Shown: positions 1-32,000 of the stretch, piece after piece
How positions within the stretch are numbered: position 1 is the first letter of the stretch
Layout of the letters: every line of letters begins with the position of its first letter
Source of the DNA: Candidatus Baldrarchaeum yapensis
GTDB taxonomy: Archaea > Asgardarchaeota > Baldrarchaeia > Baldrarchaeales > Baldrarchaeaceae
DNA length: 32,000 bases
NCBI GenBank assembly: GCA_016840465.1
Contig: JAEOSH010000006.1
Coordinates: 46,771-78,770 of the forward strand
Reading direction: 5' to 3'
Made by a program: the position numbers and the translations under genes
Notes under the pieces: model-generated
Told to the model about the DNA's origin: nothing
Seen by the model: the letters and a program-made list of their open reading frames with translations, nothing else
The model's database searches: none

Positions 1-91
1 ACCCTGTTAGAATGTGAAATATGGGCGGAAAAGGAGAGCGGCAAGAGGGTCATTTGAGGGCGACGCGGAAGTGCTACTGGAAAAGCCTTGA
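1..91 (+). pseudogene. 3' end of a gene entering from the left edge, possibly a hot-dog-fold (MaoC/thioesterase-like) C-terminus, with an apparent +1 frameshift
   Basis: Frame 1 reads TLLECEIWAEKESGKRVI* (stop 55-57). Frame 2 continues EGDAEVLLEKP* (stop 89-91). The joined sequence resembles a typical hot-dog-fold final strand. Only about 30 codons are visible. Confidence 0.25.
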
Positions 92-187
92 TGTAAGACC
101 TATTGTATGCGTGAAAGTAATCCTCCAATGTACAAATAGTGCGAGAAATCTTGCATCACTTAGGGAATCCCTTAAAACTAAAAGTTC

Positions 188-1474
188 ATGAGAATTACTC
201 GACAGCGAAGGTGTTCCATACTCAAAGGTAGTGGTACCATGGGGGCCGGAGATTTTAGAAGTGTGGAAGAACTCCTAAAGGCACATGGCAAACCTCCTAG
301 AGAAGTATATCTCGATTGTGAGAATTCTCCTTGGGTCCCTCCCGAAGTCATTGACGCGATGCTTCCGTACTTTAATACCATCGGATATGGAAACCCCTTG
401 ATAACACATAAGGCCGGTTGGGAAGCTTATGAGGCGTATAGAAGGGCCCTCATACAAATAGCTCGCCCGATAAATGCCGATCCCCAGCAATTCATCATCA
501 CCCACAGCGGGACTGAAGCAAACAATCTCGCAATCAAGGGGTATGTTCTCGCAAACAAAGATAAGGGAAGGAAAATAGTTGTATCGGAAATAGAGCATTT
601 AAGCGTAATTTTCACAGCGGAGTACCTTAAAAACTGCGGATTTGAGGTCGTTAAGGTTCCGGTCGACGCAGAGGGTTTCATAGATCTCGAAAAACTGGCG
701 GATATTGTCGATAGAGAAACCATTCTCGTGAGTATTATGTTGGTCAATCACGAAATAGGGACAATAGAACCCCTCAGGGAGGCCGTGGAAGTAGTAAAGG
801 ACAAAAACCCTGATGTGGTCTTCCACACGGATGCTGCGGATGCGTACGGCAAAATAAAATTTGACGTGGAGAAACTTGGAGTTGATATGGTTTCACTAAG
901 CGCCCGCAAAATTTATGGGCCAAGAGGAGTAGGTGCGCTTTATGTAAGAGAGGGAATAAGGTTGGAAAAACTGATACATGGCCAAATAAGTATAGAGGAA
1001 TTATGGCCGGGGGTCGAGAACGTACCGCTGGTTATGGGTTTCGCAAAAGCAAGTGAACTTATATTCAAAGATTTTGACAGGAACGTCAGCCACATGAGAA
1101 AACTAAGGGACATGCTCATAGACGGCATATTATCATCAATCCCGTACACTTTCCTTAATGGGCCAAAGGGGGATAGAAGAGCGCCGGATAACGTTAACAT
1201 AAGCTTTCTCTACTGCGAAGGCGAGGCCATGGTGATAGAGTTAAGCACGCACGGAGTTTATGTATCCAGTGGAAGCGCGTGTGCAAGCCGAATGTTGGAA
1301 CCAAGTCACGTTCTCCTCGCCATAGGGCGAAAATTTGAAGAAGTGCACGGAAGTCTGCTGATGAAGGTGACGCCATATCACACAGTTGAAGATATAAAGT
1401 ACGTATTAGAAGTATTGCCGAAGGCGGTAGAAAGAATAAGGAGTATAAGTGCACTTAAGCCCGAAGGTGATTGA
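188..1474 (+). CDS. iscS: IscS/NifS-like class V PLP protein (cysteine desulfurase family, atypical active site); likely start ATG 239
   Basis: Motifs YLD, GNP, GTEANNLAIKG, EHLSV, HTDA, SARKIYGPRGVGALY (PLP Lys) and SSGSACAS (persulfide Cys). Directly followed by iscU. Confidence 0.9.
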   Translation: MRITRQRRCSILKGSGTMGAGDFRSVEELLKAHGKPPREVYLDCENSPWVPPEVIDAMLPYFNTIGYGNPLITHKAGWEAYEAYRRALIQIARPINADPQQFIITHSGTEANNLAIKGYVLANKDKGRKIVVSEIEHLSVIFTAEYLKNCGFEVVKVPVDAEGFIDLEKLADIVDRETILVSIMLVNHEIGTIEPLREAVEVVKDKNPDVVFHTDAADAYGKIKFDVEKLGVDMVSLSARKIYGPRGVGALYVREGIRLEKLIHGQISIEELWPGVENVPLVMGFAKASELIFKDFDRNVSHMRKLRDMLIDGILSSIPYTFLNGPKGDRRAPDNVNISFLYCEGEAMVIELSTHGVYVSSGSACASRMLEPSHVLLAIGRKFEEVHGSLLMKVTPYHTVEDIKYVLEVLPKAVERIRSISALKPEGD

Positions 1475-1990
1475 ATGCCAACGAAAAGGATCCCACTTCC
1501 CTATAGCCCAAAGGTGTTAGAATACTTCAGAAACCCCAAAAATTTGGGCCCGCTCGAAGATGCAAGCGTTGTTGCGATGGCAGGTAGTCCCGCGTGCGGC
1601 GATATGATCGCAATATACCTCAAAGTCAACGACGAAAGCGAAATCATAGAAAAAGCAACATTCGAAAGCTACGGGTGTGCAGCCAACATAGCGGCAGCGA
1701 GTGTCATGACAGAAATGATAACGGGCAAGACGCTAAAGGAAGCTTGGAATCTTACATGGAAGGACTTGTCCGATGCATTGGGCGGCCTCCCCTCTATAAA
1801 GTTTCACTGTGGAATACTCGCGGTTGGGGCTTTACGCAGAGCAATAAGAGAGTACTATAGGAAAAAGGGTAAAAATCCCGACTGGTTGCCTGAGGATCTT
1901 ACAAAAGAAGAAAAAATGGCGCTCGAGGAGGAAGAACTGGTAAAACGGTTGCAAAAACGATACGAGAGAATGCTGAAACGGGGTGAATGA
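1475..1990 (+). CDS. iscU: Fe-S cluster scaffold IscU/NifU-N with a charged C-terminal extension
   Basis: YSPKVLEYFRNPKN, ACGD, YGCA and LPSIKFHC supply the three Cys plus Asp/His. GGTGA SD lies in the end of iscS. Confidence 0.93.
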   Translation: MPTKRIPLPYSPKVLEYFRNPKNLGPLEDASVVAMAGSPACGDMIAIYLKVNDESEIIEKATFESYGCAANIAAASVMTEMITGKTLKEAWNLTWKDLSDALGGLPSIKFHCGILAVGALRRAIREYYRKKGKNPDWLPEDLTKEEKMALEEEELVKRLQKRYERMLKRGE

Positions 1991-1993
1991 CAA

Positions 1994-2266
1994 GTGGGCC
2001 TAGTGGACGAGTTTGTGAAGAATTACACGAAGAGTTGTACTGCGGAAACGACGTATACCGTTACGCTCAAGTGGGACAAGATTGATGACGCCTATCGGAG
2101 AATCTTAAGTAAGGGTAAGGTTATTTCAAAGATGCCCATGTTAACCCGCGTCGTCTACGAAGGTGTGGAGATAACGCTTTTCAGAACGGGAAAAATGGTT
2201 ATTAAAAAACTTGGTGATCGCGATATAAGGGAATTTTTGGAGAATCTTCTCTCGGATAGCGGCTGA
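1994..2266 (+). CDS. Small hypothetical protein in the isc operon
   Basis: 3-nt gap after iscU with a GGTGA SD. The EITLFRTGKMVIK pattern resembles the C-terminal domain of MoeB/ThiF proteins (by eye). Confidence 0.7.
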   Translation: MGLVDEFVKNYTKSCTAETTYTVTLKWDKIDDAYRRILSKGKVISKMPMLTRVVYEGVEITLFRTGKMVIKKLGDRDIREFLENLLSDSG

Positions 2267-2309
2267 CTTTTCAAGAAATCATTAAATTATCCGTGGCGAC
2301 TATTTCTCA

Positions 2310-3140
2310 GTGGGGAGAAGTATGTGTGACTGGTGCATTAAGCACGGAGAAGGTAAACTATGGTATTTAAACGCGAAAAACTACGCCAGAAAAATGTATC
2401 GAGAGAGAAAAAGAGCGGAACTTACCGGAAAGGTGGAATTTGATCCGCTCAAATTAATAATGGAGCAGCTTGAGAACGCACTTAAGTATTACGGCACCGA
2501 ACGCTGGCCAACCATAAAAAAGCAAATAGAAAACTTCTGCCACGCGGTGCACTTTGGCCAGGTGGTGCCACTTGAAGACCTAAAAGCGATCCTTGACATC
2601 GCATGGCCTATTGCGAGAATAACATGCGCATGTAGACGCATGGTTTATGGACTTGAAGATGAAGAGAACTTCTACTGTTTCGGGATAGGCGTCGGGATGT
2701 ATAAGTGGGAGCGCTGGCCCGAAAATTACAGAGGTGGTGTGGAGTTCATATCCCCCGATGAGGCCAAGAGGCTTGTGGAGGAGTTCAACAAAAAGGGACT
2801 TGTGCACACAATTTGGGTTTTCGGAACTCCCTACATAGGAGGAATATGCAACTGTGAATACCCCGTTTGTCTCGGAATAAGAAACCGTGTGGACTACGGG
2901 ATCAAAATATTACTAAAGGGACATTACGTAGCGGTTCTGGATCCGGAAAAGTGCAACGGTTGTAGAAGATGTGTAGCGAGATGCCAATTCGGGGCGATAA
3001 AATACTCCCCCAGCATGAATAAAGTTGTCATAGATATGAAGAAGTGCTTCGGATGCGGGTTGTGTGTCACCGCCTGTCCTCGTGGAGCAATCAGACTTGA
3101 AAGGAGAGAGAAGTTCCCAGCAATAGCGAATGACTGGTAG
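2310..3140 (+). CDS. 4Fe-4S dicluster-domain protein of unknown function; likely start ATG 2322
   Basis: N-terminal CDWCIKHG, CACR and ICNC motifs, plus a C-terminal CNGCRRCVARC / CFGCGLCVTACP ferredoxin pair. Confidence 0.85.
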   Translation: MGRSMCDWCIKHGEGKLWYLNAKNYARKMYRERKRAELTGKVEFDPLKLIMEQLENALKYYGTERWPTIKKQIENFCHAVHFGQVVPLEDLKAILDIAWPIARITCACRRMVYGLEDEENFYCFGIGVGMYKWERWPENYRGGVEFISPDEAKRLVEEFNKKGLVHTIWVFGTPYIGGICNCEYPVCLGIRNRVDYGIKILLKGHYVAVLDPEKCNGCRRCVARCQFGAIKYSPSMNKVVIDMKKCFGCGLCVTACPRGAIRLERREKFPAIANDW

Positions 3141-3380
3141 GTGAACCGGATGCCGATAAGGATAGAAGTGGACACCGAGAAATGTGGAAACGCAATGGAG
3201 TGCAAGATTTGTCTCAGAGTTTGTCCTCAGAGAGTTTTTATGATGTTCCCAAGCACCTATGAGAAGTACAAGTTATCAGAGAGGTTTTATATACGCCCGG
3301 TCCATGCAGTTGCCTGCGTGCTTTGTAATTTATGTGTGGAAAAATGTCCTAAGGGCGCAATAAGGATAATAACGCAGTAG
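3141..3380 (+). CDS. Ferredoxin family protein; likely start ATG 3150
   Basis: CGNAMECKICLRVCP and CVLCNLCVEKCP motifs. AGGTGA SD before the ATG. Confidence 0.88.
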   Translation: MNRMPIRIEVDTEKCGNAMECKICLRVCPQRVFMMFPSTYEKYKLSERFYIRPVHAVACVLCNLCVEKCPKGAIRIITQ

Positions 3381-3962
3381 GTGAGACATATGACCACAGA
3401 GGGGGAATTATACGACTATTATCTGCCGGATGAGTTATTAGCCACAATAAGGGAAAAATTCGACGTGAAAACTCTGGTGAGGGAACTTGTGGAAAAATGC
3501 AGAGGAAAAGACCCAACGGAGATCGAAAAACTGGCATCTCAAATTTTAGGCGAAAGGTTGAAGGAATCCATTAAGGCGGCGATAGAGGTGGGGGAAAAGG
3601 TACTGGACAGGACCGCAGAGTGGATTTACAAGGTGGCCCAGAAGACCGGAATAAGGTTTCCGAGTGTACCTCAAAGATTCATAGAAGCCCATTTTATGGC
3701 AGCAAGAAAAAATGATAAATATGAAATACGCGCCAGTACACCATCTTTTATGGAATTTGAAGTCAAAAGATGTGAAATTTTTGATTTGCTGAGAAAATCT
3801 CTTGGCGATGATGCAATGAGGTCAATGCCTTGTCGCTATGGATGCATATTAGCATCAAAAACGTTATTCGAAGCGCTAAAATTTGATGTAGAGATACTAA
3901 GACATTCTGAGATGTCCAAGGACGGAAAATGCAGAATAGAAATTAAGTTGAAGAGTGGTTAA
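3381..3962 (+). CDS. Hypothetical protein with an ATC-hydrolase/V4R-like Cys pattern in the C-terminal half; likely start ATG 3390
   Basis: FEVKRC...MPCRYGC...GKCRIEI pattern. AGGTGA SD. Same operon as the ferredoxins. Confidence 0.7.
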   Translation: MRHMTTEGELYDYYLPDELLATIREKFDVKTLVRELVEKCRGKDPTEIEKLASQILGERLKESIKAAIEVGEKVLDRTAEWIYKVAQKTGIRFPSVPQRFIEAHFMAARKNDKYEIRASTPSFMEFEVKRCEIFDLLRKSLGDDAMRSMPCRYGCILASKTLFEALKFDVEILRHSEMSKDGKCRIEIKLKSG

Positions 3963-3984
3963 AAAGAAAGGAGCAAATAACAAT

Positions 3985-5625
3985 TTACTCCAACTTTAGT
4001 GTCTTGTACTGCTCTATAAGTTTCATTACATCTATTTTTCCGGTTCCGGTTTTTGGAAGTGACTCAACGAATATGAATCTATCAGGTATCCACCACTTCG
4101 CGACTTTGCCCTCTTCCGACAGTTTCAGCATGAAATTCCTCATCTCATCCTCAGTTATCTTATCTTTATATTCGGGCTTCGGAACTATTACTGCAATAGG
4201 CCTTTCTCCCCATTTCTCGTGAGGTACGGGAATCACCGCTACCTCAGAAACCGCAGGATGTGTGCTTAGCAGGTCTTCTAATATCAATGGAGATATCCAT
4301 TCTCCTCCACTCTTTATCACGAACTTCAATCTTCCAACTATCTGTATGTATCCATCCTCGTCCCAGACACCAACGTCACCCGTATGCAGCCATCCGTCCT
4401 TCCATAACTCTCTCGTCTTTTCAGGGTCCTTATAATACTCGCGTGTGCACCATGGTGCCCGTACTACAATCTCTCCGACAGTCTTTCCATCTTTAGGTAC
4501 TTCTTCTCCCTTCTCATTCACAACCCTTACCTTTACTAATGGGAATGGAATTCCCGTCTTAAGTGTGACTTCAAATTTCTTATCCTCCGGCCATTCAAGC
4601 ATGTGTTCCTTATATCCGGCAATTGTGAGTGCTGGGCACGTTTCAGAGAGTCCGTATGCGGAAATTACCTTCATTCCCAGTTCTCTAGCCCGCTTGGCTA
4701 ATCCTCTTGGAAGGGCTGCACCTCCAATTATCATTTTCAGTCTTGAGAACACGTCTCTATATTCTTCGGCTTTTGGATGATAAACTAGCGCATGTAGGAT
4801 TGTTGGTACGCCATATGTATAGGTGACGCCTTCCTTTCGCATAAGCTCGAGTATTAAGTCCCATTCGTATCTACCAGGTAAAACGAACTTTACTCCCATA
4901 AAGGCCGCGGTGTATGGCATACCCCAAGAGTGTACATGGAAGAACGGTACAAGTGGCATTACTACATCTTGAGAAGTCAGATTAAATTCTCCGGGGAAGA
5001 GCGACGCAAGTCCAAGAGCCAACGAATGTAACGTTATTTGTCTGTGCGTGAAGATGACTCCCTTTGGAAGTCCCGTGGTTCCTGATGTGTAGAAGAGTGT
5101 AGCATCGGTGTTTTCATCCAAATCAGGGAATTCATAGTCAGGCGATGCTTCCTTAACAAGTGATTCATAATCATAAGCGGGTTCTAGCTTAGTTTCCGGA
5201 AACGTTCCAGTATCCGATGTAATTATAAATGCTTTCAGGCTCTTGGGAAGCATATCCTTTACTCTTTCGACTATTGGCAGGAATTCGTCCCTTATTACAA
5301 GAACATCATCCTCGGCATGCTTCATGGTATACAGGAGGTGTTCTGGGGGCAAACGCAGGTTTATGGTGTGGAGTATAGCGCCCATCATAGGAACCGCAAA
5401 GTACAACTCAAGGTACCTATGTGTGTCCCAGTCGAGTACTGCTACTTTCGTCCCTCTTTTAACCCCGATCTCCTCGAGTGCGTTTGCAAGTCTCTTTATT
5501 CTCTCGTAAAACTGGGACCAAGTATACCTAACAAGGTCTCTATATACAACCTCTTTATTTGGTGCCCGATTAATACCCCACTCGAGGAGGTTTTTTATTA
5601 TCAACTGGTAGTTGTACGCACTCAA
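3985..5625 (-). CDS. Medium/long-chain acyl-CoA ligase (AMP-forming, AlkK/FadK/DmdB-like)
   Basis: YTSGTTGLPKG AMP-binding loop, YGLSET, WLHTGD, IKSGGEWI and PKTGTGKID. Confidence 0.93.
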   Translation of the reverse strand: MSAYNYQLIIKNLLEWGINRAPNKEVVYRDLVRYTWSQFYERIKRLANALEEIGVKRGTKVAVLDWDTHRYLELYFAVPMMGAILHTINLRLPPEHLLYTMKHAEDDVLVIRDEFLPIVERVKDMLPKSLKAFIITSDTGTFPETKLEPAYDYESLVKEASPDYEFPDLDENTDATLFYTSGTTGLPKGVIFTHRQITLHSLALGLASLFPGEFNLTSQDVVMPLVPFFHVHSWGMPYTAAFMGVKFVLPGRYEWDLILELMRKEGVTYTYGVPTILHALVYHPKAEEYRDVFSRLKMIIGGAALPRGLAKRARELGMKVISAYGLSETCPALTIAGYKEHMLEWPEDKKFEVTLKTGIPFPLVKVRVVNEKGEEVPKDGKTVGEIVVRAPWCTREYYKDPEKTRELWKDGWLHTGDVGVWDEDGYIQIVGRLKFVIKSGGEWISPLILEDLLSTHPAVSEVAVIPVPHEKWGERPIAVIVPKPEYKDKITEDEMRNFMLKLSEEGKVAKWWIPDRFIFVESLPKTGTGKIDVMKLIEQYKTLKLE

Positions 5626-5674
5626 GCGAACTCCCTCACTCTGTGATTCATGACGATGTAAAGCTAATTATGAA

Positions 5675-5695
5675 TTATAAATTTTCCGGGGAAAA
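5675..5695 (-). promoter_or_regulatory. TATA-like box with an adjacent 14-bp palindrome upstream of the acyl-CoA ligase
   Basis: The minus strand reads GGAAAATTTATAA about 50-60 nt upstream of the start. TTTTCC-GG-GGAAAA lies at 5682-5695. Confidence 0.4.
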
Positions 5696-5760
5696 CATAA
5701 TATACGGATTTAGCTAACGCCATGCGATCTACAACATAATATTGTCGAAGAACTATCAAT

Positions 5761-6186
5761 CTACTGGAGGAAGTCTTTGAGCACCTCTCGTATTCTTTCT
5801 GCGTACTTCTCTCTTTCTTCAAGGCTTATCTTCTCCCTATTGACAATCTTGAGACTAACACCCCTATATCTGGGTATTACGTGGAAGTGGAAGTGAAATA
5901 CCTCCTGCCCACCACCCCTCTCATTCGTCTGGAAGAAACTCAATCCATCAGCGTTAAGAGCCTTACGCGCGGCCATTCCTATTCTTTTCGCCATTACAAT
6001 GACATATGCGAGAAGGTCATCAGGAACCTCATATATATTCTCATAATGTTGCTTTGTCACAACAAGCAGATGACCGGGTGATGCTGGTGCCATGTCCATA
6101 AATGCAACTATTTTATCGTCTTCGTAGACGAATGCAGCCTCCGCCTCTTTCCTTACTATTTTACAGAAGATGCAACCCTCCGACAA
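5761..6186 (-). CDS. HIT family (Hint-like) nucleotide hydrolase
   Basis: N-terminal CIFC, the HLLVV segment and the FHFHFHVIPR histidine triad. Confidence 0.93.
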   Translation of the reverse strand: MSEGCIFCKIVRKEAEAAFVYEDDKIVAFMDMAPASPGHLLVVTKQHYENIYEVPDDLLAYVIVMAKRIGMAARKALNADGLSFFQTNERGGGQEVFHFHFHVIPRYRGVSLKIVNREKISLEEREKYAERIREVLKDFLQ

Positions 6187-6207
6187 CTACATCACCCGCA
6201 CAAAATC

Positions 6208-7053
6208 CTAAACGTACTTAGAAAGATCCCTTAAAAACCCAACCTTTCTCACGCAACCGTGAAACGTCCATTCGTGATTCCCGTACTTCCTTTTCTCTAA
6301 TTCTGTAGCAAACTCTTCCTCTTCATCCTTTAATTCTGACTCTACAAATTCTACATTAAGCGCATCGGAAAATCCCCGTATTAATGCTTTAAGCACAGTA
6401 TCCGTGTCAACATCTACCCCTAAGTCCTTAAGCGATACTATGCTTTTCTTCAAATCGTCTAAAGTCGTCCCACTGGGGACTTTTATGACCTCATACCAAT
6501 CTTCGGGCCTGAAGCCGATAAGCAAAGTTCCGTGTTGCAACAAAGCTTTATGAAGTCTTCGCTGCGCACTTCCCGAAATTTTTCTCCCTTGCACCTTAAT
6601 ATCGCTTTGTGCTTCTCTGAAATAGCAAAGAGCATATTTCCTTGTACCACTAAAGCGTGTTCCATGAGATGCATTGATACCTAACCTTTTGAGTGCACTT
6701 ATTATTCCCCTCGTAATAAAAGTAGCAGAACCGACCACATCATTAGGCATACATGGAAAGTCTAACGGCAGAATCACACTATATGTGATTTCGAGATCCT
6801 CTGCATGTAAAAGCGCTCCTCCGCCGGTTGGTCTTCTAACGAGTTCAAAACCCTTCAATCTTATTTTTTCAATATTCACGGAATCCTCTAACTTTTGATG
6901 AAAACCTATGCTCACAGTACTCGGTCTCCACATGTAAAACCTAATGATCGGCATGTGCTTTTCTGGTTGATAGAGTAAGAGAAGGGCTTCATCGACCGCC
7001 ATGTTCCTTCGTCCCGGCATTTTGTCATGTACTATAAGCCGAGCTTTCAGCAT
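6208..7053 (-). CDS. Lipoate-protein ligase A family, LipM-like octanoyltransferase
   Basis: NMAVDEALL, RFYMWRPSTVSIG, RRPTGGGALLH, LCY (LipM-type Cys), RKISGSAQ and LQHGTL. No separate C-terminal LplB domain. Confidence 0.88.
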   Translation of the reverse strand: MLKARLIVHDKMPGRRNMAVDEALLLLYQPEKHMPIIRFYMWRPSTVSIGFHQKLEDSVNIEKIRLKGFELVRRPTGGGALLHAEDLEITYSVILPLDFPCMPNDVVGSATFITRGIISALKRLGINASHGTRFSGTRKYALCYFREAQSDIKVQGRKISGSAQRRLHKALLQHGTLLIGFRPEDWYEVIKVPSGTTLDDLKKSIVSLKDLGVDVDTDTVLKALIRGFSDALNVEFVESELKDEEEEFATELEKRKYGNHEWTFHGCVRKVGFLRDLSKYV

Positions 7054-7093
7054 CTTATCACCGTAAACTGATGCGAAAGCAATCGTCGGGAAA

Positions 7094-8485
7094 TTAAACG
7101 ATCTCGAGCAATTTTAAATCTAGATACTCATGCTGGGGATCAAAATAAGCATTGTATATCGGTGTCCTAGGTCTTGTTCCGTAAAGGAACACGTATCCGT
7201 GCCTATAAAAGACCCTTATTCCTCGATCCGCCATGTCTCTGAATATTTTCCTCGATTTAGAACTCTCATGTGCGAATGCAACTATTATATCATTCATTTT
7301 CCTGCCCTCGGATAGTATCCTCGTGCCCGCACGGACACCATCTTCCATGCCAAACGTGTGTTCGAGAGCGTCGATCGAGAACATGATGGCCACATGAGGA
7401 CTACGAACTTTCGCTCTCTCCGTAATGAACGCTCGCACAAACATCTCAACATCTTCAACATCCAAGGACATCATATTCACACGATCATAAATGCTCTTTC
7501 CGAAAATCAATTCAAGTTGACGCAATGGGAACTCCTTGTCGACATACTCGGGTGGTATGTATATTACGTCTATATTGCGTGATAGAAAACCTCTCATGTG
7601 AACCTCGGTGAGGGCGGTGAGAACACCAACCGGGACATAAGGTCCTATTTCGTAAAATAGAAAGTTCCCGTATCTGAATAGTCCTATTGCTCTATCCAAC
7701 GATAGTGATCCTGTTGTGCACCTCTCGTGCGGAATCTTCATCTTAGAAAGTACGTCTACGATCCTTTTCCCCTTTTCCTTTATTTCGCTCATACTTGGAT
7801 ATTTAAATCGTGTCAGCATCTCGAACCTTCCGCCACTAAGCGTAAACGCAACAACTGGATTGTTTATCTTAACGGATCTTAACTTTTCAATGACCATCTC
7901 GCGATACATGCGCCCATTTATTAACTCGTACGTAAGACTTACAACTCCATCAGCGAGGTAATCGAGTTTCGAACTTTTCATCCGTTCGGTTATTATAACG
8001 GTCTTGATGTTCGATTTCCTTGCAAAATCGGAAAACACGTGCATGAATTCTATCTCAGAAACCTTTATGGCATCACATATTGCATCCAGCGAGTCTATGA
8101 CTACTAAGGAGCGATCAACATGAGCAGTTCCACCGATTTTCGTATACAACCCTCTCAGAAAGTCAGGAAATGATGAAAACTCTAAAGCCTCATACATGCT
8201 ATGTGCTCGAGGGAACGGCGTGCGTACGGCATCTATGATGTTCTCGGGCGGAAGATATTCGCTTATATGAGGATATTGGCTCAATACAACGTCCGGGTCG
8301 ACTCTCGTTGAGAGATAATAACCATATCCTCTTTCAGCAAACTCTAATAGGCACTCCATCGAGAAAAGTGTCTTCCCAGATCCGGCCTTACCTTTAACAA
8401 GCAGAATATTGTTCCCCTTTACAGAAAAGAACCGTCTTATCTCCTCTGGCACCCTACTCATCTGATTCCCCATCCTTCCGACCAT
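7094..8485 (-). CDS. GvpD-type KaiC/RecA-superfamily ATPase (intact N-terminal P-loop, degenerate second domain)
   Basis: GKAGSGKT Walker A, LSTRV, VVIDSLDA Walker B, LDYLADGVV and REMVIEKLRSV. The C-terminal half begins TTGSLSLDRAIG without a Walker A. Confidence 0.85.
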   Translation of the reverse strand: MVGRMGNQMSRVPEEIRRFFSVKGNNILLVKGKAGSGKTLFSMECLLEFAERGYGYYLSTRVDPDVVLSQYPHISEYLPPENIIDAVRTPFPRAHSMYEALEFSSFPDFLRGLYTKIGGTAHVDRSLVVIDSLDAICDAIKVSEIEFMHVFSDFARKSNIKTVIITERMKSSKLDYLADGVVSLTYELINGRMYREMVIEKLRSVKINNPVVAFTLSGGRFEMLTRFKYPSMSEIKEKGKRIVDVLSKMKIPHERCTTGSLSLDRAIGLFRYGNFLFYEIGPYVPVGVLTALTEVHMRGFLSRNIDVIYIPPEYVDKEFPLRQLELIFGKSIYDRVNMMSLDVEDVEMFVRAFITERAKVRSPHVAIMFSIDALEHTFGMEDGVRAGTRILSEGRKMNDIIVAFAHESSKSRKIFRDMADRGIRVFYRHGYVFLYGTRPRTPIYNAYFDPQHEYLDLKLLEIV

Positions 8486-8787
8486 AACAGATGCGTATCG
8501 TCAAATTCTGAAACGACCCGTAAATAAATATTGTTCGTGGAAATTTAGATTTTACTGGGAGAATAATACTCTGTTGCAGAGAACGGCCAGCATTGATCCG
8601 TACCACCGAGATGTTTTAGAAAACGCCGGATCCTGACTTTTCGAAATATTAAGGCCGAGTACGGAGTTGTAATAGCAATTACGAGAGAATGTACACGAAT
8701 GAGGGAAATTTGTAAAACTGTTGTCAAGTGCATATAAATTGGGTAACAAGAAAGTGTGAATTCCCCTTGAGATAAATTAAAAAATTA

Positions 8788-9591
8788 ATGTCTCAACTTA
8801 TAACGACATCTCTCTTTACTGAAGGAGAGGAGTCGGGATTGCCAATTGCGATCCTCATACTCCATTCAAACGGCATCCTTCTATTTGACCGCATATATGG
8901 CGAAATGCAAATTGGAAAGAGAAAGGAACTGTTCTCGGGACTCATCTCTGCAATCGTGTCCTTTATGAAAGAATTAACATCGTCCGAAATAAAATACCTC
9001 ATGACGGAGGATCATGAAATATTCATTGCCCGCGGAGACAGCATTGTTGTCGCTTTAGTCGCTTATGGAAAATATGATAAGAAAACTCTCGAAAAAGTGT
9101 TACGAGAACTTGTAGATAGTTTTGTTAAACGTTATAGCCATGCGGCATCGCTAGAGGGACTCGTAGAATTATCGGTATTCAGAAAGTTCTCAGAAGAAGT
9201 TGACGCTATTTTCCTAAGAAACGGTCTTATATCGGAGAAAGACATAGTTGCAATAAGGACGCGCGAGATTCTTGAAAGAGTGTCCAAAGGCGAACTATCG
9301 CCGGACCAAGCAATGGGCCTGATTTCCGATATAAAGGAGAACGTGAAATTTTATCGCGTATACGCACCGTCAACACCACACGTCCTCAAAAATGCAGTAA
9401 TAAGAATGTCAACGGATCCTGTGACGGTCACAATTTTAGAAAACATAGGGCGCGGAATGAGTGTCATCGAAATGACCGACGCTTTGAAAAAATCCGGATA
9501 TAATGTAACCCCTGATCGCATACTTGAGATACTTGAAAGCTTAAGGGCTAGGGGAATTGTGAAACTCGATAAGTACAGAATCCCGGCATAA
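8788..9591 (+). CDS. Longin-like domain + SHOCT-like helix pair + C-terminal winged HTH protein; possible start TTG 8839
   Basis: IAILILHSNGILLFDRIY...ELFSGLISAIVSFMKEL...FRKFSEEVDAIF is a longin pattern. ILERVSKGELSPDQAMGLI is SHOCT-like. The terminal helices end in ILESLRARGIVKL. Assigned by eye. Confidence 0.65.
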   Translation: MSQLITTSLFTEGEESGLPIAILILHSNGILLFDRIYGEMQIGKRKELFSGLISAIVSFMKELTSSEIKYLMTEDHEIFIARGDSIVVALVAYGKYDKKTLEKVLRELVDSFVKRYSHAASLEGLVELSVFRKFSEEVDAIFLRNGLISEKDIVAIRTREILERVSKGELSPDQAMGLISDIKENVKFYRVYAPSTPHVLKNAVIRMSTDPVTVTILENIGRGMSVIEMTDALKKSGYNVTPDRILEILESLRARGIVKLDKYRIPA

Positions 9592-9642
9592 AAAGATAGG
9601 AGCGAGAATCTCTAAACAAAATTACTATGAGTATTAAGATCC

Positions 9643-9705
9643 GATGTCAGTAGTCGAGGTATTCATCATCAGGTCAGAGGGTAGTCCCTAGCCATCATCC
9701 GCATC
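9643..9705 (-). ncRNA. Box C/D 2'-O-methylation guide sRNA
   Basis: Minus strand: C ATGATGG (9698-9692), 14-nt guide, D' CTGA (9677-9674), 4-nt spacer, C' ATGATGA (9669-9663), 12-nt guide, D CTGA (9650-9647). Terminal GATG/CATC stem. The D' guide GGGACTACCC is antisense to the conserved 16S GGGUAGUCC(C/U). Confidence 0.85.
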
Positions 9706-9743
9706 TAATGGTATAATTGCAGAAAATAAACTTAATGGTGAAG

Positions 9744-10499
9744 TCATAGTAACAAATCACCCCGACGATATTCCTCAATATCACCAATGATTCCCTTTAC
9801 TCTTTCGAGTCTCTCCTTCATCTGGAGGATTCCACTGTCAACGTTAACCCTCAAACTTCTTCTTAAAACTGAAGATACTACCTCCACTCCTCCCAGAAAG
9901 CTTTTTATCTCATGATATGCTTTTTCGGCTGACCTCTTATCAAGAGATCCAGAAGCTATTCTGACCATCAACATATCTATGAGCTTGTCTATTTTCTTTA
10001 TCCGCGACTCCAGTTGTTCTTTGAACATGTTCCGAATTATTTTATGCATCCAGTCCTCTAGTGGTCTCAGCTTTGAAAGTTTGAAACACTTTCCCCCCTC
10101 ACTCTTTATGAGCATGACTATCTCTCCTGGAGTTACTATCTTGGGGTGCATTCTCTTCTTCACATATGCGAACAGGTATGTGGACTTTGCGATTCTTATT
10201 GCGGGTGCATACCACATCATTCTCTGGAGGCGTTTTCTCAGTTTAACATTAGATTGGGGCAGATCAGAATACGTCACAAGACTGAGACTTCCAACGTTAA
10301 CGTCATCGCCGCTGACATGGGGTTTTTCAACGCTCCTGAATTTCTTAAGAACAATATAGGAGTTTTCTGGGAGCACGATGTCACCCTTCGGGACGATCCA
10401 CACCCGCCGCCCTATTCTTCGCGCTCCTTTGATCTCAAGCAACTTCTGTATCCGTTGCCTTCGGGAGGAACTCCCATCGATCAGAATTACTATCTGCAC
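9744..10499 (-). CDS. Hypothetical protein with two ChrB_N/PaaX-central/Cas2-like ferredoxin-fold modules and a helical C-terminus
   Basis: IVILID...RRQRIQKLLEIKGARRIGRRVWIVP and LVTYSDLP...LRKRLQRMMWYAPAIRIAKSTYLF. GTG start with a GGTGA SD. Confidence 0.6.
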   Translation of the reverse strand: MQIVILIDGSSSRRQRIQKLLEIKGARRIGRRVWIVPKGDIVLPENSYIVLKKFRSVEKPHVSGDDVNVGSLSLVTYSDLPQSNVKLRKRLQRMMWYAPAIRIAKSTYLFAYVKKRMHPKIVTPGEIVMLIKSEGGKCFKLSKLRPLEDWMHKIIRNMFKEQLESRIKKIDKLIDMLMVRIASGSLDKRSAEKAYHEIKSFLGGVEVVSSVLRRSLRVNVDSGILQMKERLERVKGIIGDIEEYRRGDLLL

Positions 10500-10757
10500 A
10501 TCATCACCCGGCTCATACTCTCATCATGCACAAGCATCTGTCACTATTAGCACTTTGTACTTAATGCGTATTATTTCCTGCCATCTAAAAATATTATCTT
10601 GGGTATATAGTCTACAGATGGGCACTCATTACCACTTATGAATAAAGAAGGTAGGCGGTCATCGATATTGCTCCACTGACTATTGTTCTCAATAATAGTT
10701 ATTGTCGTTTCAGGGGATTGCTTTTTTAATCCTTCTATGGAAACTTATTTCTAGAGC

Positions 10758-11564
10758 GTGATGCAGATGAGCGGTGAAAGGGAACTCATGGAGGCTGTGA
10801 GATCCGCTGCGGAACTCATAGTATCATCGGAGTACGTAATTGCCCTCACAGGTGCTGGAATTTCTGTGGAAAGTGGAATACCTCCATTTAGGGGTCCCGG
10901 TGGAATATGGACAAAGTACGGTGAGCCACCGCCAGATCAGTATCAGGAGTTTCTTCGGGATCCAAAGGGTTGGTGGGAGAGGAGGTTAAAGAGAGAGCTA
11001 GAAGGGCCGACAGGTGAGATGGTGAGAAAAATTTACGAGGCGAAGCCGAATCTTGCGCATAAGGCTCTTGCCGAGTTAGAAGAAATGGGAATATTAAAAT
11101 CGATAATTACGCAAAACATAGACGGTCTGCATCAAAAGGCCGGGAGCAAAAACGTGATAGAGATCCATGGCAACATTTACAAACTCAGGTGCATTTCGTG
11201 TAATGCCAGATTTGATAGAGACAAGTTTGAGATAAAAGAACTTCCACCGCTGTGTCCCAATTGTGGTGGATTGGTAAAACCAGACGTAGTATACTTCGGG
11301 GAACCCATTCCACCGGATATGCTAAATGCGTCCCTCCTAGAGGTATATAAGTGCGACTGCATGCTCGTCGTTGGAACATCCGCAGTCGTCTACCCAGCCG
11401 CAGGTTTTCCGATAGCCGCAAAAAGACGCGGGGCCTTTCTTATAGAAGTGAATCCGTATGAAACCTCAATATCACATATATGCGATGTGGTCTTGAGAGA
11501 GGCCGCAGGAAAAGCTCTACCACTGGTCGTCCAGGAGGTTAGGCGTTTGCTTGCCAGAAGGTGA
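10758..11564 (+). CDS. cobB: NAD-dependent protein deacylase (sirtuin, CobB/Sir2)
   Basis: TGAGISVESGIPPFRG, TQNIDGLH, IHG, CISC/CPNC zinc site, KPDVVYFGE, GTSAVVYPAA and EVNP. Confidence 0.95.
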   Translation: MMQMSGERELMEAVRSAAELIVSSEYVIALTGAGISVESGIPPFRGPGGIWTKYGEPPPDQYQEFLRDPKGWWERRLKRELEGPTGEMVRKIYEAKPNLAHKALAELEEMGILKSIITQNIDGLHQKAGSKNVIEIHGNIYKLRCISCNARFDRDKFEIKELPPLCPNCGGLVKPDVVYFGEPIPPDMLNASLLEVYKCDCMLVVGTSAVVYPAAGFPIAAKRRGAFLIEVNPYETSISHICDVVLREAAGKALPLVVQEVRRLLARR

Positions 11565-12946
11565 AATCTATGGGTCAAGTGAAGATAACGTTCTACGGCG
11601 GTGTTGGTGAAATAGGCGGAAATAAAATACTGGTAGAAGATAAAGGATACGATGTACGGCTTCTCTTAGATTTTGGTAAATCCTTTAAAATAGCATCACA
11701 GTATTACCAATTTCCGATCGATTACCCTTCAAGCCTAGATGAGTTGCTCGATCTTGGTGCAATTCCACAGATAGAAAACCTTTATACGAGAGAGTTTTTG
11801 GCACGAAGGAATGGAGATGTCGGGGGAGAGGAGGAGCCTCCGGTTGACGCGTGTTTGATATCCCACGCACACATGGATCACGCACAATACATATCTCTCC
11901 TAAATAGAAAAATACCGGTATATGTGAGCGAGTGCTCATACAGCATTCTCACTGCGGCAGATCAGATATGGCGAACACGGCTAGAGACAAATTTTTCCGG
12001 AATAAAATTTGAAGTATTCAAAAATGGCCAGAAAATAAAAGTTGGAAATTTAGAGATAAAGGCTCTTTACGTCGATCATAGCATTCCTGGGGCGTCCGCG
12101 TTCATACTCTACACCAGTGAGGGGCCATTGGCGTACACGGGCGACTTCAGACTTCATGGAACTTTTGAAACTCTAACAAGCGCTTTTATTGACGCTTTGA
12201 GAATGGAGGAGAAGATAATTGCGCTAATATTTGAATCTACGTCGATATTTCGAAGCAGGATGCAAAGTGAAAGGAACGTCGAGGACTCCGCGGGGATACT
12301 TGCAAGTGCGTGTAGAGGGCTCGTAATAGCAGATTTCTCATCAACCGATTTCTTCAGATTCCAGACATTTTACAAGGTTGCACGTAAATGTGGAAGAGAG
12401 ATTGTAATTACTGAGAGGTTTGCAAAGATTGTAGAGGCAATAAACCAGTACCCCGAGTACAGGTGGCCGGGTTTAAGATCCTCCGGAGACATAAGGATAA
12501 TCCCAGATGCGCAACGGAGGGAAAGATGGAGAGAGGAGATGCGTAGAAGATTTCCCGACCTATATATAAATTGGGATGAAGTGCGCAAAAATCCACAAAA
12601 GTACATATTTTGTACATCTTATAACAGTGTTCGCGACCTGAGAACAATAAAACCGGAGCCAGGATCAATTTACATACTGAGTTCGAGCGAACCCTTCAAT
12701 GAGGAGCGCGAACTTGCGTTTGAAAAGTTGTTAAACTGGCTGGAAAAGTTAAATGTGCCGATGTACCGTATTCACGCCAGTGGCCATGCAACACCTCACG
12801 AAATCCAACAACTTGTGCACGAGACCCGTCCTAAAGTGATAATACCAATACATACCGAGTATCCTGCCGTCATTGCAGGATTTCTGCAAGGCCTTTCCGA
12901 GAAATCTCTTATACCCGAAAAGGGAATAACATACGAAATACAATAA
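11561..12946 (+). CDS. RNase J-like beta-CASP metallo-beta-lactamase; likely start ATG 11570
   Basis: GGVGEIGGN, SHAHMDH, VDHSIPG, YTGDFR, HASGH and IPIHTE. Confidence 0.87.
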   Translation: MKSMGQVKITFYGGVGEIGGNKILVEDKGYDVRLLLDFGKSFKIASQYYQFPIDYPSSLDELLDLGAIPQIENLYTREFLARRNGDVGGEEEPPVDACLISHAHMDHAQYISLLNRKIPVYVSECSYSILTAADQIWRTRLETNFSGIKFEVFKNGQKIKVGNLEIKALYVDHSIPGASAFILYTSEGPLAYTGDFRLHGTFETLTSAFIDALRMEEKIIALIFESTSIFRSRMQSERNVEDSAGILASACRGLVIADFSSTDFFRFQTFYKVARKCGREIVITERFAKIVEAINQYPEYRWPGLRSSGDIRIIPDAQRRERWREEMRRRFPDLYINWDEVRKNPQKYIFCTSYNSVRDLRTIKPEPGSIYILSSSEPFNEERELAFEKLLNWLEKLNVPMYRIHASGHATPHEIQQLVHETRPKVIIPIHTEYPAVIAGFLQGLSEKSLIPEKGITYEIQ

Positions 12947-12947
12947 T

Positions 12948-13235
12948 TCATCGCTTCAAATTGCCATTTAATGCTCTACTCTTTATTACCCTTACCCCCA
13001 ATGGGGTTCTCTTTAGAAATATTTTCTCCCCATCGCGCTCCGCAACCACGTACATCTCATTACAGTCAAAGACCTCCTTCATCTTGTTGAACAGAGCCTC
13101 TATAAATATCGCAAGCATTCTTAGATCCTGGTCATCGGTGCTTTCTGTTATGAAGGGAAACTCTTCCACCCCATTCTTTTGTGGCTTGGATGATTTGTCC
13201 GACACCGCTGGTATCCCCAACAGATCGTTAATCAA
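12948..13235 (-). CDS. Small hypothetical protein
   Basis: Fills the space between rnj and the DUF4910 gene and has protein-like composition. The start codon is uncertain (TTG). Confidence 0.5.
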   Translation of the reverse strand: MINDLLGIPAVSDKSSKPQKNGVEEFPFITESTDDQDLRMLAIFIEALFNKMKEVFDCNEMYVVAERDGEKIFLKRTPLGVRVIKSRALNGNLKR

Positions 13236-13331
13236 TAACCCGTTATATCCATATTCCTAATTTGCTAAGGTGGCATATCTGATGTTCCACCCGCTATTGC
13301 ATCATTCCATCGACAAAAAGTGTAAGGGTGA

Positions 13332-15302
13332 ATGCGGATGGTTACGGATGTTGATAGTATTTTCTCGACATTATATGGTGAAATTTCCGGGATAAGGGCG
13401 AAGGACTTCGTCTCCGAAATTTCTAGGTATCACAGAATACAGGCGTCGCCGGGATATCGAAAAGCCGCAGAATTCATCCTAGATACGCTTAAAAAGCACG
13501 GAATAGACACAAAAATTCTGAGTTTTGAATCCAACGGGCGAAAGAAATATTTAGAGTTTCTATCCCCCATGGGCTGGGAAGCCACTCATGCAATTCTGGA
13601 AATGGTTGAACCTAGGAGAGAGAAACTCGTTGATTACACCGAACATCCGATATCTCTGGTTGCGTTTTCGGGAGGAACGCCAAAAGGTGGGGTGACAGCC
13701 GAGGTCACTTACGTGGGACCTGGTATAGAAGATAGGAATTATGACGGGATTGATGTTAAAGGGAAGTTCGTCTTGGCATATGGCGAGCCCCGTAGAGTCT
13801 TTAAAAAGGCCGTTATTGAGCGAGGAGCCATCGGGCTTATATTTTTCAGGAGAGGGGTTGCTGAGCAGGACGCTATTCCATATAGATCCCTATGGCCGTC
13901 GGCCGACGAGATTTACAAATTAGTCCCCGCATTCTCCGTATCTAAAAGGACAGCTGAGAGGATAATATCACTAATAGAAAGAGGAGAAAGGGTGAAAGTG
14001 AGGGCGGAGGTGAATGTTAAGTTTTTCGAAAGTAGCCTAGACATCATTACTGCCGTCCTGCCAGGCGAGGTGGAAGAGGAAGTTGTTCTGATAGCACACT
14101 TATGTCATCCTAAACCTTCTGCAAATGACAACGCTTCCGGGTCAGGACTGCTACTTGAGATCGCGTGCACATTAAAGAGGCTCATGGACGCGGGATTATT
14201 GAAACTTAAACGGGCGGTAAGATTTTTCTGGGTACCAGAATATACAGGAACGGCAGCCCTTCTTTCGGAGGGCATAAAAAATATTGGAAAAATCAGAGCA
14301 GTGATAAATCTTGATATGGTCGGAGAAGATCAGTCGCAATGCGGATCGGTTCTCTCAATAGTCAGTTCGCCAATGTCTGTCCCGTCGTTTCTAACATTCC
14401 TTATAGAATCGCTGGTGGAACGTTCCGCAAAGGAGAAATTAAAACAATTTGGCGCTGTAGATTCGTTATATTCGTTCAGGTTCAAGAGGACGCCGTTTGT
14501 TTGGGGAAGCGACCACGAAGTTTTCTCGTGTTCGGACTTCAAAATACCATCTGTTGCGCTGATATGCTGGCCGGACAGATACTATCATTCGAGTTTCGAT
14601 ACTGCGGACAAGGTCGATCCGCAAATTTTGAAGCATATTGGCGCCGCAGTAGCAACAGCGACCATCATCTGCGCATCGTCATCACAAGAAATAGGCCTCT
14701 GGGTGCTACCACGTGTGATGAGAGGTATTATGAGCGTATTGGGATCCATCGAGGAGAAAGCGCTGGCAATAAAGGATCCGAAGACGTACCGCCTGATGTA
14801 TGAATCACTTGATGTTTACGAAAAGTGGGCACTTGGAACCTTACACTCGATCTTGACAATGTTCGATGGTGAAGTTTTAAAGAAATGCGTTATGGAGAGC
14901 GAAACTGAAATTAAGAATGCAATTTCGAAAATCAGGAGAAGGTTTCTAATAGTAGCCGAGGGGCGGGGATGGCCCATCACGGATGTGGAACTTACAGAGG
15001 AGGAACGTGAGGCATTAGAACGTGTCTACATCAAGAAATTCAGGGGACCTCTGCCTTTAAGATATTTGAGAGAGCACCCTAAGGATGGAAGAGCCCTATG
15101 GTATCTGAGAAAAATAGAATCTGATGACCCGATAATTTCCCAGATATCAGAAATGCTAAACCTCATGGACGGCACAAAGTCGCTCTACGACATCTATGTG
15201 ACGCTAATAGCAGAATACGGAAAATCAAACCTGAGAGAATTGATCGAAATATGTAACGATCTCGAAGAACTGGGACTCATAGAAAAAGTTGGGAAGAAGT
15301 AG
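13332..15302 (+). CDS. DUF4910 / M28-family metallopeptidase-like protein with PA domain and C-terminal wHTH-like region
   Basis: YHRIQASPG, PA insert (YVGPG...DVKGKFVL), AHLCHP...ANDNASG, VPEYTG, NLDMVG, GSDH and YHSSFD. Confidence 0.85.
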   Translation: MRMVTDVDSIFSTLYGEISGIRAKDFVSEISRYHRIQASPGYRKAAEFILDTLKKHGIDTKILSFESNGRKKYLEFLSPMGWEATHAILEMVEPRREKLVDYTEHPISLVAFSGGTPKGGVTAEVTYVGPGIEDRNYDGIDVKGKFVLAYGEPRRVFKKAVIERGAIGLIFFRRGVAEQDAIPYRSLWPSADEIYKLVPAFSVSKRTAERIISLIERGERVKVRAEVNVKFFESSLDIITAVLPGEVEEEVVLIAHLCHPKPSANDNASGSGLLLEIACTLKRLMDAGLLKLKRAVRFFWVPEYTGTAALLSEGIKNIGKIRAVINLDMVGEDQSQCGSVLSIVSSPMSVPSFLTFLIESLVERSAKEKLKQFGAVDSLYSFRFKRTPFVWGSDHEVFSCSDFKIPSVALICWPDRYYHSSFDTADKVDPQILKHIGAAVATATIICASSSQEIGLWVLPRVMRGIMSVLGSIEEKALAIKDPKTYRLMYESLDVYEKWALGTLHSILTMFDGEVLKKCVMESETEIKNAISKIRRRFLIVAEGRGWPITDVELTEEEREALERVYIKKFRGPLPLRYLREHPKDGRALWYLRKIESDDPIISQISEMLNLMDGTKSLYDIYVTLIAEYGKSNLRELIEICNDLEELGLIEKVGKK

Positions 15303-16238
15303 TTAGGTGGGAGAAGGAAGAATAACTCGCATGCCAACGGTGCTCAGCACAAATTTTTCCCTAAGTTCCGTTGAAATTCTACTTATGGCCTTAAAGCCGG
15401 TGCAATGCATCGGTATTATGTAAGTTGGATCTATCTCCCTGAACATCTCGATGGTCTTATTAATCGTAGTATCTGGAGCCCCGCTCAGATGGAATCCTCC
15501 TATCACCGCATACACCTTTTTAGTTCCCGTAATTTTTTGCGCGTGCAATATCGTATTTATTATGCCAGCGTGCGCGCATCCCGATATTACAACCAATCCC
15601 TCCTTCCTTAGGCGTATCACTAAAGATTGGTCGTCAAGTATTTCATCCCTTACAAGTTTATCGTCCTTTATCGTATACATCACTGGAAATCCTTTCTCAA
15701 AATCGGTGGTCCGTTCAACTTCCCCTGTTGTTGTTGTTCCGGGTGCAAGTTGTACGGGGGACTTTGTTATCATCAATTTTGCCCCCAAGGACTTCAACTT
15801 CTCGGGGTCGAGTATCATGGGTCCTCGGGTATTCCCGTTCGGAAGTATTACGTACTTTGGCAAGAAAACATCCGGATGCGCAACAAAGGTGACGGGCTTA
15901 CCTATTTTCTTAAGCACATCCTCTAACGCGCCATAGTGATCTAAATGTCCATGACTGAGAAAGAAGAAGTCGACCTCTCTGAAGTTAACGCCTAACTTCT
16001 CAGCATTATATGGGACCCCTACTCTCGTGAGCCCTGCGTCCATGAGTATAGTTCGACATCTATCCCCCCTGAACACCTTAATTAGTAGTGAAAGTCCGTG
16101 CTCTGCAATCAACTGTTCTGAGAGCTCAGCCACGTATCTTTTCACTGGCGGAACGCTTGGAACCAGAACATCCGCGTAGTTATCCATTAAAACAAGTATT
16201 TCTACCCTATCGGCATCTCCCAGCAACAACACCTTCAC
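15303..16238 (-). CDS. MBL-fold metallohydrolase (COG1237 / MJ0301-like)
   Basis: AEHGLSLLI, LSHGHLDHYG, SGCAHAG, GGFHL and PMHCTG. Confidence 0.88.
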   Translation of the reverse strand: MKVLLLGDADRVEILVLMDNYADVLVPSVPPVKRYVAELSEQLIAEHGLSLLIKVFRGDRCRTILMDAGLTRVGVPYNAEKLGVNFREVDFFFLSHGHLDHYGALEDVLKKIGKPVTFVAHPDVFLPKYVILPNGNTRGPMILDPEKLKSLGAKLMITKSPVQLAPGTTTTGEVERTTDFEKGFPVMYTIKDDKLVRDEILDDQSLVIRLRKEGLVVISGCAHAGIINTILHAQKITGTKKVYAVIGGFHLSGAPDTTINKTIEMFREIDPTYIIPMHCTGFKAISRISTELREKFVLSTVGMRVILPSPT

Positions 16239-16262
16239 CTCCTCTCAAGAAGTCAATTATTT

Positions 16263-16278
16263 TTGAGCATATGCTCAA
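16263..16278. promoter_or_regulatory. Perfect 16-bp palindrome TTGAGCATATGCTCAA, candidate operator
   Basis: Read directly from the sequence. It lies 25-40 nt upstream of the MBL hydrolase start on the minus strand. Confidence 0.5.
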
Positions 16279-16528
16279 TTTAAAATCTCCACCCAGATGT
16301 CGCTGGTATTCAAACTCCTGAGTCGCACATTACAAAGAATGTGTAATGCTCGGACAATCATGCACCAACAGATGTGACTCGCAATAATGAGAGCAACATG
16401 CTTAAGAATAGAATTAAAAATCGTTTTTTAAGCAATTTGACGTAAAAATTGTACGCTAAGACCGATTAAAAGGTCTGATGATTTTTGACGCAATCCGCCG
16501 CAAACAACGCATCATTAAGAAAATGCAT

Positions 16529-16580
16529 TTATCTACTTATGAGTAGTCTACTATAAAGTAGACTACTCATAAGTAGATAA
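16529..16580. repeat. Perfect 24-bp inverted repeat (4-nt loop) containing three CTACT-N4-AGTAG boxes and a TATAAA
   Basis: TTATCTACTTATGAGTAGTCTACT-ATAA-AGTAGACTACTCATAAGTAGATAA. Boxes at 16533-16546, 16548-16561 and 16563-16576. TATAAA at 16552-16557. ATG at 16590. Confidence 0.95.
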
Positions 16581-16589
16581 GGGGATGAC

Positions 16590-18011
16590 ATGCAGAATCA
16601 CGCTTTTATCAATAGAGAGAAGGAACTCTCCGTTCTGCATGAGCGGTTTAAAACATCCCGTGCTGAGCTCATAGTGGTGTACGGAAGAAGACGCGTGGGG
16701 AAGACCACAATACTAAAGGAGTTCCTGAAAAGAGTAGGTGGAGTGTATTTCCTCGGCAGACAAGAATCGGAATTAGATCAGTTGCGCAGGTTTTCCTCGA
16801 TACTTGCAAGATACTTCGGAGACAAGTTCTTAGAAAAGAGTCCATTTACGAACTGGGATGGACTTTTTGAGTACCTTGCCAGCAAGGCTGAGAATCAACG
16901 AGTAGTGGTGATATTCGATGAGTTTCCGTATATGGTTTCTAGTTGCCCTAAACTGCCATCAATATTGCAGGACTTCTGGGATAACAGATTATCATATACG
17001 AAGATCTTCATAGTACTTTGCGGCTCCAGCATCGGAATGATGGAGGAGATAATCGGTGGTAAAAGCCCACTTTACGGTAGAAGAACCGGACAACTACGTA
17101 TAGGTCCCCTTAAATTCTCTGATGTCCGGAAGTTTTTTCCTAAGTACACATTTAGAGACCAAATAACTGTATATGCCGTTTTGGGCGGGACTCCCGCATA
17201 TCTCGTCCAATTTGATACTCAAAAGAATATCATGTCAAACATCGAGGAGAACGTACTAAGGACAGATGCATTCCTTTATCAGGACCCTCTCTTCGTGCTC
17301 AGGGAAGAAATAGAAGAACCGCGGTTCTATTTCTCAATACTTAAAGCAATAGCCTATGGCGCAACGCGTCTGTCAGACATAATTAATCTCACAGGCCTAG
17401 GGAAGGGATTGGTTTCAAAATATATTGCAACACTAATAGACCTAGATCTAATTAAGCGTGAAGTTCCTGTCACAGAGAAACACCCCGAAAAGTCCAGAAA
17501 GGGAATTTACAAAATAAAAGACCACTTTTTCAGATTCTGGTTCCGTTTCATATATCCTCACATGGAAGAAATTGAACTTGGCGACACAAAGTTCATAATC
17601 GACACTATAGAGCGCAACCTCCAAGAGTTCGTAGCTCCTGTGTTTGAAGAAATCTGCATGGAGGCCCTTAAGATTCTTAACTTAAAAAATAAACTGCCAA
17701 CTCGTTTTTTACAGTTCGGAAAATGGTGGAATAGAGGAGAAGAGATAGACATAGTTGCATTAGATCCTCGCACAAAATGCATGCTGGTCGCAGAATGTAA
17801 ATGGAGCACAAAACCAGTTTCTGCATCAGAACTCGGTAGGCTTGTTGAAAAAGCAGAACTTGTGGAGTGGATGAACGACACTAGGAAAACCTTCTATGCA
17901 TACTTTTCCTCGGGCGGCTTTACAAAATCAGCATATAGTGTTGCACAAGAATACAACATCTTTACATTTGATCTAGAAAAACTGGAGAAAATTTTCAGTA
18001 ATAAAGTTTAG
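16590..18011 (+). CDS. Archaeal ATPase (ATPase_2) with wHTH and C-terminal DUF234/PD-(D/E)xK nuclease-like domain
   Basis: FINREKEL, YGRRRVGKT, IFDEF, LCGSS, SPLYGRRTG, GGTPAYL, DHFFRFWFRF and EIDIVA...AECKW. Confidence 0.92.
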   Translation: MQNHAFINREKELSVLHERFKTSRAELIVVYGRRRVGKTTILKEFLKRVGGVYFLGRQESELDQLRRFSSILARYFGDKFLEKSPFTNWDGLFEYLASKAENQRVVVIFDEFPYMVSSCPKLPSILQDFWDNRLSYTKIFIVLCGSSIGMMEEIIGGKSPLYGRRTGQLRIGPLKFSDVRKFFPKYTFRDQITVYAVLGGTPAYLVQFDTQKNIMSNIEENVLRTDAFLYQDPLFVLREEIEEPRFYFSILKAIAYGATRLSDIINLTGLGKGLVSKYIATLIDLDLIKREVPVTEKHPEKSRKGIYKIKDHFFRFWFRFIYPHMEEIELGDTKFIIDTIERNLQEFVAPVFEEICMEALKILNLKNKLPTRFLQFGKWWNRGEEIDIVALDPRTKCMLVAECKWSTKPVSASELGRLVEKAELVEWMNDTRKTFYAYFSSGGFTKSAYSVAQEYNIFTFDLEKLEKIFSNKV

Positions 18012-18182
18012 AAATCCAATGGGGAAGAAATTGCCGTAGGCGGGCCCTTCCGATGTCGTAGTATGCTTAGTCGCAATGCTACTTTAAAGGAATAGGATAA
18101 AAATCATAAGTGTGATATTTCCCTAAAGTTCCATAAATCTGCACCGCATCCTACGCACCGATTCACGGAAAGAATCCCCGAA

Positions 18183-19640
18183 GTGATTCCCATGAGCGAT
18201 GAAAAGAAGAAAGAGGAGGCAAAATATCTGTTTAATGTCCCCAAATCGGACTTCTCGCGATGGTACGAGGAGATTTTAGAGAAGGCGGATATCATTGATA
18301 AGCGATACCCCGTAAAGGGAATGCTTGTATGGAAACCTTACGGGTTTAAGGCGTTGAAGCTTATGCGTAGAATAATGGAAGAGTTGCTGGATAAGTACGG
18401 TCATCAGGAAGCATACTTCCCAGCGCTAATACCCGAAGAGGTATTTGAGAAGGAGAGAGACTTCCTAGAGGGTTTCAGCGGAGAAACATTTGTCGTGGAG
18501 GGGACATTAACGAAGAAGTTAGGTCGGCGTCTGCTCCTTAGACCCACGAGTGAGACCGTGATGTATTACATGTTCAGTCAGTGGATAACCTCCCATAGGG
18601 ATCTACCCCTGAAAATCTACCAAACAGTAAACGTCTTCAGATATGAAACTGAACATACGCGTCCCATAATTAGGGTTCGCGAAATAATGAACTTCATAGA
18701 GGCGCATACCGCTCACGCAACACCAGAGGAGGCAGAGGCGCAAATAAAGGAAGGAATACAGATATATAAGAAATTCTTCGACCGCCTCTGCTTAGCATAC
18801 GTGATCTTACGAACTCCCAAGTGGGATACCTTTGCTGGCGCCGAGTACAACTACGACTTCTTCACGTTAATGCCCGACGGCCGTGCGATCGAAATGGGAT
18901 CCGTAATAAATCTTGGACAGAAGTTCGCAAAAGCCTTTGACATAAAATACATGAAGCCAGACGGAACGTACGAATACGTCTATCAGACGTGCTACGGAGT
19001 ATCCGAGAGAGCACTTGCAATAACGATCTCGATTCACGGAGATGATAGAGGAATAATATTCCCGAGCGAGATAGCACCCATACAGGTGATAATAGTCCCC
19101 GTTATATTCAAGGGAGAGCAAGAGGACGTTATGAAAAAGTGCTTAAGGTTGCGCGATGAACTAAGTAAGCACTTCCGAGTTGAGGTGGATTTGTCCGAAA
19201 AGACTCCGGGCTATAAGTATTACTACTGGGAAATGAAGGGAGTACCTGTCAGACTGGAAATAGGCCCTAGAGAAGTCAAAAACTATGAAGTGACGGTCGT
19301 CAGAAGAGATACAGGAGAGAAAAGAAGAGTACCCGATAGCGCGCTGGTAGAGGAAATAAAAAGGACCTTGGAGGACATAGACAGAAATCTGCGTAAAAAA
19401 GCGGAAGAATTTCTAATGAGTAGTATACGTGAAGTTTCATCACTCGAAGAGGTGCTGGCGCATATGAACGGAACACTAATAAAGGTACCATGGTGTGGTG
19501 ACGATGACTGCGGGATGAAAATAGAGGAGCGCACGGGACTTAAGGCGTTGGGTTACGATCCCGAGGAGGAATGCAAAAGAGACTGCGTGATTTGTCGAAG
19601 ACCGGGAAAGTACTACCTGTGGATTGGAAACAAATATTAA
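18183..19640 (+). CDS. proS: Proline--tRNA ligase, archaeal/eukaryotic type; likely start ATG 18192
   Basis: FSRWYEEIL, YPVKG, LRPTSET, FRYET, EAHTAH, QTCYGVSER, APIQV, GVPVRLEIGPRE and a C-terminal CVIC. Confidence 0.97.
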   Translation: MIPMSDEKKKEEAKYLFNVPKSDFSRWYEEILEKADIIDKRYPVKGMLVWKPYGFKALKLMRRIMEELLDKYGHQEAYFPALIPEEVFEKERDFLEGFSGETFVVEGTLTKKLGRRLLLRPTSETVMYYMFSQWITSHRDLPLKIYQTVNVFRYETEHTRPIIRVREIMNFIEAHTAHATPEEAEAQIKEGIQIYKKFFDRLCLAYVILRTPKWDTFAGAEYNYDFFTLMPDGRAIEMGSVINLGQKFAKAFDIKYMKPDGTYEYVYQTCYGVSERALAITISIHGDDRGIIFPSEIAPIQVIIVPVIFKGEQEDVMKKCLRLRDELSKHFRVEVDLSEKTPGYKYYYWEMKGVPVRLEIGPREVKNYEVTVVRRDTGEKRRVPDSALVEEIKRTLEDIDRNLRKKAEEFLMSSIREVSSLEEVLAHMNGTLIKVPWCGDDDCGMKIEERTGLKALGYDPEEECKRDCVICRRPGKYYLWIGNKY

Positions 19641-19995
19641 CGCTAGTCCGTTGCTACCTGCATTAAGCATTACTTTTATGGGGCCACGATCACTGCCAGA
19701 ATTATTGGATCCAGCAATTCATAAAATACATCAACTGGCACATTTCCACGCAAGACATACCGTTACGTAAGGTCTCCACCTTATCGCCCTAGTATTTCCT
19801 ACCATATGTCAATTGGAGCACCTCGGAATCGCTACCAGTTCGTAAATAGTTTCAAAACCTCATAAAAGTATATAAACCCATTAGGGAAGTGGGATCTATC
19901 GGTAAACCCGTAAATCACAGGTTGTTCCGACAGATACACTTCCCTGACATATTCGAGTATTAGTCCACACTTAAGCGTTCAGGGTTGATGCACCT

Positions 19996-20745
19996 ATGGA
20001 AAGGGTTTCCTGCGGGATTAAAGAAATAGACGAAATATTGGGTGGCGGTTTCCCCCGTGGCTCCCTAATCTTATTATTAGGCGACCCAGGCGCGGGCAAA
20101 TTTGCCTTTTGCAACGCTTTTATTGCTGATGGTATAAAGAGGAGGGAACCCTGCCTATACGTGACCACTGAGCCTCCTGAGGTCATAAGGTCGGCACTCG
20201 AAGAACTTGGCATAAATACCTACCAATCAGAAAGTGACGGAATTTTTCGCATAGTCGATTGCCATTCTTGGCTCATGAAGGAGTGGATCCCCGGGGTACT
20301 AGAAAGAGAAAAATACGCAATAGACGAGTTCACGTTGCCAAAAATAGATTACCAAGTATGGAAAGCAAGAAAGGAAATAGGATCCGGCGGTAGAACGGCC
20401 TTTTACTCCCTTACCGACCTTTTCATACATATAGGTGACCGCAGGGCAATAGTTGAATTGATAAAGAGCCTGAGAGCTAGAACCAGAGAATTGAAGACAA
20501 CCATGCTTGCAGACCTAGACCTAAAAACTCAGGAAAGTTCATGGACGCGTGCATTGATGCACGTATGTGATGGTATTATACTTTTTAGGACACTGGAGTT
20601 CGAAGACAAGTTCCTACGGACATTCAGAGTAATAAAAATGCCGCATGAACATGATTCGCACCTTTATTGCTTCGATCTCAGGGGGCAAAAGATACTGAAC
20701 ATTAGGAGGTATAGCGGAGCTCTCCCTCAAATCGAACTGCCATGA
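19996..20745 (+). CDS. RAD55/KaiC-like single-domain protein with degenerate Walker motifs
   Basis: SCGIKEIDEILGGGFPRGS and GDPGAGKF (T/S replaced by F). AFYSLTDL replaces xxIDSL. Also CDGIILF and RVIKM. Confidence 0.85.
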   Translation: MERVSCGIKEIDEILGGGFPRGSLILLLGDPGAGKFAFCNAFIADGIKRREPCLYVTTEPPEVIRSALEELGINTYQSESDGIFRIVDCHSWLMKEWIPGVLEREKYAIDEFTLPKIDYQVWKARKEIGSGGRTAFYSLTDLFIHIGDRRAIVELIKSLRARTRELKTTMLADLDLKTQESSWTRALMHVCDGIILFRTLEFEDKFLRTFRVIKMPHEHDSHLYCFDLRGQKILNIRRYSGALPQIELP

Positions 20746-22170
20746 TTAACTGATCCTCTTCAACTCTATGACCACATGATCCTCCTTTTCAGATAAGTTT
20801 ACACCGTAAAGTGGTGTGTATGGTTTTTCACCCATTACGAACATTCGACCGTATTTTACCATGACCTTCACTATTACATCTGCCAACCTCTTAATCTCCT
20901 CGGAATGCTCGGTGCCTGTTGCAAGTGTTGTCAATAATACATTGTTAGTATCCCTAATCATGTTCACAACCTCTAAGAAGACTCTTCGCGCCCCCTCATC
21001 GCCTAAGATCTCGGCGAGGCAGTTAAAACTCATAACAACTACTGTGAGTCCTCCTGTGATCGATTTGAGTTCGTCAACGTTCTTTAATACGGTCTCAAAG
21101 AACGTCCATGAAATCCTAGTCTCCACGCTCTCTCGTTTCGGCTTAATAACGCGCACTCGATCGTAATATTCATCAGGAACGCCATACGGCTTAAAAAGAT
21201 TCCTTATATCCTCTAACACGAGTCTATGTGATGAGAAAAGTACAGCAGTCCTCTTCTTAAGAGCCTCCACTATCAGCGGAATTATCAGTATTTCACAAAC
21301 TTCTTCCTCATATTCCGAGTCAATCTCCAATAGAATTACTCTTCTCTCCTCAAAGTTTCTCAAAAATCTCACGGGTGAAGGCTCCTCTCCATCCCTCAAA
21401 ATGATTTTGCGATTCCGCCATAGTACTATCTTCTTATCGCCAAATGTTGAATCAAAGCAGAAGAATCTCCCCTTATGTAGTGTGAATGGATACACGGGGC
21501 TGCTGACTTCCACACCGCGCAACTTCTTAATAACCAACTCCCGAAAAATTCTACCATTTACGTTAACATTCCTTAACTCCACCACCCCGTCTGCAACAAA
21601 GTCAAGAACATTAATGTCTCCTCGTTCCGAAACCATAAGGGTCTTCACCTTAAGTCTGCGCGCAAAGTCTGCAATCGTATTAGCGAGATCGCCATAATCT
21701 GCCTTAAGAGCATTATGTAATGCGTCAAAACTGTCTATGACCAACATAACATTGCCTTGGCTCTTCAACTCTTCAACTCTAGAATACGTGTACTTTAGGA
21801 ATTCCGGAACACTCGCGTACCTTAAAGCTTCTCCAATTCCCGTCGGCATCGCAAGCATAGACTTTGTCGTATCGACAAGGTTCTCCGGGGGTATGAACTC
21901 TCGTATCCATGGGTGTTGTCCGTAAATAGACTCAGGATCAACCCTTGCGGCGAAGTAAATTCCGCAACCGGGCTTCGCAATCTCGCGTATACATTCGAAG
22001 CTGAAAATGGTCTTTCCGGTACCAGCATCACCCTTTACGGCAAGCACGTAGTTACCGTCTTTTGAGAAAAATTCCTCTATCTCTGGCGGTATCCTGTACA
22101 ACACGCTTAATCCTTGCTCCATTCCAATGCACCCTCTCGATAACTTCCGAAAGCTACTTGTATAAGTCAA
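20746..22170 (-). CDS. Second GvpD-type KaiC/RecA-superfamily ATPase; likely start ATG 22122
   Basis: IPPEIEEFF, GDAGTGKT, LVIDSFDA, LDFVADGVVEL and RELVIKKLRG. Clearly paralogous to 7094-8485. Confidence 0.85.
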   Translation of the reverse strand: MTYTSSFRKLSRGCIGMEQGLSVLYRIPPEIEEFFSKDGNYVLAVKGDAGTGKTIFSFECIREIAKPGCGIYFAARVDPESIYGQHPWIREFIPPENLVDTTKSMLAMPTGIGEALRYASVPEFLKYTYSRVEELKSQGNVMLVIDSFDALHNALKADYGDLANTIADFARRLKVKTLMVSERGDINVLDFVADGVVELRNVNVNGRIFRELVIKKLRGVEVSSPVYPFTLHKGRFFCFDSTFGDKKIVLWRNRKIILRDGEEPSPVRFLRNFEERRVILLEIDSEYEEEVCEILIIPLIVEALKKRTAVLFSSHRLVLEDIRNLFKPYGVPDEYYDRVRVIKPKRESVETRISWTFFETVLKNVDELKSITGGLTVVVMSFNCLAEILGDEGARRVFLEVVNMIRDTNNVLLTTLATGTEHSEEIKRLADVIVKVMVKYGRMFVMGEKPYTPLYGVNLSEKEDHVVIELKRIS

Positions 22171-22430
22171 TGCTTGATCCTTTTTAAAGTTCTTTTTGTG
22201 TCAATTATCGGTATCGAAACATACAACTATTAATTCCATTTCGAAGCATAATTGTGCTAATTACTGCCTAACGATGACATTTTATGTACAGAAATATTAT
22301 CAATAATCCAGTAATCCAAAGTCCAATAATCGAAATCATTGCTATTACTATAACTATAGCACACGTATCTGTTCACATTTTCGTCGCATAATATTCGTCA
22401 TAAATTTGAAACCTTCTTACCCTCTCACTG

Positions 22431-22787
22431 TTGGGTTTTTATTTTCTGCTGAGGATATATTTTATGGTGAAAACTTTGGAAAGTGTGTTTGTGAAAGCGC
22501 TATCAATCATCAGAAAAAACAAGGTAAGAATATTATCAAAGACGGAGTTTAGAGTGCTGGCGGAAGTGGAAGGAGAACATGACACGTATAGCGTGATAAT
22601 ATATAGAGACGGAAGATGGAGTTGTACGTGTAATTTCGGCGTATTTTCAAAGGAGGATGAGTGTTCACACGCGCTTGCAACAAAACTCATTGTGGGTTTC
22701 CCAATTATCAGAAAGTTGCCCATAATTCCAGAGTTGGGAATATTCGGTACGTGCGCTCTTGTTCAAATAAAGGAAAACTCCACATGA
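22431..22787 (+). CDS. SWIM zinc-finger protein; likely start ATG 22464
   Basis: YSVII...WSCTC...ECSHALA gives CxC-x(n)-CxH. Confidence 0.8.
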   Translation: MGFYFLLRIYFMVKTLESVFVKALSIIRKNKVRILSKTEFRVLAEVEGEHDTYSVIIYRDGRWSCTCNFGVFSKEDECSHALATKLIVGFPIIRKLPIIPELGIFGTCALVQIKENST

Positions 22788-23321
22788 CTACCAACATCCC
22801 TCGGGTTCTCCCGTTAGTGGAACACAAATGTATATTGTGTGCATGTTGATCTTCTTAGTAATGGCGCCAAACTTCTTTGCAATCCTGAGTGCGGAGAAAT
22901 TATGAGCAAATATCGTCGCATAACCCCACTTCACGCCCCTAGAAACTCCTAACTCTCTCAGCACAAACATTAACGCGGTTCCTATCTTCCTACGACGCCA
23001 CTCCGGTTTCACAATCACCGCAACTTCGGCCTTCTGCTTCTTTCCATCTATATAAACAGCCTCGCCCAGTCCCACGATTTGACCTTTGATCTCTGCAATG
23101 ATACACACTCCTGTTTCCGGATTTGTTGTCTTTGAAACGATAGGCTCAAAGTTGCGAGTTATATGCAGAAATCTGCTATAAATCGTATCTCGATCCAGAC
23201 TTTTGTAAAAATCAAGTACGCGATCCTTATCCTCAGAACCCCTTGCCTCCCTTAGCACAACCTCCGTATTATCCGCAAGTCTCAAAACCCAATAATTATC
23301 CCGTTTCTCTATAGCCAGCAT
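22788..23321 (-). CDS. Stand-alone GNAT acetyltransferase, Pat-like
   Basis: REARGSEDKDRVLDFYKSLDRDTIYSRF, AEVAVIVKPEWRRRKIGT and FAHNFSALRIAKKFG. Confidence 0.82.
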   Translation of the reverse strand: MLAIEKRDNYWVLRLADNTEVVLREARGSEDKDRVLDFYKSLDRDTIYSRFLHITRNFEPIVSKTTNPETGVCIIAEIKGQIVGLGEAVYIDGKKQKAEVAVIVKPEWRRRKIGTALMFVLRELGVSRGVKWGYATIFAHNFSALRIAKKFGAITKKINMHTIYICVPLTGEPEGCW

Positions 23322-23356
23322 AGGAAAAGAAATTACCTTAGACCTTATAAGAGTTG

Positions 23357-23818
23357 CTACTCACCTCTATTACTCAAATCCTCTAACTCTCTTCTCCTCT
23401 TTGGCCTCCAGATTCTATCATTGTCAATGATATGCAGAACCTCCCATCCTCTCTCCTCAAGCGCCATGCTTATAAACCTTCTATGACACCTCCAAGGAAA
23501 CCTCTCCGCACACATTATCGCTGCTACCTCTTTTTTGGCAATCCTCTCAAGTTCCTCCAGCCCCGAGAGAAACTCCTCGGTTTTCATAAAGCTTCGATAA
23601 CCTCCCGATCTAAATCCGCCAAGCTTGTCACCGAGATAAAAGTATTTAATTCCATGCTCGCAAAGAATTTCCTGCAGTCTTTCCCTCTTAAAATGCTCAT
23701 GTTTGCTTGTCGGAAATCTACGAACATCTATCACGGCCCTTATACCAAACTCTTTAAGTAGCTTTACAAATTCATCTGCACTCCTATTACTATGCCCTAT
23801 CGTGAAAATCCTCCTCAA
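23357..23818 (-). CDS. DUF488 family protein
   Basis: IFTIGHSNRS, IDVRRFPTS, LGG, IMCAE and WRCHRRFIS. Confidence 0.88.
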   Translation of the reverse strand: MRRIFTIGHSNRSADEFVKLLKEFGIRAVIDVRRFPTSKHEHFKRERLQEILCEHGIKYFYLGDKLGGFRSGGYRSFMKTEEFLSGLEELERIAKKEVAAIMCAERFPWRCHRRFISMALEERGWEVLHIIDNDRIWRPKRRRELEDLSNRGE

Positions 23819-23874
23819 TACTCAGCACCAGAAAAACTTCTTCAGCAAATTTATATTCGCGTTGACTTTTATAC

Positions 23875-24849
23875 GTGCCTGAGCAATGGAGGCGCGCGAA
23901 AATGGCGCATGTTGCAATCATAGGAGCAGGCCGTGTCGGTCAAGCACTCGCGTACACCCTGATGTTCGAACCTTATGTCTCAGAGTTATCTCTTGTCGAC
24001 ATAGCTCCCCGAGTTGCTAAAATGGCTATGGAAGAACTATATCACGGCTTGTCTGCACACAACTTGGATGTTGAAATACGGGCCTACGAGAGTTCAAAGT
24101 TTGTGGAAGACGCTGATCTGATAATAATCTCCGCCGGATATCCGAGAAAACCCGGAATGAGCAGAAGGGATCTGGCCGATGAAAATGCGAAAATAATAAA
24201 AGAGATCATGGAAAACACGCTCGACAACAACCCACGGGCATGGTACTTCGTAATAACAAACCCCGTCGACGCCCTGACAACTCTCGCATACAAAATATCC
24301 GAGGGAAAGAGGAAAATTATAGGGACGGGAACAAACCTTGAAACAGCTAGGTTTAGAACAATACTCTCGAGGCACCTGGAAGTTCCGCTTAAAAGTATCG
24401 AAGGATACGTTGGCGGAGAACATGGAGAAGCCGCCGTCCTCTTATGGAGCACCGTAAAGGTAAATGGCGCACCACTAGACGAGTACCTAAAGGAAACAGG
24501 GATCAGCATTGATAAGGTCGCCATCGAAAAGTATGTGAAAGGTATAAGCATGGAGGTCATAAAGGTGCTCGGCGGAACAAGATGGGGACCCGCCGGATCC
24601 TTTCTCGAAATAATACGCGGAATAATGCTAAATACCGGAAGAATAATCAGTTTTGCACTACCTAGAAAGTTTAATGAGATCCCAGAACCCGTTTACGTTA
24701 CAGTACCTGGAAAAATAGGAAGATCTCTAGGACCCGACCTGTGGAACATTCTGACGGAGGAGGAGAGGGATGGAATAAAAAAGGCGGCAGTTGAAATCTA
24801 TAAGACTTATCTGAGGGCTCTTAAAGTCACGGGGCTCTGCGAAAAATAA
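23875..24849 (+). CDS. mdh: LDH-like malate dehydrogenase; likely start ATG 23902
   Basis: IIGAGRVG, AGYPRKPGMSRRDL (Arg at the specificity position 102), ITNPVD and GEHG. Confidence 0.88.
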   Translation: MPEQWRRAKMAHVAIIGAGRVGQALAYTLMFEPYVSELSLVDIAPRVAKMAMEELYHGLSAHNLDVEIRAYESSKFVEDADLIIISAGYPRKPGMSRRDLADENAKIIKEIMENTLDNNPRAWYFVITNPVDALTTLAYKISEGKRKIIGTGTNLETARFRTILSRHLEVPLKSIEGYVGGEHGEAAVLLWSTVKVNGAPLDEYLKETGISIDKVAIEKYVKGISMEVIKVLGGTRWGPAGSFLEIIRGIMLNTGRIISFALPRKFNEIPEPVYVTVPGKIGRSLGPDLWNILTEEERDGIKKAAVEIYKTYLRALKVTGLCEK

Positions 24850-24859
24850 TAGTTGTTTG

Positions 24860-26602
24860 TTAAGCAGCGATTCCTCTCTTCTTTATTTCCTCCTCTCTCA
24901 GAACTCTTCTCAGAAGCTTTCCAACTATGGTTCTCGGAAGTTCGTCCCTTATCTCTATCTCCTTTGGAACCTTATATGGCGCTAAGTTCTTCTTGCAATG
25001 TTCCAATAGTTCTTCTGTCGTAACCTTGCCCTTGTACTCCTCCTTGAGGACCACAAACGCCTTTATCCACTCACCAACCGCGGGATCCGGCACTCCTATA
25101 ACTGCTGCGTCCTTAACCGCCGGATGCTTGAATAGCACCTCCTCTATCTCCCTCGGATACACGGACCATCCCTTGTACTTTATCAACTCCTTCTTCCTAT
25201 CAAGTACGTAGAAGTACCCATCCTTGTCCATGTAACCTATGTCTCCAGTTCTCAACCAAATCTTCCCATCAACCTCTATTAATGTCTCTTTTGTCTCCTC
25301 CGGTCTATTCCAGTATCCTTTCATAACCTGAGGTCCACTTACAACCAGTTCGCCTATGTTTTCATCCTTGGGATTGTTCGGATCCTCTGCAGGTGGAAGG
25401 AATTCCGGCTTCTCAAGATGCATGATCCCTGCATCGGTATTAGGAAACGGAACACCTATACTTCCGACCTTACGTAGTTTGGGATCTAAGGGGTTGCAGT
25501 GGGTCACCGGAGAGGCCTCAGTAAGTCCATACCCCTCACAGATAATAGCGCCAGTGAGTTTCTCAAATGTCTCTTGGATCGCCTTTGGCAAAGGTCCTGC
25601 TCCACTAATACCAGCCTTCAGAGACTTTAGGTTATACTTCGTAACCTTAGGGTGATTGTTAATTGCATTATAGATCGTGGCAACTGCAGGGAATAGGGTT
25701 ACTTGGTGCTTCTCGATCTCTTTCATCACCTCCTCAGCATCAAACCTCGGAAGAACCACAATCTTCGCACTCATTGCAACTCCGCCATTAAGCGTGACCG
25801 TCTGGCCATATGAGTGATACCACGGCAGAACCGCAAGTACCGTTTCAACACCCTTCTTTCCGCCAATCCATGCGTTACATTGAAGAGCATTCGCAACCAT
25901 GTTGTAATGCGTCAGCATTGCGCCCTTAGGAAGCCCGGTGGTTCCACCAGTGTACAGGAGAACAGCAGCGTCTTCCTTCGGATTTATCTGACCGGATACA
26001 TCAGGAGGATTTGGCGCATACTTCTTAAGAAGATCCAGCATGAAGTAGATGCCTTCTTTTGGTTCGATCTTTGCGGTCGGTATCTTCTTGAAAAACTTAC
26101 CGAGTACTCTCTTCGCGGTTGGCAGGAAATCACCAAGATTTGTGACAATTATCCGCTTGACCTTCGTTTTCTCTATTGTGTCCTTCACTCTGCTGTAGAG
26201 GACATCCAATATGACTAGGGTTTCCGCACCGCTGTCATTTAACTGGAACTCCACCTCTCTTGGGCTGTACAGAGGGTTAAGAGTCGTTACAGTGGCTCCG
26301 GCTCTCAGAGCACCATAATACGCGATTGCGAACTGCGGACAGTTGGGCAACATGATAGCCACGCGGTCCTTAGGCTTCACCCCAAGATCTGCAAGCGCAG
26401 TCGCAAACCTATCCACCAACTCGTCTAGCTCCCTGTAGGTGATGTCCTTACCTAGGAAGTGTATCGCGACCTTATCCGGAAACTCCTTCGCAGCCTCCTT
26501 AAGCAACTCATCTATCCTTATTTGGGGTATCTCTATTTCCTTTGGAACATCGGGAAGGTAAAACTTGAACCATGGACGATCCGGGGGGACACCCACATGC
26601 AT
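24860..26602 (-). CDS. Long-chain fatty-acid--CoA ligase (FadD-like)
   Basis: YTGGTTGLPKGAMLTH, EGYGLTEASP, GPQVMKGYW, WLRTGDIG and PRTIVGKLLRR. Confidence 0.94.
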   Translation of the reverse strand: MHVGVPPDRPWFKFYLPDVPKEIEIPQIRIDELLKEAAKEFPDKVAIHFLGKDITYRELDELVDRFATALADLGVKPKDRVAIMLPNCPQFAIAYYGALRAGATVTTLNPLYSPREVEFQLNDSGAETLVILDVLYSRVKDTIEKTKVKRIIVTNLGDFLPTAKRVLGKFFKKIPTAKIEPKEGIYFMLDLLKKYAPNPPDVSGQINPKEDAAVLLYTGGTTGLPKGAMLTHYNMVANALQCNAWIGGKKGVETVLAVLPWYHSYGQTVTLNGGVAMSAKIVVLPRFDAEEVMKEIEKHQVTLFPAVATIYNAINNHPKVTKYNLKSLKAGISGAGPLPKAIQETFEKLTGAIICEGYGLTEASPVTHCNPLDPKLRKVGSIGVPFPNTDAGIMHLEKPEFLPPAEDPNNPKDENIGELVVSGPQVMKGYWNRPEETKETLIEVDGKIWLRTGDIGYMDKDGYFYVLDRKKELIKYKGWSVYPREIEEVLFKHPAVKDAAVIGVPDPAVGEWIKAFVVLKEEYKGKVTTEELLEHCKKNLAPYKVPKEIEIRDELPRTIVGKLLRRVLREEEIKKRGIAA

Positions 26603-26776
26603 CCACTCCTTCTCTCCACGTTTGAGAAAAATATCTGAGAACTACCATGTATATACCTTACTGTCATCATTTTATTCTATCATTCATCGATATTGCTGAG
26701 AGAGTCTAAGTTTATAGTTTAATTCACCATCTTCATTTTCTCCAGAAATGCCCTAATGCTCCAATTCGACAATCAA

Positions 26777-27502
26777 CTAATCCTCCTCACCGCCACTTAG
26801 CAGTTTTATAAGGAACAATACTGCTGCAATCAGCAAAACTTTGATTCGTTTAAGAAACACGATAGTTTTCTTTACTAATCCGTAATCACTTCGCTTCTTG
26901 GAAACTATATAACTGATTACAAAGAATCCTATCGTTGCTACTATTATCGAAACCATGGTGAGTGTATCTCCCATAAACACAAAAACAGGCTCCAATGTGA
27001 CCACCGTAACCACGTACATAAGAGCCAGCCCTACTTTCCCGAGCCAACATGCAAGAAATGCTCTGTAAAAGGAATATCGTCTAGCACCCATGTAAATTAG
27101 AAGTAAATCGTCAGGTAATGGAGTGAGCGCAAATAAGAATACGGCCTCATCACCATACTCCGTTAAAACTTTATCAAACCAGTTTATAAACTCCCGAAAT
27201 CTCTCTGGGAACTCTATAACCTTCTCGCGTCTGCTGATAACGTAATCCATGGTCATCTTACCAAAGTACCCTATGACGTAACTGAACATCTCTCCTAACG
27301 CCGCGCCTGCACCGAAAAGTACAGCAAATTCAAATTGATGTGCCCATGATCTCAGTAGGACCACCATTAATACAGTTGCCGGAAAGAACGAGAAAAAGAC
27401 CCCAAATGACATGAAGAAACCTATTAAGAACGACGCCAAATACGGATTCACAGTCACTATCTCCTTTAACACCTGGTACAACGAATCCGCCGAGGTCATC
27501 AC
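26777..27502 (-). CDS. DedA/VTT (SNARE-associated) membrane protein
   Basis: Several hydrophobic helices, GAALGEMFSYVIG and FALTPLPDD. Confidence 0.82.
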   Translation of the reverse strand: MMTSADSLYQVLKEIVTVNPYLASFLIGFFMSFGVFFSFFPATVLMVVLLRSWAHQFEFAVLFGAGAALGEMFSYVIGYFGKMTMDYVISRREKVIEFPERFREFINWFDKVLTEYGDEAVFLFALTPLPDDLLLIYMGARRYSFYRAFLACWLGKVGLALMYVVTVVTLEPVFVFMGDTLTMVSIIVATIGFFVISYIVSKKRSDYGLVKKTIVFLKRIKVLLIAAVLFLIKLLSGGEED

Positions 27503-27715
27503 ATCACCAGATTATGTAAAATTCCATAAGGACTCCTAGTGGATTTCCGAGTTTTCCAAAAAGACCTCCATCAGGTACTTATATTTTTCCCATGCGGATC
27601 ATTAGGGCCTCTAAACGGTACGATTTGGCGATAAAAATCCATAATAGCTTTTTTTCTTCTACAACTAGTACCTTATATCATATTCTCGCGAATTCTATAT
27701 TGGGAGTGAGTCTAT

Positions 27716-28637
27716 GTGCCATTGACCACATACATGAGAACAAGGTACAAAGTGCTAAGAAAGTTAGAGGAGAAGTCGCTGGAGGAATTCCATGACTTGA
27801 GAAAAATTCTGCTATCTGACGCAATAGCCTATAAAAAGGTACTGTACGAAGAAACAAATGGCAAAAAAGTGCTTGAATACCTTTATGACTTCGGCAACTT
27901 TCTCTTAAAGGACGCCTACTGGTCGATATACGTAATAGGAGAATCGGAGGCGGCTCTTAATAGTTTTTACGAATTATTTAATCGAAAGATGGAAGAGTTG
28001 CGAAAACTGTATAAACATCGCGCAAGCATACCAATAAGAGCAAAGAAACTGCCAAGAAAAACTAGGAGGATTTGCGCAGCAATAATAATGCTAAAGATGG
28101 GGTTCTCTAGGAACTTTCACAAGGAAATAAAAACTATAGACGGAAAATTGAAGCCCCATTTTGTAAAGCATGACGTGGCGGCCATCATAAGCAACGATAG
28201 AGTCGACTTTTATTCTCAATCTAAATTCGATAAAAAAAATTCTCGAGCAATTTAAAAACACATGTGTAAGGGTCTTCGGAAAATACATTTTCGATGAAAA
28301 TCAGCAAATTCCATCTAAAGGCTCTCACAGTACCATACGTAGGATAGCAAGCAGACTGCTGAGGGGCGCTGGTAAAGTCTTAATAAGAAGCATCACATCT
28401 CAAAATTGGTTGGTTCTCTTCGTATCACCTAAAACAAACATCCTAACACTGCTTCGGAAAGTTGATCCTCCCATAGAGATATGCTTTAACATCAAGAAAT
28501 TTGGATACATCCTCAGCGGTCATATTACTCTCAGCACTCAATGTACTGAGATGAAAGATGATGCAACGAGAAGGAAGATAGCAACATTAGTAAGGTATTA
28601 TAGTGACATGTACCGCGAAGAATTACGCGACTTTTAA
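27716..28637 (+). pseudogene. Orphan gene of about 306 aa split by a +1 frameshift at an A8 tract (28232-28239)
   Basis: ORF 27716-28255 overlaps a stop-free +1 frame at 28191-28637 that has no ATG near its start. Removing one A gives ...SKFDKKILEQFKNTCVRVFG...YREELRDF*. Confidence 0.6.
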
Positions 28638-28901
28638 CAAACATATTTGAGGTCTTAAATAATACAGAGAGCGTATGACCGACTGACAACGAACTTTCCA
28701 TAAAAGTGAAGAACTCCAGAAGACACTCGGTATAATGCCTTCTATAAGCGTGTATGAACTCCATCCAAAACTATAACTCAAAATAACAATACAATGAATC
28801 CTTAAGATCCTGTGCAAATGCCTACGCACATGAGTACAAGTACAGCAATGAATACAAACTCCCTCTTGAAATTTGTGCTATAAGAAGAAAGAGGATCTTG
28901 G

Positions 28902-29660
28902 CTATAGGGACACGCTGGCCAAACGGCCCTCATATATTACCTCTGATTTTCTCGTGCGGACATCCACTCTCGTTATACGAACCCTTCTATCCGAAAACAC
29001 CTCTATGAGGTTAAACGAAGGAGCAGTCCGGGCCTTAACCCTCATAGTCATAGCGGTTCCTGCGTTCAAAATGAGCATGTCATTTAACCTCCAAATCCAT
29101 GGAACATGCTTATGACCGCAAAGGGCAATGTTCACTCCCACCTCGCAGATCACCCTGAGAAAGTCTCCACAATCCACGGGTATATTCCTCTCTCTTCCAG
29201 TACCTGGCACCGGGATCAAGTGATGATGAAGAGCTATTACCTTAATGGTGTTCTCCTCGTGTTTGAACTCTCTCCGGACAAGATCATAGGCGAGTCTTCC
29301 TATGTGGCCATCATCGACATCCGGCTCGCTAGAATCGATCCCTAGGATTTTAATGTTTCCCACCTTGAGAACTGGATGCCTAGTACCGAAAATTTCCTCA
29401 AAAATTAAGTATCCTGCATTCCTCGCATCATGATTTCCGGGAACCACAAGCTTGTGACGTGCTGGCATTTGATCTATGACCTCTTTCGCCCACTCATACT
29501 CAAAATAGTATCCGTTATCAGTGATATCCCCCGTTATTACTAAAACGTCGGGCATAACCTCGTTCAGAAACTCTATAACGCTTCTTTTTAACTCCTCAGA
29601 ATAACCTTCTCCTCTAACATGTAAATCGGAAACATGCGCAATTGTAATTTTCTCGTCCAT
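28902..29660 (-). CDS. Calcineurin-like metallophosphoesterase
   Basis: HVSDLH, ITGDITD, PGNHD, ALHHH and LCGHKH. Confidence 0.92.
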   Translation of the reverse strand: MDEKITIAHVSDLHVRGEGYSEELKRSVIEFLNEVMPDVLVITGDITDNGYYFEYEWAKEVIDQMPARHKLVVPGNHDARNAGYLIFEEIFGTRHPVLKVGNIKILGIDSSEPDVDDGHIGRLAYDLVRREFKHEENTIKVIALHHHLIPVPGTGRERNIPVDCGDFLRVICEVGVNIALCGHKHVPWIWRLNDMLILNAGTAMTMRVKARTAPSFNLIEVFSDRRVRITRVDVRTRKSEVIYEGRLASVSL

Positions 29661-29669
29661 CCTGCCACC

Positions 29670-30071
29670 TCACACTCTCTCCATCCTGATTTTCTCTCCA
29701 TCCTTAACCCTGCGAAAAATCTTCGGATCTCCCTCTATTTTTGCAAAAACATTCACAGGACTGTATGCTCTTATCTCGTCCCCTTTACTTGCAGGTGTTT
29801 GTCCAAAGAATATGCATATCGACCTGCCAGGCGGCCAATACGCAACATCTCCCTCCTCCACGACCTCCTGAGCGTTTTCCTCCTCCAACTCAACCGGTAC
29901 CTCAAAGTAAACCTCATCACCCCACCGCTCCGCAGTCCCCTCGAGTGGCAATGCACTCCATATCGCATCTGCGGTCCTCGGATTTCGTCCCTCTAATATC
30001 TTGGCAATAACCTCACCTGCACTCTCGGAAATTATCTTTATTCGTCGCTTCCCGGCACCCACTTCAACCAC
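29670..30071 (-). CDS. Cyclophilin-like fold protein (DUF369-type)
   Basis: WGDEVYF, GDVAYWPPGRSICIFFG and SPVNVFAKI. Confidence 0.85.
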   Translation of the reverse strand: MVEVGAGKRRIKIISESAGEVIAKILEGRNPRTADAIWSALPLEGTAERWGDEVYFEVPVELEEENAQEVVEEGDVAYWPPGRSICIFFGQTPASKGDEIRAYSPVNVFAKIEGDPKIFRRVKDGEKIRMERV

Positions 30072-30143
30072 CGAATCAATACTATATCCCTGACGTTTAA
30101 GACTTTTGAGAGAAGTCCCGTCTCACGATCCGGTACAGAGAGG

Positions 30144-30728
30144 ATGTGCGCCAACATTAATTCTTTAATAATACGCAAACTTAACGAGGATATTGAAGAA
30201 GTAAAAGTGGAGGTAATGACATTGGCGGTCGGGAGATTCCAGGTAATGGCGATCCTGCAAGCCGCCCGCGCGTATGTGCTCGGTCTCCCGCTACCAATGG
30301 CAAAAAGCTGGGGTCTTAATAGAGCAATATTCTACGCGGCCGCAAAGAGGGGATTCAAGCGCATGAGAATGCCCCCGGCAAGACCGAGATCTACCGATGA
30401 AATCTCGCAAAAACCCGTGGAGAGAAAAGACAACGTCTTTTACCTCGGGGATGAATACGCGTACATCACACAAGAGGGAGACAAAGTTTACTTCATGATA
30501 GGAAATAAGCCCCAAACGGAAGAGGACTTCTACAGGCAGGTGGAATCTCGTTTCGGAAAGGCATTCCAAAAAGTATGGGAGGAGGCCGTAAGGCTCGTTG
30601 AACAATTCAGTCCTAAAACTCTCCTCTCGCAAAGAGAATTCTACAACAGAGTTTACCTCCCACGGAGAGATATACTCGCAAAAAAGTGGAGCGAGCTTGT
30701 TAAAGAAATGTCAGAAAGCGGAGAATGA
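30144..30728 (+). CDS. Conserved hypothetical protein; likely start ATG 30216
   Basis: GRFQVMAILQAARAY...AKSWGLNRAIFYAAAKRG block. GGAGG SD before ATG 30216. Confidence 0.8.
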   Translation: MCANINSLIIRKLNEDIEEVKVEVMTLAVGRFQVMAILQAARAYVLGLPLPMAKSWGLNRAIFYAAAKRGFKRMRMPPARPRSTDEISQKPVERKDNVFYLGDEYAYITQEGDKVYFMIGNKPQTEEDFYRQVESRFGKAFQKVWEEAVRLVEQFSPKTLLSQREFYNRVYLPRRDILAKKWSELVKEMSESGE

Positions 30729-31265
30729 TCACTTCCTCTTTAAAACAAACTCCCACTCACACCATAGATCCGGTGGGTGCTTGTCTGGCGGGCAAACGCG
30801 GCATATCACCTCAATGTCTGGGTTTATCTCCTTGGCAAATTCCTGTAAATACGTCCATCGAACCCTCTTACAAGGAAATTCCTCAAGCCCCGCCTTGAGT
30901 CTTGCCTTTTGTGTCCTGCAACTCCTGATTCTCAGAACTGCACGATCCTCGTGAATTTCGATCTCTTTACCCTCCTGGTATATTGCCCAGCTGGTTGCCC
31001 TTAGTGCCTCTATCACCTCCTTAACTCCACTACCCTTGATTTCCAACAATTTGACGAGATCCCGGGCCTCCCTTCTTGCCATGTTTTTCCAACACTCGAC
31101 ATCTATCTCGGTCGCCGCCTCGGTGCCAAAACGTCTCTCTATACCCAGAAAGTAGAACCCATCCACTCTCCATATGTTCCTTATCTGAAGGAGAAGGAGA
31201 TCAACAAGCTTCTCCTTCGGTAGCGAGAGCAACCACTCTCTATCTTCCAGTGACATAACCACCAC
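30729..31265 (-). CDS. DUF6125 / ATC-hydrolase-like protein
   Basis: WRVDGFYFLGIERRFG, CRTQKARLKAGLEEFPC and CRVCPPDKHPPDLWCEWEF. Confidence 0.82.
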   Translation of the reverse strand: MVVMSLEDREWLLSLPKEKLVDLLLLQIRNIWRVDGFYFLGIERRFGTEAATEIDVECWKNMARREARDLVKLLEIKGSGVKEVIEALRATSWAIYQEGKEIEIHEDRAVLRIRSCRTQKARLKAGLEEFPCKRVRWTYLQEFAKEINPDIEVICRVCPPDKHPPDLWCEWEFVLKRK

Positions 31266-31434
31266 CTTAGGAGCCGCTGATAGTATATCGAGATGAAAGT
31301 AAAGATCAGCCTATCGCTCAGAAAGCCGCACCCTCCGTACGATTTTGAAACAGATGATAAATTTCATACATGTATATTGAAGAAACTTCTCAGTTGCTGG
31401 AGGCTGTTTCATAATTTTACAAAAGTAAAGGGGA

Positions 31435-31467
31435 GGGTCTATAGGGGCGGGCCGCCCCCATAGACCC
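31435..31467 (+). promoter_or_regulatory. GC-rich hairpin ending at the base immediately before the transposase ATG
   Basis: GGGTCTAT-A-GGGGCGG-G-CCGCCCC-C-ATAGACCC, then ATG at 31468. Confidence 0.7.
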
Positions 31468-32000
31468 ATGCAACCCCTCACAAACCAGCCCACAAGTATA
31501 CCACGTGAGTGCAACGTTATTAAAGCTATCATCGATGCGGCAACCCGGCTAGCGCCGAGGGAACGGGAGAGACGATGCCGAAGGGGACGACCGCCGAAGT
31601 ACGAGCTCTGGCAGCTGGCCGCACTCTGCGCGTTAAAGGCACTCCCCAACCTGACGTTCAAGAGAACCGCGGAGCTCGCACCCCTCATCGTGGGAGCATC
31701 CCCCAGCCCCGCAACAATCCACAGGGCGTGGGCAAAGCTCAAGGACTGGGCAATGAAAACGGCCGCGAAAATGGCCGGAAGCCCCAACCTCCTAGTCGCA
31801 GACTCCACCGGAATCCCACACCGCCGAAAGGGCCTCAAATTCAAAGTGCACTTCCTCTACGACATACGATCCGACATCGTGGTGGCGGCAACCGCAACTC
31901 ACGGCTCCACAGCCGACATTCAGGGCTACAGGGCGCTCCTGAAATTCGTCCCTGAAAAGGCCATCGTCCTCGCGGACTCCGCGTACTCCGGCAGGGGCGT
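31468..32000 (+). CDS. DDE transposase (DDE_Tnp_1, IS5-like), 5' part only; missing from the ORF track because no stop falls in the window
   Basis: My translation: MQPLTNQPT...RRGRPPKYELWQL...PSPATIHRAW...LLVADSTG...KFKVHFLYD...HGSTADI...IVLADSAYSGRG. The first and second catalytic Asp are in ADSTG and ADSAY. Confidence 0.88.
   Translation, partial: MQPLTNQPTSIPRECNVIKAIIDAATRLAPRERERRCRRGRPPKYELWQLAALCALKALPNLTFKRTAELAPLIVGASPSPATIHRAWAKLKDWAMKTAAKMAGSPNLLVADSTGIPHRRKGLKFKVHFLYDIRSDIVVAATATHGSTADIQGYRALLKFVPEKAIVLADSAYSGRG

Follow-up and report, generated by a model that had tools for sequence, protein, structure and literature searches.

In this study, we analysed a window of 32,000 nucleotides, the whole stretch of archaeal DNA presented above, with a focus on one of its genes, which codes an IscS/NifS-type protein named IscS* here. 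Our sequence comparisons place IscS* in a large, unstudied archaeal branch of IscS whose members share a single, fixed remodelling of the substrate pocket. We observed directly the residue pattern and how well it is conserved, the phyletic spread of the clade, the linkage of its genes and the fold, and on balance these incline us to read IscS* as a partner of IscU, serving as persulfide relay or cluster ligand, and not as a standard L-cysteine desulfurase. Since IscU is always its neighbour, and SufS and a small one-Cys protein often accompany it, IscS* probably aids Fe-S assembly in some way other than as the usual desulfurase.

Gene, fold and pocket residues of IscS*

The IscS* gene is a stop-free frame on the forward strand (positions 239 to 1474) coding a 411-aa Aminotran_5 protein (P0001; PF00266, E = 1.2e-60); the open frame extends 5' to position 188, yet the homologues start close to the ATG at 239. 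All curated NifS/IscS models of NCBIfam matched below cut-off and none reached it: TIGR03402 (NifS) scored 391 bits against a cut-off of 531, TIGR02006 (IscS) 321 against 643, and NF010611 (IscS) 323 against 548. The AF2 model (pLDDT 91.4) adopts the type I class V (IscS/NifS) fold and matches known IscS and NFS1 structures with TM 0.87-0.97. Its best fold match was A. fulgidus IscS (TM 0.87-0.97, rmsd ~1.5 A), and by sequence, too, no solved structure was closer than A. fulgidus IscS2 (E = 4e-96, 41-42% identity). The loop 348-351 around C348 was of low confidence, as expected for a mobile loop. In addition, the clade alignment revealed an N-terminal extension that is conserved and clade-specific, in which L12 and H16 are invariant.

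Residues were mapped by MAFFT alignment of IscS* with the IscS of E. coli K-12 (NC_000913.3), and compared with those of 120 close homologues (59-68% identity) and of 147 diverse 50%-identity representatives of the IscS/NifS family. The seven positions H104/N155/Q183/K206/T243/C328/R354 were all canonical in 117 of the 147 representatives. An earlier note on this DNA had claimed the substitutions N155H, Q183D, H205R, T243V and R354L together with retention of the H104, D180, S203, K206 and C328 equivalents, and the alignment bears out both sets. The residues kept in IscS* are H104 (H120), D180 (D198), S203 (S221), T76 (T92), K206 (K224) and C328 (C348).

First, both ligands of the substrate carboxylate, Arg354 and Asn155, are replaced in IscS* (L374 and H171). 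L374-M375-K376 (positions 1358 to 1366, forward strand, in HGSLLMK) aligns with R354-F355-S356, and L354 and K356 were invariant in the 120 close homologues, so that the Arg is gone and a Lys has been gained two residues on. As L374 and K376 share the predicted strand 372-376 of the AF2 model, this invariant Lys could have taken over from the Arg. H171 (749 to 751, forward strand, in VNHEIG) aligns with N155, a carboxylate and pocket residue of E. coli IscS; the position holds His in 114/120 close homologues and Asn in 126/147 family representatives. The N-terminal wall of the pocket has changed as well. E28-N29-S30 (320 to 328, forward strand) aligns with S10-A11-T12, with E10 and N11 invariant and S12 present in 116/120 close homologues, while the canonical family has Ala, Asn or Ser, then Ala, then Thr at these positions (147 representatives). 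The earlier note had described this change as ATT becoming ENS; the ENS is indeed present and aligns one residue before ATT.

Second, the cofactor site is partly retained. R223-K224 (905 to 910, forward strand, in SARK) aligns with H205-K206 and keeps the Schiff-base Lys, which was Lys in 120/120 close homologues, so that the PLP Lys206 and the pyridine-N Asp180 are both present (K224, D198). Arg at 205 is idiosyncratic to IscS* here (2/120 close homologues), the family using Tyr or His. V259 (1013 to 1015, forward strand, inside W-P-G-V-E-N) aligns with T243, a phosphate ligand contributed by the other subunit in E. coli IscS; this position was Val in 109/120 and Val, Ile or Leu in 120/120 close homologues, next to W240 (118/120) and P241 (120/120). 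The phosphate ligands of IscS* accordingly comprise the kept T92 and S221, with His205 changed to Arg and Thr243 to Val. Position 104 is His (H120) in IscS* here but Pro in 76/120 close homologues, and 63% of IscS* homologues are without His104. D201 (839 to 841, forward strand, in HTDAAD) aligns with Q183, which in E. coli IscS hydrogen-bonds PLP O3', and Asp was found there in 117/120 close homologues. The E. coli IscS variants Q183E and H104Q had their activity abolished (PMC9978102).

Third, C348 (1280 to 1282, forward strand), the mobile-loop Cys in SSGSAC, aligns with C328, and its equivalent was invariant among the 120 close homologues. Altogether, the homologue alignment contains 64 invariant columns, replaced sites among them. 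The substitutions co-occur across the whole clade, R205 being the peculiar one. The cysteine-binding residues, described previously as lost, are instead replaced by an equally invariant set that includes K356. Maintenance of the pocket replacements across 120 homologues of ~60% identity indicates a site under selection and not a decaying one, and the pattern is a clade signature.

Distribution of the clade and its gene neighbourhood

IscS* clade members were carried, as a single-copy gene, by 99/401 sampled Thermoproteota and 41/301 sampled Asgard genomes; among the cultured carriers is Ignisphaera aggregans (P0027). Identity was at least 58% inside the clade, against 42-48% to the nearest canonical representatives. 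In the phylogeny, built with FastTree only, the clade received a support of 99 and lay apart from the Af-type rows (G006, G015, P0133, P0192), which formed a clade of their own (support 99). An Asgard 'ENG' subclade nests inside the IscS* clade (support 99). In this subclade, Lys206 has become Arg in 15/19 members; N11, H155, L354 and C328 are kept in 19/19, V243 in 18/19 (the other has Ile), and both E10 and K356 in 17/19. Clade-wide, the signature is least conserved at the PLP-site residues 104, 183, 205 and 206. The frequent Pro in place of His104, and the ENG subclade with Arg206 yet the signature kept, suggest that the signature is independent of PLP chemistry. A literature search, in whose coverage Garcia et al. 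2022 (MIS/SMS) did not fall, returned no paper describing the IscS* clade, its signature, or the orf90 and IscU tail treated below.

The gene for IscU (P0121, 171 aa; 1475 to 1990, forward strand; PF01592, E = 1.4e-39) follows directly and is translationally coupled, its start codon abutting the IscS* stop codon. The IscS*-IscU pair (239-1990) forms an operon without chaperone genes, and neither HscAB nor IscA is part of it. The ligands of IscU are canonical (C-G-D, C and H-C), and this was the sole NifU_N gene detected in the genome. IscU adjoined an IscS*-type gene in 64 of 66 related loci, the remaining two being cut by contig ends. Furthermore, this IscU has an acidic C-terminal tail (1874 to 1987, forward strand; P-x-W-L-P-x-E-L-T-x-E-E-K-x-A-L-E-E-E-E-L), which was conserved in an alignment of 28 IscU partners of IscS* and absent, in the same alignment, from IscU of the sister type in G002.

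Next comes orf90 (P0122, 90 aa; 1994 to 2266, forward strand), in whose alignment a single Cys (C15) is invariant and a TGK motif is conserved. It was present in 35/301 Asgard genomes, and 31 of these had a member of the IscS* clade as well. No Pfam or NCBIfam family matched it above threshold, and Foldseek of its model (pLDDT 90) against PDB returned nothing at E <= 0.001. The fold may be TBP-like, a candidate assignment from weak matches: an orf90 homologue matched Pfam TBP at E = 0.11, which is weak; the model matched the RNase H3 N-terminal domain with probability 0.99 and TM 0.51; VIA-align against TBP 1mp9 gave a Z of 6.8, which is middling and within the range common for chance arrangements; and PF00352 occurred in 20% of the members of a neighbouring Atlas cluster. 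A complex prediction for IscS*, IscU and orf90 scored orf90 as partner at 0.01 against a mark of 0.32, a value uninformative either way.

Three further genes (2310 to 3962, forward strand; Fer4 families) code a 276-aa protein whose C-terminal domain is of the 2x[4Fe-4S] type, a ferredoxin of 79 aa, and an unknown protein of 193 aa, for which nothing was above threshold in Pfam or NCBIfam. The gaps ahead of them are 43, 0 and 0 nt, and these genes 3' of orf90 may be co-transcribed, but they are only weakly tied to the module. The ferredoxin genes were set aside as module members because they are not conserved beside the module in other loci.

Sulfur supply and the role of IscS*

A search for a second, canonical iscS or sufS, which the earlier note had proposed, detected a canonical SufS on another contig than IscS* (TIGR01979, 553 bits, cut-off 475) and no canonical IscS in this genome. 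SmsCB is also present, and neither TusA (PF01206) nor SufE (PF02657) had a match in this genome, which is 96% complete. Type II desulfurases need a dedicated persulfide acceptor (PMC12442378); with one IscU and no SufE or TusA match, SufS here would be without a classical acceptor besides the IscS* module. SufS lay within ~2.2 kb of IscS* in 46/80 Thermoproteota genomes and adjoined it in 19/23 Pro104-type loci, and it is unlinked to the module in this genome and in the ENG subclade. Anywhere in the genome, SufS occurred in 93/99 Thermoproteota with IscS* versus 204/302 without, a co-occurrence that is weakly discriminating, since SufS is common in the phylum in any case (74% of the sampled genomes) and genomes of relatives do not count as independent.

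These comparative data favour the non-desulfurase role beside IscU that had been suggested earlier, with the gene translationally coupled to a canonical IscU. IscS* would be the subunit that docks IscU in a minimal ISC (MIS-type) module peculiar to this archaeal clade, its L-cysteine/PLP pocket having been rebuilt into a different, strictly conserved site (E28, N29, H171, D201, V259, L374, K376). Standard L-cysteine desulfurase activity is most likely gone, as the substrate and PLP ligands Q183, N155, T243 and R354 are all replaced. IscS* would hold IscU, and Cys348 would relay persulfide to the nascent cluster, ligate the cluster, or both, with the acidic IscU tail and the single-Cys orf90 as putative clade-specific accessories. 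The sulfur source would be the canonical type II SufS of the genome, which shares the operon in most relatives and lies on another contig here, or free sulfide in these anaerobes. 'Another sulfur donor' had been proposed before; co-encoded SufS, which that proposal did not foresee, is now the most concrete candidate. We infer that desulfurase activity has been lost, that sulfur flows in this direction and that the proteins make these physical contacts. By analogy, A. fulgidus IscS offers a precedent for the IscU-partner reading, being inactive, the closest structure and likewise Leu at 354. This precedent, cited in the earlier note too, holds as regards structure and the IscU neighbour and fails in that A. 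fulgidus IscS belongs to a separate branch and the Lys is kept here.

A more ambitious form of the same idea, which we put forward tentatively, is that SufS, IscS*, tailed IscU and orf90 constitute an undescribed hybrid SUF/ISC pathway, widespread in Thermoproteota and several Asgard lineages. SufS would make the persulfide, orf90 Cys15 and/or IscS* Cys348 would relay it, and the rebuilt pocket (E28, N29, H171, D201, K376) would handle persulfide, sulfide or iron instead of cysteine.

The residues K206, H104, D180, T76 and S203 and the SSGSAC loop would suffice for PLP binding and perhaps for catalysis, and the invariance of K206 in the 120 close homologues implies that PLP matters in the core clade; both points count against the IscU-partner reading. 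IscS* could on these grounds still be a PLP-dependent L-cysteine desulfurase that binds the carboxylate via K376, H171 and N29 in place of R354 and N155 and passes its own persulfide to IscU like MisS/IscS, an account we consider unlikely. K224, H120, D198, T92, S221 and C348 are all present, the L354/K356 swap is perfectly coupled on one predicted strand, and no SufS stands beside the module in this genome. Moreover, E. coli IscS R354K keeps full activity (PMC9978102), and with K356 on the L374 strand face the relocated charge might still bind the cysteine carboxylate. However, Q183E kills E. coli IscS and the clade has Asp there, the phosphate ligand T243 has become Val, His104 is missing from 63% of homologues, and a subclade with Arg for the Schiff-base Lys retains the signature. 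In addition, canonical SufS is co-encoded in more than half of the loci, and every curated desulfurase model stays below cut-off.

It is likewise improbable, in our estimate, that IscS* is an active PLP enzyme whose chemistry or substrate is new. Its acidic and imidazole pocket (E28, D201, H171) would then take a donor without a free alpha-carboxylate, for example a thiol amine, or a cysteine or persulfide bound to a protein or carrier; alternatively, it would bind a metal ion near Cys348. The replacement residues are invariant, as in a working site; loss of the carboxylate Arg and gain of two acidic groups have changed the pocket charge; and both the clade-specific N-terminal extension with its invariant L12 and H16 and the single-Cys protein that co-occurs with the clade agree with such a reading. 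Yet the sequence names no substrate, and residues 104, 183, 205 and 206 are the least conserved of the signature clade-wide. Finally, replacement of several catalytic residues and the unreached curated models might point to a decaying, functionless desulfurase paralogue, a pseudogene reading that is extremely improbable and was rejected on conservation data, given the intact frame, homologues in two phyla at 59-68% identity, 64 invariant columns with the replaced sites among them, strict synteny with IscU, and single-copy occurrence in 99/401 and 41/301 sampled genomes.

MIS has been described as the least studied of the Fe-S biogenesis systems (PMC13066941), and what the inactive Archaeoglobus IscS does has yet to be settled (PMC8918507). 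For the question of how sulfur is acquired and delivered in archaea with minimal Fe-S machineries, the IscS* clade, which roughly a quarter of the sampled Thermoproteota and several Asgard families possess, offers a second, independent and far more widespread natural experiment with a pocket rebuilt and not lost. SufS, tailed IscU and the one-Cys protein are named partners for testing. The function of IscS* would reveal whether a non-enzymatic role in building clusters on IscU is conserved among IscS-type proteins, and also by what route type II desulfurases supply U-type scaffolds where archaea are without SufE/SufU. Automatic annotation of all IscS* proteins as 'cysteine desulfurase' may be wrong.

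Comparison with known systems

For A. fulgidus IscS2-IscU, structures are available as PDB 4EB5, 4EB7 and 4HVK, with 4R5F for the D199K variant. IscS* resembles A. fulgidus IscS2 in being encoded beside IscU, in having Leu for Arg354 and a replaced Gln183, and in keeping the loop Cys. A. fulgidus IscS has no activity of its own, and through its loop Cys it binds the [2Fe-2S] cluster held by IscU (PMC8918507, PMC13066941), this Cys being the fourth ligand in the crystal (PMC13066941); sulfide has been proposed as the sulfur source of that pair (PMC8918507). Unlike IscS*, the A. fulgidus protein is without the Schiff-base Lys (Asp199; SSND versus SARK) and holds PMP. It keeps Asn155 and has T-S-A, Ala183 and Ser243, whereas IscS* has E-N-S, H155, D183, V243 and K356; the N-terminal extension of IscS* is missing from the aligned A. 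fulgidus chain, and the two fall into separate FastTree clades. A degenerate, Lys-less copy next to IscU, M. acetivorans IscS1, was also proposed to act like A. fulgidus IscS (PMC7585200).

IscS* shares the fold, the dimeric family and a U-type scaffold partner with E. coli IscS, NifS, human NFS1 and M. acetivorans IscS2 (MisS). The IscS* of this window further has the PLP Lys, Asp180, His104 and mobile Cys loop of canonical type I desulfurases, but differs from them in its replaced Gln183, Asn155, Thr243 and Arg354, its scores below equivalog cut-offs and its 42-48% identity. The archaeal MIS system, defined as an IscS-like and IscU-like gene pair without HscAB, IscA or IscX (PMC13066941, PMC12442378), is matched by the pair described here, in an operon without HscAB or IscA. 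As in SufS-SufU (Bacillus type) and SufS-SufE, most IscS* relatives encode a type II SufS beside a U-type protein. In contrast to both, an IscS-like protein always accompanies them as a third component. The features of the U-type protein in this window are those of IscU and not of SufU (Asp, His-Cys, and the LPPVK-like motif LPSIK), and, unlike in SufS-SufE, SufE has no match in this genome and SufS is unlinked. Several Lys-less IscS lineages were also found among the 50% representatives (P0133, P0192, P0220, P0227, P0203); these have no fixed alternative signature, whereas the IscS* core clade keeps the Lys together with an invariant replacement set.

Pocket residues of IscS* and its archaeal clade

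The IscS/NifS-fold protein IscS* (P0001) is encoded by an open frame of 411 codons at 239-1474 (forward strand) and was assigned to Aminotran_5 (PF00266, E 1.2e-60). Its best NCBIfam matches were NifS, IscS and DndA, all well under the curated cut-offs (TIGR03402: 391 vs 531 bits). In the AF2 model (pLDDT 91.4), the Cys loop was disordered, and L374 and K376 lay on one strand. Alignment to E. coli K-12 IscS from NC_000913.3 bore out the earlier note, which had listed a set of pocket substitutions (N155 to H171, Q183 to D201, H205 to R223, T243 to V259 and R354 to L374) alongside the retention of H104, D180, S203, K206 and C328. The E-N-S triplet was present as well, but it corresponds to E. 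coli S10-A11-T12, one residue ahead of the ATT motif that had been named.

A word-indexed search recovered more than 100 archaeal proteins at 59-68% identity from Bathyarchaeia, Desulfurococcaceae, Ignisphaera, Thermofilaceae, Nezhaarchaeales, Geothermarchaeota, Jordarchaeales and Asgardarchaeia, the nearest named homologue being an 'Asgardarchaeia' protein. By exhaustive HMMER search, these homologues merged into essentially one 50% cluster (P0123, 543 bits), after which the next full-length proteins scored at most 369 bits, shared 42-48% identity and were canonical. In the wider family, 117 of 147 diverse 50%-identity representatives had the usual residues at all seven of H104, N155, Q183, K206, T243, C328 and R354.

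When co-occurrence was checked over 120 aligned homologues (E. coli numbering), the substituted set recurred as a clade signature. Specifically, E10, N11, K206, C328, L354 and K356 were invariant, as was P241; S12 (116/120), H155 (114/120), D183 (117/120) and W240 (118/120) were nearly so, and position 243 was Val, Ile or Leu in every sequence. The exception was position 205, which is Tyr or His in the clade and Arg, as in IscS*, in only two homologues. Position 104 is His in IscS* and Pro in 76/120 homologues, and Pro104 co-varied with Glu75 and Tyr205. The N-terminal extension of the clade was also conserved, with L12 and H16 invariant. Judged from these alignments, the residue pattern is far from chance, and because the replacement residues are themselves conserved, the original residues were swapped for another constrained set rather than lost through simple decay.

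In a FastTree phylogeny of 95 sequences rooted on the SufS of the source genome, the core family and an Asgard 'ENG' subtype (49-54% identity) formed one clade with support 99. Its sister lineages were P0155 and the G002 type (L016:1477-2670), which comes from the same taxonomic order as the source genome and carries E-R-T, S183 and M354 without K356. Next outward were three representatives (P0130, P0140, P0179) with H155 and E183, in which position 354 was still Arg or Lys. Together with the G002 type, these apparent intermediates suggest that the pocket was remodelled stepwise. Lys-less Archaeoglobus-like sequences formed their own clade (support 99), apart from that of IscS*.

Of the 19 ENG members, 15 carry Arg at the Schiff-base Lys position (SSNR, SSDR), and residue 183 is Ser or Ala in this subclade; N11, H155, L354 and C328 were retained in 19/19, V243 in 18/19, and E10 and K356 in 17/19. 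Thus, the replacement pocket residues and the loop Cys are common to the whole clade, while the PLP-chemistry residues (104, 183, 205, 206) vary. ENG examples are found at L036-L053 of one Asgard family (f5), e.g. L036:1495-2706. With an E-value limit of 1e-110, which takes in the core, the ENG subtype and near relatives, the clade was detected in 41 of the 301 Asgard genomes sampled, where it clusters in a handful of families and is missing from the two largest of those sampled. It also occurred in 99 of 401 sampled Thermoproteota, nearly always as a single copy.

IscU, orf90 and neighbouring genes

The start of the canonical IscU gene (P0121, 1475-1990, forward strand; C-G-D, C and H-C ligands) abuts the IscS* stop codon, and IscU adjoined IscS* in 64 of 66 loci, the remaining two ending at contig ends. 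Its acidic C-terminal tail of ~38 aa (1874-1987, forward strand; P-x-W-L-P-x-E-L-T-x-E-E-K-x-A-L-E-E-E-E-L) was conserved among IscU partners of IscS*; the IscU of the sister-type G002 lacked it.

Three bases past IscU begins orf90 (P0122, 1994-2266, forward strand), a 90-codon ORF of a conserved archaeal family (~85-90 aa) marked by a TGK motif and by a single Cys (C15) that never varies, for which a Pfam search returned no family. The predicted model was confident (pLDDT 90), and weak matches point to a possible TBP-like half-barrel fold. In each of the 19 ENG loci, an orf90 homologue immediately precedes IscS*; in Bathyarchaeia, orf90 follows IscU or SufS, and the Jordarchaeales operon runs IscS*-IscU-SufS-orf90. 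Among the 301 Asgard genomes, the occurrence of orf90 follows that of the IscS* clade: 35 encoded orf90, 31 of which also encoded the IscS* clade. The orf90 product may carry sulfur or ligate a cluster.

Three further forward-strand genes follow at 2310-3962 (successive gaps 43, 0 and 0 nt), encoding a 276-aa protein that combines a Cys-rich N-terminal domain of no assigned family with a 2x[4Fe-4S] domain, a ferredoxin of 79 aa, and a 193-aa protein of no assigned family. Their products could be electron donors; at related loci they were not conserved beside the IscS* module. The convergent gene at 3985-5625 (reverse strand) is an ordinary one for a long-chain or 3-(methylthio)propionyl-type acyl-CoA ligase (NF004837, 614 bits, over cut-off). 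Upstream of the window, a MaoC-like hot-dog dehydratase gene (L012:928-1319), whose end extends into window positions 1-57, appears split over two overlapping frames (L012:928-1149 and 1131-1319); a frameshift, sequencing error or small intron could account for the split.

SufS and the Fe-S genes of the source genome

Beyond IscU, the commonest neighbour of IscS* was a canonical SufS, adjacent in 19/23 Pro104-type and 12/24 His104 core loci. Coordinate comparison placed SufS within ~2.2 kb of IscS* in 46 of 80 Thermoproteota genomes. Anywhere in the genome, SufS was present in 93/99 genomes with IscS* vs 204/302 without it, as raw counts that ignore kinship. No SufS lay beside IscS* in ENG loci within a flank of ~1.5 kb on each side.

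A second iscS or sufS, which the earlier note had proposed looking for, was found in the source genome as one canonical SufS on contig 63, adjoined by unrelated genes. This genome also contained two further SufS-like class V proteins below cut-off, one IscS* and a single IscU; canonical IscS was not found, and TusA and SufE gave no match. One SmsC-SmsB pair was identified on contig 20 (L054:619-3373), directly adjoining a MoeB/UbaA-type E1 adenylyltransferase gene, which may tie Fe-S assembly to sulfur-carrier protein activation.

Function of IscS* and known systems

We somewhat favor the reading that IscS* is no standard desulfurase and acts as a partner of IscU, relaying sulfur to the cluster or ligating it via Cys348. 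The clade-wide pattern, the tolerated loss of His104 or Lys206 within the clade and the co-encoded SufS make this reading the most likely. For the present member, the retained Lys, His and Asp and the lack of an adjoining SufS in the source genome mean that it may remain a desulfurase, with its positive charge relocated to K376, a live but clearly less likely alternative. Mutant data for E. coli IscS show no activity for Q183E or H104Q and full activity for R354K (PMC9978102). That the remodelled pocket takes a new substrate or binds a metal is about as likely as the desulfurase reading.

The IscU-partner reading has a known counterpart. A. fulgidus IscS, the best match of IscS* by both structure and sequence, is inactive and PMP-bound, and its loop Cys ligates the [2Fe-2S] cluster on IscU (PMC13066941, PMC8918507, PMC7585200). 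In the literature searched, the scope of which did not include the original MIS/SMS paper (MIS, minimal ISC system of Archaea), no description of the IscS* clade, the IscU tail or orf90 was found. IscS* is a non-canonical IscS paired with IscU, a kind already known; it shares Leu at position 354 with A. fulgidus IscS, whereas the remaining signature is absent from the latter.

Follow-up and report, generated by a model that had tools for sequence, protein, structure and literature searches.

A 63-nt segment on the minus strand of the window (the whole 32,000-nt stretch of DNA analyzed here) very probably encodes a genuine, if unremarkable, archaeal box C/D guide RNA, with one arm matching the organism's own 16S rRNA. 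Judged from sequence comparisons, the best explanation, and one that we consider likely, is that it is the box C/D sRNA gene of a thermophilic archaeon whose D' guide directs methylation of the 16S nucleotide equivalent to E. coli U801. The segment displays the four-box architecture of its class, which occurs in this genome more often than chance provides, its D' guide is complementary in the correct register to the genome's own 16S, and genes for the protein machinery are present in the same genome. Its terminal k-turn is slightly atypical, and one guide is an orphan.

We took an archaeal box C/D methylation-guide sRNA to comprise a C box (RUGAUGA) near the 5' end and a D box (CUGA) near the 3' end, with tandem sheared G-A pairs possible between them, an internal D'/C' k-loop with 3-9 nt between its boxes, spacers of about 12 nt, a canonical terminal stem next to a k-turn bulge of 3 nt, and a guide that pairs from position 2 over at least 9-10 bp with a stable RNA of the same organism, position 5 being paired, in a genome that encodes L7Ae, Nop5 and fibrillarin. 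Read from 9705 to 9643, the element has the layout C / 14-nt spacer / D' / 4 nt / C' / 12-nt spacer / D, with the following parts:

9643 to 9705, minus strand: predicted box C/D sRNA as a whole, 63 nt, with four-box architecture
9702 to 9705, minus strand: 5' strand of the terminal stem, GAUG, 4 bp with CAUC at 9646-9643
between the 5' strand of the terminal stem and box C, minus strand: CGG, three unpaired nucleotides
9692 to 9698, minus strand: box C, AUGAUGG, mismatched to the consensus RUGAUGA at the last (seventh) base only
9678 to 9691, minus strand: D' spacer and guide, CUAGGGACUACCCU (DNA CTAGGGACTACCCT), 14 nt; positions 2-11 counted from D' are 9679-9688 and pair with 16S, position 5 being A9682
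9674 to 9677, minus strand: box D', CUGA, perfect
between 9674 and 9669, minus strand: CCUG, the 4 nt linking D' to C'
9663 to 9669, minus strand: box C', AUGAUGA, perfect, 4 nt after D'
9651 to 9662, minus strand: D spacer and guide, AUACCUCGACUA (DNA ATACCTCGACTA), 12 nt, an orphan so far
9647 to 9650, minus strand: box D, CUGA, perfect
9643 to 9646, minus strand: 3' strand of the terminal stem, CAUC, pairing with GAUG

The terminal pair of boxes is thus represented by AUGAUGG and CUGA, the former keeping intact the UGA and GA used in the tandem sheared G-A pairs, and the internal k-loop by two perfect boxes 4 nt apart. The initial annotation had reported all four boxes, as well as a C box that departs from the consensus only at its last base, and both observations hold on the minus strand between 9705 and 9643, with the G-A core intact. 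Its description of the spacing as canonical is right for the 12-nt D spacer but not for the D' spacer, which at 14 nt lies above the 10-13 nt (mostly 12) of the sibling sRNAs of this genome; likewise, the 4-bp terminal stem that it described (GATG/CATC) exists, but sits 2 nt off the k-turn register of those siblings.

The element lies within a 152-nt gap between two convergent ORFs, at 8788-9591 (plus strand) and 9744-10499 (minus strand), and is covered by no ORF. The stop codon of the co-oriented ORF (10499-9744) lies 38 nt before its start, at the distance and in the orientation given earlier. The same upstream gene had been called ChrB/Cas2-like, an assignment that was not borne out, the 251-aa ORF at 9744-10499 having no match in Pfam or NCBIfam. 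The 267-aa ORF on the other side (8788-9591, plus strand) has only a sub-threshold SHOCT-like match, and neither flanking ORF has a convincing family. Putative transcription signals and further neighboring genes are as follows:

9723 to 9730, minus strand: TATA-like element TTTATTTT, 25-32 nt upstream of box C, identified by eye
9614 to 9621, minus strand: T-rich run TTTTGTTT, 22-29 nt downstream of the sRNA, identified by eye
7094 to 8485, minus strand: neighboring gene for a GvpD/KaiC-like P-loop ATPase
10758 to 11564, plus strand: neighboring gene for a SIR2-family protein with a zinc-ribbon insert
11561 to 12946, plus strand: gene for a metallo-beta-lactamase/beta-CASP-type RNA hydrolase, overlapping the end of the SIR2 gene by 4 nt

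A/T-rich TATA-like elements were also seen by eye at roughly the same position upstream of several siblings, the clearest being TTTATATT before the sRNA on contig C74 and ATATTTAAA before the one on C56 at 27463. The candidate probably has its own promoter, and the T-rich run may be an archaeal terminator. Because the TATA-like element precedes box C, the sRNA could be, but need not be, co-transcribed with the upstream ORF. The ATPase, SIR2 and RNA hydrolase genes have no evident link to the sRNA.

The genome's own 16S is represented by its 3' part, which stands at the start of contig C59 (1-860, model positions 706-1467) and is followed by the 23S at C59:1031-4195; the 5' ~700 nt of the 16S (positions 1 to about 705) are missing from the assembly. 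In the target region this 16S reads CCCGGGUAGUCCCGGC, within the longer stretch ...GAUUAGAUACCCGGGUAGUCCCGGCUGUAAAC..., and positions 2-11 of the D' guide form 10 contiguous Watson-Crick pairs out of 10 with GGGUAGUCCC (C59:108-117), position 1 (U vs C) and position 12 (A vs G) being unpaired. Position 5 of the guide, A9682, stands opposite U111 of C59 in an A-U pair. By the standard numbering, in which the 806R primer site runs from A787 to C806 and A790, G791 and A794 lie in the 790 loop, the target column is E. coli U801. In the alignment of Dennis et al. 2015 (PMC4644070), which includes E. coli, the column of U111 is the U of CCCUGG-U-AGUCC. Archaeal C/D RNPs read 10 bp from position 2, position 1 being ignored and 10 nt being the maximum (PMC7229835). 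For the 6.7 kb of assembled rRNA and tRNA, the probability of a perfect complement is 0.005 with a random genomic 10-mer and 0.011 with shuffles of the guide core. The initial annotation had read the D' guide as antisense to the conserved 16S segment at the 806R site and, by the N+5 rule, had placed position 5 opposite the U of GGG-U-AGUCC, i.e. E. coli U801. That mapping is correct; a 16S without the segment had been named as grounds for abandoning the claim, and the partial 16S of this genome carries GGGUAGUCCC. The comparison of both guides with the genome's own rRNAs and tRNAs, which had been proposed as a check, gave 10/10 for the D' guide on 16S and no match of at least 9/10 for the D guide.

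A second, weaker site for the D' guide lies in 16S at C59:591-602 (AGGGUAAUCCCC; 9/10); it has a single internal mismatch, two positions away from the U that would be targeted, and is probably not used. The only 16S gene being cut at the contig start, guide-target surveys of this genome are blind to almost half of 16S. With 66% G+C, and with 86-89% identity to relatives in the phylum as well as to Ignisphaera, the partial 16S fits a thermophile but does not place the organism.

Fibrillarin (349 bits) and Nop5 (Nop, 259 bits) are encoded by adjacent genes on contig C64, and L7Ae (109 bits) is encoded on C67. We infer transcription, RNP assembly and methylation along the following lines. L7Ae would attach to the ~60-nt transcript at two places, the terminal C/D motif and the internal C'/D' motif, and the L7Ae-bound sRNA would recruit a Nop5 dimer and two fibrillarins. 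The D' spacer would form a 10-bp duplex with GGGUAGUCCC, part of the 3' strand of helix 24 immediately past the 790 loop, and fibrillarin would 2'-O-methylate the nucleotide opposite spacer position 5, the equivalent of E. coli U801. The D spacer may be an "empty" guide, or may target an RNA outside the assembly.

The strict four-box architecture (at most one substitution in C and in C', D' and D exact, spacers of 10-14, 2-8 and 10-13 nt) was found at 7 sites in the 2.27-Mb genome, the candidate among them, vs 0, 0, 1, 0, 1 and 0 sites in six shuffles (~0.3), and a looser regular expression gave 15 sites, vs 1-3 in shuffles. The other sites recovered in this way mostly have 12-nt spacers, and guides that match the genome's own 23S, 16S or tRNAs at 9.5-10/10; at least eight siblings have rRNA or tRNA matches at this level, and about ten siblings in the genome have rRNA targets. 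The Pyrococcus C/D covariance model (snoPyro_CD) recovers the same set genome-wide, the candidate ranking 9th with 17.9 bits. Sibling C/D sRNA candidates of the genome are given by contig:

C1:53244-53292, minus strand: sibling C/D sRNA candidate
C56:1424-1472, plus strand: sibling C/D sRNA candidate
C56:116639-116688, plus strand: sibling C/D sRNA candidate
C56:27463-27513, minus strand: sibling C/D sRNA candidate
C65:21540-21588, plus strand: sibling C/D sRNA candidate
C69:2137-2185, minus strand: sibling C/D sRNA candidate
C74:17453-17499, minus strand: sibling C/D sRNA candidate
C64:27717-27766, plus strand: sibling C/D sRNA candidate
C51:14526-14589, plus strand: sibling C/D sRNA candidate
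C7:3540-3605, minus strand: sibling C/D sRNA candidate

Along with 12-nt spacers, most of these siblings have canonical terminal stems and 9.5-10/10 matches to the genome's own 23S, 16S or tRNA-Leu. The C-box variant AUGAAGA is present in three of them.

The genome is alone in its family. A BLAST search for homologues of the candidate in 40 relatives returned only noise, the exact guide-plus-box pattern was found among 400 genomes of the phylum in the source genome only, and four order-level MAGs, in which no 16S is assembled, gave two matches when one mismatch was allowed, both coding and both without boxes. With no homologue in relatives, conservation and covariation therefore lend no support within the lineage. 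The string GGACUAC occurs in none of the 489 sRNAs from seven archaea described by Dennis et al. 2015 (PMC4644070), and the site is not among their targets. A scan of one genome per prokaryotic species with the pattern TGATG-N3-9-GGACTACCC-N-CTGA returned 72 matches, mostly bacterial and consistent with chance, of which four belong to hyperthermophilic Thermoprotei (two Ignisphaera, an Aeropyrum MAG and Thermoprotei archaeon B45_G16):

L055, ~5850-5925, plus strand: C/D sRNA of Thermoprotei archaeon B45_G16, unannotated
L068, ~800-880, plus strand: Ignisphaera C/D sRNA, unannotated
L077, ~6225-6300, plus strand: C/D sRNA of the Aeropyrum MAG, unannotated
L092, ~3125-3205, minus strand: Ignisphaera C/D sRNA, unannotated

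A C box lies upstream at all four loci, which have the appearance of complete C/D sRNAs. In these RNAs the guide GGACUACCCG, with CUGA behind it, brings position 5 onto the same 16S uridine, and in both Ignisphaera genomes the pairing with their own 16S extends over 10 bp, again with position 5 on that uridine. The U801 equivalent is targeted recurrently, and the target prediction is therefore supported. Two haloarchaeal matches (L064 and L101) were rejected as C/D sRNAs: they have no C boxes, look coding and are attributed to chance.

The Thermoprotei sRNAs belong to a different phylum from the candidate and carry their U801 guide before box D, with spacers of 13-18 nt, whereas the candidate carries it before D', with 14 nt. 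The candidate's D guide, ACCUCGACUA, is similar to the other guide of these sRNAs, CCCUCGGCUAA, but the two are 3 nt out of register, and we give low weight to the resemblance. Common descent is no more likely than convergence. It is improbable, albeit conceivable, that methylation of the U801 equivalent is a recurrent, independently gained modification of hyperthermophilic archaea, guided from D' here and from D in Ignisphaera, Aeropyrum and another Thermoprotei lineage, with the partner guides ACCUCGACUA and CCCUCGGCUAA both left over from a single ancestral two-guide RNA in which the halves changed places. The D' guides of the sRNAs at L055, L068 and L092 (CCCUCGGCUAA or UCCCGGCUAAA) are complementary to AGCCGAGGG or AGCCGGGAG, versions of a variable 23S segment seen in other archaea.

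The D guide of the candidate, AUACCUCGACUA, would require the target UAGUCGAGGUAU, methylating the C in AGU-C-GAGG. No site of at least 9/10 was found in the partial 16S, the 23S and the ARAGORN tRNAs with and without introns, nor in the 41 Rfam-detected tRNA genes with 25-nt flanks, intron-bearing ones included; these 41 are the tRNA genes found in a genome that is 96% complete. The initial annotation had likewise left this guide unassigned. Elsewhere in the genome, perfect 10-mer sites occur at the chance rate, three of them in coding sequence and one intergenic, at C58:5742, without an Rfam family match.

Several specific targets for the D guide were considered and set aside, the first two of them in the unassembled 5' 700 nt of the 16S. 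For 16S helix 4/5 (CAUGCNAGUCGAGGU, as in M. kandleri), a metagenome scan gave 120 matches, none of them in a 16S gene. At the variable segment of the 16S helix 3/18 junction, relatives carry GUAGUCAAGACGA or GUGGUCGGGGUGA, and a 16S with the required sequence was absent from 80 relatives, the single match being coding. Homology with the D' guide of the Thermoprotei sRNAs, targeting 23S AGCCGAGGG, leads to a site in the genome's own 23S (CAGCCGAGGGUU) at which pairing reaches only 7/10, the register being shifted by 3 nt and an A-C mismatch adjoining position 5. A search of metagenome contigs for the missing 5' part of the 16S, using an exact 25-mer of the genome's own 16S, gave no match.

It is unlikely that the element is a real sRNA gene that is decaying or only partly active, with RNP assembly or methylation weakened, an RNA that pairs with 16S perhaps as a folding chaperone only or is made at a low level, U801 un- or partly methylated, and an orphan D guide that reflects drift; we keep this alternative mainly because the terminal stem is off register. 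Three unpaired nucleotides separate that stem from box C, vs exactly one in 8 of 8 sibling sRNAs, whose stems of 4-10 bp all come with the canonical 3-nt k-turn bulge; the bulge of the candidate would be 5 nt, i.e. 2 nt off the canonical register, and the alternative C box reading CGGAUGA would give a bulge of 2 nt and a D' spacer of 17 nt. Decay would also agree with a D' spacer longer than every sibling spacer, a D guide that finds no target in the partial 16S, the 23S and the 41 tRNAs, the failure to find a homologue in relatives, and a snoPyro_CD score that is the lowest among the credible sRNAs of the genome. Yet the G-A core is intact in all four boxes, C', D' and D are perfect, and the D' guide, with 10/10 pairs, is free of decay. 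Weak or absent stems occur in some archaeal sRNAs, and archaeal L7Ae also binds k-loops, which have no canonical stem. The two halves of a C/D RNA, moreover, function independently (PMC7229835). Spacers of 12 nt are typical of archaea, yet this length restriction is dispensable for activity, the surplus being looped out, and a Sulfolobus RNP is fully active with spacers of 21-23 nt; because extra length is looped out with activity kept, the 14-nt D' spacer is not disqualifying (PMC7229835).

That the boxes are chance motifs in an A/T-rich intergenic spacer, giving rise to no stable RNA and matching 16S by coincidence, is very unlikely. Box motifs are short, shuffled genomes do yield 0-1 strict matches, and the candidate has neither conservation in relatives, nor a canonical stem, nor an Rfam match above threshold. 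Against a chance origin stand the joint expectation for a chance architecture (~0.3) and a perfect, register-correct 10-mer in either guide (~0.01-0.02), which comes to <0.01 per genome, a TATA-like element at roughly the position seen in several siblings, and the targeting of the same nucleotide by sRNAs of other archaea. The folding energy, no better than that of shuffles (z = 0.4), is uninformative, as is normal for the box C/D RNA class. There is hardly any likelihood that the RNA is real and its main substrate is something other than 16S U801, the D guide methylating an mRNA or an RNA that the assembly lacks (a missing tRNA or the 5' 700 nt of 16S). The canonical 12-nt length of the D spacer speaks for such a substrate, as do the missing 16S positions 1 to about 705 and a count of only 41 tRNA genes at 96% completeness. 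A D-guide substrate of this kind would not, however, conflict with the D' target, double guides being the rule in archaea, while the two specific 16S candidate sites (helix 4/5 and the helix 3/18 junction) found no support, and the perfect 10-mer sites are as frequent as chance predicts and fall in coding sequence or outside any known RNA.

Read as a box C/D sRNA with a guide for the U801 equivalent, the element extends the catalog of an uncultured thermophilic archaeon by a guide RNA and a predicted 16S modification site. That site falls within the region of the universal 806R primer and adjoins the 790 loop, where the two subunits meet. Although absent from the published seven-species target map, it recurs in four Thermoprotei genomes, and would be reasonable to check in RiboMeth-seq of hyperthermophiles. 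To our knowledge, few C/D sRNAs are annotated, for want of a reliable automatic detector. The evidence supports viewing the candidate as an unannotated, previously uncatalogued member of a large, well-understood RNA class, with a 16S target that is plausible and fairly uncommon, and as otherwise routine.

Within the window, no Rfam family reaches its gathering score, which makes the earlier description of the element as unannotated plausible. Full-length alignments spanning the four boxes were obtained with eight archaeal C/D families of Rfam, all at scores below threshold. Against the Pyrococcus families snoPyro_CD (RF00095) and sR30 (RF01134), the candidate scores 17.9 bits vs a gathering score of 45 and 15.8 bits vs 38, respectively; the likeness is confined to the boxes and the guides are unrelated, and the candidate is therefore not a member of RF00095 or RF01134. 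With a best Rfam score of 17.9 vs 45, it is accordingly assigned to none of the named Rfam families. Archaea do have sRNAs with a single guide or an "empty" one, e.g. sR152 of T. tenax (PMC4644070); the D guide of the candidate, part of the 16S being unassembled, is at most possibly empty. Compared with archaeal double-guide box C/D sRNAs (Omer et al. 2000 and Gaspin et al. 2000, as cited in PMC7994747; Dennis et al. 2015, PMC4644070), the candidate stands apart in its 14-nt D' spacer, its stem outside the k-turn register and its one assignable target. It resembles them in its length of ~60 nt, in its C, D', C' and D boxes with a ~12-nt guide before each D-type box, in a 10-bp rRNA duplex with methylation predicted at the fifth nucleotide upstream of the box, and in its predicted dependence on L7Ae, Nop5 and fibrillarin.
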